A stretch of 63,939 nucleotides of DNA, counting the filler, from Licmophora abbreviata (Eukaryota): assembly GCA_900291995.1 (NCBI GenBank). It is 6 parts of 6 records of this genome, joined end to end, with 100 filler letters (N's around TTAATTAATTAA, not from the genome) between each part and the next. Parts side by side here need not be neighbours in the genome. Positions count along the whole stretch, not along the records: positions 57,483 to 62,769 come from OLMU01000962.1; 5 more parts are not named here. The stretch is one strand, 5' to 3'. This document shows positions 1 to 63,939 of this stretch, one piece after another. Made by a program: the position numbers and the translations under genes. Every line of letters begins with the position of its first letter. Position 1 is the stretch's first letter. Below the pieces are notes generated by a model that searched no databases, was not told the DNA's origin, and worked only from the letters and a program-made list of their open reading frames with translations.

Positions 1-649
1 CCATGTCCTTCACCGTGAGTGGCGCTGGAAGTTCCACAATCGATTCCGTCGCCATAGACGACGACATGGATTCGGCGCCCACACTCGACACTGAAGCGCC
101 CTGCGTCGACTCTACGGCGACCGGACGCTCCACCACATCGGCACCAGAGGAAGCAAGTGGTGGTATCTGGCCACTCTGAAGTCCATTTGATCCGGGGTAA
201 AAGTAGTATCCTGGAGGTAACGGGGTATTGCTGTACCCGGGTGGAGGATGCGTCATGACCGTTTGGGGCTGTTGCTGCTCGGTCGCAGTCCGCAACATAG
301 AAGTATGGGACGCTCCCGTAATTGAATCTGGAGATTGTGATGACGTTGCTTGACTCATACGAACCAAGACGACTGCGAGAAATGCCATGAGAAATAGTGC
401 TTTTGCATTGGCATTGTCCTTTCCCGAAAGTGACGTGATCCATCCGCCTACGCTTGCTGCACCATCATTTTCCTTGGGCTGATCTGAATACCGTCTCTTC
501 CGGTTCTCTGGAACGAGAGATTCCATGTCGGGATTGATTCGTCGATTGACAGAGGAGGAGAGATCCATACTTTCCTGACTGGCGTCATCGTTCTCAGTCA
601 TGAAACTGACATCGCGCTGCCTTGAAGCTCGCGCTTTCGACCGTGACAT
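1..649 (-). CDS. Partial hypothetical single-pass membrane protein, running off the left edge
   Basis: Manual translation from ATG at 649 gives MSRSKARASRQRDVSFMTENDD...KALFLMAFLAVVLVRM..., open to position 1. One hydrophobic segment is followed by a Ser/Pro-rich stem. Not in the ORF track because there is no stop in the window. Confidence 0.65.
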   Translation of the reverse strand, partial: MSRSKARASRQRDVSFMTENDDASQESMDLSSSVNRRINPDMESLVPENRKRRYSDQPKENDGAASVGGWITSLSGKDNANAKALFLMAFLAVVLVRMSQATSSQSPDSITGASHTSMLRTATEQQQPQTVMTHPPPGYSNTPLPPGYYFYPGSNGLQSGQIPPLASSGADVVERPVAVESTQGASVSSVGAESMSSSMATESIVELPAPLTVKDM

Positions 650-1139
650 CCCACGAGATCGAGAAGAAGTGCTGTTGTGACCGTGATAAAGAATTGTCTT
701 ACTGCTCTCTACACCAGTGTGTTACTTGTGGTTGTTCAAGAAGAAGGTCACACTGCCTGGTTCGTCGTGAAAGTGAGGGTCGAGTCTGCGGTCATTGCAA
801 AGTCTGGGGAACTGGGTCATTTTGTGACCTTGGATTTGCTGGCGGAAAAAATCAATCTTCCCTTCTTTTGCGCCGAACACCGAAATGTCAAGATAGAAAA
901 GCTAGGAGTTGATGTCGAGCTACGAGGTCGAGAATCTTTGCTCGCACTCGTTGGAGCGTTTCTCAACTTGAAACTCAGATTTCAGATTTCAGATTGGGAG
1001 CCGGTGTGTCGCGGTGTCGCATGTCACCTTTGGAGGCTTCGGGTTCACCCTCAACTCCGACAATCTTGCTGACTTGTAGTCTGCTGCTCCTCCTCTAATC
1101 ACAAGACAGATCAGACGTCAAACGGAAACACAGCAAAGA

Positions 1140-2445
1140 ATGAGACGTTCAGGATCTTCGTCGTGCATGCTGCGTCCCAAGTCTGAAGTCGACTTGACAA
1201 ACGTCGCAGAAGAATCCTTGTCCGTGACGCTGATCAACAAACAGTCTCTCCCGTTATACAGTTCAGAAAGATTCTACCTGCTAAGTGAGCTCGAGGTCAA
1301 TGGTTACGCGACCGTCTTTCTTTGTGATCATAATACTGAAGAAGAGCAGCAAGAATGTGATGAAACACAGGACACCGTCGAATCGTCGGAAGCCTCCGTG
1401 ATGGAGCCGGCGACGCCTGTCAATCCAAAGCAAGCTGAAACCGCGCAGAGCTCACCTTTTATCATTCTATACATGCTGTGGAGACCCAATGGTCTTGTAT
1501 CGACGGTAGAAGATTTCGTGAGTGGACCGATTCAGACGGCCTTGAAGCACACGAAGCACTACCTGGATACGACTGCGCTGGCCGCAGCTGAAGCGTCATC
1601 GAGAAGTACTGCAACTGCACAACACTCTGCTGGACCCCAGTCTTGGTACTCCGAACCTTGTCCGGGTGGAGCTGACTCGTCGCCCATATCAATATACCTT
1701 GTGATCGATATACTTGTACCGGTACCTTTCGAACACGTTTTCGTCGATCGACACGGACAATGCACAGAGACATCAACGATTTCAAGCACAAGTCCGAATC
1801 GCCGAAGATCTTGCAAGGCACCTCTCACGAGAAAATGAGCTGCGATCAACCATCGAAGGAATCACTATCGGCGTGTCAGATCATGAACGAGCCGCGCCCG
1901 GCCTGGAAGCGTGTGTGGAAGCCGTCTCGGTGGGAGCGAGGCTACGGCGAAAGCATGGCAAAACTGTAGACGCCAAAAAGAGCCTACTGCAAGTAACGAG
2001 TCCATGTCCTGATGACTTGTTAGGCGCTCAGAGTGAGCAAGTGACGGATGCGGTACAAGGCGTGCTTCAGTGTCGCATCATTGCCGAGTGGAATGGTCTA
2101 GGAAATCTCAAAAGTTTCGCGCGTCGGGCCCAAGCGGGATGGCTGAAACAACACGACGTCTTGGATGATGATGCAGAAGAAAAACTCTCCCTTCCGCTGA
2201 GACGACGATCAAGGCGACGAGCGCGGCTAGAGGAGCTAGACGCAGGAGGACTTCCTGCCGCAGTCTCAACGATAGCACACATGATGATAATGCTGGTGTT
2301 CGTGCACGTGGGCTTATCTCTGTGGAACATATACGGTGACGAGCTCATGGCCTGGTACGAATCGGAGTTTGAGGGCCTGTCATCGAGCAGCGTTGATAGT
2401 GTTGCGCCGGAGGTAGAGTCAGCCATGGCGAGCGATCAACTGTAG
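1140..2445 (+). CDS. Hypothetical protein with C-terminal TM helix; two ORFs joined by a short intron or frameshift
   Basis: ORFs 1140-1838 and 1714-2445 overlap in different frames. A GT..AG segment at 1722-1767 (46 nt) would join them in frame (...VP|RHQRFQ...). Hydrophobic stretch MMIMLVFVHVGLSLW near the C-terminus. Confidence 0.55.
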
Positions 2446-3167
2446 AAGGTCGATAGCCTTAAGCATAACACTTCTGTATGGATTATTAGTTTAGCAATGT
2501 ATATTAAAAAAATCGTCGATCTAACAAAGAAGGCATGCATACGATTCCGATTGTCAGCTATAATAGGAGAGTGTGCGAAATTAGGTGCTGTAAACACACA
2601 CACTGTACCTTGTCTAAAAGTAGTACGATAGTCGAGTAACGGCTTGTTACCAGCGGTGTTAGCAGGTACTATAAGAAGACGACTGTGGGCACGCGCTCAA
2701 AGCCCAAGACCCTTATTATAACGGTCTTCGTATCTTAATTACTATAACATTCCAACGGATGTCTACTTATTCGAGTTTTGGAGGGAAACCATATTAATGT
2801 AGTCCATATTGTATACTATTATAAATGTTTTCCCTCGCCGATGCACGGCCAAAAGCCGCCGTCTTCAATCTGACCTCCTGCTCATGAGGGCCGTGCGTTG
2901 CTGGTACCGGTACAGTGATCTACTCACCAGCGCTGCCCTCCTGCAAGCCACAGAGCCACAGACGATCGGCTTATCGGCAGTATCTTACTGGACCCTTCTA
3001 GTTTTCTGCGCAAGTCGCGGCTGAAACGATCGCGAACGAAGACACAACAACGTGTCCCGCCTGGCCCGGCTGTGTACGAGGCTACTCCGAGAAGCATCCC
3101 GATTTCTGCTGATTGCTATCGCTTCCCTGTTTGACTTCTAAATTCTGTATTGGAGAACTACCTGGGT

Positions 3168-6100
3168 ATGGATCATCTACAGATACACTACGCCATGGAG
3201 GACAAACCCCACTACGAGACAAAGAAGGAATCTGCGTCATCGTCGGAGCACGACGACGACTCGAGCAATGATGATCGACTCGAAAAGGCCATGCAGGACG
3301 TGCTTTCCGACGAAAAGGGCAACCGTTTTCGTATACGAGTCGTCCAGCGTGATAGTTCACCGCCGATCAATCCAGGAGAAAGTGCACGAGAAGACTATCC
3401 AAACAACGAGACTGCGCCAGAATCGCCGGCGCCGCTGCACCCGCCTTCGCCTCTACCGCTAGCATCGTCTCCCTTTGCATCGTACTTTAACCCATATTCG
3501 CAGCACCGCTTCTCTCCTGACTCGCCGCGGGCACTTTCACCTCGGAAGGGACTGTCCATTTGGATGGATGAGTCGTCGCGAAGGCCCTGGAGGTCGTCGC
3601 TTGGACGGGATCGGGATCGGGATCGGATTGAAAGTCACGGGAGCCACGACACCTCGAGCTCGGCAGAAGAGCTGGAACGGGTAGCAAACGAAATGCGATT
3701 AGACATCCGGAACTCTGAAATGTTGGAGCTGGCAGAAGAAGCGGAACGTGCAGCGGAGGCAGGTCAGGAACGATTCGCCGGACGGGCATCAACCTTCGGA
3801 AACAAAACCGACATTTCGCCTCCTGCAAACAGTTCAGAGTTGAGATCAACACCGATAAGACGTCCAGGGACTTTCAGGCAATCGGAAAATAGATCGTTGC
3901 TAAGACGGTCGATTCTGATGCCCCGACTGGAACATCGAATTGGAGTCCTCTCTCTGCGCAACGTGAACGAAGTTATCCCACCGCTATCGGATCTTCACAC
4001 GCATCTGCGGACTCACATGGCAAGCAAGGGTGTCGACCAGAGGACCCTGCTGAAGACGAGGTCACTTAGTGGGGACGGAATCAATGGTCAGGTGATACAC
4101 CGAAAGTCAGAGTCTCCAAGCAGAAGAATAATCGGATCACTTCGAGACTGGGTCACGTCGGTTGGATCGATAGACGACGAGGCGAAACGAAAGCAGGACG
4201 AGGACATGCCCGCGCACCCCTCGACTCCAAAACAGACACTCGCTGCAACTCCTTACGACTTTTCTGTGAATTCGATTGTTGCCAGAGAAGACGATGACAG
4301 CCAAGCGAGTGCGCCTCAATTATCTCTTGAACAGTCTGTCGAGGTTGGCTTGATGCTTTCGGGGCATTTGCATACTCCTCCTCAATCCAGGAAGAGGCGT
4401 ACGCACAGACTTGAGCATGTCAAAGTTCCCGATGGACTTGCCTTTCCCGATTTATTTAAAAGGAAAGATCGGGCTGATTGCGCAACTCTCACAACGGTGC
4501 CAACGACGTCATCATCGGACATTGAGACGAGTGCAGCGAGAACAAGCATTCCTCACGGTGCCAAAACAGAAAGTTCGACGCCAATCAGTACCTCCTCGCT
4601 TGGATCACTCGACCGAATATCACCAAAGGCGTTGTTCGACATGGCAGAAACATCTGACAGTCAAACACTTGCCAAGGACAGTGGAGCCCATGACGAAAAC
4701 CTCAACTCTGCTGATCCAGGGCCGCCGAGCTTCTTTGCCACGCCCCAGCGCTTGCGCGGAATCAAACAAGTTGTAAAGGACGACGAGAAATCTCTCGATA
4801 CTGCCGTGCCCACCCCCAATCTCGATGAGAGCTGTGTGGCTATAGCGACAGCGTGTGCCAGCTCTGCTCTTCCGCAATTCAAAGGTGTCGATAATGCATT
4901 GCAGCCCCCCAGACGGCTGCTTCGACCCCGACACATTGAAGGGAACGCGTCGATGGAGAATTTCGATCACGATGATGAACGTACTGCAGCCGGAGGGAAC
5001 GAGTCACAAGCCGCACGCGATGATACCAGAAAAGAATGCGGACCACCTGCGGTGTCGACAAGCTCTCAATCTCACGTTGCCGCATGTACTACAAGCGCCG
5101 ATCCCAGTGCTACCTTGATGGTTAGTCCAATGAGCGACGAGGCCGAATCATCTGAAAAGAACAAGGCCCCCAAGCACATCCTTCTGACGATAGAGTCAAG
5201 ACCGACGGACGAAGACGACGGGACGGAGGGAGGCAGACGGGAATGTCCGCGCCGTGGTGAAACGGACGGCAGGAGTGGATCGAGACGAGCTAGCCTTTCT
5301 GAACCGCTGGTGTTGGAGACGGCAGGGCGCGACTTGAAAACTGTGCCTGCTGAGGCTGTCGAACGACCCCGAGGTAGCCCTCACAGCGCCAATCTGGTTC
5401 CAGATGCCGACACTGAGTCGAGATCTCTGGATTTGCCGTCTCCAGACTCTTTGCACACTCCGATACCCAAATGGAGGCTTCGAGATGGTGATATTGACGG
5501 AGAAGAATCGCAGCGACCGCGAAGTCCATCGGCGTTTAGCATTGGGCGTCATGAGACAGATGATGATGCTTTCAAGTATCACGTCACGACAAAGAATACC
5601 GGAGGACCATCAGATTTGACCCCGTCTGATCTTCAGTGTCAGTGCTTTGTTGGCTCTGCATCTTCGCAAGAGTCAAACGTTCCAGGGTCACTGGACAAGA
5701 CTGTTTGGACCGCCAATAAGCCAAAGTCCAGAAAACTGCCCAGGGTGCTTTCGTGGCCAAACTCAACGCTTGATTTGAGTCAGCATGAGCACACATCATC
5801 AACCGATAATTTGCCGCGAGTATCTCCAGAACGCCGAGCGGCATCGGACACAGCGCAAAGCAAAATCTCGTTTAATGCTGCCATGGTTGCAATGGATGCT
5901 TTCGCGGCTTCCATGAACAGGCTCCCTGGTGGAAGGTCTCCGAGTAGCAGGTCATCTGGTCGCCGGACGCGATCTGAAACTGGGTCAAACACGTCGTTTA
6001 CAGCTGCCGCGGTCGCAATGGACGTACTGAAGATGTTCGCGCAAAAGCAGAAGAGGCGCACCATGAACGATAACATCTACGTATCAGCGCACGAAAATCG

Positions 6101-6704
6101 AGCGTTTCTGAGTAACTACCTCTACTGCAGCAAACCGCATGCAATTGCCGACGACGCAGGTAGCCCACCGGGCGTCTGCGAGAATCCTTGCCTTGTAGGT
6201 GGAACAACTCTAGGATCCATGGAAACAGGATGTGAGGTTATCGCCGGAGCGCTGAGTGCAGTGGTGGCAGGCCTACCAATTCCTTCCACCGGTATCGGTG
6301 AGAGTAGTAATATTTCGATCAGTGGCACACAGAGTTACTCGCATTTGGAGCCCGACAGGTGGTTCGACGTGGCTACTGAGAGAGTGGACGTGGCTCTGGA
6401 GAAGCTCGTGGGCAGCAACGAGAGCACGTGGGACATGTTTCAACCCCCAAGCCTACGGAAGAAGTCACCCATGAATTCACCATCGAGTCGCAAAGGACCT
6501 GTTGTCATTGTGCGACAAGATACGCTCTCTTCGAGGACAGATTCGGAAGCCGCACACACTGCGAGCATGGCCGACAGCGATTTTGAACGGCTGTATGGAA
6601 TGTCACGTGATGAGTTCGTCGCGCTACCAGTGATTGAGCGAACTTCGCTCCACGATTCAATTATACAAGGGGGGCACTTGAGAAGAGCCTCCAACCTTTT
6701 GTAG
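3168..6704 (+). CDS. Large low-complexity, probably disordered hypothetical protein
   Basis: About 1180-aa uninterrupted ORF rich in S/P/R/D/E; first ATG at 3168; no domain recognised. Confidence 0.75.
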   Translation: MDHLQIHYAMEDKPHYETKKESASSSEHDDDSSNDDRLEKAMQDVLSDEKGNRFRIRVVQRDSSPPINPGESAREDYPNNETAPESPAPLHPPSPLPLASSPFASYFNPYSQHRFSPDSPRALSPRKGLSIWMDESSRRPWRSSLGRDRDRDRIESHGSHDTSSSAEELERVANEMRLDIRNSEMLELAEEAERAAEAGQERFAGRASTFGNKTDISPPANSSELRSTPIRRPGTFRQSENRSLLRRSILMPRLEHRIGVLSLRNVNEVIPPLSDLHTHLRTHMASKGVDQRTLLKTRSLSGDGINGQVIHRKSESPSRRIIGSLRDWVTSVGSIDDEAKRKQDEDMPAHPSTPKQTLAATPYDFSVNSIVAREDDDSQASAPQLSLEQSVEVGLMLSGHLHTPPQSRKRRTHRLEHVKVPDGLAFPDLFKRKDRADCATLTTVPTTSSSDIETSAARTSIPHGAKTESSTPISTSSLGSLDRISPKALFDMAETSDSQTLAKDSGAHDENLNSADPGPPSFFATPQRLRGIKQVVKDDEKSLDTAVPTPNLDESCVAIATACASSALPQFKGVDNALQPPRRLLRPRHIEGNASMENFDHDDERTAAGGNESQAARDDTRKECGPPAVSTSSQSHVAACTTSADPSATLMVSPMSDEAESSEKNKAPKHILLTIESRPTDEDDGTEGGRRECPRRGETDGRSGSRRASLSEPLVLETAGRDLKTVPAEAVERPRGSPHSANLVPDADTESRSLDLPSPDSLHTPIPKWRLRDGDIDGEESQRPRSPSAFSIGRHETDDDAFKYHVTTKNTGGPSDLTPSDLQCQCFVGSASSQESNVPGSLDKTVWTANKPKSRKLPRVLSWPNSTLDLSQHEHTSSTDNLPRVSPERRAASDTAQSKISFNAAMVAMDAFAASMNRLPGGRSPSSRSSGRRTRSETGSNTSFTAAAVAMDVLKMFAQKQKRRTMNDNIYVSAHENRAFLSNYLYCSKPHAIADDAGSPPGVCENPCLVGGTTLGSMETGCEVIAGALSAVVAGLPIPSTGIGESSNISISGTQSYSHLEPDRWFDVATERVDVALEKLVGSNESTWDMFQPPSLRKKSPMNSPSSRKGPVVIVRQDTLSSRTDSEAAHTASMADSDFERLYGMSRDEFVALPVIERTSLHDSIIQGGHLRRASNLL

Positions 6705-7258
6705 TTTTAAATGTAACATAGCTTCTAGCTCATGCACTATGGTACGACGCGCCTGACCGCAGTAGCTCAAGGCGCCGCAATAGTGTCGCGACGGCACGTG
6801 TTCGCGTATACTTGCATAGATTCGATTCAATTTATGGAGAACGACATCTTTTGCGCACCTAAGCCAATAGATCAGATACCGTCAGACGGCACTCGAACGC
6901 ATATCGCGGTGGACGAGACAGGTAGTTGGCATTTGCAACCGACACAATCGATACCATTCACGGGTGTGGTGTGCGGTAGTAAAGACTGGAGTTGCTGTCA
7001 TCGTCATGGTGCCGGCAACACGTGTGATACACAGGGCAACTGTGAGCTGACGCACAGCATACGCCGCATGGGACCCGATCTCCAAGAAGGCAAATATTCT
7101 CATCAACATGGTGGCGAGATCATACCGTACGTAACTACCTGAACAAACCGTAGCGACGAAGACGACTCTGTAGATTGTAGTAGAGTGCGAAACGCATCAT
7201 GAAATTCACTATCCTATTGCTATTGGTTAGTATCATATAGTACGCTTGTTCACTTCAA

Positions 7259-8149
7259 TCAGTAATCTGACGGAGACAGATCTTCTCCAGGGGGTCCCAT
7301 GTCGTCCAGCGCACTGGGTTCGGTACCCCAGTTCTGTTGAAAGGATTTCGTCTTGCGCACCAAGACTTCGGGAACTCCACTAGCATCTCTTACTACCAGC
7401 AAGTCGTCATCGACATATGTCACGTACAGTTCCCGACTATACTGTAGTTGCGACGGAAGAGCGATCTTGTTGTCCAAAACCGTTGCACTCTCGTAGGTCT
7501 CCTTCAATCGAATGGACGACTCGACATCGATTCGGGCACGGACGACAACTTGGTTCTCCAAGGAGCCATTGAGTAGCTTGACACTAACTTTGGCCTCAAT
7601 GCGAGGCTGTTCACGAGAAATCGATATCTCCAGGTCCCCGACATCCACAAGCCCCGATGGAAGCTGCTGTGCCAAGGACAAGGCAAAGAGTCCCGGAGAG
7701 TATCCGCCAGAATAGAGAAACAGTGCCAGTTGACGAGTGGGGGACGGGAGCGCCCAGTCTGGTGAGTAGCCAGCAGCATAGCGCAGCTCCCAGACTCCGT
7801 TTAGAAGCGGAGACATGGTGGGGTTCTCACTGGGATTGAGTGCTTCGAGACTGAGCAGGGCCTCGTTGATGGCGGTTCGCGTTTCGGAGGTGACTTCTGC
7901 AAGCGCTGTAGGGAGCTGGTCCAGAACGGAGCTTACCAGAGCCTCACTCTCCGTCGGATTGTAAGTCTGACTTTCGACAGAAATAAAGGTATCATCCGAA
8001 GACGTGTCTGAAGGAGCATCGGCCATGAATCGAGCACTGCTCGTCTTGCCGTTGGAGGATCGAGGTGCACGTGGCATCACAAAAGCGAAGCCATTCGCGG
8101 CTGGGACCGAACAGGAGAAAACAAGGAAATGCGACACCGAAAACTTCAT
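7259..8149 (-). CDS. Plastid lipid-associated protein / fibrillin (PAP_fibrillin)
   Basis: Signal peptide + ANG-FAF motif; fibrillin motifs LEALNP, SPLLNGVWELRY and VTYVDDDLLVVRD. Confidence 0.85.
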   Translation of the reverse strand: MKFSVSHFLVFSCSVPAANGFAFVMPRAPRSSNGKTSSARFMADAPSDTSSDDTFISVESQTYNPTESEALVSSVLDQLPTALAEVTSETRTAINEALLSLEALNPSENPTMSPLLNGVWELRYAAGYSPDWALPSPTRQLALFLYSGGYSPGLFALSLAQQLPSGLVDVGDLEISISREQPRIEAKVSVKLLNGSLENQVVVRARIDVESSIRLKETYESATVLDNKIALPSQLQYSRELYVTYVDDDLLVVRDASGVPEVLVRKTKSFQQNWGTEPSALDDMGPPGEDLSPSDY

Positions 8150-8678
8150 TGTGAGGAGTGGGGGATCAGAGCGTGGTCAGTCTAAGAGTGAGATTCGATC
8201 GTTCGTTGAGACTCTCTTGCCTTCCTTGTGAACAGTATCGTCACACGATCCTAGCTTTTGCCATCGTCGCTATTCGCTGTGTTTTCATGCTGAGCTGGAG
8301 CTCTCAATCTGAGATGCTTCGCGACTTCGCGCGCAACCTGGACCCAACTCCGGGTGCTTTTCGTCGTACTGCCTCTCTTCGTCATGATGTTTTGTATCAT
8401 TCAGTTCTATTCGTGTAATTTCTCAATACTGCTCGGAGCCTTTTTTCGAGCTCTCAATCTCCACACTTCACGTAACAGTCTTAAAGGAGCTCGTATCGTT
8501 CCAAGCAGCATTGGATATATTCATGTATATGATATAAAATGGTGCACAGTTCCCTTCTTCTCTCGCTTCCCTCACAAGTTTCATTAAAGTTCGCAAGACC
8601 ACCTTATCGCTGACACGCTGTATCGCAGCGACTTACTTCACCAGTCACCAGGTACACGACCCCTTCTTCTTCTCTAAA

Positions 8679-9308
8679 ATGAGCACCTACGTACAAGAAA
8701 CCAACGCCACTGACCAAAATAATGCTCCGTCCAAGCCGAGACGTCGCTCGATTCGAACGAGCTTCCTGAAAAAAGAACGATTCCAGGTCGACATTGCTTG
8801 CCTCGTCACCACGTCCGAAACTCAGTTTCTCCCCGAAGGCTTTGCTCCTTCCTCTAAGGATATCATCTGCGGCCGAGGCAAAAGCGCCTACAATCACGTG
8901 GGAAACAAGAGATTCCGCGTTGTCATTGCCATGAACCTCAACAAGTACATGGACGCAAGGAATCGTCTCGACAAGACACAGCTCGTCAACTCCATCGTCG
9001 ACAGCATCCGGGAGTCGAGTCCCACGCAGACTGGATTCGTCAAGCAAGACGCCTCGACTGGACGATGGATCGCGCTAGGAGACGATGTTGCACGGGAAAA
9101 GGTTGGACATGCATTGCGTGATGCGGTCGCGCAGCATCAGGAAGAAAAGCGAAAACTGGACCAGCAACGAAATCCTCGCAAGTCCCCTTCGCGTTCCTCC
9201 ATGGACCGTCGTGCCAACGAATTGCTGCAGGCGCAGCAGTCCATCTTTCAGTCTTTCATGAAAGAGCGACGCAGGTCTGCGCGATCGATTGTCACCCCGT
9301 CATCTTGA
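8679..9308 (+). CDS. DUF6824-type protein (diatom-expanded family)
   Basis: Motifs DIICGRG..YNHVGNKRFR, K..LV.SIV..IR, GFVK....GRW and AREKVGHALRD. Confidence 0.85.
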   Translation: MSTYVQETNATDQNNAPSKPRRRSIRTSFLKKERFQVDIACLVTTSETQFLPEGFAPSSKDIICGRGKSAYNHVGNKRFRVVIAMNLNKYMDARNRLDKTQLVNSIVDSIRESSPTQTGFVKQDASTGRWIALGDDVAREKVGHALRDAVAQHQEEKRKLDQQRNPRKSPSRSSMDRRANELLQAQQSIFQSFMKERRRSARSIVTPSS

Positions 9309-9517
9309 AAAGAGTGCAACCCCGGCTATTTTGATGCATTGGATTTTGTGCATCGCACACAATGCCTAGGTTTGATATCCCTGATAGACACAACGTTTTA
9401 TGCTGTATTAGCAATTTTCAGTACCAACTGCTTTTCTATGACTTCATGACTTATAGCTTTATTTGATGCTGAAGCTCGATGGAGGAAGGCGCTCTATGAA
9501 AAGTAAATATGAGCATC

Positions 9518-10435
9518 TCACGGCTCAGGTGCCGTCGTGATGGCACCTTCATCCGTTGTATCGGCATTTTGATTTGACTCAAAGCTCTCGCCCATTGGTC
9601 GCTCCGCATCGCTGCTCCCGCCCCCCTCCTCTTCTACCGCAGTTATGATTGGTGGAGACACGCCATCGACAGGGTCCACAAAGAACGTATCCGAGGAGGA
9701 CGTAAGGGACGACGAGTGGCTCCCTGAACTCAGATTCAGCGGAAGCTGTTCGCGACAGAATGGTTGTCGACAGACAGGACATAGCGGCGCTGACCGAGTC
9801 GACAGCCAAGACACAATACAGTTTTGGTGAAATACATGTTGACATGCGCCACTCGATGACCGGGTCACCACATCATCGGGTTTGTATCGACCAAGACATA
9901 TGCTGCATCCTCGTGATAGCTGAAAGTCTGAAAGTCTCGGTAAGGACTCAGAGAGCTGCGTGGAGTCTGTTTCACTCCCAGCGGCAACATCCAGAGCTTT
10001 CATCTCGTCGTCAGCACCAGAAAAATGTTCTGCGGTCAGTACTATCGTCTGTTTTCGCAGAGAACACTGCAGCGCCCTCTTCCTTCTTCGGTTCTCATTC
10101 TGGGAAAACACATGGACATTGGCTTCGACTCGTGAAATCACTCGATCGAGTTCTTCGCGACGTTGTTGTATCTCTTCCTGCGTTTCGGCTCCAGTTGTGG
10201 TGTGGTCGTGTCGGTTCCGTATTCGATAACATTGTATATACACGCAAATGATCGGCCCTAAACAGCACCCCACTATCAAGACACAGTACCAAATAACAAA
10301 TGCGGTGGATGTATAGATGCTCTCATCTGAGCTTTCATTTTCCTGAAGGAGTCGGCCTCTCGGGTCGTCGAGCTGTACCGGCACGGTTATTGCGGCAGAC
10401 CACACACGTCTACAGCTGGCCCAAATGGGTTTCAT
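9518..10435 (-). CDS. Transmembrane RING-H2 protein (putative E3 ligase)
   Basis: TM segment (FVIWYCVLIVGCCLGPIICVYI) and RING-H2 CSICL...CQHVFHQNC...W...CPVCR. Confidence 0.85.
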   Translation of the reverse strand: MKPIWASCRRVWSAAITVPVQLDDPRGRLLQENESSDESIYTSTAFVIWYCVLIVGCCLGPIICVYIQCYRIRNRHDHTTTGAETQEEIQQRREELDRVISRVEANVHVFSQNENRRRKRALQCSLRKQTIVLTAEHFSGADDEMKALDVAAGSETDSTQLSESLPRLSDFQLSRGCSICLGRYKPDDVVTRSSSGACQHVFHQNCIVSWLSTRSAPLCPVCRQPFCREQLPLNLSSGSHSSSLTSSSDTFFVDPVDGVSPPIITAVEEEGGGSSDAERPMGESFESNQNADTTDEGAITTAPEP

Positions 10436-11028
10436 ATCCCCCAAATTGAGAACTTCGGGTCAATGGAGAGCCGCTTTCAACTTCATGGACGTTCCCGTGG
10501 TCGTCGCATGGGCACATGTCGGGCTGGGAAGGATGATGGTAGTATTACCGGCATATGGCCACATCCGAATGCAAAGTGGTGGAAGCTCCGGAGTTTGTGA
10601 GCTGATTGGCGGGAAGATCGACGCGGCGATAAGTGAAAGTTGAAGCTATATTTTTAGAGCGAATCAGTCGAGCATTCCGACTCGACTCCCCATTGTAGAA
10701 AACATCATGACGCTTCTCCTTCTCAAATCCCGAACTCTGAATACACTCTGAAGTTGAAAGTGAGGTGCGCATCCGCCCATACCCGAAACGCAGGGTTAGA
10801 CCTTGAGCCTACCAGGGCTCTAGTTTACGGAGATATGGAGGTAGGGGCACAACTAAGGAACTGGGATGTGTCGGCACTGCTCCTCATTACGTTTTTAAAA
10901 AAACTACAGATGAGTTCGCACCCACGCAACACCTCCGAAGATAACGAAAGGCACTAGGCACTATACGCCCACCGCTTGTATGCATCAGCTCTCTCTGCAA
11001 TCGAAGATCGAACTCACAATGCGTTTCA

Positions 11029-11821
11029 CTACCCATCTCTATTCCACGCTTGAAGCCGCAATAAGGCTTGCAAGACATACTTGTCTTCATTATTCTCGCG
11101 CGCTTCTTCGGGATCGAGTCCAATCCAACGGTACTGCTCCGACGTATCATCCAGCTTGACGTCGACTCCCGGTTCTTCAATCTGTACAAGCACGATCGGG
11201 TTGACCGTCTGCGTGCCCTTTTGCGATTCTGTATCCCAATGAGAGGTCGGAAAGAAGGTATTCCAGACTCCCAGCACTTGAATCGGCTTGACGTTGTCGA
11301 TTCCTGTCTCTTGTTTGGCCTTGCGCACGGCAGCAGCAAAGAAGGTTTCTCCTTTGAGGAGCCTTCCACCCGGAAGCCACCAGACGCCTTTGACAGGCTC
11401 CGACGCTCTCTCAACGAGTAGACACTCTCTGCGTTGCAATTCTGGATTGTATCGGACGATCAAACAGTCGACGCAGCAGACTACACAGTCCCGCACCATG
11501 CGGCCGTACAAGTCGGAAGGCAGGAATCGCTGCGATTTGGAAGTCGTGGTGAGCTTGTCGACAAAGCCGTAGAACAGCGACAGGTCCCCACCTTCCACAG
11601 TAGCTCCGGCTGTGAAGAAAGAAAACAGGAAGTCAACAACTGATGAGTGCTCCTTTCGCGGTGAGATTGGTGGTACAGTCGGCGGTCGGCGATGCAGGCA
11701 ATGACGCACCGTCGTTGTTTCGGGCCTTCTTCGCTCGCTTCTTCTGGAGGACTCCAACCAGTGAAGCCACGGCCGCTCCGGCTACAAAGGAAGCGATCAG
11801 GGAGGTACGACTTTGGCTCAT
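11029..11821 (-). CDS. NUDIX hydrolase (GDP-mannose hydrolase-like), 2 exons
   Basis: Nudix box WWLPGGRLLKGETFFAAAVRKAKQETG. Exon 1 has an N-terminal hydrophobic anchor; GT-AG intron 11610-11676 joins the frames. Confidence 0.85.
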
Positions 11822-12238
11822 GGTGGACACAGGACCGAGAGGCGATGCACATTCACCATCGCAATGCCATGACGCAATGACCGGCGTGGCGTGGTCTTTT
11901 TTGATGTCTTTTCGAGCTCCAAACTAAATGGATACTGCTTGAAATAGCTCGTCATCACCCTCCACGCGGAGCTTGGAACCGACTTCCCGCCAAACAACCT
12001 GATGACGATCGCGACGTCGGCAACTTTCAATTTCTCGTCTTGAAGCGCATCCACGTCAAGGATCGCTCTGCGATGCAAAAGGCCAGTAAAGCCTGCTGTC
12101 GCTCATCCTCGCTTGTTCCCTGTTTGTGCTTCTCAGTCAGCGGCTCGAAACGACCCACAGTGAACTAGCTCGTGGCACTTGATCGATTTGCGAAGTTCAG
12201 CTGCTTTTTCCGAATTTAGAACTGAGATTTGTGTCACC

Positions 12239-14718
12239 ATGATGGAAGCGTGGTTCTTTCAACTGGTCACCATTTCGACTTTGATACTGTCAGCAAAAGC
12301 CTTTCAGCCCGTGGTGAACAGGAATGGAGTGCTTTCCGTGTATGCTCCTGCTCAGCGGATGGCGACGGTTCAAGAGGTACGCGCACCTGTGGGTTGATTG
12401 TCTTTTTTCTGTTCTTGTCAACACTACCTGTCTCGCAACGAGCGTTTCACTCATTCCCTCCGTATCTGTCGTAGGAGGACCGAATGACAAAGGACGACGA
12501 AGACGTTCTCTTTGGCGAGTCGACAGGATCACGTCCTCCATTCCCTGGAAAGCACCGCAAGATTTCGCGAACCGGCAACATTCTGGAGGACACTGTCGCG
12601 CCCGCGAACGCTTTGGATCATTCCACAACTAATCCGCTCATCAACAAATTGCATACAATTCGGGAAACCCTAACCACTTGTCCTCAGATATGGTCGGAAC
12701 TTGCCAAACACTGTCCCAACAAACGAGCCATCATGGACGAACACATGTGTGATACTACCATTCATTTGACGTTCGCTGAAATGGACGAGGTGGTGCGAAA
12801 GAGCGCCGCAGTGTTTACGGAGCTGGGAGTGAAGAAGGGTGTCAATGTTGCTGTTCTGGGAGAAAATTCAGCGCGTTGGCTCATGGTGGATCACGGCATC
12901 CAATTGGCTGGTGGCGTGTCGGCAGTACGAGGAGCCGATGCTCCTGTCGACGAGCTTCGATACATCTACGAGCACTCGGACAGTGCGGAGATCGCGGTCT
13001 TGCAGGGTCCTCGCTTACTGAAGAAACTTGCAAGCGGTGCCAGAGCTAAAGGTGCGACGGGAAGCAAAATTGGACTGTCGAATCCAGCTCATGGGCCCGT
13101 TCGGACGGTGATTCTAATGCATCGCGAAAAGACGACGGATGTAGAACTCGCCAAGCTGGAGTCTGAGTTGGGAGTGAAGCTGTATGTGTTTGCCGACTTG
13201 GTGGAAGCGACAGCTCCCCTTTCTCCTGAACGTATCCCCAACGTCAGTGGAGACGATCTTGCCACAATTGTGTATACTTCTGGAACAACTGGCAATCCTA
13301 AAGGCGTGATGCTAACCCACAACAACATAATTCACCAAATGCAACATCGCTTGGGACCTACTCTGCCATACGAGGAATCGGATCCTCTTCCAGACGAAGT
13401 GATGCTTTCCATTCTGCCTGTCTGGCATATCACTGAACGTACTTTTGAACTTTGGATGTTCTCACGGGGCTGCTCAGTAGTCTACTCGTCGATCCGAACC
13501 TTCAAGAACGACTTGGCCAAGCACAAGCCACAGTGGATCGTACTGGTGCCTCGTGTGCTGGAAAAGGTGGCGTTGGGCGTCCAAGCCAAGTTTTCCTCGG
13601 GCAGTGCGGCAGTGAAGGCTCTCTCGAAACTGTTCACCATGACGGGGTCGGCGCGCGCTAAGCATACAAAGATTCGAAATGGCTTGGTGCTGGGCGCCGA
13701 GAAGCCCGATGCCCTGCAGAAGCTTCGGAGCAAACTAGTCGTATCATTGTTGGCTCCCTTAAATGCCGCTGGAGACAAACTAGTGTGGAGCAAAGTCAAG
13801 GATGGTTTTGGCGGTCGTCTCAAGGCTATTATTGGAGGTGGATCGGCGTTAGCAGGATCCCTTGAGTCCTTTTATGAAACCAGTGGACTGCCTGTTTTGA
13901 TTGGGTTTGGGTTGACAGAGTGTTCTCCTCTGATTTCATTCCGTCGCATTGATAGCAATCTTGTTACAGCCGGATGCGCTGGACAAGCTTGCTACGATAC
14001 GGAGCTACGTATCGTCGACCCCGACACTCCTAGCGGCGACAACGAACGCCCAGGGTTACCGGATGGCACGACGGGTGTGATTGTCGGAAGGGGGCCACAA
14101 GTGACGCAGGGATACTACAAGGATCCAATGAATACCGCCAAGGCGATTGATCGATATGGTTGGTTCGATACAGGCGATCTTGGCTACATTAATCCCGCGA
14201 CAGGCGACCTGATTATTACGGGGCGGGCCAAGGACACAATTGTCTTATCGAATGGCGAGAACATTGAGCCAGTGCCGCTGGAAGACGCAATCCTGGGAGA
14301 ATCGCCTCTAATAGAGCAAGTCATGCTGGTCGGACAAGACGGACGGCGCCTGGTTGCGATTGCTGTATTAATGCCGCAAGAGTTGGCCAATGCGGGATAC
14401 CTGGACGAAAGCAGTGCCAAGAAACTGCAAGGGCCGTACGACAAGCTCAATGACCCCAAGTGTAGTGAGGAAGAAGGCGAAGAGGCGTGCCAGATACTGA
14501 ATGCCGCTGTTGAAGAGCTACGACAAAATGAAGAGTTGAGTGCCAACTTAAGGGCAGCGGCACGAAAAGCAACGTCCCCTTTCCGTAAATGGGAGCAAGT
14601 GAGCGATGTGTACTTGACACTCGAACCCTTCGCCATGGCGAATGGGCAGCTTACACAGAGCTACAAGGTGAAGCGACCAAGCGTGATGGGGCGATACAAG
14701 GATGAATTGCCTTCGTAG
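12239..14718 (+). CDS. Plastid-targeted long-chain acyl-CoA / acyl-ACP synthetase (AMP-binding), 2 exons
   Basis: IVYTSGTTGNPKG, GFGLTE, GWFDTGDLG and ITGRAKDTIVLSNGENIEP. Exon 1 encodes a signal peptide + AKA-FQP; intron about 12377-12473. Confidence 0.9.
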
Positions 14719-14889
14719 GATGGTACCGAAGACGAGGTACACGGATGCACGAGTCGTGCTGCCATGATAGTGTAAAGAGAAGTAAACGATGTGAAAATGT
14801 GTGGACCTATTGGCCTGCTCTAGTGTATCATACGAAGAATGAAATTAGTGCGTGTGAGCTATTGGCCACAAGAAAGGATTGGAGCCAAG

Positions 14890-15549
14890 TCATCTCCGCC
14901 GCTCGACGCGTTCGTCTAAGAGCACCATGGTCTCCGAAAAGCGAGTAACGAGTGCGTGATATTGGTCTACGAGTGAGTCGACACGACGCGAAAGGACCTG
15001 CGCTCGTTGCTGCACGTTACCGATCTGCGACGTTACCTCCTCCAGTCGTGCGCGATCTTGTGGCTTCACGGAGACCTCGGTTAATACTGGGGCCTGCGTC
15101 ACTTGTTCCTCTCGTATTTTTCCATCGCTACCGCCACCGCCATTCTGGGAAATCAGGAGCGTGCTGAGAATAACTTGGAGTTCTTTCATGTCTCCTTTGA
15201 AGGAGTCTGCCGATGCGAGAACTTCTTGTCTTCGATAGAGGATGGGGTAGTTCTTGCTGGAGAGAGGCCGATAGGAGAGACTGTCGCCTGGATGAACGTC
15301 GTGTAGTAGTTTGGTGGCGTCGTCAAACACAGAGTTGAAAGACTTTGACGTGGTGAGTTTCCACAGGGTCTCCAGCCCCGTCAGGCGATGATCGAGGTCA
15401 ACTGACGTTGCCTCTGACGGCAGCGCTTTGGAACTTGTACCAGAATTCGACCGAGACTCTTCGTCGCTAGAAGCTAACAAGAAGTCCTCCACACCGACGA
15501 GTCTCTCCAGCGCTGCTACACGTGCCTCCAACGACGACGCGGTACTCAT
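14890..15549 (-). CDS. DCTN3: Dynactin subunit 3 (p22)-like coiled-coil protein
   Basis: N-terminal LEARVAALERLVG and C-terminal VDSLVDQYHALVTRFSETMVLLD resemble the p22 pattern; ATG at 15549. Confidence 0.55.
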   Translation of the reverse strand: MSTASSLEARVAALERLVGVEDFLLASSDEESRSNSGTSSKALPSEATSVDLDHRLTGLETLWKLTTSKSFNSVFDDATKLLHDVHPGDSLSYRPLSSKNYPILYRRQEVLASADSFKGDMKELQVILSTLLISQNGGGGSDGKIREEQVTQAPVLTEVSVKPQDRARLEEVTSQIGNVQQRAQVLSRRVDSLVDQYHALVTRFSETMVLLDERVERRR

Positions 15550-15894
15550 GGCGCGAACAAATTCACAAAGCAACCTACAGCGCAGCAGGAGGGTGCGGTA
15601 GCAAGGACAAGGACAAGGACGATAAATAGTCAGGATGCATTGAACACTAGATTGCTTCCAGTGTTGGTGACTAGTGGTCAGTCGCACCCCTTCAGCAGGT
15701 ATGTTGTGGAGTTCGTGCTGGGGTTCGCAAATCAAATTGGCTTGGCGCGCGTGATGTGAAGTTTCGAAGTTTCGAATCTGATGGCGTCTCGATGACAATT
15801 TCTTTGCGGTTTATTTCAACGTTCTGACTCGTTTCCGCCCCGAATGCTTCGCAGTTTCCTTCGTTTGTCACTTCCATATCTGAACGGAGCCATC

Positions 15895-15994
15895 NNNNNN
15901 NNNNNNNNNNNNNNNNNNNNNNNNNNNNNNNNNNNNNNTTAATTAATTAANNNNNNNNNNNNNNNNNNNNNNNNNNNNNNNNNNNNNNNNNNNN
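15895..15994. other. Artificial contig spacer
   Basis: 100 nt: N-run + TTAATTAATTAA (stops in all six frames) + N-run. Confidence 0.98.
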
Positions 15995-16006
15995 AGTTTC
16001 GCAAAA

Positions 16007-17404
16007 ATGACTTTTCAAGACGCGACTGAGGCAGCCCCTCCTTGGGTTGGCTATTTGTCTGCATTCGTATCCTGCCTCGCATTTGGGAGCTTTGCTGTCC
16101 CCATCAAAGGTCAAACTGCCAATCGAGTGCATATAGATCCTCTTGGTACGATCTTTCCACGTGTGTGTACAGGTAACGAACGTCAATATAGACGAAACAA
16201 ACTCACCCGGCTCAAACCATGGACTATCGCTGCGATACGTCCCTTATAGTCATGCAAACTTACAAGACGGTACTCTGCTTTCTAACAAGCTGGGTAGTTC
16301 TACTGCTTGGCGAGCGCTTTGTTTTGACACCTTGGGGTCTATTGTCGGGCCTCTTTTGGGTACCGGGTGGGACGGCTGGGATCTATGCTGTCCGTACAGC
16401 CGGACTTGCGGTCAGTCAAGGCATGTGGTCGACTTTAAAGATCATGGTACGTTCCGACCCTTTGCGAACGAAGGGACGAGCACTACAATTTCAATGATGG
16501 GGCAAATAAGGTTAACCCTCTCTTCTCGCCCCGACAAAAGGTTGCATTTGTGTGGGGAATGATTGTTTTTGACGAGCGCGTGCGTTCGCGAACCAACGCC
16601 AGTCTCGCAATTCTACTTTTGATGATAGGCTTATCGGGGATGAGCTACTTTTCTGGGTATTCGTCTATTAGAGGAAGGGAAGAAGAGTCGATTGCTGAAT
16701 CCTCAGGCCTGACAGGTGCCAACGACCTAGAAGAGCCCTTGCTACAGGATGACCAGACGGACGACTTTGCCGTAGCGGCAAGTAGGATGGACGACGCGGG
16801 CGACGAAGGCAACATCTCTCACGAGGAAGCTGAAGTAGGGTCCATGAATGAATCTGGGTCATCGCTCAGCGTGTCTGCTGAGCATAGACGACAATTTGGC
16901 ATCTCACTCACTCGACGGCAACTTGGAATGATGTGCGCCGTGATTGATGGCTTGTGGGGTGGAAGCATCCTTGTTCCCATGCACTACGCCGGCCGCGACG
17001 CCGAAGGCCTTGGCTATATCATTAGCTTTGCTGTGGGTGCGGCGATGGTACTATCCCTCATGTGGTGTTTACGGCTCACGTACAATGCATCTCTCGTTCG
17101 ATCATGGAACAGGGCTTACAACGAGCTGCCAAGCTTTCACCTCGGCTGCATGTGGCTCCCAGGAGGAGTGGCTGGCCTCTTGTGGAGCGTCGGGAACATA
17201 ACATCCGTGATCAGCGTTGCCTCGTTGGGAGAGTTGGTTGGATTTTCGATTGTTCAGGCTCAGCTCCTCGTTGCAGGCGCATGGGGCGTCCTTTGGTACC
17301 GCGAGGTCCAGGGCGGCAAGGGCATTGGCGGTTGGTTCCTGTGCGCTGGATTGACGCTGCTGGGCGTCGTTCTGCTAGGTCACGAGCACATAGAGTCGTC
17401 GTAA
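16007..17404 (+). CDS. TMEM144-like drug/metabolite-transporter superfamily protein, 3 exons
   Basis: FGSFAVPIK, WGLLSGLFWVPG, GGSILVPMHY, AGLLWSVGN and LVAGAWGVLWYRE; introns 16146-16249 and 16447-16540. Confidence 0.8.
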
Positions 17405-17611
17405 CTGTAACATCGACTTAATAAATCAACACGTGAGATTCTTCCTTAACTAGAAATAGCACGTGTTTCGTGTAGAGAAAGAGGAGTAAGCTAATGACGC
17501 GCTTTGCCATCACACCAAGGATGGCCTCAAACTCAAATTTCCCGCCCCGCTTAATATTCATGCGTAGGAGATCTCGCAATAGCTGCTGTCGCCACAAGCT
17601 CAAGTTGCTTC

Positions 17612-19300
17612 TTATCTCGGCGAATAGCGACCTGATGTTGCCTTGCTATTTCCACAGCTTTGGAGATCTACACAAATCACGGAAAAGTTGTCTGTCGAAC
17701 CGCAAGCCCTGTAGATAGAAATGGAGGCAAGGTAGCGATGTTAGCCACGCAGTCATGCAAATATGTACAACTCTACAACACACCATCCTGATGCTCCAAT
17801 ACACCACCCACTTACTTGGCATGATCGCAAAGATTCCGAGCTGCCCACTTGAAGCGGTCCGTGTCAATAACCAACTTCCCATTATCCATAACGCACGACG
17901 TAGCAATCACAATGTGCGCAGCCTCTTCATTGTCCAGTACGTCCCAAACGCCATCACTGGACATGATCAGGAACCAGTCGTCCTTGCCTATATCATATTC
18001 GCACACTTCCGGTTCCGCAGTAATGTAGGGTTTGAGGGAGGCATCGCCGACACTACGCGATACAGCCAGCAAACCCTCCACACGCCACCTGCCCCAGTAG
18101 ATGACACGCCCTCCCAGTTCGGAAATTCGCCTCGTCTCATCCGGCATGCCGGGTTTGTGGTCACGACTCAGTCGCACAACCGAGCCATCCTTGCGAACGA
18201 CAATCGCTCGGGAGTCGCCGGCGTTGGCACAGACGATCCTCCTGCCTCCCACGAGGGATACGGCACACGCCGTGCTGCCGTCGGGATATCCAGTACCGAC
18301 AAAGTCGTCGTCGATCGATGTGAAAGCGTTCTTCATGGCGTAGCCAAGATCGTGTGGGAAGGAATCCTCCATTTGAACATAGGAAGAGAGCCAATCGGCG
18401 CAGTACTGGCTGGCCTTTCCGCCTCCGTGGCCATCAAAGATACCAAACCAAGATAGCGGCATCTTGAGACGTCGGTTCTTTTTGGGTCCGAAAGTGACTT
18501 CGACTCCGTCCGAAGAAGGCGCGCGGACGGCGACAGGGCTAACCTCGACTTGTACAGATCCCAGGTCCTCAATGGCATATCTGCGGTTTAAGTGGAAAGT
18601 GGGGAAGCGAGAGCGCTCTGTGAGTCACCAGGTGCATCCATGTAGTAAGCTACACTGTGCACTCCATCGCACCGACAGACGTACCTATCCTCCATGTAAG
18701 GACGACGTCCACAATCGCTCCAATGGCTAACATTGATGCTGACCCCATTGGGACGCAATTCCCGACGCTCCATGACGGAGGGCCCATCGGGTTGATTGGC
18801 CGATCCATCTCCGACAGACGTTCGCAGTGAATAACGAACTCGTTCCATATCTGGGGGCAAGGATACGGGCGTTCGATTGAGGACATCGTCCAACTCTGAG
18901 GCGAGCGGCGAGGCGGAGCCGTCATGACGGTATCTTCCTCAACATCGTCGTCTGCGGATCCGTTCTTGAGAAAACGTGGCACCGACAGACAAGACTTGGC
19001 ACTCAAGCCTTTGACGCGAAGACAGTGCTGACGATAACTCTCGCCTGGATCGGAATCATAGGGATCAACGTCTTTCTCCACCTGTTTTTTCTTCTTGGGC
19101 GTCGTCGTCAGACCCTTGCCCTTGCTCTTATTCTGTCGACGTCTTCGACGATCAAACATTGACCCACGACCTGTGGACTCGGGAGCGCTGTTGGAGTCGT
19201 TGGCCTCGTCAAACGGTACCGAATCAGATAAAGTCATGGCATTGAGGGATTCCTCTGGCGGAATGGGCTGTGTCGCCTCGCGTCTCCGAAAGCGAGTCAT
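17612..19300 (-). CDS. Protein phosphatase 2C; two introns plus an apparent 1-nt frameshift near 18910
   Basis: GRRPYMEDR, FGIFDGHGG, GSTA, ANAGDSRA, DHKP, LAVSRSVGD, SDGVWDV and last exon GSTDNFSV. Confidence 0.9.
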
Positions 19301-20393
19301 GGTGTTTTTCGCGCAGTGTCGTGCTGTACAGTGAACTGGTCTATTCTTTCGACTTGTGATCACTTTGTATTCTGTCGAATGGAAGCGTCAAGCTGCGAGA
19401 GTCAAGAGTGCGAATGCGGTATCCGAGAGGGCCACACAGGCTGGTGTTACTAGTATGTTCTGTTTGATGTGCGTAGCCCAAATTTGTGTTCTGTATCCAA
19501 TCTGAATCTCCCGGGTCTGCTTCCGAGGATAGTTGCACGTCCGTGGAGTCCCCCAACACTGACGCGGGATCAAAAGAAGGAAGGGTGACCGTAAAAGTGA
19601 GTCGTACGTTGTGCACGCCGAGGAGAGGTGCAGAGCCCGCGGGGGAAGCAGTGCGTACCGAGACTCCGCGTAGAGTCTACGGCGCCGAGAATTGAAACAT
19701 ATTGGGGGCGTTTGCAAGGAGAAAACAGTCCCTGTCTCGTCTGTTTCGACTCACCTGTTCGCTAGAAGTGCCACGAGCCGTTGCGCTTCTCACACAAGAC
19801 GACAGGAGTCAATGAAAAGGATCCTAGACAGCGGCAGCGGCGTCTACAGTGACTGTATCTCTCACAAGAAAGTCGGTCACGCCGAGCAAGTGTGTGTTGC
19901 TGCTTTCCTCGCTCGCTCAACGCTTCAAAAGGCGCTTCTGAGGAAGCCTGCGCGCCAAAACTGTCTGGCTCTGGGATGGCGCGCCTCGCAATGAGGTATT
20001 CACACTCTTGCACGATATATGGAGAAGCCAACGGATGAATACTTACGCCCTCTACAAATGTTCAATGACTGGCTTGGAACGGTATCCAGCAACTAAGACC
20101 AGTATAAACATACAGAAAATGCAAGTCGTCACAAAATTGGCGTGGCAAGACTAAATTTTCAATCTTTCCTTTTCTCTACGTACGAGTATTCGTGTGAAAA
20201 CATCAGCGCGAGGACGTAACAGTGACGTTTGTCTGCGACATGGTGCAGATGCCAATGCGCAGCTGTGCAGCGACAACCACGGTCCGTGGAGAGACAGAGG
20301 GGACCATTCATTGACCACCGTTCGTCGCAGTGGACTACTACTCGTATAGCGCTAAGGAGCTTGAAAAAGTAGTTCCCAACTGACCTCCTCATC

Positions 20394-21149
20394 ATGCTGA
20401 CAGCCGTTACTACTCACCGTGGCAATAGCAGGATCATCATGCTAGCATCTCGTCTAGCACCATTACAATCATCAGCGGCGGTGACTCATCCTCCTGGCAA
20501 TCTGCTGTTCGCCCTCTCAACATCAACATCATCATCGTCATCCGTTACACTTCCTACACGACGATGGAAAACTACGATCGACTCGTCCCGCCCAGCAAGT
20601 CTTGTTTACGAAGGGCCCTTCGCTTCTCTCAGTCTCAAACTCAAACGAGTATCCATCGCCTCGGCCTTTGTCGGCGTCGTTGGCATTCCCATTCTCATTT
20701 ACATGCACACGGGGGACGTTCCTGCCATTGGTCAAGCGGCAGTCGGTGGGACCGCCATGTTGGGAGCGACAGGCTCCACCATGGCCATGAGCTTCTGCTT
20801 TTCGCCCTATATACATAAGCTAGAAAAGGTGCCAATACGAGAGTGTCATCGCGATGGCAGTGAAGGTGCAGTGGATGTAGAAGCAGAAGAAGACTTGGAG
20901 GGCAAGCGATTTCTCATTCGGGCGACAACACGAAACTTGTTGGCCATGAAGGTCGAAACTGTGTTTGACCCTGAGACGGATGTGGAACTGTACAAAGGGA
21001 TTCGGCCGTTTTGCAATTTTCTAGCCAAGGGCAGGCCCATGTATCTACACGCCGAGATTCTCGAGGATGACGAGCTACGCATGCAGCTAGTTGGCAATGT
21101 CGACTTGAACCCGAAAAAGGGAATAGACGATGAGGATGAGATTCTATAG
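20394..21149 (+). CDS. TMEM70-family mitochondrial membrane protein
   Basis: Ser/Arg-rich presequence, LVYEGPF...LKRVS, two TM segments, PYIHKL and RPFCNF. Confidence 0.65.
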   Translation: MLTAVTTHRGNSRIIMLASRLAPLQSSAAVTHPPGNLLFALSTSTSSSSSVTLPTRRWKTTIDSSRPASLVYEGPFASLSLKLKRVSIASAFVGVVGIPILIYMHTGDVPAIGQAAVGGTAMLGATGSTMAMSFCFSPYIHKLEKVPIRECHRDGSEGAVDVEAEEDLEGKRFLIRATTRNLLAMKVETVFDPETDVELYKGIRPFCNFLAKGRPMYLHAEILEDDELRMQLVGNVDLNPKKGIDDEDEIL

Positions 21150-21319
21150 TAATGTAGTAGGGCTACAATACACGATCCCTACAGTGTAGGAGTAGTAGGA
21201 AGCTTCTTCTCGTTGCATGTTGTCAAACTATCATGTTGCATGTCAAGCTTCTCCAGTGTCGCACTGCTCGCTTCTTCCATTGTATTGTACATTGTCTTTT
21301 GTCATCGTTCGTCTGTTCA

Positions 21320-23041
21320 TCAAAAACACGACCAAAATTGTTGATGCGCTGCCATGGTGGATCGAATGTTCTTGGCGGCAGCGGCGTCGATCAGATCCAA
21401 CACATTCTCACCATCGCGACCCGCCACATCGTCTCGAAGCTCCTTCTCGCTTCTCGCGGCACTCGTGGGGTCCAGTAGAGTCCTTACGACTTGCTCGACG
21501 CATTTGCCGAGAACGCTTCTGACATAGCCCCCTTCTAAAGTACAAACGACCTTGCCATCTGCCAACGTCATGAGTGCGCTCATCAACCGCCCAAAGCATT
21601 CCGGAGTCACGTTGCATTCGCCTACCGGTAGAGCAATGTGAGAGTGGAGGGCGGTCAGAGGGTTGTTGACTCGGGGATGTCGCCGGCATATTACAATGCC
21701 TTATTACACAACTTACCCATATCGCCTAGAGCGGCATCAAATCCAGCGCTAACCAAAACCAAATCTGGCTTATACTCGGCCGCTACGGGCAGCAGCAGCT
21801 CCTCCCACACCGCTAGATATTCATCGTCGCCCATCCCCTTCCGAGTCCATCCAACATTGATATTGTAACCAGCACCTTTGTCCGAGCCTACAAACGTTGG
21901 CCCGCCATTCTGTAAGAAAGGATAAAAGTTTCCACCATGCCAGCGATGGACCGAAAAGTATAGCACGTTTGGATCATTGCGAAAGATAGCCTGTGTCCCA
22001 TTTCCATGGTGCACGTCCCAGTCGACGATTAGCACTCGTTGGACTCCCAGCTTTGCTTGCGCATACGCCGCCGCCACAGCCACATTGTTCATGACACAGT
22101 ATCCCCCCGCTAGACCAGGCTCCGCGTGATGACCTGGCGGACGAATGACGGCAAATCCATTGTGCATGTCTCCCTGGACGACACTGGAAACAAGACGACA
22201 CAACGACGTGGCAGCCACCCGCGCTTCCTTGACGGAATCGGGTGTGAGGTAGATGGACTTGTACTGTTCGGCCTCACGGTCCAATCGATCACAACAAGAG
22301 CAGCTACTGAGCTTGTCGAGTCTGAGTCGTACACATGGCAACACATCAATGAGAATATCTGTTATGTAAAGTGCGAAAAATCACAGCATAGCACCGCGTC
22401 GTCGATGGAGACGAAAGTACGCACCTCTGCAAGTAACCTGGCAAATGAACGCGCAGGTAATCATCTTGCTCTAGAAATAGACTCTCTGGACTATCGCAAT
22501 TCTGTTTCTCCACCACACAACATCTTTGCTGCAAATCGCAGTGTTGCAGGTGTTGCAGGATGGTGGTTATCCTCGCCGGTCGTTCCTTGTGCAGTCGATT
22601 GTGGCGGTCAAAATGTTTCGCGCCGACCTCGAAGACAAGTCCCGTACGCAAATCGGTTGCTTCCGATATCCTCTTGGGCGGGTCGACGAGTGCGACGAGC
22701 CGATTGCCAAACTCCGGCAGCGCCTGGTGCCTCCCAATCCCCGCAAAGACTTCTGCGCCCTTGCCGATGGCAGCAGCACACTCTTCGTCGTCTTCAATGA
22801 AGAAGCCGTCGGATGCCTCGGACAGCGTCTCTGTCTCAGTCGCATACGGCGATGACGAAGTACGACGATGCTGCCGGAGTAGAAGCCTGTCCTTCTTTTC
22901 AGCTAAACTGACTTGGGAAGACGGCCTTGAGGCCAGCGGAGTGGTGGAGCCCTCTTGAATGGTGTCGATGCTAAAGAGCGACGAGCTTCGTCGCTTCATC
23001 TCTCCCCCCATGCACTGGTCGGACGCTATTCTTCGTTTCAT
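21320..23041 (-). CDS. Class II histone deacetylase, single catalytic domain, 3 exons
   Basis: HKERPARI, RPPGHHA, GYCVMNNVAVAA, IVDWDVHHGNGTQ, VLVSAGFDA and LEGGY; GT-AG introns join three ORFs. Confidence 0.92.
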
Positions 23042-23094
23042 GATCAAATTGAGAATGATTGAGGATCGGAGTGATGGCGCGGGAGCGGGAGGGA

Positions 23095-23194
23095 NNNNNN
23101 NNNNNNNNNNNNNNNNNNNNNNNNNNNNNNNNNNNNNNTTAATTAATTAANNNNNNNNNNNNNNNNNNNNNNNNNNNNNNNNNNNNNNNNNNNN
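23095..23194. other. Artificial contig spacer
   Basis: N-run + TTAATTAATTAA + N-run, 100 nt. Confidence 0.98.
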
Positions 23195-23584
23195 AAGGGC
23201 TCGACAGTCAATATCTGCCTGGATGGCGATGCTTCCAGAGACAAGGACACTGACTGTGCTTGCAGAATTGAATGCGTAGTACTCCTGCGGAAATAGAGTA
23301 AAAGTCGTGGTAGCTCTCTTTTCAGGTCTGCTTCTTATAGTAGAGATGCATCGCGTTCAACGTGTCTCGTTGTCGGCCGTGTTCTCACGGTCCATGAAGA
23401 ATCAGCACACAGACTCCAATGCGATTCAACGATGCATGATGGGCCCGCAGCTGATTGAACAGTATCGATTCATTGAATGGTTAACCTAGTTAGTTTAAGG
23501 CCCGCAGGCATCCAAGAAACAGCGAATCGGCCCGTCGACTTGTCGTCAACTCTTATTGCTGCACTTCGTAGGTGGCTTCCGTAG

Positions 23585-24145
23585 CTATGACGTCCCTTGT
23601 GCCACCTGAATCGCGTCCTTATACAGATCCAGTAGGACTTTGACAATCAAATGAAAGGTTTCAGAATCAAGCTGTCCCTTGTTGCTCGCCACACCATCAC
23701 TTCCCCCCGGCTGATTCTGCAGTAGTGATATAGCTAGCACTACAGGTGGACAAGGCGTTGTATCTCCTGGACTCCGCAACGACATGAGTTCGTCCGTCAC
23801 GCGACGACAAAGTACATGCAGCACTTCATCCTGCGGTCGCTGACCTCCTAGTAAAGCGTTCACGCTGTACCGCGCATTGTCGGGACTGTAATCCAGCAAG
23901 CTCTCTTCGACCTGACAGGACAGAATGGTGCCTACATGCGCGTTGCGCTGAGAAAGTCCCAGTGCGATGCGATCGGAGAACAGCTGTACCCAAGCATCTG
24001 TCGGGACAGAGCAAACCAGATAGGATCGTGTCAAGGAAGTGGGAAGCGATTGCGGCAAGGGAAGGTGCGTAGCAGCGGGAGTAGAGGACGACGAATCGTC
24101 ACCCTTGAGATTGGACGATTCCAATACCGCTGCGAGAGAGTCCAT
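23585..24145 (-). CDS. PSMG3: Proteasome assembly chaperone 3 (PAC3)-like
   Basis: Pattern FSDRI...SQ....GT..., NALLG, VVLAISL and a terminal helix, in a protein of matching size. Confidence 0.65.
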   Translation of the reverse strand: MDSLAAVLESSNLKGDDSSSSTPAATHLPLPQSLPTSLTRSYLVCSVPTDAWVQLFSDRIALGLSQRNAHVGTILSCQVEESLLDYSPDNARYSVNALLGGQRPQDEVLHVLCRRVTDELMSLRSPGDTTPCPPVVLAISLLQNQPGGSDGVASNKGQLDSETFHLIVKVLLDLYKDAIQVAQGTS

Positions 24146-24509
24146 TTCACTCTTTTGTTTTTACCAGCGACACTTTTGCAGGAATGTATCCTGGGGAGTC
24201 CAGTCTCGACTGTGTGTAGTGAGCAGTCTGGTGAGTGATGATGGTGACCTCGTCGCCGATGTCGCGTCGTCGTGGCTCATCATCGCGCGCACCGTTACTA
24301 ATTTGTTACACTCACAAAATTGGCGACAAAACGACGCCGCGTATCTTTTGGATCTTGTCAATGGTGATGCACGTCTCAACAATGATGCAAGTCTGAACTT
24401 CTTTGGAACTGTCTTTTGTAGTACTTACCTTCATTACACTGCATGATCTCCTGAATGCATTGTATCGCCTGAGGTTTTCAGTTTTGACCACGAACTCGTA
24501 ACCAAAACC

Positions 24510-26396
24510 ATGCCAGACAAGGACGAACGAAAATATAACCCTGGCCAAGATTCGCCGTCACAGAGTGAGATGGGCACCGTTGACGATGCAGCGGCTGCAA
24601 CCTCGACACCACCTACGCAGAATGACTCCACAATCGCGTCCATGTTCTTTGCGTTAGACCAGCTCGTGAATGTCTTTGGCTTTGATCAAGAGACGGCCCA
24701 GCAAGCGATTGAAGCCGTCGGAACCGACGTGACGACGGCATACAATTTTATTCTCGACAACAATCTCGCGCCCGATCAAGGAGGCCCGGTTGTCCCCATT
24801 GCCAATTGTCCGCATGTGCAGCATCACTTGCGCCTATCTCCCCCGGAACTCCCAAATCCCCAGACAGCTGTATGCGACCATTTTTCTACTACAAGTACTC
24901 CCACTGATGGCGCTGCCGTTGGACAAGCCAAAAGCGACGTCTCGGACATTAATGGCAGGTGTCCCCCAGGAGAAAACTGGGTTTGCTTGCAGTGCTCGGC
25001 TGTAAGGTGCTCCCGCTACATCAATGGCCACGGCGTGGATCACTACGAAGACTCCTTGAAGTCGGACCCAGGCGTCGATCAGGCCGGACATTGCATCGCT
25101 GCAAGTCTCGCTGACTTGAGTGTATGGTGCCATGCCTGTCGCGCCTATCTACGTGATGCGAAACTCGATGCTATTATACGGAAACTGGAGGAACTGAAAT
25201 TTGATAAAGTCACAACCACTATCACTGCGACGGAGGGGCACACGGAACAAACTCCTACTGGTGAAGCATTACCTTCCACCGTCGAGGACAATGACGTTGG
25301 CAGAGGCCTGCCTCTGCACTTTGGCGATGAAGAGGAAATCGGCTACTTGGAAGGCGAGGCTACTGAATCACCGCATTTGCAATATCCTTTTGGTACACTT
25401 CCTACCAGTCTAAGCGACGTTGCAAACTTTATTCAATCAGACAAGTGCAAGTCAGTCCTCATTTTGGCAGGTGCGGGTATGAGTGTTGCGTCTGGCATAC
25501 CAGACTTTCGAAGTGTAGGTGGACTCTACGATACACTTCAACCGGAATTGTTGACCGCATCGGAGGTGGAGCGAGATGCCATTGGCATGGATCCCACGGT
25601 GGCACTGGAACAAGGAATGTTCTTGCAGAATCCGCTCCCGTGTTTGGAACTCAAGCGACCCTTCATTCTCGGTACACGAGAACGAAAGTGGAAGGCAACC
25701 CTGGCCCATCGGTTTGTCGAGTTGCTACATACCAAAACAGGTAAACTGACTCGACTGTACACACAAAACATCGATGGCCTCGAGGGGCAATGCAGCAAGC
25801 TCCCACGAGAGAAGGTTGTGGCGGTGCATGGATCGATGGATCGAGCAGAATGCGCTCGTTGCGGAACGAGCTCGGACTTTGGAGAGTTCTGTGACATGGT
25901 AGAACGAAATATCAAGGATATATCCGGACAAGATCCGTCGGCGCCAAAAGAGTCGAGTTTGATTCCGTGCCAGCTGTGTGGCTACGCCGCGGTCAAGCCG
26001 TCCATCATTCTTTTTCGCGCAAACCTTCCCGATGAGTTCTTCGATCGGGTCCCGCAAGATGTGGATCAGGCTGATATGTTGATTGTCATTGGAACGTCTT
26101 TGGCGGTAGCTCCCGCCAATACGTTGGTGCATCGAGTGAACCCGTCTGCATTGAGAATGGTAGTCAACAACGAACCCGTCGGTATGCGACTCGGAATCGA
26201 GTATGGAGAAAATTCCAGGCGCGACTGCTTTGCGCAAGGCAATTGCGACAGTGTGTTGTTAGATCTCATGAGTCATTTAGGATGGCTGGATGAGTTGGCT
26301 CCGCTCGCTGACCATCTTCCGGACGAGAGCGCAGCGCTTCTGAGGGCGAAACTCGAGTCGAAAGAGAACTTGGTCACTCGCGACGAGGACATTTAA
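24510..26396 (+). CDS. UBA + ZnF-UBP + class I sirtuin fusion (NAD-dependent deacetylase)
   Basis: UBA-like ALDQLVNVFGFDQETAQQAIEAVGTDVTTAYNFILD. ZnF-UBP CPH...ENWVCLQCSAVRCSRYINGH...H...SLADLSVWCHACRAY. SIR2 motifs GAGMSVASGIPDFRS, YTQNIDGL, HGS, CxxC..CxxC and GTSL. Confidence 0.92.
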   Translation: MPDKDERKYNPGQDSPSQSEMGTVDDAAAATSTPPTQNDSTIASMFFALDQLVNVFGFDQETAQQAIEAVGTDVTTAYNFILDNNLAPDQGGPVVPIANCPHVQHHLRLSPPELPNPQTAVCDHFSTTSTPTDGAAVGQAKSDVSDINGRCPPGENWVCLQCSAVRCSRYINGHGVDHYEDSLKSDPGVDQAGHCIAASLADLSVWCHACRAYLRDAKLDAIIRKLEELKFDKVTTTITATEGHTEQTPTGEALPSTVEDNDVGRGLPLHFGDEEEIGYLEGEATESPHLQYPFGTLPTSLSDVANFIQSDKCKSVLILAGAGMSVASGIPDFRSVGGLYDTLQPELLTASEVERDAIGMDPTVALEQGMFLQNPLPCLELKRPFILGTRERKWKATLAHRFVELLHTKTGKLTRLYTQNIDGLEGQCSKLPREKVVAVHGSMDRAECARCGTSSDFGEFCDMVERNIKDISGQDPSAPKESSLIPCQLCGYAAVKPSIILFRANLPDEFFDRVPQDVDQADMLIVIGTSLAVAPANTLVHRVNPSALRMVVNNEPVGMRLGIEYGENSRRDCFAQGNCDSVLLDLMSHLGWLDELAPLADHLPDESAALLRAKLESKENLVTRDEDI

Positions 26397-26692
26397 ATAT
26401 CTAAAACTAAGCATGATAACCCAAGTTTATCAAGACTTCGATGCTCGTCGTGGCGAAAGCGTCACCCGAGCGTGATCAAGCATCGAAACAACGTTTGAAA
26501 TGTTGCTGAGTCGAAGGATTCGGCGGACCACGTCATCGTCGAATGAATCGGCCGCGACACACAGCTGCCACAAAGCCACAAAGGTTGATGTGCCGTTGTT
26601 GAAGAGTCGACGACTGCCATTGGAAAGCTTTCCCGCTCGCTGTTCCTTGTAAAACTACCTTATCGGTCGCCCACCTTTCGAAAGCCACCATT

Positions 26693-27035
26693 ATGTCTGC
26701 AACACCGACGATTCTATACCGAAACATGATGCGCGAGGCGCGTAAAATGAACGACTACAACTTTCGCATGTTTGCGCTGCGGCGGGTCAAGACTGGCTTT
26801 GTTTTGAACCGAACTTTGCAGGGGTAGGTCGTGTTGCAGTGGGGCTATCTGATTCTCATGGTGTGTATAACTGTGCGCTCATAGGATGGCAACTCACGTA
26901 TTCTTTTTTGTTCTTGAGTTTCGTAGAGAGGCGGCGGTCGCTGCGCTGACGGAGGGGCACGAACAACTCAATATGTTGAAGCGACAGGTTGTTCTTGGTC
27001 AAATGTATCCCAGCGGAAGAAGCGTAATGGACTGA
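26693..27035 (+). CDS. ISD11: LYR-motif protein ISD11/LYRM4 (Fe-S assembly), 2 exons; not in the ORF track
   Basis: Manual splice with intron 26824-26926 gives MSATPTILYRNMMREARKMNDYNFRMFALRRVKTGF...LQG|EAAVAALTEGHEQLNMLKRQVVLGQMYP..., showing the LYR, YNFR and LKRQ signatures. Confidence 0.9.
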
Positions 27036-27254
27036 ACAAAGTGGCTTAAGTGGAACGACACATTCGCCGTCTCTCTACGACTCGGCTAGACTACAGTAGG
27101 ATGATGGAACCGAGTGGTCTGGCGCTTGTATGTGATATCACACTGGGAACTTGGAATATTCAATATGCTCCGACGTTCCACTTGATAGTGCACGGCGAAG
27201 CATTTGACTATTGGCATGAAATTAACTTCTACTTTTCCTCTACTCTCATATTTA

Positions 27255-27788
27255 TTACCTAAAGATATCCTTGGTTGCCTCCAGATCCTTCCGGAATCGC
27301 TTCTCCGCCCTCTTGTTCCGTTCTGCCACCAGACCCTCCAAGCCACCAAACCGCGCCCTCGCCCGCCGTCGAATTTCTGCTCGGTTGTACAGCTTCATTG
27401 GCGTCCACCCCTTATGACGAGGGTTCGCCTTCTCTACAAATGAACAAACCGCCAATGTTCCCTCCGGCAGACAGTACATCTGCATCGCTTCCTTCTTGGA
27501 GACGTGTACAGAGGCGTTGACCTCAAAGTCCTCCAGCTCCAATTCCGCTTCCTCGCCTTTCTGCTCGTCATATTTCTCGTCGCCTCTACTCCCGCCGCCG
27601 CCATTTACTTTCTGCCGCTTTGCTTCTCGGTCCCCGCCCGCCCCTCCATTGCCATTGCCTGTCGATGATGCATGAGGCGACGTTGGTTCGGCCTCCGCCT
27701 CTTGCATCAGCTTGCGACGCTTCTGAATTTCCAGCGCCCGTTCTCGATTCCTTCTGCTTCTTTCTAGTTGTTCCTCCGTCAATGCCAT
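27255..27788 (-). CDS. XPA: XPA-like nucleotide excision repair protein (N-terminal helix + XPA_C, no zinc finger)
   Basis: LTEEQLERSRRNRERAL; SKKEA...YCL, K.NPRH..WTPMKLY and RFGGLEGL..ER.KR. Confidence 0.8.
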   Translation of the reverse strand: MALTEEQLERSRRNRERALEIQKRRKLMQEAEAEPTSPHASSTGNGNGGAGGDREAKRQKVNGGGGSRGDEKYDEQKGEEAELELEDFEVNASVHVSKKEAMQMYCLPEGTLAVCSFVEKANPRHKGWTPMKLYNRAEIRRRARARFGGLEGLVAERNKRAEKRFRKDLEATKDIFR

Positions 27789-27934
27789 GATTGTCTACGC
27801 CGAGCGTGCTGTCGATCCCTGCGGCCGTCTCCTGCAATAGTGTCGTTCGCGTTTGCTTGCCTGGGTCGTTTTGTTGTGTGCGGTGCATGCCTTTTTCGAT
27901 CCGTGGTGCGTCGGTCTCCCTCTATCTCTTTTTC

Positions 27935-28102
27935 CTAGTTTTGAATAGCTTTGGTGCTCTTGTCGTCGCTCCCGACCATAAAGAGGAAGGCAATGCGGAT
28001 GGCACCAAAGTAGAGACCGAGTTTGCCGAAAAACCAAAGATTCTGGCGCAGCGGAGATTCTGTTCCTCCCGATCCAGAGCCACCAGGATTCAATGCAAAC
28101 AT
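27935..28102 (-). CDS. 55-aa single-pass membrane microprotein, Tom6-like; not in the ORF track
   Basis: MFALNPGGSGSGGTESPLRQNLWFFGKLGLYFGAIRIAFLFMVGSDDKSTKAIQN*. ATG preceded by a pyrimidine tract; fills an otherwise empty gap. Confidence 0.55.
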   Translation of the reverse strand: MFALNPGGSGSGGTESPLRQNLWFFGKLGLYFGAIRIAFLFMVGSDDKSTKAIQN

Positions 28103-28347
28103 TTGAGAAACTAAAGGAAGGAAAGCTGCAGATGGAGAATGAAGAGCAGGAGCAGGACAAGTGGAGTGGCAGTGAGAGTGAGAGTACTGTGCGGTGTGTG
28201 AGAAGAATTCGTGGCTGATGGGGCGGCGTGACTTTCCTAGAATCGACGGAGAGACAACAGCATCTCATAACCTCAAGAACTCTTGCCACCGATACCGCCT
28301 TCACGAAAGCGATTGCATTAGAATGAATATAATAGTATTATTATATG

Positions 28348-29898
28348 CTACAGCTCCCATCGCATCTCTTCTGTCTCTTGATTCCAGTAAAAGAACTCTC
28401 CCGGTGTATCTGGATCTTCGACTCGCACCCAAGGATCCCGTGCGGTACTATCATCTGCATGGTTATCCTTCGAGTCGTCCTGCGGAGCCTTTCCAAAGTT
28501 CGAATCGTCGGTGTCCCCTGGTGATGGATCCCTTGTCTCGCTTTCGCTTGTTCTCCCTCTGTCACTCCATGCTACTGACCTTTGAGATTGGCGTTCACGG
28601 ATAGGAGGCGGACGCATCATGGAACTGCGCGCCGGTGGCCTAGCACGGCGATACTCGTTCGCCTGCTGTTTCTGCTGCGACCGTCCGTGCCGCGGCATGC
28701 GTCGCGTCGCTGCCTTTGGAACCATGGATGGTGGGTCCCGTGTAAAACTCTTGTCGCTCTTTGCAACGAGAATATCAGCGTAGCACAAGGAGCAGAGCGG
28801 TTTTTGTTTGGAATACTTCAGTTCCTCTTCTGACATGCCACACCCGCACTTGAAACATTTTGGGGGCGCTGCCGTCGGAGTAGTTTGTTCCGCCGCATGA
28901 GAAGATGTCGTAGTAAGATCTAATTCCTTTCCCAGATTGGCTTCAAAATCGGCAATCTCTTGTTCCAACTTGGAGATGGCTTCGTCCTGTCGTCGTCTAT
29001 AGTCGGCCCCGCGTCGCAATCGAGCAGCCTCCGCTGCCGCACGACCATCCCCGTCGGTTGTACCCAGCGATTGTCGAAAGACTTCACTCTGATTCAAATA
29101 ACCTTGTTCGTTTTCAAAGACCTTTCGATGCATCTCTTCCGACGTTGCGTCCGGGTCCGGGAGTTTGTACTGCAGCAAGCTCTCCAGAGTCGGTGGTGGG
29201 CCGTCGTCGTCGGTAGTACTAGTAGTAGTCGTAGAAGAAGTGGACTGAGATAGGAACGACGTGGGAAGTTCCGGATGTTGTATTAAGATCTGTTCCGTCA
29301 GTTTCTGATATTCTGCATCGTACTGAAACGACAATGCTGGCGACTGCGACGACGAGTCCTCGACGGGTATTGGATTGAGGGATCCATCCGGGTTGAGCAT
29401 GTCTCTCGATTGAAGGTAGACGTCCTCTGTGAGAAACATGCCTTCGACATTATTATTATTCTCATCGCTCTCCACACTTTTATCCATCCGTTTGTCACCT
29501 TCTGCAAATGACGAGGTATCTGCACGAAAGCCGTCGAGATTTGGTACCGAGTATGCGACGGAAGGATCCTGATTCTTCTGGACATGACTAGTTTTCTTTG
29601 CTATTCGAAAGAGGTCACCCAAGGCATCCTGCAGTCGTTCGGGATCACTAATTGATTCATTATCACCACCACTGTCAGGAGCATCCGTAGAAGAGAACAC
29701 GACTGTGCGTCGTAGTGTAGACCTGACAGCGCCGTATACGCGCCTTGATGGAAGAAACGTTTCTGACCCCTTCCAGCAGAATGCAGTAGCAGCAACAACA
29801 AGGAATGATGACAAGAGACCAATGTGTTGCGGTATTTTAGCAGTCCTTCGAGGAGCAGCGCTCATTCGGCTTCTGCGGGGGCCGACAGTCGCCGCCAT
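28348..29898 (-). CDS. Hypothetical protein: signal peptide, CxxC..CxxC motif, C-terminal WW domain
   Basis: Hydrophobic N-region + ATA-FCW; CFKC...CSLC; PWVRVEDPDTPGEFFYWNQETEEMRW. Confidence 0.75.
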   Translation of the reverse strand: MAATVGPRRSRMSAAPRRTAKIPQHIGLLSSFLVVAATAFCWKGSETFLPSRRVYGAVRSTLRRTVVFSSTDAPDSGGDNESISDPERLQDALGDLFRIAKKTSHVQKNQDPSVAYSVPNLDGFRADTSSFAEGDKRMDKSVESDENNNNVEGMFLTEDVYLQSRDMLNPDGSLNPIPVEDSSSQSPALSFQYDAEYQKLTEQILIQHPELPTSFLSQSTSSTTTTSTTDDDGPPPTLESLLQYKLPDPDATSEEMHRKVFENEQGYLNQSEVFRQSLGTTDGDGRAAAEAARLRRGADYRRRQDEAISKLEQEIADFEANLGKELDLTTTSSHAAEQTTPTAAPPKCFKCGCGMSEEELKYSKQKPLCSLCYADILVAKSDKSFTRDPPSMVPKAATRRMPRHGRSQQKQQANEYRRARPPARSSMMRPPPIRERQSQRSVAWSDRGRTSESETRDPSPGDTDDSNFGKAPQDDSKDNHADDSTARDPWVRVEDPDTPGEFFYWNQETEEMRWEL

Positions 29899-30410
29899 GG
29901 TCAAGATGACAGAGACACTCTTCTATACGAGTATCTTGAATCTGGTACTTCTCACGTGGAGGTTTATTGTTCAACTATGATATTCAATATGTATCGAAAT
30001 AGCTCATCCTTTACTCCCGGTCGGTCTCAATCGTGATAATATCTGGACCCAGTCTGGGTTTTCTCGATTTTCTTTAGCGATGTCCGCTCGTACAAAAACG
30101 GGACAAACATTAGAGAGCGCTGGAGCGAGCTCCGAGCTCCAGAAACAAACTCCTTCCACGCCGAAATTCAGAAATTCAGCGAACGCAAAGAATGTGTGAG
30201 TTTTTGAGTTTTGAGGTTGACACGACGACACAGCCGCCCGTTCTGTACGGTCACACTGATCACATTCCTTGCACCGCATGTCGTTGCTGTCCGAGTGGTG
30301 GAGAACGGAAGCTGTGTCGTTTGTTGACGGTGGCGCTTCTCCTTCTTTGACAGTTTTCTCTTGCGGCGTCGTCGCTTCAATTCCAAACATCGAAAAGAAC
30401 AGGCGAAACA

Positions 30411-32507
30411 ATGATACGAGAACTTCGAAGGATCCTGTTCGGGACGAGTGGATTGACCTTGATTGGACTTCTCGTATTCGCACTCACGCAAGAACTTCCA
30501 AATAGGGGGCTTGACTTCACGGAACAGCGTGACGAAAGCTCACAACGAAGGCGAGCGACACGACAAGCGCTCCTGTCTTTGTGGCTCTCCAAAGGTGATG
30601 TTGTCTTGGAGGACACCACTGCCACTGCTACCCAGGAAGCCTTGCTGCCGTCTCGTTCAGACCATCGTCGAATGCAGCAGATATCATCCGTCGTGCCGGT
30701 ACAACGACGACCTCTCCAGGACAACGATAATAATGACACCGTGCTACAGAATCCAGAATTGTACGGATGGACACCGCAACACTATCCCGATCCCTTGAAA
30801 TATGAAACTCGCTGTGGGATTGCCTATCTCACCAACCGGAATCTCACCAAGGGGATGCGTCTTTGTGATCCTGATTGGGTACTGGGAGGGGAGTACCTCG
30901 AACGACTCGCACTCTCATTGTCCAAGTTTTCACAGACCTTTGGGATCGAAGCCAAACTGTCCGAAACCAAGAGGAAATGGACAGTGGTAGTCGAACCCGT
31001 GGATACGACGAACCCTCTGCAACCCAGCAGCAACCCCGGATGGATTCGATCTAGGAGGCGATTGACGGAAGAGGGCGCTACACATTCAGCCCAGAAACTC
31101 GTTCCGATCAACTCACATTCCATATTCAATCAAATGCACCACCAGCAGAATCAGATGGATCTGGCCGTACAGATAGTTTCGTCCTTTAATCGTCCCGACG
31201 ACGAGAGCACTCCCGTCATTCTTCCTCCAGTCGAGCTCGCCGTCGCCACAGTGCGCAAAATGAATCTACCCGCGGTTTTGCGACAAGGCTCGTATTACAC
31301 CTACGAGGACGAAGACGACATGGTCAATGATGCAGCGCAGCTCTTTGCTCGGTATCTTCATGACGCCTGGTGGAAGAATCGTTGCGACGAGGACAACACG
31401 AAGACCGAGGACGATTCTGATGACGATACTGACTGCGTCAGTGGACGCGAATATGGTATTCTGATCTTTCTCAGTGTTCAAGATCGAGTCTGCTTCATTT
31501 CCACTGGCGCTGATATCTCCTTTGTTCTGCCGTGGTGGCGTCTCGAGCACATTGTTGTCAATATGAAACCTGATCTGAGGAGGCGTGACTATGGGACGGC
31601 ACTGCTCCGTGCTATTGATGATCTAGCATTGATGCTGGAGAGTGGCCCTCCTTCCATGTCGGATCGGTTGCATGATTTCATTGCGCGGTTTGGTGTTGTG
31701 ATTGGCTTTGCCGTTTTCACTTTTGTCTTTGGAGCTTGGGGTGAATACCGCGATCGCAGGAAACGGTGGCACTATACGGAAACGCGCAGCAAGCTATCGA
31801 GTGTCGAAAAGGAGAAAGCGCGACTGTTACAGCGCGATTACCGCACAAGATCGTGTCCAATTTGCTTGGAATCGTTCGACACGGGGTCACTGTGCGACCT
31901 GGCCGAGGAGAAAGGAGATGGTGCTTCTTCGACTGACAGGACTTTGAACTTCTTGTCGTCCTCGTCGATCCAATCGACCTCAACGGGGATGAAGCGTGTT
32001 GACAGCTACGGGATTCCAGTGCGGGGAAGTGACGGTCGACCTGTCAAGATGTTGCGATGCGGGCATATTTTCGATGAGACGTGTTGGAAGAGCTGGGTAA
32101 ATTGTGGACAAGGGAATCCGTCCAACTGTCCTGTGTGTCGACAAGACGTAGGCAAGGCATTGCCCGAACGTAAGCCGCGTGCATCATCGTCGACACGCGA
32201 GACATCTGATACTACTGCAACAACAACAGTATCTCGGACGCTGGCTGCAGATACGTTACGAACGCCCATATCGAGCAGTGGACTGACGCACCCATCCTAT
32301 GATTCGGTGGCACAAAGCCGCGCCGAACATCCGACGCCGCTTTGGGAAAGTGCTACTGTATTCTTGGCTCGACGGAGATCCGATGCACCCCAAAGCGATG
32401 TGTCGACATCGAACCGCACTTCCAATGTGGGTGAATTGGAAAGACTGTTGGATGGAAGCACATCCGAGCCATCTCCCAGAGAATCGTTCGGCGGGGATTG
32501 GGTGTGA
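30411..32507 (+). CDS. TPM/MOLO1-like domain + TM + RING-H2 protein
   Basis: N-terminal hydrophobic segment; YPDP...CG...[36 protein letters not shown] and [11 protein letters not shown]; then a TM helix and CPICL...[10 protein letters not shown]...CPVCR. Confidence 0.8.
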
Positions 32508-32595
32508 ACCAACCCAACAATCTATAGTGTACGATAACGTCTGTAATGTTTGCATGTTGTAAATGTGAACCTCTATCAAGTTAGCAGTGTGTATG

Positions 32596-33736
32596 CTACG
32601 AATTGTGATTCGTCATGCCATAGAAGAAGGGATGTTCGAGAGCCTCTTGCGCCGTTATACGACGCGCGGGGTCGTACTGGAGCATTTTCGAAAGTAGATC
32701 GACTTCAGTCCCATCTAACGTCTGCACCAGGCTGGCTAGTCCACCGCGGGGTGGTGGGTAGGGCGGTAGATTGGGTGTGTACTCGGGCAAATCCACAATG
32801 CCAGGATAGTCGGACAAGGTCGGAGTTCCCAACAATCTGAAAATTTTGTCCAATTGATCAGCTTCTGACGTTCCTGCCACGAGTGGTCTGGTACACATAG
32901 ATGAGATGACAGCGGCGTCGGCACAGAGGAGACGGCTTCGGTGAGAGGTACGAACGTGCATACTTCATTCATCACTCACTGCGATTCCGCTCACAACAAC
33001 ATACCTCCCATTGGCCATTTCGGCAAAGATGCATCCACAGCTCCATATATCGACGGGCGTACTGTACTTGCGACTTCCCATCAAAACATCGGGTGCACGA
33101 TACCACAAAGTCACGACTTCATGCGTATACGACCGGACAGGAATACCAAAGGCACGAGCGAGCCCAAAGTCAGCGAGTTTCAATTGTCCCTCTCGATTGA
33201 TCAACAGATTAGGCGGTTTCAAGTCGCGATGCAAGACACGATGTTGATGACAGTAAGCCACTCCCGTAAGCAATTGATAAAGAAAGGACTTGATAATGGA
33301 AACGTCCAAGCCAGAATCACAGACATCCAAGTACTTCTTTAAATCTTGGTCGAGAAATTCAAAGACCAGGGTAAGTTTTCGTTCGGTATGGACCACATCA
33401 TATAAGCGAACAATGTTGGGATGCTGTAGTTCCTTCAGACTGTGTTAGACACCGCGAGAGTACCAGGAGCGAGCGGGTGGGTAGAAAGCGGAGAATCGTT
33501 GGTGTGAGTCAAGAAAGGGGTATTGTTTCAGCAAGCGTTCCGTCTGGTTTATCCTCCTGTCAGTTTGATGCTTACAGACTTATTTCGCGAATTGCAGTGC
33601 TGGGAATGCCCTCGTCTTCCGCTTCGAGACGAATCTTCTTGAGGGCAACGATTTCGCCGGATACTCGATCTTTGGCTTTGTATACGACGCCGTAAGTGCC
33701 TTCTCCCACTTTTTCGATCTTTTGGTAGCGTTCCAT
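32596..33736 (-). CDS. CDKA1: Cyclin-dependent kinase A (PSTAIRE), 3 exons
   Basis: Exon 1 [21 protein letters not shown]...[27 protein letters not shown] and VVTLWYRAP; second intron 32888-33004. Confidence 0.95.
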
Positions 33737-34061
33737 TGTTCCTAAATTGACTCTATAGGGCTTGAGGATTGGTCTCAGGCGCCTCTAGATGTCTTGACAG
33801 CGTCAAGTCATGTCGAATCTAATACGATTGCCATCGTACGCTGTCGTGTTTGTCGCCAAAACTTAACCTCACGTTTCAAACGCGCGAAGGGAGCTCGTCG
33901 CGCGCTCTCTGCACGTCGCGGGTTTTTGATTTTTGGCGTTCATGTGTACGGCCACGAACGCATCTAAAGTCTGTCCACCTCCCTATACTCAAGCTCCTTC
34001 TGAAATCCAAATTCTCATCACAACTTTCGAGCGAGTGGACGAAAACAAGACGTGCTGTACC

Positions 34062-36143
34062 ATGACGGAAGAAGAGCCCACAGCCACTGCCACCACCGTT
34101 ACTCGCAATGCCTTAGCTGCTCGCGAGCTGGAATGGGCAAAGAACTCGCCCGAAACTTTGGAGGAACACGCCAAAATCAACGGCGCCGTCATTCGCACAA
34201 GGTTCCCCCCTGAACCGAACGGCTACTTGCACATTGGCCATGCAAAGAGTATGAACATGAACTTTTCCTTGGCCTTCGACAAACTCAACGTTCCCGAAGA
34301 TAACAGACGTACTATCTTTCGATACGATGACACCAATCCGGAAGCGGAAAGTTCCGAATACATCGACTCTATTCGACGTGATCTAGAATGGCTAGGATGG
34401 ACTCCGGAACGAACGACCTACTCATCCGACAACTTTCAGAAGCTCCACGACTTTGCCATTGTACTTATTCGGAAGGGATTGGCCTATGTCTGCGATATGA
34501 CCAAGCCTGAAGTAGAGGCGCAGCGAGAATTGGCCATGAAGCGGGCCAATCTGCGCAATCTGGGCAAGGATCCCGACATCGAAGCACCCATCACGGACCC
34601 AGATGTTCTTCCAGGCCGCAATCGCAATACATCGGTCGAACGCAATCTTACAATGTTTCACAAGATGCGACTCGGACTTTATGATGAAGGGGAATACACT
34701 CTCAGACTTAAGATGGATTTTGAGTCCTCCAATCCCAACATGTACGATCTTGTGGCGTATCGCATCAAGTATACTCCCCACCCACATGCCGGTAGTGGAT
34801 GGTGTATCTATCCCGCTTACGACTTTACGCATGGCATCTGTGATTCGCTCGAACACATTGACTATTCCATCTGTACATTGGAATTTGAGACGCGGCGAGA
34901 ACCCTACTATTGGATTCTCTGGGCACTCGACTTGTTTCGCCCTGCCGTTTACGAAATGGCGCGACTGAATGTCCAGTACACAGTACTAAGCAAGAGGCGT
35001 CTCCTGAAGCTGGTGAATGCAAAATATGTTCGTGGTTGGGATGATCCTCGTATGCCAACGATTTCTGGATTGCGTCGTCGAGGATACACCAAGAAAATCA
35101 TCAATGGTTTTTGCAATGATATTGGCGCCTCACGCGCCGAGAATCTTATTGAGATTGCTAAATTTGAACATAAGGCACGAACAATCTTGCATGACACTTC
35201 GCAGCGTGCCATGGCGGCCTTGGACCCAATCGAAGTTGTCATCACCAACTTTGCGGAGGAAACGAGCAAGGCGGAGACGATAACGTTTGAAGTGCAGAAT
35301 AGTCCAACGGATGCATCCATGGGTAGTCACACGGTGACCTTGACGGCAGTGCTGTTCATTGACGCTTCGGACTTTCGTTTGGAAGACTCGCCCACGTACT
35401 ATGGACTTGCTCCGAATAAGGCCGTCGGTCTGAAGTACCATGGCGGCAATTTGTTCTGCGACAAGGTCATCAAGACAAAGGACGGAAAGCTCGAGAAGCT
35501 TGAGTGTCACTTGGATACTTCGGAGGGACGTAAGGCCCCCAAAAGTTACATTTCGTGGGTGCCTTCTGATGGAATTCGATGTGAAGTACGCGTGTACAAT
35601 CATCTTTTCCTTGTTCCCGAGCCGACAGTCCAGTGGGAAGAAGAACTCAACACTGAAAGTGAGATTGTTCACGCGAAGGCGATTGTCGATCCTTCCGTGC
35701 GGGATAGTGTAGACGCCAGGGATGTCGACAAGTGGAAATCCAATGCCGCACTTCAGTTTGAACGCATGGGATACTTTGTCGTTGACCAAGATACGACATA
35801 CGACTCGAAGACTAACTCTGGCAAACTGGTGTTCAATAGAACTGTCAGTCTCAAGGAGGAAGTCTTCAAGAAGAAGCTTTCGGCCGAAGAGGAAGCCGCC
35901 ATTGACGCAAGGAGGCTCAAAGCCAAGAAAGACCTTGAAGAGAAGGAGGTGCGCATGAAGATCGACCCCAAGGATTTGTTCCGGGAGGCGTCCGAGTATC
36001 AGGGCAAGTTCAGCAAGTTCAACGAAGAGACGGGTGCCCCGACCCACGCATCCGATGGAACTCCATTGACGAAGACGGCCGTGAAGAAGCTCGAGAAGGA
36101 CCGTCAGAAGCATATCAAGGCGTTGGCCAAGTGGAAGAAATAA
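34062..36143 (+). CDS. QARS: Glutaminyl-tRNA synthetase with C-terminal appendage
   Basis: TRFPPEPNGYLHIGHAK, WCIYPAYDF, SICTLEF, LSKR, GWDDPRMPTISGLRRRG, QFERMGYF and VFNRTVSLK. Confidence 0.95.
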   Translation: MTEEEPTATATTVTRNALAARELEWAKNSPETLEEHAKINGAVIRTRFPPEPNGYLHIGHAKSMNMNFSLAFDKLNVPEDNRRTIFRYDDTNPEAESSEYIDSIRRDLEWLGWTPERTTYSSDNFQKLHDFAIVLIRKGLAYVCDMTKPEVEAQRELAMKRANLRNLGKDPDIEAPITDPDVLPGRNRNTSVERNLTMFHKMRLGLYDEGEYTLRLKMDFESSNPNMYDLVAYRIKYTPHPHAGSGWCIYPAYDFTHGICDSLEHIDYSICTLEFETRREPYYWILWALDLFRPAVYEMARLNVQYTVLSKRRLLKLVNAKYVRGWDDPRMPTISGLRRRGYTKKIINGFCNDIGASRAENLIEIAKFEHKARTILHDTSQRAMAALDPIEVVITNFAEETSKAETITFEVQNSPTDASMGSHTVTLTAVLFIDASDFRLEDSPTYYGLAPNKAVGLKYHGGNLFCDKVIKTKDGKLEKLECHLDTSEGRKAPKSYISWVPSDGIRCEVRVYNHLFLVPEPTVQWEEELNTESEIVHAKAIVDPSVRDSVDARDVDKWKSNAALQFERMGYFVVDQDTTYDSKTNSGKLVFNRTVSLKEEVFKKKLSAEEEAAIDARRLKAKKDLEEKEVRMKIDPKDLFREASEYQGKFSKFNEETGAPTHASDGTPLTKTAVKKLEKDRQKHIKALAKWKK

Positions 36144-36286
36144 GCAGTCGCAGTATTGCGACGAGATTTAGATAACTTCTATCCTTATGCAAGGTTCGAA
36201 AAACAAGGCCAACTGATCGGGCGTGGTAAATTAAAATAACGCGGCCAGTTAGCTTTACACCGCTAGTTTATGCACGAGTAAGTACT

Positions 36287-38608
36287 CTACATCTCGAACG
36301 TCTCGTCGTAAATAGCAATATGAGGTGTACCACTGATACACTGTCGTATTCGATTCAGACAGTGCTCTTCGGCAGCACGTTTAAGCTCGTCTATCATGCC
36401 TGAGGGACCGCATGCAAACAGACCCGGGCAACGCGCGTCGTGGACCTCTTTTAACAACTCGTGTACAGATGGTCGACCTTGTCGCTCATCGTAACTGGCG
36501 GGGTGAACGATGGCTTCGTCGTCCAAAATGCCATCTTTGTCCTCGACGAGAGGTAGGCCCCCAGCTCCTTCCTCGATGTCTTCCATCTCGATTGTGTTGT
36601 CGCCACAGTCAGACTCGCGGCCTACCCTCGTCCACCACGAACCCTCAAGCAACATGCCACCTAAGTGCATATTTCGATGACTGACACAAACGTTGGCAAC
36701 GACCCCAACGAGGACGGCAACCACGACAACTGCAATCGCACCCCATGCCCGCGAAGCCACATGGTACTTGTCCACAACCTTGTTGTACAAGTACCATACT
36801 AGAACGAGGCCAAACCATGCACTCGTCGAGAATACCACAAAACCAGCAATGTTCCCTTTGAGCGTGTCTTCAGATCCCGGGGAAAAGCTAGTCGGCATAA
36901 ACGGGGCGCCAACGGGCTCGTCATTCACAATCACGCCGTTCCGGTCCGACTCAGGAGTAGTCTCGGGCGAATCCAAGTAGGCACGACCTGCCGATTCGGG
37001 ACTCGTGTTGTGTACAACCAAACGCAGCCGCAAGGATGTGCTCGATCCAGCATTACGCAAGAGTGACTCAAAATATTCCGAGCGAACATACTGAATCAGA
37101 TGAACGTCACGGCATACCCAGTGAAGCACAACTTCGGGTATCGCTACCTCCGTCAGCACACCTGTTCGACAAGCCAAGGCTGCCTTGACCTCCGAAAGAA
37201 GCGTCAAGTACGGTGTAATTCCGATCCCTCCTGCTACGAATGTAGCTACATCATGTTTGAGTACTTGGGCAACACGGTCGCAGGGACCATGAAAGCCGTC
37301 CACGTGGAGAATCGGGAGACCTCCTACTCCCCGAACGAGTCGATCCGCGAGCGTGTACGTAAAATTTCCGGTTGCGCGAAAAATGACTCGTAACTGATTT
37401 TCTTTGTCGGGAACATGGGTGACAGTGAAGGGGTGATAGTTGATTGCGATATCGGGAGCCAGCAGCTTGACGTACTGTCCCGCGTTGAATTGTTTCATGG
37501 CCACAGCTGAAGCCTGAAACGTCAGTGCGATGCAAGATCGTTGTCGACCCCCATGATGTGATGGTTCAATGTACTGGATCGATATTATTTTGACTCCTTG
37601 TTTCCGCTTGACCTTTTGGCGCGTTTCAATCATAATGGGAACTGAGCTAGCTGCATAGTATAGGAGACTCGGTGCCATGTAGACGATCGCCTTATTCCAA
37701 TGTAATATCGCGAACATGAGGGCCATGGGTGCCGCCAGGACATGTGCCATGTAAAACAATCGGTAGTGGTACCGGCGGATATAGTTCACACTCGTGATAC
37801 CAATCACTGCAAATCCGACGAGAGACATAAATCCCGTCAAGTTTCGGAAGAGGTAGTAGCAGGAGCAGTCAGTATCGTCGCTGACACAGACAGGCTCAAA
37901 GTCGGAATCCTGGAGTGTCCAACATCGCCTGGGAGGAATCAGCATCTTAATGAGACTCTCTCCTGCAAGATACTTGAATCGTACCATGTGCATTCCTCCA
38001 TGAACAAACACACTCACGAAAACAATCCGTCCGCTCCAGATATGAAGCCTGATAGCTGTCGCCGGGCTCCAATTCAGTAGCTTGAGCAATGCACTGTGTC
38101 GAGCAACGGGAATCAGCAAATAGGCAAGAGCCACAAGCGCTGCCATACCAAACGAGTTTCCAATCTCCATCAGTTGGTCGTCGAGGGACAGTTCTTTTCC
38201 GTACAAGTGTCGATGAATGTTTGCGGCAATATAAATCGACAATGGAATGAACACGAAGAGCAAAGCGAACTGATTGAAATTCACGTCTCCTGAGCCAGAA
38301 TTCCATCGTTGCATCATTCGATGCACCCATATCGGAAATTGGGAGGACAAGGTCGGTTGAGGTCCACGCTGTGGCGTCGAAGGTTTCGAAACTGGTCTCA
38401 ATGTGCATAGTGCCGCAAGAGATCCTGAAAGTAGCACCGGTATGCATAGTGTCAAGACCAGAACGCCTGCTTTGGCATCGGCAAAGAATACAGAAGCGAG
38501 ATTACCATAGCACTGTTTCCCCCCTGGCGTGTTGCCCAGGACTACGAAGCACAGTGACCATAGGGAAGCTAGGGTCACCACCAGCACGGCCAGTCTCGTT
38601 GCTAGCAT
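36287..38608 (-). CDS. Ferric reductase-like transmembrane flavocytochrome (FRE/NOX family)
   Basis: Heme His pairs (LHIWSG..VHG; AH...LH), FAD motif HPFT, VDGFHG, AGGIGITPYL, CGP and terminal ETFEM. Confidence 0.9.
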   Translation of the reverse strand: MLATRLAVLVVTLASLWSLCFVVLGNTPGGKQCYGNLASVFFADAKAGVLVLTLCIPVLLSGSLAALCTLRPVSKPSTPQRGPQPTLSSQFPIWVHRMMQRWNSGSGDVNFNQFALLFVFIPLSIYIAANIHRHLYGKELSLDDQLMEIGNSFGMAALVALAYLLIPVARHSALLKLLNWSPATAIRLHIWSGRIVFVSVFVHGGMHMVRFKYLAGESLIKMLIPPRRCWTLQDSDFEPVCVSDDTDCSCYYLFRNLTGFMSLVGFAVIGITSVNYIRRYHYRLFYMAHVLAAPMALMFAILHWNKAIVYMAPSLLYYAASSVPIMIETRQKVKRKQGVKIISIQYIEPSHHGGRQRSCIALTFQASAVAMKQFNAGQYVKLLAPDIAINYHPFTVTHVPDKENQLRVIFRATGNFTYTLADRLVRGVGGLPILHVDGFHGPCDRVAQVLKHDVATFVAGGIGITPYLTLLSEVKAALACRTGVLTEVAIPEVVLHWVCRDVHLIQYVRSEYFESLLRNAGSSTSLRLRLVVHNTSPESAGRAYLDSPETTPESDRNGVIVNDEPVGAPFMPTSFSPGSEDTLKGNIAGFVVFSTSAWFGLVLVWYLYNKVVDKYHVASRAWGAIAVVVVAVLVGVVANVCVSHRNMHLGGMLLEGSWWTRVGRESDCGDNTIEMEDIEEGAGGLPLVEDKDGILDDEAIVHPASYDERQGRPSVHELLKEVHDARCPGLFACGPSGMIDELKRAAEEHCLNRIRQCISGTPHIAIYDETFEM

Positions 38609-40100
38609 GGCGTATGTCTGGACCCCCGTCGACAAGACTTGGAGGATCGACTAGCTAGAACCCAGACAATTTCCTTCACTCTTCAATTGCCGTTTCGTTG
38701 GTCTGCGGTTGGTCTTCGTCCGTTGCATTCATTTGATCGCTCGCATTGATCTGGTCATTATTTTGGAAAGTGAGTTTGAAGTTGTGAGCATCTTTTCGCT
38801 TTCAAACGCGTGCGTTGACGCCTTGTGCTGGCGCACGTTTTGGCGTGTGTCAGTCGCGTGCAATGACGTCATGATGACGTTGACTTGTGTAGATCATGGC
38901 GCGCCGCAAGCGAGCCGGAAGGACGAAGATCGTTTGCGCTAAGTGAAGAACGTCCTGATAGTCTCTCAGGTGCGACGGTGTCCACCCCTTTCCCTTGTGT
39001 TGGAACTCTGACCACATTAAACATGAACCTTTCAAATAGCGGCCTCTTTCCCCTCATTTCTCTCCATGATGCTGCGATTCATACACCCCCGAGTGATGTG
39101 AGCTAGTCCCTCCAACTCAATGTAAATTTGGTGTGGGGTTTTCCAAAACAAACGTCAAACGACACCTCGTCTTTTCGATGAGCGCAGAAGCGCGATGAAG
39201 CTCACAAATTCTAGATTGAGCAATCGCCATACCCTGAGTTTGTTGAAATACTTTTACTGTTGACTACATTCACTGTTGAAACCATGAGTTTCATCATTGA
39301 AACGTTCAAATGTCTCGTCGGAGAGATCAGAAGCCGCGGTGCGAAGGTGAGTCCAACCAAACTTGATGCAGTCGTGTTCGCTCCAATTCCTTCGTCTGGT
39401 TGCTGATTCTGTTCTTGAAGACCTCTGTCGTGACGTGACCACTTTGGCCGTCTCGTGCTATTCGACGACGGAGCCAATCGTATTGGCGAAGCTTGATGAA
39501 TCTGGAATCGACCCGCTCAACGACCTCGACTACCCCCCTTGGAGTCTCGTCCTGGTGCTTGCGGTTCTAGTCGCCATCCTCCAGTACGAGCTTGGACGAC
39601 GCAGTGTTGTGACCATCATTCGCAGCCGCTGTTTCATTGACGATGGATAGTTCCCGCTGGGAGACGTCCGCCACGGAAGCATTCACGAGTTCGGGCTACC
39701 GCGGAGTGAATCGAAGCGCATGGGTCTGACCAATACGCCCCATGGTGTCGCACCTTGTTTCAAGCTACCTCCCCTCGTATTTCATCGGCAAGTTTGTCAA
39801 TACTCGAGGACACAGCACTGTCTGATCTCGTCCACACTGACAGCGACGACGCAACTTCATTGGTGCCATCCTCAAGTAACAACCTTACAAGATCAATGTC
39901 AATCTTTACACCCAACGCTCTCTTCGTCAGAAATTCAATCATGGTCGTAACCGTGACGTAGAGGTGAGGCCAGAATACCGATACGCCTCAAACTGGTGCG
40001 CGGCGTTACACAGCACACCAAAGGTGCTTTTCCAGCGTCGCACTTTCAAATATACTATCGGATACAAAGTGGACAAGTCTCTCTGTCCACACACAGCATA

Positions 40101-41252
40101 TTACACTTCATGCTCTGCCACCGAAATTTCATCTGTCGTCGCCGTAGACGGAGAAGCTAGCAACATGTCGTCGTCAACGTCTTCAGGCGAATTCGCATCA
40201 GGCGTCAATACCAACAGGGATCCTTCCGTTAAGTCGTACGGATCCACTACGAAATCTCGTCGACAGCATGGACACAGCGGATATCCTCGTTGCTTCATTA
40301 ACCATTTTTCCATGCACTCTTCATGAAATGCATGTTCGCACTCAGAGTTGCTCGACCACACGACGTCGTCTCCAATCTCATAGTTTGCCAGACAAATAGC
40401 ACACAAACTCGGCACCAAACGAGTCTGCGATTGCTTGACGGTTGATGGATTGTCTTGTAACACGCTCAAGCCAGCACGCGGCAGCTCGATGAAGCTCGTT
40501 TCGTCCAAATAGACATCGTCGTGCTCTTCATGTTCCTCTGTTTGTTGTTCCTGTATTGATGGTTTTTGTATTTCCACTGAGGCACAATCATCACCGGAGG
40601 CACAATCATCACCGCGTTTTGCATCACGCTGAGTTATTGTACCGTCGCCTTTCTCATGACTGGAAAGATTAGACGACAAATCGGTATCGCTGGACGACGA
40701 ATGCTTTCGCCCGATCAATCCCATGTCGATATCGCGCACCTCTGAATTTGAAGAAGCATGTGAGCTAGTAGTAATAGAACGACTCTCCATGAGATGCGGA
40801 AAGTGCTGCTTCGTTAATTTCTGAGTACGAATATGAGAAACGTGCCCGACAAATGTGAGTACGACACCAGAGTACCCCAGAACAGCAAACCTGAAGTCAC
40901 AACTACGTACCACTCTTACGGGAGTGAATAACTGCAAAATCTGTGCCCTCTTGAATTCTCGGTAGAGCTTTCGCCTCGCACGTCGCCCCTCTCTTGTCAT
41001 CATCTCTTGATCGCCATCAGCACCACTTTCATTATTAGTCTCTCCCGCTCTCGATCGATGCGCGGCCCGTCTTCGTTCTTCACAGTGCATCCGCAGGTAG
41101 TAGACTAGCGGTACGGCAAAACAGCACGAGAGCACGCAGAGATACAAGCTTGTCAGGACCGTCCGACTTGTAGACCCTGTGGCTTGTAAGGAACGATGTG
41201 CCAGATCCATTGCTGCTATCGTCGATTCATCGTGGTCAATCATCGTGTACAT
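40101..41252 (-). CDS. Transmembrane RING-H2 protein with one in-frame intron
   Basis: TM segment (LYLCVLSCCFAVPLVYY); CAICL...CEHAFHEEC..W...CPCCR; GTACGT..CTCAG intron near 40821-40910. Confidence 0.85.
   Translation of the reverse strand: MYTMIDHDESTIAAMDLAHRSLQATGSTSRTVLTSLYLCVLSCCFAVPLVYYLRMHCEERRRAAHRSRAGETNNESGADGDQEMMTREGRRARRKLYREFKRAQILQLFTPVRVVRSCDFRFAVLGYSGVVLTFVGHVSHIRTQKLTKQHFPHLMESRSITTSSHASSNSEVRDIDMGLIGRKHSSSSDTDLSSNLSSHEKGDGTITQRDAKRGDDCASGDDCASVEIQKPSIQEQQTEEHEEHDDVYLDETSFIELPRAGLSVLQDNPSTVKQSQTRLVPSLCAICLANYEIGDDVVWSSNSECEHAFHEECMEKWLMKQRGYPLCPCCRRDFVVDPYDLTEGSLLVLTPDANSPEDVDDDMLLASPSTATTDEISVAEHEV
40579..40614. repeat. Perfect 18-bp tandem duplication within the coding region
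   Basis: GAGGCACAATCATCACCG x2, encoding GDDCAS twice. Confidence 0.85.
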
Positions 41253-41678
41253 ATGCCTGCCTTCCTGATGAGAAGCTGTTTTTGTTGTTGTTCTAAGTTT
41301 TGATGCTCTTCGTCGTGTCTTTGTATGTCGTCTCGTTGTGGCTTTTTGGAGCGCGCGGTTCGCGTCGATTCATTCTGCAATTATTAATTTTTGAGACCAC
41401 CTTCTGCGCGCGCGCCTACCCAGCAGAGACATCATCGATGGTAAGGAATCGGGAACTTTAATGGTTCCTTTCAACCAAGATTCCGTTGCGTATCTTGTGG
41501 AAGTGTCAAAGCTCCTGAACTTCAAGATCTGCGTAGAAGCTACGTTGATTCATTACCAGAAACACGTGAGTTCCAAACTCGAAATTTTGCTGCCGATCTT
41601 TGGTGTCAACAAGAACGTCATCGCGGCACTAACACACTCCTAGTAGCAGCCACCAATGCAAGCACTGTACTGTCGATC

Positions 41679-42515
41679 ATGAAGCTCACTAGCGTCCTCG
41701 TTCTCTCCTCGTGCCTCGTGGCCAACGCCTTTGGCGTCCAGCATCCTACGCAAAAGGCGGTCAAGAGCAGCGCCGTGAACAAGTCGCCGCTTCGCAAGGA
41801 GACCGGCGCTGTCGCCAGTCCCTTGTTTCGTGATCCGACCGTCACCCGCGGGGGAGCAGTTCCTGGATGGGCCGCCTACAACGACAGTCTCGACAAGAAT
41901 CCCTTGACCACCAAGGCTTTCACCTCTCTCGTCGGATGGGCTCTTGGAGATTTCCTTGCTCAGGTGAGTTCCGTACAAAATTGAAATTTGACTCGAAATC
42001 TGGAATCGGAGAGTCGGGCCGCTGGCGCTACTGTCATTGGATGGGATGGAGAAGAACTTACCAGCCACACGCTCTCGACCAATCCTCTCGTCTTGCAGAT
42101 GTTCATCAGCGGTGGCCCGTTTGACATGAAGCGTTTCATTACCTTGTCGGTCTTCGGATTCCTCTACCACGGACCCTCAGGGCATTACTTTTACAACTGG
42201 CTTGATAGCAAGATCGAAGGAACTGGGCTAAAGCACGTTGCGCTCAAGGTCGGCATTGACCAGATTCTTTGGTGTCCCATTTTCATGACCGTCTTCTTCA
42301 CGTACCTTGGATTGGTCAATGGCGATTCCTTGAGCACCATTCAGTCCAAAGTCAAGAACGACCTTCTCAGCGCTTGCCAGGGCTCCTGGAAGGTCTGGCC
42401 CGCTGTACACGCCATCAACTTCAAGTTTATCTCCACCAAGCACCGTCTCGTCTTTATCAACGGTGTCCAGATCGCCTTCAACATGTTCTTGTCTCTCATT
42501 GGAACTAAGAAGTAA
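41679..42515 (+). CDS. Mpv17/PMP22 family protein with signal peptide, 2 exons
   Basis: ANA-FG cleavage motif, PLTTKAFTS, GDFLAQ, HYFYNWLD, KVGIDQ and WKVWPAVHAINF; intron 41964-42098. Confidence 0.9.
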
Positions 42516-42724
42516 CTTGTGGGATTTCAGCATCAGAAACAATCAGGTGGGGTGCTTCGGCATCAAGGTAAATGAGACATGTCTCGGTACTAGACTACTA
42601 GGCGCGTTCCGAGTACTTTACTGCGAATGTTGTAGTAAGAATAAAAGAGCATGTTGCAGGTTCCTCATTATGTGTGAGCCAGTTTGTAGTGCGGCACCAG
42701 ATACCATATCATAGGGCTTAGTCG

Positions 42725-43576
42725 CTACGTTCCAGGTCGTCCATTGCCGTTCTTGGCGAGTTCACCGTCGGTCGAAGAGTCGTCGTCGAGACTATGCTTA
42801 CTAGCAGCGCTCTTTCTGAGTCTCTTATCAGGGCGCACATCCAGGTCATGGTCATCGCTACTTCCGAACAAATCCTTAGAAGGTCCTTGTTCCTTGCGAT
42901 GATTCGACTCGGCATTCTCTTTGGCTGATGCCGCGGTATCACCAAGGGGGTCGCCACAATCGAAACTATCGTCCCATTCAATCGCCTGAGAGTCCTCCTT
43001 GTCTGGTTTTAGAATTCTTTTTCTAGCAGGCGGCTTTGTGTCGGCGTTACCGTCAATCTCCTCGTCGGTCTGCATCTTGTCATCATCATCTGACGACGAC
43101 GAAGTGTCGATGCCTTTTTCAAGTCGTTCCCTCCAAGCCTGCATTCGTTGCGTCATTGGCGTCATTGCGACTGTTTCCCGCGCCATAGGACTGCTATCAC
43201 TCGACCGTACTCTCTCACCGCTCGACGCGGCAGTCGTGGTCGACCGAAACGCCGGTATGTTCGCTTTCGCCCCCATGTTCCGAAGCTTGCTCAAGAGGCC
43301 GTCCGGATCCTTCCTCGCGGCCAGCATGACATCGTCCACCTGCACTGTTCTTCTCCCTGCATGCTTGCTGAACAAAAGCAAGTCACTGCTCAGACTCGTG
43401 GTGGCATACTGGTACACCAACTCCGTCAATGCTACCACGCCGTCCGAGCTCATGTGGCCCGAGTCGTCGGAGGCAATCTCTTCCTCGACACAGATCTGAC
43501 TTATCGCGTCCTGCAAAGCGCCTCGAAGATCCAGCTCATCTTTCAGCGATACTTCGGCAGTCTCATAGTCGTTCAT
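42725..43576 (-). CDS. CENPS: CENP-S/MHF1 histone-fold protein with acidic tail
   Basis: ALTELVYQY...DLLLFSKHAGRRTVQVDDVMLAARK. Confidence 0.8.
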   Translation of the reverse strand: MNDYETAEVSLKDELDLRGALQDAISQICVEEEIASDDSGHMSSDGVVALTELVYQYATTSLSSDLLLFSKHAGRRTVQVDDVMLAARKDPDGLLSKLRNMGAKANIPAFRSTTTAASSGERVRSSDSSPMARETVAMTPMTQRMQAWRERLEKGIDTSSSSDDDDKMQTDEEIDGNADTKPPARKRILKPDKEDSQAIEWDDSFDCGDPLGDTAASAKENAESNHRKEQGPSKDLFGSSDDHDLDVRPDKRLRKSAASKHSLDDDSSTDGELAKNGNGRPGT

Positions 43577-43863
43577 GATGGGGTGGAGATATTCACGCTG
43601 CGACAATGAGCGATGATGCTGAGCATCCAAAGCTTCCGCGTTGTTTCCCGGCCTCGTCGGTCGCCGCGGTGTCTGTCATGGTGTGGGTGAGCTTTTCGCC
43701 GGCTCCGCGGTACGCGTGTAGTGTCGGATGTGAGCTCTCCTCGCGGAGATTTTTGCTGAGTGTACCAGGTAGAAATTGGTTCCATCAACGCTTCGATTCG
43801 ACGCGGACTCTCTACGTCTGCCATTTGCGTCTTTCATAACCTCAAACCTAGAGAGTATCATCA

Positions 43864-46245
43864 TTAAGCACTCTTTAATTCTATCAGAGCCTCTTTTGCA
43901 TCCTCCAACGTGATGAGCAAGCCGTCTACACCGTTACCGTCTTTACGTGCCCTAGCCAACGCAAGGGAACCAGCGCACCGTACCATACCTGCAATGTCTG
44001 CCCCACTGAATCCTGCAGTGGCATAGTCCGCGGCCAAGTCGTACGGGCCTCGAACCGATGATGTCACTATGCGTTTCAGGGCTCGCTTGAACTTGTCCCG
44101 TTTTCGTTCACCAAGTGTGTTACTACTCGAGTCAGAGTTGTCGTCATCAATTTCCGACAGTGATAGTCCCTGTATCCCCGTCACCTCGTTGTAATCGACG
44201 ACTCCATCGATTGCACAACACAGTGGTTTGCTCAGTCGACCTTTTCTTCGCAGAGAGTCAAAATGGATCTGCAGAATCTCCCGTCGACCTTCCCTATCTG
44301 GGAGCGGGACCTCAATCTGAACCTCTAGCCTTCCAGGTCGCAATAAAGCATCGTCCAGAAGTTCCCGTCGGTTCGTCATTCCAATCAACAACACGTTTGG
44401 AATGGCATTCACGCCATCCAGTTTCGCCAAGATTTGGTTGACGGCAGAAGCTCGTGTTGCTTCGCCACTATCTTCCGCGGCGGTTCGTTTCCGAAACACG
44501 GCGTCAATCTCATCAATGACGACAACGTGCAGGGCACTCTTGGTGGCGTCACCGTTGCATGCAGCCAACTCGGCTTCTGCGTCTGCAAACAGAGCCCTTA
44601 CCAACTTTTCGGATCCTCCCACCCATCGGTCCAAGAGCTCGGGTGCTGACACGATCTTAGGAGAACGAGCACGTAGAGAACGTGAGATTTCGCGTGCAAG
44701 CAGTGTCTTGCCTGTCGTGCCGACATACACACAGGGAGTGGTTAGAATAGGAGATGAGATGCAAGCCAAGCTCACTATTATAACCCCATGTGGCTGCCTG
44801 CAACATCTGGCACGCCAAACTCATTCAAATCACGTACCGGTACCGGGAGGACCAAAGAGTAGAAGCCCCTTTACGGGCGTCAACCCCAACAATGCCAATT
44901 CTTCCGCCTCCAACGATGCAATTGCTAATTCCGCCGTAGTCTCGTCTTGAGCTATTTGTTGTGTGGACGCATCGGCCGGACGAATGACTCGACCGTCCAA
45001 CACACGGCGGACGATGGCCTCAATCTGTGTGCTGAGACCTCCCACCGATACTCGAAAGTCCGATGCAAACGCGTCGTTTCGGTCTTTGCCTGACAAAGAC
45101 ATTGGCGTACTGCCCAGCAACAGTGTTTCTTCGCCTATCAATTCCGTATTATTGTTCCCACCATAGTTTTTATCATCCTCGTCCACAAATCCTAACATGC
45201 TCGTAAGCGACCATGTCAGTCGACTCATTGCCATCATGCCCCCGTTGTTGGACTGCTCCAATACATCTGGAATCATCTGTCCTCTAGGAAACAATAGAAG
45301 TTCCAGTACGGCAGCTCCTCCCATATCGACTGCTTCATACATGCGATCAGGGCCACCATACTGCATCCATACTGGCACTTGATCTTTGACAGACGCCATG
45401 ACTTCGGTCCGCTCGCCGGCTCGACGTGGCGGTCGTTGGCTGTTGCTCGACACGAGCCATCGATACCGTGTGATCCCACCGTACAAGAGCTTACCGTAAA
45501 TGATGCTGGCAGGAGGTTCCGTCAAGGACGACGGCAGTGACGCGCCCGAGGGTAATAAGAGCAAGCGACATCCCATGCGACCCAGAAAGTCGTCGCGCGA
45601 TACATCCAGTGTAGTCAGTATAGCATCCGAGAGGATGGAATTCACAATGGCTCTGAAATCGCCAGATAGATCAATCATTAAGGGTGCCGGTGTGGATTTC
45701 ATCCATCGAATCCAAGTCGATGCTTCGTCCCGATCCAGTCCCGTTCGTTCAGTGGCGCCTTTGAGGCTCATCTTGTCCATTGCCTTCTGCAGCGCAAAGG
45801 CCGTCGCGTCGTTGATCCAGTTGGTGGCGGACGAGGCTTGTGTTCCGCTGGGAGATCCCACGGCATCTCGTCTCTTTTCACTTTCAATCAAACAAATGGC
45901 AGCATTTCCACATAGTACATGAAAGGCAGTGTCTTGTGATGACGGGTCGTACTGCATAGCTTCAGTATCAGCCGTGTCTTGTGGACGAGCCGACGCATCG
46001 GTAGGAGTCGTCTCCTCCAACGTGGCGTCTGCGAATAGTAAGAGATCCCTCTTGTTTGCATTCGTACTGCTGGTGTCATGCAACCGCGCGGACCGACTGA
46101 GTTGTGCCGACGTGTGATGGACGACAAAAGCGTTAGATTTCCGACAGTTCCACGTCGCCGAGACCAAGAACAACACCAATAGTAGTGGCACTGATGGCGG
46201 CCATGACAGATGATGAAGTGGCGTATTCCAAATTGAGGATCCCAT
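43864..46245 (-). CDS. NSF-like AAA+ ATPase with signal peptide and long unknown N-domain, 2 exons
   Basis: Walker [14 protein letters not shown] split by intron 44712-44837; [49 protein letters not shown] motif. Confidence 0.85.
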
Positions 46246-46540
46246 TTGTTATCCAACAGACAGACAGAGAGACACACACAGGGATATATATATTTTCAGT
46301 ATTGACGCAAAACACAGCGAGTCGAGTCGTCGTGGTGGGAAAACGAGGCGGCTGAGCGCGTTTTCCCCATGGTCGAATTGTGCCGCGACTTTCTCAAACT
46401 TCGAATTGTTCCTCCAAAAATCCCGCGTTCCAAAATCCCGCGCGATTTTTCTGGCTCCGTCGATGCTGGGGTTCCTTTGAAGTTGGATGAAGCCATCATT
46501 CCTGCCAAGAAGCGCTGCAAATTGAAAGCGTATACACATT

Positions 46541-48337
46541 ATGAAAGGACTGCTATCTACCTTTGGTGTCGGAATGACGAATGGCGACGAGAAGAAGAAC
46601 GACGGCGCGGATTCTGTCGCGACGACGACGCCACCACCCCCGCCAGCGACAACCGGCCGAAGCTTGGACCTTCCCACCTCCCACAATCGTCCCAGACACA
46701 CACTGCCCTTGTCCATGCAGCTGATGAAACCATTCGTGGGTCTCATGATGTGTCCAGACTGCGGACGAGACGCTCATGCCTGGCCTCCTCTATGCATGGT
46801 GATCGACGACACGCCTGCTGCTACAGCGACTACTTCACCCGATGACAACGACGATGCCATGCTTCCGAGTCTTTTGTGCAAAACCTACGACGATATATTC
46901 GCCCAGGCTCCAACACGGAAACGACCAACCGCTGTTTCTCCCATGGTAGTAGCTCCCATGATGCACACTCCGTCCAGCACTAAGAAACTCGAACTCCTCA
47001 TCAACGATTATCGCGTCGCGTGTCAGTTTTACGGCTGCCCGCTCAATCCTGGTGTCATGGCGGCACTGCGTTTCTCCATGCCTGCGCTGCGGGTGTCGGG
47101 GGAGTTTCATGATGTCGATATCCTCGCCTTGGTCGAACTCTTACTGAAACATGGAAACTCGACTCTTGCCTTCATCCGGAGACTGGACTTTACGGTGGCG
47201 AGTAAGGAAGGCAGGCGTCATGGTCGGACCAAGTTGGGCTTTCGATCGCATGGGGCCTTTGCCTTGGCCAAATTGCTGCAGCAGAGCGAGTATGTAGAGC
47301 AAGTGTGGATGCCCCGGAATCAAATCGGACCCTACGGTGCTTCGGCCATCTTTCTGGCGGCGTCCGGAAACAAGACGCTCAAGGTGCTCAATATGAGACG
47401 ATGCCGCTTGATGGAACGGGGTGGTATGGCCTTTGCCGAGATTATATGCTCCAGTCGGCAATGTGGTCTAAAAGATGTCAATCTAAGCGCCAATTATATT
47501 GGTCTTCGTGGAAGTATGGCAATTGAGCAGGCCATGACCAAGAGAGATGAGACGTTTCCGGATATGTTTCTAGTTGATTTGGAGGGCAACCTTGTGTTTC
47601 AAGAGGTAAGCAAACGGATGTGTGCGGTCGTGGTCTGAACTCGACAACGCATCTCTTGCTTTGCGCCTGTCTCATCTCCACTTCTTATGTACTAACGTTA
47701 GATTATGAATGGCGTGACGCATGGTCTGGGACTACTGCTGGCTGTCATCGGCAGCATTCTCCTTTCGAATCGCGTCAAGGGCAAGTCGGACAGATACGTC
47801 GTGAGTTCTGCCGTCTACTCCCTGTCGCTTCTGGTGCTCTACACGAGTTCGACATTCTACCATTCCCTCTTTAGCTTGCAAAACACGCGGTACATCTTTG
47901 AAGTCTTGGACAAGTGCGCCATTTACCTCTTGATTGCCGGCTCCTACACGCCATTCATGTCGATCATCTTTGGCTACAACCCCCTCTTTTCGAGATACCT
48001 GCTAGCCTTCATCTGGACATGCTGCTTCTTGGGCATTTACGTTGAGTTCGCTCATCCAATATGGAAGCACAAGAAGTACTTTTCTCTGAGCATGTATTTA
48101 GGGATGGGATGGGCGTCTCTGGTCCTTATCCCCGAAGCCATGACGCTCGTTTCAACCGAGGGTGTCAATCTGGTGGCTCTAGGCGGCGTCGCGTACACGA
48201 GCGGTGTGCCGTTCTTTGTGCGCAACAACAATCTTGATCACAGCATCTGGCACATTTTTGTCTTGGTTGGATCCATGTTTCACTGGTTTTGTATTTACCA
48301 GCATGTGGTCACAAGAGAATTCTACAGTGTTAGCTAA
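46541..48337 (+). CDS. LRR + hemolysin III (PAQR) membrane protein fusion, 2 exons
   Basis: RNI-like LRRs ([25 protein letters not shown]) joined through intron 47606-47701 to [28 protein letters not shown] and HSIWHIFV...H. Confidence 0.85.
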
Positions 48338-48502
48338 CAATACTAGCCTTACGAAATAAATGCCCCGACGGTACAGGCAATAAATAGCACATTGTACGAT
48401 TGGTTTGGTAAAAAGAACTGTTCGGCTGTTTTGTGAGGCAAACATGCGATAGCAATCTTGGTTTGATGAGTCGATTGTTGGCAGCTCTATACCGTTATCA
48501 AA

Positions 48503-49181
48503 CTACGTCTGCGGCGGAAGATACTGAGGTGGTGGCGCTCCAGGCGGCGGAAACTGCGGAGGAGGCACTCCTGTCACCATGGGAGGAGGAGGCGGCCCAC
48601 TGGGAAAATTGGGTGGCGGCGGTGGCCCGGTTCCAAAAGGAGGTGGCGGCCCCCGTTGAAAGGGAGGAGGCGGACGATTGAAGCTGGGGGGCGGACCGCC
48701 CGAACGCATGCCAGGAGGCGGCCCGCCTTGCCCAGGCGGAGGGGGGAAGAAATTTGGTCGTACCCACGACCGAGTGCCATCGTCATGCACGTAATAGCTA
48801 ATTTTGGTTGCGTCGTCGACTTCTTCTTTCCATCCTTCCGGCAGAGGCGGGATGCTCGGATCCCCCTGTGGCCGACCCCGCATGTATGCCTGATGTAAAT
48901 ACGATGGGGAATCACAGCGTCAGTCAGAGGCGCAAGCAAGAAAAGATACCTTCACGCGATCTCTACTTCACACAAGGGGCTCTGTAGGATATGCCTATTC
49001 GCGTACTTACCTGTTGCGCCGCTGCGAGTCCCATGGGACCGGAGCGCCATTCATCCAAATGCTTCTGGTAGTAGATCTTGAAGTTTTCGCGAAATTTCCA
49101 TCCTCTCCTTTGCTGCTTGCGTCCCGCCGCACTGTCGTGCGTCAAGTAGGTATTGGAATAATCGTCAAAGAAGCGAGGCAT
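48503..49181 (-). CDS. SNRPC: U1 snRNP protein C homolog with degenerate zinc finger, WW domain and Pro-rich tail, 2 exons
   Basis: Exon 1 [39 protein letters not shown]; intron 48890-49010 (GTAAGT..CAG); exon 2 [30 protein letters not shown] + poly-Pro. Confidence 0.85.
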
Positions 49182-49349
49182 CGTCAAAGAAACAAGAAGA
49201 TCGACGGAGCACAAATACGCCCGGTGTGTGCACGTCTCATCGTAGAGTGAAGATGTGCGGTGCCCATGGGGCTCATAACCGGTCGGTCTGCCCTTCACTG
49301 CGCTCAACCGGAACATCTGCAATTTTCACTGTTTCCAGTCCAAAAATTA

Positions 49350-50297
49350 ATGTCGACCATGACACGCTCGACGGCTGGTTCCTTGTCCAATTGCTACGTT
49401 CCTCTTGAAGCACCTTCTTCGCAGAACAGTCTATCGACTGCCGAAAGACAGCAGCGCTTGATTGCGACGCGATCCAGCGGAGACGAGGATTTTCTGGATC
49501 GGCCCGACATCATCAACAATGCACCAGTTCGAGGTACTGCAGCACTTCGGCGACTGTGTTTGGAAACGTCTGTAGTCAGCAACTGCGACGGATCTGCCTT
49601 GGTAGAACTAGGACACACCAAAGTACTTGCCCAAGTGGTCGGTCCGATTACGGATACTCCCAATGATATCAATATGGAAGAGGGTACACTCCTGACGCAA
49701 GTGCAATACGCGCCACACATTGGCGTAAAGATGGAGTCGATTGTTGGAGCGGCCGTAACGACACTGGATTCCTCTCAATTTTCACAAGGAAAAGTCAGCT
49801 CTTTACTGTCTTCGAAAGAAGCGGACTTGTCGGCACGGCTACACGCAGCGCTCCACCCGGCCGTACCACTTCAGCACTATCCGAAATGCGTATGGAATGT
49901 CACCGTGACGGTACTACAAGACGACGGCAGCGTCTTGTCAGCGTCCATTGTGGCTGCGTCACTAGCACTTGCGGATGCTAATGTAGAGCTCTACGATGTC
50001 GTGTCGAGTTGCTCGGTCGCCGTCTTCTCCTCGATGGATGACGACTCTACCGCGAACAAATCAGGTCCGACAATCTTGGCTGATCCAACAGAAGAAGAGC
50101 TGGCTGCTGCCGATGCCACGGTGGTACTTGCTGTGATGCCCAGTTGGAAGGATGTTACACTGTGGCAGCAGTCGGGGAAATTGTCTGCGACAGAAGCGAC
50201 ACAAGCGGTCGACTTGTGCAGAGACGGGTGCCGAACTCTGCAGAGGTTCATGCGACAGTGCTTGGTACAACGAGTCGAGAGCAGCAGCATCAATTGA
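49350..50297 (+). CDS. Exosome RNase PH-fold subunit (MTR3/RRP41-like)
   Basis: DGSALVELGHTKVLAQVVGP, YPK....VTVLQDDGS and ASLALADA. Confidence 0.85.
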   Translation: MSTMTRSTAGSLSNCYVPLEAPSSQNSLSTAERQQRLIATRSSGDEDFLDRPDIINNAPVRGTAALRRLCLETSVVSNCDGSALVELGHTKVLAQVVGPITDTPNDINMEEGTLLTQVQYAPHIGVKMESIVGAAVTTLDSSQFSQGKVSSLLSSKEADLSARLHAALHPAVPLQHYPKCVWNVTVTVLQDDGSVLSASIVAASLALADANVELYDVVSSCSVAVFSSMDDDSTANKSGPTILADPTEEELAAADATVVLAVMPSWKDVTLWQQSGKLSATEATQAVDLCRDGCRTLQRFMRQCLVQRVESSSIN

Positions 50298-50964
50298 TAG
50301 TTTCTTTTTAAATGGGCGGTACAATAACACTATTGGTGTAGGTCACATGCCGCAGGAAGACGAGCGCCCACACCTTCGAAAGGGCACCACCGTGAAACTG
50401 CGCGGACGCGAGAAAGATTTCTACCAACTCCCGCTTGCATTCATTGGCTTCCACTCATCTAATACGACGCTTGCTGGTAGGTCACAGGAAGTGTGGTTCT
50501 TATTTGGCGTTAGGATGATAGCGCCAAGACATGTACGATTTCGTTTGGAGGGATCCATCCTCCTAGAACGGCTCGTCGACTGAACAAACAACACTGAATC
50601 AATCCGGACGCTCGTGACTCGTGATAAGTCCCGCGGGTCTATTTCGAACAACGTGAGAGTTTGGCGGGAAGATGGCACCTCGACGGGACGACCCTCGTTT
50701 GACAACCCGAAGGCAATTTCGTTGCTTTTGCATTGTGTCTACTCGCCTTCTCAGATGGAAACTTGTGCCTTGGGGGTGTTGTTTTGCACGTGACAGAATA
50801 AAGAAATCGTCGGATGTGAGACGGGACTCGCCACCCGCCGGGGGGTGAAGCCCGAATTCGCGACGATGAGAACCCTGACTGTGACACCTATCCTGCTGCT
50901 GTCCACGCCCTCCTCCTCACAAAATAATTCAACAAAGATTGATTGCAAACTAAAGAAGAGAACC

Positions 50965-53163
50965 ATGACGTTGATTGATCTGCTTTCTACTTGGACAGAG
51001 TCGCCCCTTGTTACGTTCATTCTCTATGCGACGGTGGCTTCCCTTGGCGCCTTAGCCGCACTGGTGTTTTACGTGACTCGCTGGCCGAAGTCTCGCATCA
51101 TTGTGCCACGGCGTGCCAGTCGCTTTCGTCCGGAGCTTGTTCCCGATAAGATCGACACCATTGTCATCGGCAGTGGTTCCGGAGGCTCGACCTGTGCCAA
51201 CTTGCTTGCTCAGTCGGGTCAGCGTGTGCTCGTCCTTGAGCAACATGAAGTTACAGGCGGATGCACAGTAAGTGGGACACCAGTGCACATCAACTTTGAG
51301 AACGCTCATTCTTTAACATCCAACTCTCTCTTACCCTATCGTTTCTCTGTTCTTCCTTCATTATAGCATTCCTTCCGTATCAACGGTTGCGAGTGGGACA
51401 CAGGCCTTCACTATGTACCCAAGGATATGAGTGACAGGACGGCACGTTCTGGAGCAATTATGGACTTCATGACTCACGGAACCCAAAAATGGACGCCCTT
51501 TCCTGACAACGAACCATACGATGAAGTGGTGTTTCCCCCTGACGCCGATGTCAAGCCGGGCGCACCGAACAACTTTTCGTATTCGTACTTCGCTGGCGAG
51601 GAGCGCACGGTGAATGCTATCATGGAGAAGATTGATCCTAGCGACGAGGAACTCAAGAAGCGTACAGCAACATGGATGAGCATTTGTCAGGACATAAACT
51701 CTGGCTTTGTGGCTCTCGGCATGTCTCGTGTGCTGCCTTCGTGGCTACGTTTCCTGGTCAGCGCTCGAGTGAACCGGTAAGCCAAGTTTGTCCGAGCGAG
51801 TATCGTTGCGATAGATATGCATGTGTCTATTCCCAATGCTCTTTGTTCTCCTCTTACGTCGAACAGGCTAATGACATACGCTGTCATGACAGTACGCGAC
51901 GCTCAGTATGCCGTCTTCAACCTCGGCTACACGGCCGAAGAACTGCTCGAAAACTGTCCTAATGCACCCGCTGGGTACGACCCCGATCAGTCTATTCGGC
52001 GCCTCAAAGCTGTGACGACTCATCCCATTGGCGACTATGCTGTCCAACCGAAGGAAGCAACACTTGCGGCACATGGGGTGACCATGACGCATTACATGGA
52101 CGGCGGCTCCTACACGGTGGGTGCCACCCAGAACATCTCAATGCGCGCAACTAGCATGGCTAGAGCCTTTGGCGGAGAAGCACTCGTCGACGCAACCGTG
52201 CGAGAGATTCTAGTCGAACATGGACAAGCCGTCGGCGTACTTGTGTCCAGTACGACTGCACTGAACGAGACCGGGGGCGACTTGAGTATGGTACCTATAG
52301 TGGAGATCCGCGCCAAGAACATTGTGTGTGCGACGTCTGTTTACAACCTCTACAACAAGTTTCTGCCGCCGGACCTTCCGGTGGTGAAGAAGTTTCAAGA
52401 CCCGAAACAGAGAAGCATTCGTCAAAGTCACGGCCACGTGTTCCTGTTTTGTAAAATTAAAGGCGATGCCGATGAGCTTGGTTTACCGAAGCACAATCTC
52501 TGGTACTTCAACGGCTACGATATGGACGGGGCATTTGATGCTTACTTTGCAAACCCGACCGATGTGCGTCCACCGACTGTCTACATTGGTTTCCCATGCA
52601 CAAAGGACGTATCGTGGAAGAAGCGATTCCCAGGCGTCAGCAATTGTATTCTCATTTCCGACGGCCTGTACGAATGGTTTGAAAAGTGGGCGGACAAGCC
52701 TACGCACGATCGGGGTCAAGACTACGAAGACTTCAAAGAGAAGCTCACCAAACATCTGTTGGACATTCTGTACGACTTTGTTCCAGTGAGGGGAAAAGTC
52801 GAATATCATCATCTGGGGACCCCATTGACCGAAGTGACGTATCTTGCATCCTATCGAGGAGGTTCGTATGGGACCAAGTGCACGCCCGATATGTTTGCTC
52901 CTATCAATCGCAACTGGACAACGACTCCATTCACGGACATCGCCGGACTGCATCTCGCAGGCTCGGACGCCTTCCTGCCTTCAGTGACAGGATCCCTTTA
53001 CGGAGGCTGTTTGGGAGCCACAAGTGTTCTTGGGCATCTCGGTACACTGCGTCTTGGAAACGCTTTGCTCTGCCACTGCGCCAGGCGCTTCCAAGAGGAC
53101 GACCCAAAGTTGACATGGATCGAAGCGTACTGGCGTGCCGTCAAGAACTTCACAAAGAGCTAA
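50965..53163 (+). CDS. FAD-dependent oxidoreductase (retinol saturase / carotenoid oxidoreductase-like), 3 exons
   Basis: N-terminal TM, IVIGSGSGG, VLVLEQH..GGC|HSF..WDTGLHY and GTPLT...GGSYG; introns 51268-51366 and 51777-51866. Confidence 0.85.
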
Positions 53164-53427
53164 ACGCGCCGTCGGGTGATACGGGAAGCCGACCGGAAGC
53201 ATTGGTGTACACAAACATTTATTAGATACACGAAAAAGTTAGTTAGTAAGGAAGTTTAGGAGGGATAGGAAAGCATGCTCTCCCATGAGAGATACCGGTA
53301 CACGCAACATGTCGCGCGAACCCACGTTTGAATGAATCACGGCGCGGGCTAAATTTCTCGCACTTCTGCATGATGCTATCTTGTCTTTCGCGGATCTTCG
53401 ACCCTTCACCACATATTGACGGAAACG

Positions 53428-54402
53428 ATGACAACGATGAAGGTTCCTGTCGACTTGGCAAGCTTAGCCCGTCTCCTCTTGTCTCCAGATTGCTCTGTGG
53501 TTATATTGACGGGTGCTGGGGTCAGTGTTGCTAGTGGCATTCCTGATTTTCGCAGCCCCGGCGGGATGTATGACAGCCTGCGTCCTGAACTAATTACCGC
53601 TACGAAAAGGCAACGAGAGGACATGAGAATGGACCCTACGAATGTCGTTTCATGGGATATGTTTCGCGAGAATGCCTTTCCGTATCTGGAGGTACGGCGA
53701 CCCTTCATTCTGGGAACACGAGATAAGACATGGAAAGCTACGATTGCGCACCGATTTGCGGAACTTCTTCACGTCAAGACTTCCAATCTGACGCGCGTGT
53801 ACACACAGAACATTGACGGGTTAGACCGACAGTGCGAGAAGATACCTTCAGAAAAGATTGTCAATGTCCATGGATCGATTTCGAAAGTCTCTTGTGAAGG
53901 ATGCGGTCACAAGGAAGACTTCGATGCATTCTGCGATGCTGTCGAAACTAGTATCAAGGACATATACAACTTGGAACCGGGCGCCCCCCAGGAGTCGACC
54001 AGCATTCCCTGCTCGAGCTGTGGGAAACCTCTCGTAAAGCCATCAACGGTTCTTTTCGGAAGAAGCTTGCCATCCGAGTTCTTTGAACACGCCCATGACG
54101 ATTTGCCTAGTGCGGACGTCTTGATTGTCGCGGGAACTTCGCTTGTTGTTTCTCCTGCCAACAGTCTTGTATACAACGTTCCGGAAACAACTGTTCGAGT
54201 TGTAGTTAATAAAGAAGAGGTTGGATCAGAGCTTGGTATCGATTACGGTCCCAAGGCAAAGCGGGACTTCTATGCGCAAGGCTCATGCGATGAGGTTTTC
54301 TTGGATCTCATTGAACAGCTAGGATGGCTTGACGATCTTGAACAGAGTATCGGCGATCTACCAGAACAGAGCGCGGAACTAGTCCGACAAAGATGCTTGT
54401 AA
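53428..54402 (+). CDS. Stand-alone class I sirtuin
   Basis: GAGVSVASGIPDFRS, YTQNIDGL, HGS, CxxC..CxxC, KPSTVLFG and GTSL. Confidence 0.92.
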   Translation: MTTMKVPVDLASLARLLLSPDCSVVILTGAGVSVASGIPDFRSPGGMYDSLRPELITATKRQREDMRMDPTNVVSWDMFRENAFPYLEVRRPFILGTRDKTWKATIAHRFAELLHVKTSNLTRVYTQNIDGLDRQCEKIPSEKIVNVHGSISKVSCEGCGHKEDFDAFCDAVETSIKDIYNLEPGAPQESTSIPCSSCGKPLVKPSTVLFGRSLPSEFFEHAHDDLPSADVLIVAGTSLVVSPANSLVYNVPETTVRVVVNKEEVGSELGIDYGPKAKRDFYAQGSCDEVFLDLIEQLGWLDDLEQSIGDLPEQSAELVRQRCL

Positions 54403-54808
54403 GGATCTATGCGTATAAAGCGACGTGGTTGTGATGGGTGACATGTCCGGTGAAACGTGACGATGCCGCAGCGTTCTGAGTGATGTATCCTGAAACACGT
54501 CGGCTGTACTCTTGGCAGCGCTTTTGCTAAGAGTAATGTACTTAGTAAACGATAGAGCCCGCAATGCTCCTCGTACCGTGGATACTACCTGCGAAATTTT
54601 CAAGAAGTTTGTCCTACAGGTCTGATGAGCGTCCCCGAAAATTTCAAAGGGCATAGCAATCCTACCGACGCAGTGAAGGTATAGAGGGCCTTAGAAGTGC
54701 TACACACACACTGCTTCAGCAGACCTGTTGAATCCATCCATCTATCCATTCATTCTCGTGACAAGGAGATCAAACTCATCAAACACATCACTCACAAGCA
54801 ATCTCAAG

Positions 54809-54974
54809 ATGAACGTAGTTGTGGTAGACGACACGTCCCAAAAGGATGGCAACGAGGATGCCATGGAGTTTTTCGCAAAGGTCGAGAGTGCGACTGCCGC
54901 TGCGGACAAGGGAGATGGCAAGTTCCGTGTCGCCTTCGATTGCGAGGGTGTCAACTTGAGCCGCTTGGGATCTA
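54809..54974 (+). CDS. 5' fragment of a DEDDy 3'-5' exonuclease (EXD1-like), truncated by the contig end
   Basis: VAFDCEGVNLSRLG matches the ExoI motif. Confidence 0.65.
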
Positions 54975-55074
54975 NNNNNNNNNNNNNNNNNNNNNNNNNN
55001 NNNNNNNNNNNNNNNNNNTTAATTAATTAANNNNNNNNNNNNNNNNNNNNNNNNNNNNNNNNNNNNNNNNNNNN
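54975..55074. other. Artificial contig spacer
   Basis: N-run + TTAATTAATTAA + N-run. Confidence 0.98.
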
Positions 55075-56474
55075 AGCGATCATTTTAGTTCCGAACAAGG
55101 AACTGGTACAACAAGTTGTACGCATGGCGGTCGACTTGTGCGGTGATCCTGGATCGTCCTCGCGTGTGCTCGTGTCAGGCATCTCCGGCGGTGCCCCCGC
55201 ACCGGGCAGGTTTGATCCTACAGCAGACAAAGAGACGGAGGATACTGTCGACGAAAAAGACATTGTACGACTGGCTGTCATGCCAGGTGGACTCAAAGAG
55301 CCGCAGGATTTTCCTCCGTTTCGTTTCACCAAGGCCCTGGGTGGCTCAGATCCGCCCGTGGACATTGTCATTTCGACTCCTGCCGCTGTTGCACCTCTGG
55401 CACTAAAACCAAAGAACATTGACATGTTTGCCGACATTGAAACTCTCGTTGTAGACGAAGCCGATATGCTACTGGATGGCGGCTACATTCGGAATCTTGA
55501 ATACGTCCTGATGGGCTTTCGAAGGACAGGCAAACTCGATTCGAGTCTTATGCAAGTCAAGAAAAAGACGCAACACGTGTTTGTCGCAGCAACGCTACCC
55601 GATATGGGCCTACGAAGCGTCGATGCATATTTGCAAAAGAAGTTTCCCAACGCGACGACCGTCACAATGGCCGGAATGCACAACGCACGACACTATGGAC
55701 TTCAAGAAGGGACAGTCTGGATTGAAGAGGACGAAGAAGGGAATCGCGGTCGCATGAAGCGTTTCGTGGAATTATTACAGACGCCACAAGATCAAGGTGG
55801 ACTTGAAGGGGAAAAGGTCATGGCCTTTCTGAATAGCGCCGACGATGTGGACGGCGCCGCTGCAGCACTGGGGTAAGTCATGCGTCAAAAAGTGATGTTC
55901 TTTTCTTTCTGCCAACTCGCTTTTGCTAACGGTTACCCATTGATTGTTTTGAAATTCTACCACTCTCTCCAGTCGGGTGGGCATCCAGGCACTGCCGTAT
56001 CACGCAAAGATATCATTGAAAGAACGTTCAGACAATCTTGATCGATTCCGTCGGTACACTGTTGGCAGTGACAAGCAGAACAGTCCGGACACTGCCCCCG
56101 TTCTCGTCTGTACCGACTTGGCAAGTCGCGGTTTGGATTTGCCAGGCGTGACTGTGGTGGTGCAACTTCAGTTCGCAGGGAACGTTGTAGCTCATCTACA
56201 TCGCATGGGACGGTGTGGCCGTGCTGGGAAACGAAATGGGCGAGGGATAATCTTCTTCGGTGCCAAAGAACGTGAGCTGGTCGAAGTTGTGCGAGAAGCC
56301 GAAAATCAACAGGATCGTATGATTCTTGAAGGTGACGTGGTCGAGGTCGACGATCCAGATTCGAAAGAGATTTCTCCCAGGGGATCCGTTCAAGGCGCAT
56401 TTAGCAGAAAGCGAGGCTTTACCAAGAAGCGCAAGAAGCAGCGGAAAGAAGCCGTCGCCGGAGACGACCCATAG
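55075..56474 (+). CDS. DEAD-box RNA helicase, 5'-truncated, 2 exons visible
   Basis: ILVPNKELVQQ, VVDEADML, AATL, TDLASRGLD and HRMGRCGRAG; intron 55873-55972. Confidence 0.9.
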
Positions 56475-56528
56475 TATCGACAAGCTTGTGTGTAGTAAAC
56501 GCTAGATCACGAGCACACTTGAGTTTCG

Positions 56529-57287
56529 TCATCTTCGAGAGCCTCGTGGGGGCTGTTGGCGTGATTGAGTTGCACCAAAGCCGCCGCGCAGCATACGCCC
56601 CGAGGGCTGCGATGAGTCTGAGCCTGGTGGAACGGGATCCTGCTTTGTCCCGTTTTTTCCACCGTGCGTGTCCGGTTTCTTATTGAGTGCAGCCAAGAAG
56701 CTGAGCGCCGAAGGTGGCGGTGCATGTGCTGAGCTTTCAGGAGTGGGTGAGAGGCGTTGCTTTTTGACGCTTCGCATGCTGCTTGTGCTAGTAGTGGATG
56801 CCAACGACGTGTCGCTGGTTTCACGCTTTAGCAAGGGATCCGGTCGCCCTGGTAGCTGCCTGGTCAACTGAGCGGGCGCACCACCGGCTCGTGATAAAGC
56901 CATCAACGAAGTTCGGCGCGGTGGAGGCATGGGCTTGGAAGGCAGTTTCTTCAGCGGCTTGGCCTGGGCTCGTGCGGCTGGTGGTGGTGGTCGACCATGT
57001 GGATGTACCGGAAACTGTGGGGCTGCGATCGCGTGCCGCTGGATGACTTTGCAGGCAGACTGACATTGCCCCAGTATATTGCTAAGCTTTCTTTGGTCTG
57101 ACACCTCTTCCCCGCCTTCTTTATTGCTTTCGTAGTCTTTCTCGGAGAGAAGTAGTGCACAGACTTCGGACATGGTGGCATCACTCAGTGTCTCCAGAGC
57201 AGCCACATATTCGGCGTTCTTTGGAGGCGCTGACCTGACGACTGGAGCTATGCTTCCTCCGTCTATCGACCCTTTCCTTGTTGGCAT
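56529..57287 (-). CDS. Hypothetical Pro/Ser-rich protein
   Basis: 252-aa ATG-initiated ORF convergent with the helicase. Confidence 0.6.
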   Translation of the reverse strand: MPTRKGSIDGGSIAPVVRSAPPKNAEYVAALETLSDATMSEVCALLLSEKDYESNKEGGEEVSDQRKLSNILGQCQSACKVIQRHAIAAPQFPVHPHGRPPPPAARAQAKPLKKLPSKPMPPPRRTSLMALSRAGGAPAQLTRQLPGRPDPLLKRETSDTSLASTTSTSSMRSVKKQRLSPTPESSAHAPPPSALSFLAALNKKPDTHGGKNGTKQDPVPPGSDSSQPSGRMLRGGFGATQSRQQPPRGSRR

Positions 57288-57382
57288 GTTGTTTCTAAGC
57301 GAGTGATCTCGTCGGAAGGCGCATGAGCGGACGGAAAACTTGCCGTCGCTCTGGCCATGGTCAATGTACGAGGTATGTCACT

Positions 57383-57482
57383 NNNNNNNNNNNNNNNNNN
57401 NNNNNNNNNNNNNNNNNNNNNNNNNNTTAATTAATTAANNNNNNNNNNNNNNNNNNNNNNNNNNNNNNNNNNNNNNNNNNNN
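57383..57482. other. Artificial contig spacer
   Basis: N-run + TTAATTAATTAA + N-run. Confidence 0.98.
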
Positions 57483-57651
57483 TTGAAATGTTGAATGATG
57501 TGATTGATCCGTCGTGGTGACCTAAAAAGACTAGATAGATCTATAATAGCTCGCTCATGCCCTACCCACGAGGTGCAAAATCAAGTTCATGTTCCGTCCG
57601 TATCCTATTACAATAAGAGCATACCGATGTGACTTGTCGATTGAGCGATGC

Positions 57652-59579
57652 CTACTTGACACTCCAGTCGACGCTGTCCTTTCCATTGCAAACGAGTGCT
57701 TCGTTCGCCCTTGAAAAGCACTTCGAACCTAGAAACGGAGCCTTAGTCTTGGTAGCCCCGAGCGGTGAAGGATGGCTTGTCTTAATGATAGTATGGCGCA
57801 ATCCATCAACACCACTGGCCTTTTTCGCAGCCGGATTGCCCCACAGAAGAAACACCAGCCCTTCCTTCTCCGTGTTTAGAGTATCGATCACTGCGTTTGT
57901 AAACTTCTCCCAACCTCGTCCGCTGTGACTGTTGGCCTCACCCTCGCGTACCGTTAGCACGGCGTTTAAGAGAAGCACGCCCTGTTCTGCCCAGCATTTC
58001 AGGTATCCATGAGATGGCGCATCGATGCCAACATCCTCTATAGCTTCTTTAAAGATGTTCTTCAGGGACGGTGGTGGTCGGACGCCCTTTCGAACCGAAA
58101 AGGCCAAGCCGTGCCCCTGGCCACGACCGTGGTACGGGTCCTGGCCGACGATAACAACGCGTACATTCGAGAGAGGACATAGATTCAAAGAAGTGAATAT
58201 CTCGTCTTCTGGGGGAAAGATTACCTGTCCCTGCCTTCGCTCCGCGTCGATAGAATCCGCCAGTGCAGAAAACGTAGAACTGTTTGTCGCGTTAGAAAGC
58301 GCTGCCTTCCAGCCCGGATCCTTCAAGCCAGACAGCAATCTGTCGACTGCTTCCTGTCCAGAGCTGGGAGCTTTTGCTGTGTCGCTGACTGACTCGGTGT
58401 TGCCTTCATCTACCGGCACAGACGAGAATCGCCGAGAAAGCGGCATGCTGAGTTGGTCCTCGGTGTACCAGATCGTTCGACCATGCGGGCCGTTCGTTTC
58501 CCGAATCACTGGCATCCCTCGAGCACAGTACTCCCTACCATAGCACTGCAAGTCAAACTCAAACTGCCCTCGTTGGCCTTGTGTATCGCGGTAGCTCCCG
58601 CCCTGTCTACTGAGACCCTGTGCTCGATACGAGTCTGCAGCGATACCTCTGAGCTCGCGAAACAACATGCGCAGTCGCACTTCGTCAAGTTCCTCCAAGG
58701 AAGCAAACGGATCGACCGCAGCACGGTAAAGGCCCTCTGCAAGGATATAGTTTCCAACTCCACTCACTTTCTTCTGATTCATGAGGAACCTACAAATGTT
58801 GGTTGAGTTCTTCGACTCGGCCACGACACCGAGGAACGAGTCTTCGTCGGTGCTGGGGTCTAGAATGTCAGGACCCAACGAGTCAAGCTTCTCTTTCAGC
58901 TCTTTGGTCCGATTACGAGAATTTGAGAGTTCCAAAGTTCCGAGGGTCGATAGTAAAAGATGGACCGTCGCTCGCTCGACTGTGGATCGAGCAGATCAAG
59001 CGACCATCGCGCCGGCGCCTGGCCACTCCCACCCCCTCCTGCTTGATGGAGGCGCTCATTGACGAAGCGGCCGCTCATTCCCAGTGTGATCCAGATGCTC
59101 CTTTGATAATCTTCATCCTCATCGTGATTGTTTCCTTTGTCCAGCACCAAGTAAATGAACTTTCCCTTGGCACTCCACTGTTCAATAACATCAACGGACT
59201 TGGCCGTAGTGTTGGCCTCGTCATGAGCCGGTGAATCGAGGGTAGAGGTGAACGCATCATACCCAACTGGCATCCCATGCCGAGTATAGCGTCCAGAAAG
59301 AAATGAAATCCCAAGCAAACGCATGCCCACGCCACCTTGAAGCTGGTCGACGAGAGTGCGAACTTCAGGCCCCTCCGGCATCATCCTCGGTTGCGTTCGC
59401 GTCACAATGTACCGCCATGGAGTCGGAGCACTAGGAGCTATTCGAATTGCATACTTGGGCAAGAACGATGTTCTTTGAATTGAAACCGCTAATCCCCGGG
59501 CGGAGCGGAAGTGCATCATCATGGTTAGCCCCAAAGAAAGGTGCAATGCAAGAAGTCGAGAGGTGCGCAGCGTCGCCAT
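57652..59579 (-). CDS. Fpg/Nei DNA glycosylase fused to family-1 uracil-DNA glycosylase; frameshifted at about 58915-58950
   Basis: Fpg motifs MPEGPEV, KGKFIY, LGMSG, DPRNFG (third frame), LGPD and LMNQKKVSGVGNY..E.LY; then UNG motifs GQDPYH, GLAFSV, PPSL, GVLLLN and HPSPL. Confidence 0.9.
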
Positions 59580-59921
59580 GTACTCGAGTAAGAATTTCGG
59601 AATCTTCTGTATGATGTAAAATTTGCTCTCTTCTAGGACTTCGTCGGCTTATCGAAACTTCTATATACTGCTTCGACCGACAGCGACGTGATTACAGCTG
59701 AGACGCCGCTGCAATCTGATGATCATGGCGCAGACGCACAAAAATGATGATGTGTCCGCGATGATGGCGCGAAATGGGAGAGACGAGACGCGCTCGTGAC
59801 TTGACTCGACTTACTCGATAAGTGATTGGCAGATCAGTACTTCCTAGTTGATAAGGACTATAAATTCACATCGCATCTATTGAAGCGAAACAACGAGCAT
59901 CACCCACGTTCTCTCTTCACC

Positions 59922-61010
59922 TCACATCAGCAGATCAAGCACAAGCTCAAGATCCTTATCATCCTCCAGATTGTCCAAGTCAAGAAACGGAAGATCCGGC
60001 AGGTCGTTTGCCGCCGCTGCCATCAGTGGCTGCATCGACGCGGCAAATTGCTCTTTTTCATCGAGTTGTCTATGGTCGTGCTGTTGTGACAATTCAAGCG
60101 CTGTTGTTTCGGACTGTCTAGGAACATACTCGTAGTACAGAAAGGCACGATCGATATCAACAAGCAGCATGCAGCATACTTGATCAACTTCCACTGGATC
60201 TCCATCAGGAATCGTCTTGATTGTCACTTTCGACAATCGACTTGGCCGAAGAGTGACTCCCGGAGTAGCATGAATAGATATCTGACTCGCAAGGCACCGA
60301 GTATGCTTCACTCGCTCCGAAGGTGAAAGGAACAAGTCCACTACAGCTTGCTGATTGGCTTGGTACGTTTCTTTAATCGTCCGATACGTCGCGACATTCT
60401 CTTCAAACGCTCGAGACAAAAAGTAGCGCGAGACTCCCTTGTACATCTCCCGAACCCATATCCAACGATTGCCAAGATCATCTTGCGTATGAATCGGACA
60501 ATCGACTGCCATCAAGAGACTTTGAGGCAGCTCTGTGTATTCGATTGGATCCCCGACAACTTGCTGTTGTGGAGTCGGCGTAAGCAGAATGGGGAACAAA
60601 AAGTCGCATCCCCTTTGCTGATCTGTTTCACATAGTATCTGATCCATGGAAATGCCACACCGAGCTGCCATACTGGAAGCTCGCGAGAGCAACGCAAAAC
60701 TTCGTCGACGAAAGGCGAAGGAAACCCAGGAGCGAATCAAGTGCCGGAGTCCATAATGATCAGGTCGGAGAGCCTCGGGCTTGACTTCAATTGACAGACA
60801 CGCATCTTCCGACGCTGGTAAGCCATCCATCATGACACCATCCTCATTGCGCTGTCGTTTTCCGCTGCCACGAGTAACAGCGCGCTGGCCTTGTCGAGAT
60901 TCATGCAGCACGCATTCGCGGCCAAGTCGAAGGCAGCGAGAGCACGATCTTTCTGGAAGCGAATGATCGCACTTGACTTTTGCAGCGTGACATGCAGTGC
61001 AAGCTACCAT
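59922..61010 (-). CDS. Zn(II)2Cys6 binuclear-cluster transcription factor
   Basis: ACTACHAAKVKCD...CSRCLRLGREC at the N-terminus; acidic C-terminus. Confidence 0.85.
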   Translation of the reverse strand: MVACTACHAAKVKCDHSLPERSCSRCLRLGRECVLHESRQGQRAVTRGSGKRQRNEDGVMMDGLPASEDACLSIEVKPEALRPDHYGLRHLIRSWVSFAFRRRSFALLSRASSMAARCGISMDQILCETDQQRGCDFLFPILLTPTPQQQVVGDPIEYTELPQSLLMAVDCPIHTQDDLGNRWIWVREMYKGVSRYFLSRAFEENVATYRTIKETYQANQQAVVDLFLSPSERVKHTRCLASQISIHATPGVTLRPSRLSKVTIKTIPDGDPVEVDQVCCMLLVDIDRAFLYYEYVPRQSETTALELSQQHDHRQLDEKEQFAASMQPLMAAAANDLPDLPFLDLDNLEDDKDLELVLDLLM

Positions 61011-61359
61011 AGCCTTTGATCAACTAACTTGAAAGAGGGAGGACAAGAAGGAGATCTGACGCAAGGCTGTTTACACTGTGTGTTGCCCATGTTCGAAATG
61101 GAACAATCTTCAAACTTGCGACGAAGAAGAAACTCGCGCCCGAACACGTACGCACATATGACGTCACAAGGGACTGACTCAGTCCCGAGCACGAATCTTC
61201 CGGGAGTTTGACGTAGAAAAGTACCGGAGTTTGGCGTTGAAATTTGAACCTCGCGAGGAAGTGAGTGAGTCAAAATGATGACGAGAGACGAGAGCCGCCG
61301 ATGATGCGGTCACAACGCAACAAGAGAGGAACGAGACTACCTATCCTCTCTACTTGACC

Positions 61360-62454
61360 ATGACGGCCTCCATTGCTAGGATGGATCCGGCGTCCTCAGG
61401 CGACATGCCAGTGCGATCGTTGACGCCATCTTACTCAGCGGAGAGCGTGCTGCACAGTGTATTGGCTGGATACGCGGCGGGGATCTCAGGGACGCTTATC
61501 GGCCATCCATTGGATTCTGCCAAAGTCTGGGCGCAGACCAACATTCGAGGAGGAGTACGATCGAAGTCTGTATCGATGTTATCACAGCAGGCGACGACAC
61601 TAGCCTCCTCTGCAGCTTCGAGTCGGCAAATGAGTACAGTGGCTCACTCGGCACTGCGGCGAAGGACGGTCTGGGATCTTCGCTCACTCCGATCACTCTA
61701 TGCCGGCATCGGAGGACCGCTGGTTACGGTCGGTATGGTCCAGAGCGTCAACTTCGCTATCTATGACTCCACGCGGAGAATTTTGCATCGACGTGACTTT
61801 CCGGATGCATCGGAAACCCATTATCTCGACCACGACTCGCTCGCGAACGTCACGATGAGTTCAGTATTGGCTGGGACTGTTCTGTCAGTCTTTACCAGTC
61901 CCCTTTTGCTACTCAAGACGAAGCAACAAATTATGGACTGGAGTTTTCGAGAGGCCCTTTGGGACACAGTATCATCGAAACCAGGAATACGCGTGTCGGC
62001 ACTTTCGAACTTTTATGTGGGTTTCGCTCCGCATGTATTGGCAGAGACGGCTGGTCGCGGTATTTACTTTTTCGCATACGAGGGAATGAAACGAGCGTGT
62101 CTGCAACAGAAGGAACAGCGATGTTATAATGGAAAGGAGGATGCGCGTGTCGTTCTGAGTCTCCAGGAGCGCATGGCGAGCGCGGCCGCGGCGGGAATTC
62201 TGTGTTGGACTGCCATCTTTCCGGTGGATGCGTTGCGGAGTAGATCCTATGCACAATCGCTTGTATCAAAAGCGCCGGATACATCCAAGTCCACATGGCA
62301 GCTGGCCATGTCCGTCTATCAAGAGAAGAAGAGCCTGAGAACGTTCTACCGTGGCTTCAGTGTCACCGTCATGCGGGCGGGGCCTGTGGCGGCTGTGGTT
62401 TTGCCTGTCTACGATACCACATTGGAATGGCTATCCCAAGACAGGAGTAGCTAG
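61360..62454 (+). CDS. Mitochondrial carrier (SLC25) family protein
   Basis: Three repeats with HPLDSAKV, SPLLLLKT and FPVDALRS; FYRGF..TVMRAGP. Confidence 0.88.
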   Translation: MTASIARMDPASSGDMPVRSLTPSYSAESVLHSVLAGYAAGISGTLIGHPLDSAKVWAQTNIRGGVRSKSVSMLSQQATTLASSAASSRQMSTVAHSALRRRTVWDLRSLRSLYAGIGGPLVTVGMVQSVNFAIYDSTRRILHRRDFPDASETHYLDHDSLANVTMSSVLAGTVLSVFTSPLLLLKTKQQIMDWSFREALWDTVSSKPGIRVSALSNFYVGFAPHVLAETAGRGIYFFAYEGMKRACLQQKEQRCYNGKEDARVVLSLQERMASAAAAGILCWTAIFPVDALRSRSYAQSLVSKAPDTSKSTWQLAMSVYQEKKSLRTFYRGFSVTVMRAGPVAAVVLPVYDTTLEWLSQDRSS

Positions 62455-62769
62455 CTATGTATGCTCTCTCTCTCTCTCTAGAGTGATTTTAGAATGATTA
62501 TATAGAGAAGATTGCTTTGCTACAGAGTGTCCCTTCTAAAGAACGCACCAGAGTTTCAACAATCCAATACAACTTCTAAATATCATCATCTCTACATGAT
62601 ATGTGTGTCTTATCGAGATTCATTGCCAAAAAAGAAAAATAGGGTTGGTCGAAGATCCCGAGTATGCATGTGCCATACCCACTCTCTCCAAAAGACCATT
62701 CCTGTCCAACGCTAGTGTAGGACAATTCAGTAGATCTATGAGGCAGACCGAGACTGTGATGATCCCACG

Positions 62770-62869
62770 NNNNNNNNNNNNNNNNNNNNNNNNNNNNNNN
62801 NNNNNNNNNNNNNTTAATTAATTAANNNNNNNNNNNNNNNNNNNNNNNNNNNNNNNNNNNNNNNNNNNN
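62770..62869. other. Artificial contig spacer
   Basis: N-run + TTAATTAATTAA + N-run. Confidence 0.98.
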
Positions 62870-62906
62870 GGCATGGCATAAATGCAAATTGGAAAAATCA
62901 CTCAAT

Positions 62907-62925
62907 CCATAGAGTGACTTTATGG
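62907..62925. promoter_or_regulatory. Putative LysR binding box (T-N11-A inside an inverted repeat)
   Basis: CCATA-N9-TATGG just upstream of the LysR start; T62910 and A62922 are separated by 11 nt. Confidence 0.55.
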
Positions 62926-62933
62926 GGGTGCCG

Positions 62934-63872
62934 ATGAACCTGTCCTTTCGTCAGTTGATGACCTTCCGCGAGGTGATGCGCACCGGGTCGATCAGTCAGG
63001 CGGCGCGCGCGCTTGGGCGCACACAGCCAGCGGTGAGCGCGATGATCGCGGGGCTGGAGGATGAGCTGGGCTTCAAGCTGTTCGAGCGGCAGCAGGGCAA
63101 GCTGACGCCGAGGCCCGAGGCGCGGTTCTTTCTGGAGGAATGCGACGATATCCTGTCCCGGCTGGAGCAGACCAAGCGCACGCTGAGCGGCATTTCCAAG
63201 CTGGAGGCGGGGCATCTGCGGATCGCCTGCCATCCTGCGGCGTCGGGGTTTTTCCTGCCCAAGGTGCTGACCGAGTTCCTGTCGGACAAGCCGGGTATCC
63301 GGGTGTCGCTGATGATGCGGTCCTCGTCATTGATCGAGGAGTTGATCGCCTCGCAGCAATTCGACGTAGGCTTTGCCGAGACGCCCGAGCCGCGCCCCTC
63401 GATCCGGCAGAGCGATTTCGATCTGGAATGCGTCTGCGCGATCCCGGCGGGCGATGACCTGGCGGCAAGGCCGGTCATCACGCCCGCCGATCTGGATGGG
63501 CGGCGGCTGGCGGTGCTGTTTGCGGAACACCCGACCTATCGGCAGACGGTGAAGGCATTCGATATGGCCGGGTGCCGGTTCGAGCCGATGTTCGAATTGC
63601 AGACCTTTCTGCCGGGGATGCGGTTCGTGGGGGCGGGGCTGTGCTACATGATCTGCGACATGATCACGGCCCATAGCCATCTTGCGGGTCTGGCGGCGGG
63701 CAGCGGTGTGGTGGTCCGCCCGTTCCGACCGAGGATCGGCAGCCGGGTGTCCGTGCTGACCCCGGCACATCGACCCGGCTCGCAATTGTCCGAAGCGTTC
63801 TGCGACATGCTGCGCGCAAGGGTCGAGGACATGCAGACGGAGATGAAAGAGATCCTCGGGCAACCGGTATAG
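62934..63872 (+). CDS. Bacterial LysR-family transcriptional regulator
   Basis: HTH RQLMTFREVMRTGSISQAARALGRTQPAVSAMIAGLEDELGFKLFER plus a substrate-binding domain; GC-rich codons; no intron; G-rich RBS-like sequence upstream. Confidence 0.95.
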   Translation: MNLSFRQLMTFREVMRTGSISQAARALGRTQPAVSAMIAGLEDELGFKLFERQQGKLTPRPEARFFLEECDDILSRLEQTKRTLSGISKLEAGHLRIACHPAASGFFLPKVLTEFLSDKPGIRVSLMMRSSSLIEELIASQQFDVGFAETPEPRPSIRQSDFDLECVCAIPAGDDLAARPVITPADLDGRRLAVLFAEHPTYRQTVKAFDMAGCRFEPMFELQTFLPGMRFVGAGLCYMICDMITAHSHLAGLAAGSGVVVRPFRPRIGSRVSVLTPAHRPGSQLSEAFCDMLRARVEDMQTEMKEILGQPV

Positions 63873-63939
63873 GGATGGGAAAGGGAGATGTCGCGCCCTT
63901 GCCCGGGACAAGGCCGTGCCGCGCTATGTGAGGGGGTGT

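Follow-up and report, generated by a model that had tools for sequence, protein, structure and literature searches.

A diatom gene predicted to encode a single-chain Nei-uracil-DNA glycosylase

Does a single diatom gene encode both the enzyme that excises uracil from DNA and an enzyme able to cut the abasic (AP) site that uracil excision leaves behind? Uracil-DNA glycosylase (UNG), a monofunctional enzyme, produces an AP site; enzymes of the Nei type cleave such sites via an N-terminal proline. Both are textbook enzymes known as separate proteins, and one of the standing questions of base excision repair is how UNG's AP site passes safely to the enzyme that follows. The question is raised by a locus of Licmophora abbreviata (NCBI GenBank assembly GCA_900291995.1) located in the 63,939-nucleotide stretch of DNA analysed here, which we term the window. 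The reading that we favour, with a probability of roughly three in four, is that the locus is a nuclear gene of a diatom and encodes a single-chain Nei-UNG enzyme, which would act by the hand-off proposed below, and that the breaks in its assembled reading frame are most likely errors or minor variants.

Two overlapping minus-strand open reading frames (ORFs) span positions 57652-59579 and make up the whole gene: that is, an upstream ORF (ORF-A; 58896-59579; 227 aa) comprising a leader and the Fapy_DNA_glyco N-terminal domain, and a downstream ORF (ORF-B; 57652-58935; 427 aa) comprising H2TH and UDG domains in one open frame. Read in the direction of translation, the minus strand specifies a leader of 66 aa that precedes the second Met of 'MMPEGPEV' (59382-59579); the Nei/Fpg N-terminal catalytic domain, from Met67-Pro68 to ...RRSIFYY, in frame -2 (58950-59381); a first frame break, with one extra base between ...TAT and GAC... 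(58949); the 11 codons of DPRNFGTLKFS in frame -3 (58916-58948), followed by TAA (58915-58913); a second frame break, with one extra base deduced from homolog spacing (interval 58912-58921); the H2TH and a Cys4-less beta-hairpin finger, FEFDLQCYGREYCARG...GPHGRTIWY, as indicated by PF06831, by the structure model and by conservation (58441-58911); a linker of ~40 aa, marked by low pLDDT and unconserved alignment columns (58318-58440); and a family-1 uracil-DNA glycosylase, as indicated by PF03167 and by alignments to solved UNGs, that ends in a TAG stop at 57654-57652 (57652-58317). The initial annotation had described an H2TH/finger region that continues in one open frame, through a linker of roughly 40 aa, into a complete UNG, downstream of and independent of frameshifts. 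The results bear out each part of this description. The ORF at 57652-58935 contains both Pfam domains, the finger ends at approximately aa 165 and the UNG core starts at approximately aa 207, the motifs GQDPYH (58146-58129) and HPSPL (57774-57760) both read as intact in the sequence, and the upstream frameshifts are present in the assembly, where three frames are used, with the H2TH-to-UNG ORF open downstream of them.

The window consists of separate contigs joined by five N44-TTAATTAATTAA-N44 spacers (15895-15994, 23095-23194, 54975-55074, 57383-57482, and 62770-62869), which are six-frame stop linkers; gene order across the spacers is therefore uninformative on linkage. The Nei-UNG gene is confined to one 5.3-kb contig (57483-62769), so that its linkage is shown only within that contig, where its true neighbours are a mitochondrial carrier protein (61282-62451; plus strand) and an ORF bearing a Zn2Cys6 cluster domain of the fungal type (59925-61019; minus strand). 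The final contig (62870-63939) has ~65% G+C, vs. ~51% elsewhere in the window, and contains a complete bacterial-type LysR regulator ORF (62913-63869; HTH_1 and LysR_substrate); it is probably a bacterial contig in a eukaryotic bin or in a non-axenic assembly. Other contigs contain, at 24447-26393 and 53374-54399 on the plus strand and at 21323-22380 and 27258-27794 on the minus strand, two ORFs for sirtuins, of which one also has a zf-UBP finger, a histone deacetylase that an apparent intron of ~87 nt divides, and an XPA_C-domain ORF. A Pfam search of 122 stop-to-stop ORFs shows other split domains (HDAC, kinase, and DEAD helicase) that are compatible with introns. A variant genetic code was considered and rejected: seven single in-frame stops, each separating long ORFs that share a frame in other parts of the window, give no sign of reassignment, all three stop codons being used, two of the seven stops falling just after a GTGAGT-type splice-donor sequence, and the other five falling at apparent gene starts or in untranslated stretches.

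The UNG half of the gene is recognized over its entire length. PF03167 (UDG) matches ORF-B aa 253-414 with 69.7 bits (cut-off 24.3), and the whole of ORF-B aa 207-426 can be aligned with family-1 UNGs of solved structure at E-values of 1e-70 to 1e-60 (among them 3tr7, 2boo, and 1akz), the alignment to chain residues 11-227 of 3tr7 having E 9.5e-70. Identity to family-1 UNGs (human 1akz, E. coli 1eug, Coxiella 3tr7, and Deinococcus 2boo) is ~50% over the whole catalytic domain. Residues Q265, D266, P267, Y268, H388, P389, S390, P391, and L392 are at least 90% conserved, and the UNG residues F279 and N324 are also kept. The UNG of the window differs from 3tr7 and 2boo by an insertion of 3-4 residues after HPSPL (GATKTK); the post-HPSPL loop has pLDDT below 50 at residues 546-557 in a model of the full-length homolog P0001, but not in the model of the window protein. 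A further difference is at the N-terminus: animal UNG has a short targeting/PCNA-RPA tail, whereas the N-terminal extension of the diatom UNG is a whole second enzyme.

Structure models are consistent with two folded units connected by a flexible linker. The AlphaFold model of ORF-B has a mean pLDDT of 87, with values above 90 for H2TH and most of UNG; values for H2TH exceed 95, and values for 10-residue blocks of UNG range from 78 to 98, most being at least 90. The linker has pLDDT below 50 (aa 172-190 of ORF-B; residues 322-347 of the P0001 model), and both its sequence and its length vary among homologs, in unconserved columns. The models have pTM of 0.54-0.60 (0.54 for full-length P0001), and the low pTM suggests that the two domains of P0001 have no fixed mutual orientation. 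The UNG half of the P0001 model superposes on UNG structures with TMt of 0.83-0.93 (49 UNG chains among the matches listed). The Foldseek search with this two-domain model returned only UNG chains among the matches listed, and thus no structural ranking of the Nei half.

The Nei half is recognized both by domain profiles and by conserved residues. PF01149 (Fapy_DNA_glyco) matches ORF-A aa 67-174 with 30.8 bits (cut-off 25.5), and PF06831 (H2TH) matches ORF-B aa 20-100 with 39.8 bits (cut-off 34.7). Met67-Pro68 of the window aligns with residues 1-2 of the mimivirus Nei1 chain (3a45/3a42), and the Pro codon (59378-59376) is part of an MPEGPEV motif located 66 aa inside the longest ORF. Residues G59, G61, N62, Y63, and E67 of H2TH and R153 of the finger (GRTIWY) are at least 90% conserved among homologs. 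The finger has no Cys4 site, having only two Cys residues, the second of them unconserved, and its modelled hairpin has strands at 142-146 and 155-158, with pLDDT ~90; sequence and model together indicate that it is a predicted 'zincless' finger with a conserved Arg. The fingers of mimivirus Nei1 and NEIL1 likewise are without a Cys4 zinc site. Of the solved structures, mimivirus Nei1 (3a42, 3a45, 3a46, 3vk7, and 4nrw) matches the Nei part best and is reached at E 1.5e-18 with homolog P0001; identity is low, and the N-domain of the window alone reaches just E 1e-3. We take human NEIL1 (1tdh) to be among the closest known systems as well. Mimivirus Nei1 and NEIL1 stand alone, whereas the diatom Nei module has a leader before it and UNG after it. 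We conclude that the Nei part is a predicted NEIL1/mimivirus-Nei1-like glycosylase/AP-lyase.

The same architecture is found across diatoms. A word-indexed homolog search, in which 8000 candidates were scored, yielded 7048 homologs at E 0.001. The architecture search that the initial annotation had proposed, for Fapy_DNA_glyco, H2TH, and UDG in one protein, finds all three Pfam domains in 91 of the best 120 of these 7048 (52-68% identity; 566-735 aa), H2TH and UDG in 16, and UDG alone in 13. The named sources among the best 120 are all diatoms: Fistulifera solaris, Thalassiosira exigua, Thalassiosira profunda, Conticribra weissflogii, Stephanodiscus triporus, Cylindrotheca closterium, Cylindrotheca fusiformis, and Mayamaea pseudoterrestris. 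Three MMETSP transcriptome ORFs marked 'complete' (P0023, P0071, and P0079) contain all three domains, and a single message across the linker therefore exists in other diatoms. Relatives on metagenome contigs occur at four loci, none near-identical to the window and one of them a full relative (L001; 60% identity) with the entire protein in a single 659-aa ORF. The source annotations of the homologs read solely 'uracil-DNA glycosylase' or 'hypothetical'. Stand-alone relatives of the Nei half occur in the sister group of diatoms, as a 309-aa entry of Triparma strigata (43% identity, 99% coverage) and a shorter entry of Tetraparma gracilis; these entries, which are gene models, suggest an origin of the fusion on the diatom stem. 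By comparison of sequences, we conclude that the fusion is real and conserved in diatoms, and is not a local accident.

A leader upstream of the Nei module is a frequent feature of these proteins. In the first 200 residues, 87 of the best 120 homologs show the motif P-E-x-P-E-V, preceded by a leader of at least 25 aa in 54 of the 87. In those leaders, which are built of S, R, L, T, and A, D and E together account for 1.1% of residues and S, R, L, and T for 46%, and a hydrophobic stretch is present near the start in 42 of the 54. The leader of the window is likewise rich in R, S, T, and L and poor in acidic residues. The leader is probably an organelle-targeting presequence. The chemistry of the Fpg/Nei family requires a free N-terminal Pro, and a leader-bearing gene would therefore need either an internal start at the conserved second Met or exact removal of the leader.

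In the window as assembled, the domains are not all in a single reading frame: two +1 shifts ~30 nt apart, at 58949 and within 58912-58921, separate the N-terminal domain from the H2TH-UNG ORF. Alignment of five full-length homologs to the window by tblastn uses three frames: frame -2 for the leader and for MMPEGPEV to ...RRSIFYY (59579-58950), with 58% identity in the N-domain for homolog P0001; frame -3 for DPRNFGTLKFS (58948-58916), which is the family's conserved 'D-x-R-N-F-G-T' strand (homolog consensus YYHDxRNFGTLKF); and frame -1 from RTKELKEKLDSLGPD through to the stop codon. Comparison with homologs shows that no residue is missing in the window and that there is one surplus base at 58949 and one within 58912-58921. 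For the latter, the distance from the K of 'KF' to the L of 'KL' is 13 residues in seven of seven homologs, a spacing that the window fits only with one base dropped in 58912-58921. An intron in place of the frameshifts is rejected, the homology being gap-free through all three frames, and programmed frameshifting is scarcely credible, being unsupported and having relatives with a plain ORF.

Contigs of four marine-metagenome runs were aligned to the gene. One record of 151 nt (X2 record 8; 58921-59072; depth 2; a single record) is identical to the window save for one omitted letter, at 58949: that is, at the very base predicted to be extra. No read or contig of the four runs covers 58903-58920, a search of metagenome contigs for exact 30-nt matches returned none, and no RNA run contains the stretch. 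Decay of the copy was assessed against 30 diatom homologs, at columns with conservation of at least 90% and with out-of-frame tails set aside. The window copy deviates at 5 of ~210 such columns, and leave-one-out controls deviate at 1-19, so that there is no sign of decay.

These results bear on three readings other than the one that we favour, of which the most serious is that the two insertions are real and the locus is a pseudogene or null allele, yielding a truncated N-domain and perhaps an internally started H2TH-UNG fragment that would keep uracil excision. Both shifts are present in the assembled sequence, from which no product with both the catalytic N-domain and UNG could be made, and no read contradicts the second shift. 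Diatoms are diploid, and a single broken haplotype could be assembled from a diploid genome. On the other side, the environmental contig that lacks the first extra base is otherwise identical, the remaining ~1.9 kb has neither a stop nor a further shift, conserved columns are preserved to the extent seen in intact homologs, and two insertions 30 nt apart in an otherwise clean gene more readily suggest a local fault of the consensus in a 5.3-kb contig. We consider a null allele unlikely, though by no means negligible. At least one of the insertions, and perhaps both, is probably not biological, and it is likely that both breaks reflect the fragmentary assembly, as errors of its consensus or as minor variants, and not the biology of the gene. 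We conclude that the natural gene is probably unbroken and that the breaks are confined to the assembly.

The two other readings concern the family as a whole. That the fusion is a gene-calling artefact, in which adjacent Nei and UNG genes are read as one ORF, could be suspected from the many entries that are automatic calls on short metagenome contigs and from relatives recorded as separate N- and C-terminal pieces. But the frame is open over a linker of variable sequence in the 91 three-domain homologs, the 'complete' transcriptome ORFs run through all three domains, and the pieces break inside the Nei part, with ~64% of it covered, and not at the linker, as fits an intron within Nei; an artefact is accordingly very improbable. 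In several environmental relatives, a Fapy piece, N-terminal and covering ~64% of the Nei part, and a UNG piece, C-terminal and with or without a recognized H2TH, are recorded on contigs of equal length (8207, 40221, 3826, 6257, 5814, and 3199 nt); such pairs probably derive from the same contig, with an intron in the H2TH region that prokaryote-style callers could not splice. The remaining reading accepts the fusion and takes its N-terminal module to be a handle by which UNG binds DNA damage or AP sites, the module having no functional lyase in the main product, which bears the leader. This reading draws on the internal position of the Pro in the longest ORF of 54 of the 87 motif-bearing homologs, set against the family's need for a free one. 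Yet 'MPEGPEV' is preserved in nearly all homologs, a second Met stands before it, after a first, in 75 of the 87, and the other 12 models begin directly at 'MP'; a catalytic N-terminus that has been kept argues for its use, and we regard a mere handle as improbable.

Combinations of Nei with UNG are also found outside diatoms. An exhaustive search with HMMER, covering 1.84 billion cluster representatives, returned 16,387 matches at E ≤0.001, and a diatom-Nei profile matched 32 of the best 150 of these: 26 strongly (E 1e-25 or better), one as a fragment, and five weakly. The five weak matches, together with P0263, have H2TH and UDG by Pfam; the named proteins of this set, Pelomyxa schiedti KAH3743406.1 (P0187) and a Rhizamoeba saxonica transcript (P0184), both are from Amoebozoa. 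The amoebozoan proteins share with diatoms the domain order, Nei then UNG, but are only 35-38% identical to the window ORF, start with MPELPEV, have a different finger, and have a much longer linker (~330 aa in Pelomyxa P0187 by domain search). A quick tree was built by maximum likelihood for 146 UNG domains, those of the window, of four named diatoms, and of 141 representatives, nine of the 150 being left out for their partial domains, and was rooted at the midpoint. In this tree, the 25 diatom-type fusions fall within one group of 30 rows (SH-aLRT 91), and the six amoeba-type rows are placed at several points beyond the midpoint root. The tree, whose support is modest, suggests that the amoebozoan and diatom fusions arose separately. 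The amoebozoan Nei-UNG proteins appear to be unstudied.

Other partners of UNG came to light in a Pfam survey of 29 long representatives from the HMMER search. UNG is combined with HhH-GPD/Nth (P0136 and P0201), with OGG_N and HhH-GPD (P0158), with Exo_endo_phos of ExoIII/APE type (P0168, a cluster of six members), with photolyase (P0229 and P0265), with RNase_T (P0172), with zf-PARP (P0191), and with Macro (P0162). Most of these representatives are environmental proteins. Several of the partners cut AP sites, which by the gene-fusion argument favours the idea that the activities are coupled. In one diatom-type Nei-UNG protein of 1011 aa (P0121), the frame continues with no stop into an Exo_endo_phos domain (endonuclease/phosphatase fold; aa 745-944); P0121 is a single record, on one Logan contig of 3888 nt, and is possibly a three-enzyme repair chain, the alternative being a read-through artefact.

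According to the mechanism that we propose, a chain with, in order, a leader, a Nei glycosylase/AP-lyase (N-domain, H2TH, and zincless finger), ~40 aa of flexible linker, and a UNG of family 1 would handle uracil in two steps. The UNG module would flip out and excise uracil, leaving an abasic site, and the tethered Nei module would then cleave that site, by formation of a Schiff base on its N-terminal proline and by beta,delta-elimination, so that the toxic AP intermediate would be passed on within one molecule. The Nei module would, in addition, excise oxidised bases independently. Translation from the conserved second Met would provide the free N-terminal Pro directly, and the leader would place the site of action in an organelle. 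The features for both activities are present in the window: the Pro after Met, the finger Arg, GQDPYH, and HPSPL. We infer, as is fair from these features and in line with the initial annotation, that one chain could remove both uracil and oxidised bases and nick the resulting AP site; the coupling of the two modules is predicted from their architecture.

The nearest parallel is a reagent. USER enzyme combines E. coli UDG with endonuclease VIII and has the same pair of activities, removal of uracil followed by AP-lyase cleavage by a Nei-family enzyme; USER, however, consists of two separate bacterial proteins used in vitro, whereas the diatom form would be one natural eukaryotic chain, with predicted coupling (PMC1874603). 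A search of the full-text literature, with subscription journals outside its coverage, found no study of a Nei/Fpg-UNG fusion, in keeping with the initial annotation, whose author knew of no characterised example; one text lists both enzymes, as separate viral genes (PMC5871332). Nei-UNG appears to be an uncharacterised, new architecture of two well-known enzymes. A broader proposal, which we offer tentatively and at somewhat less than even odds, is that diatoms have a natural one-chain 'USER', probably organellar, and that it is one case of a repeated, independent fusion of UNG to an AP-site cutter, selected for hand-off. The partners under this joint proposal would be Nei (in diatoms and in Amoebozoa), Nth, OGG1, and ExoIII/APE, with Nei-UNG plus an endonuclease/phosphatase fold in one diatom contig.

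Nei-UNG introduces no new kind of enzyme; its interest is as a clean natural experiment on how AP sites are handed on, and as a likely key factor in the repair of DNA in diatom organelles. A conserved natural fusion allows a direct test of intramolecular hand-off, by comparison of the fused protein with its split halves, and the tension between a leader-bearing protein and the need for a free N-terminal proline is a testable puzzle. A single-protein uracil-nicking reagent is a possible use. For diatoms themselves, Nei-UNG may define the main route by which uracil and oxidised bases are repaired in organelles.
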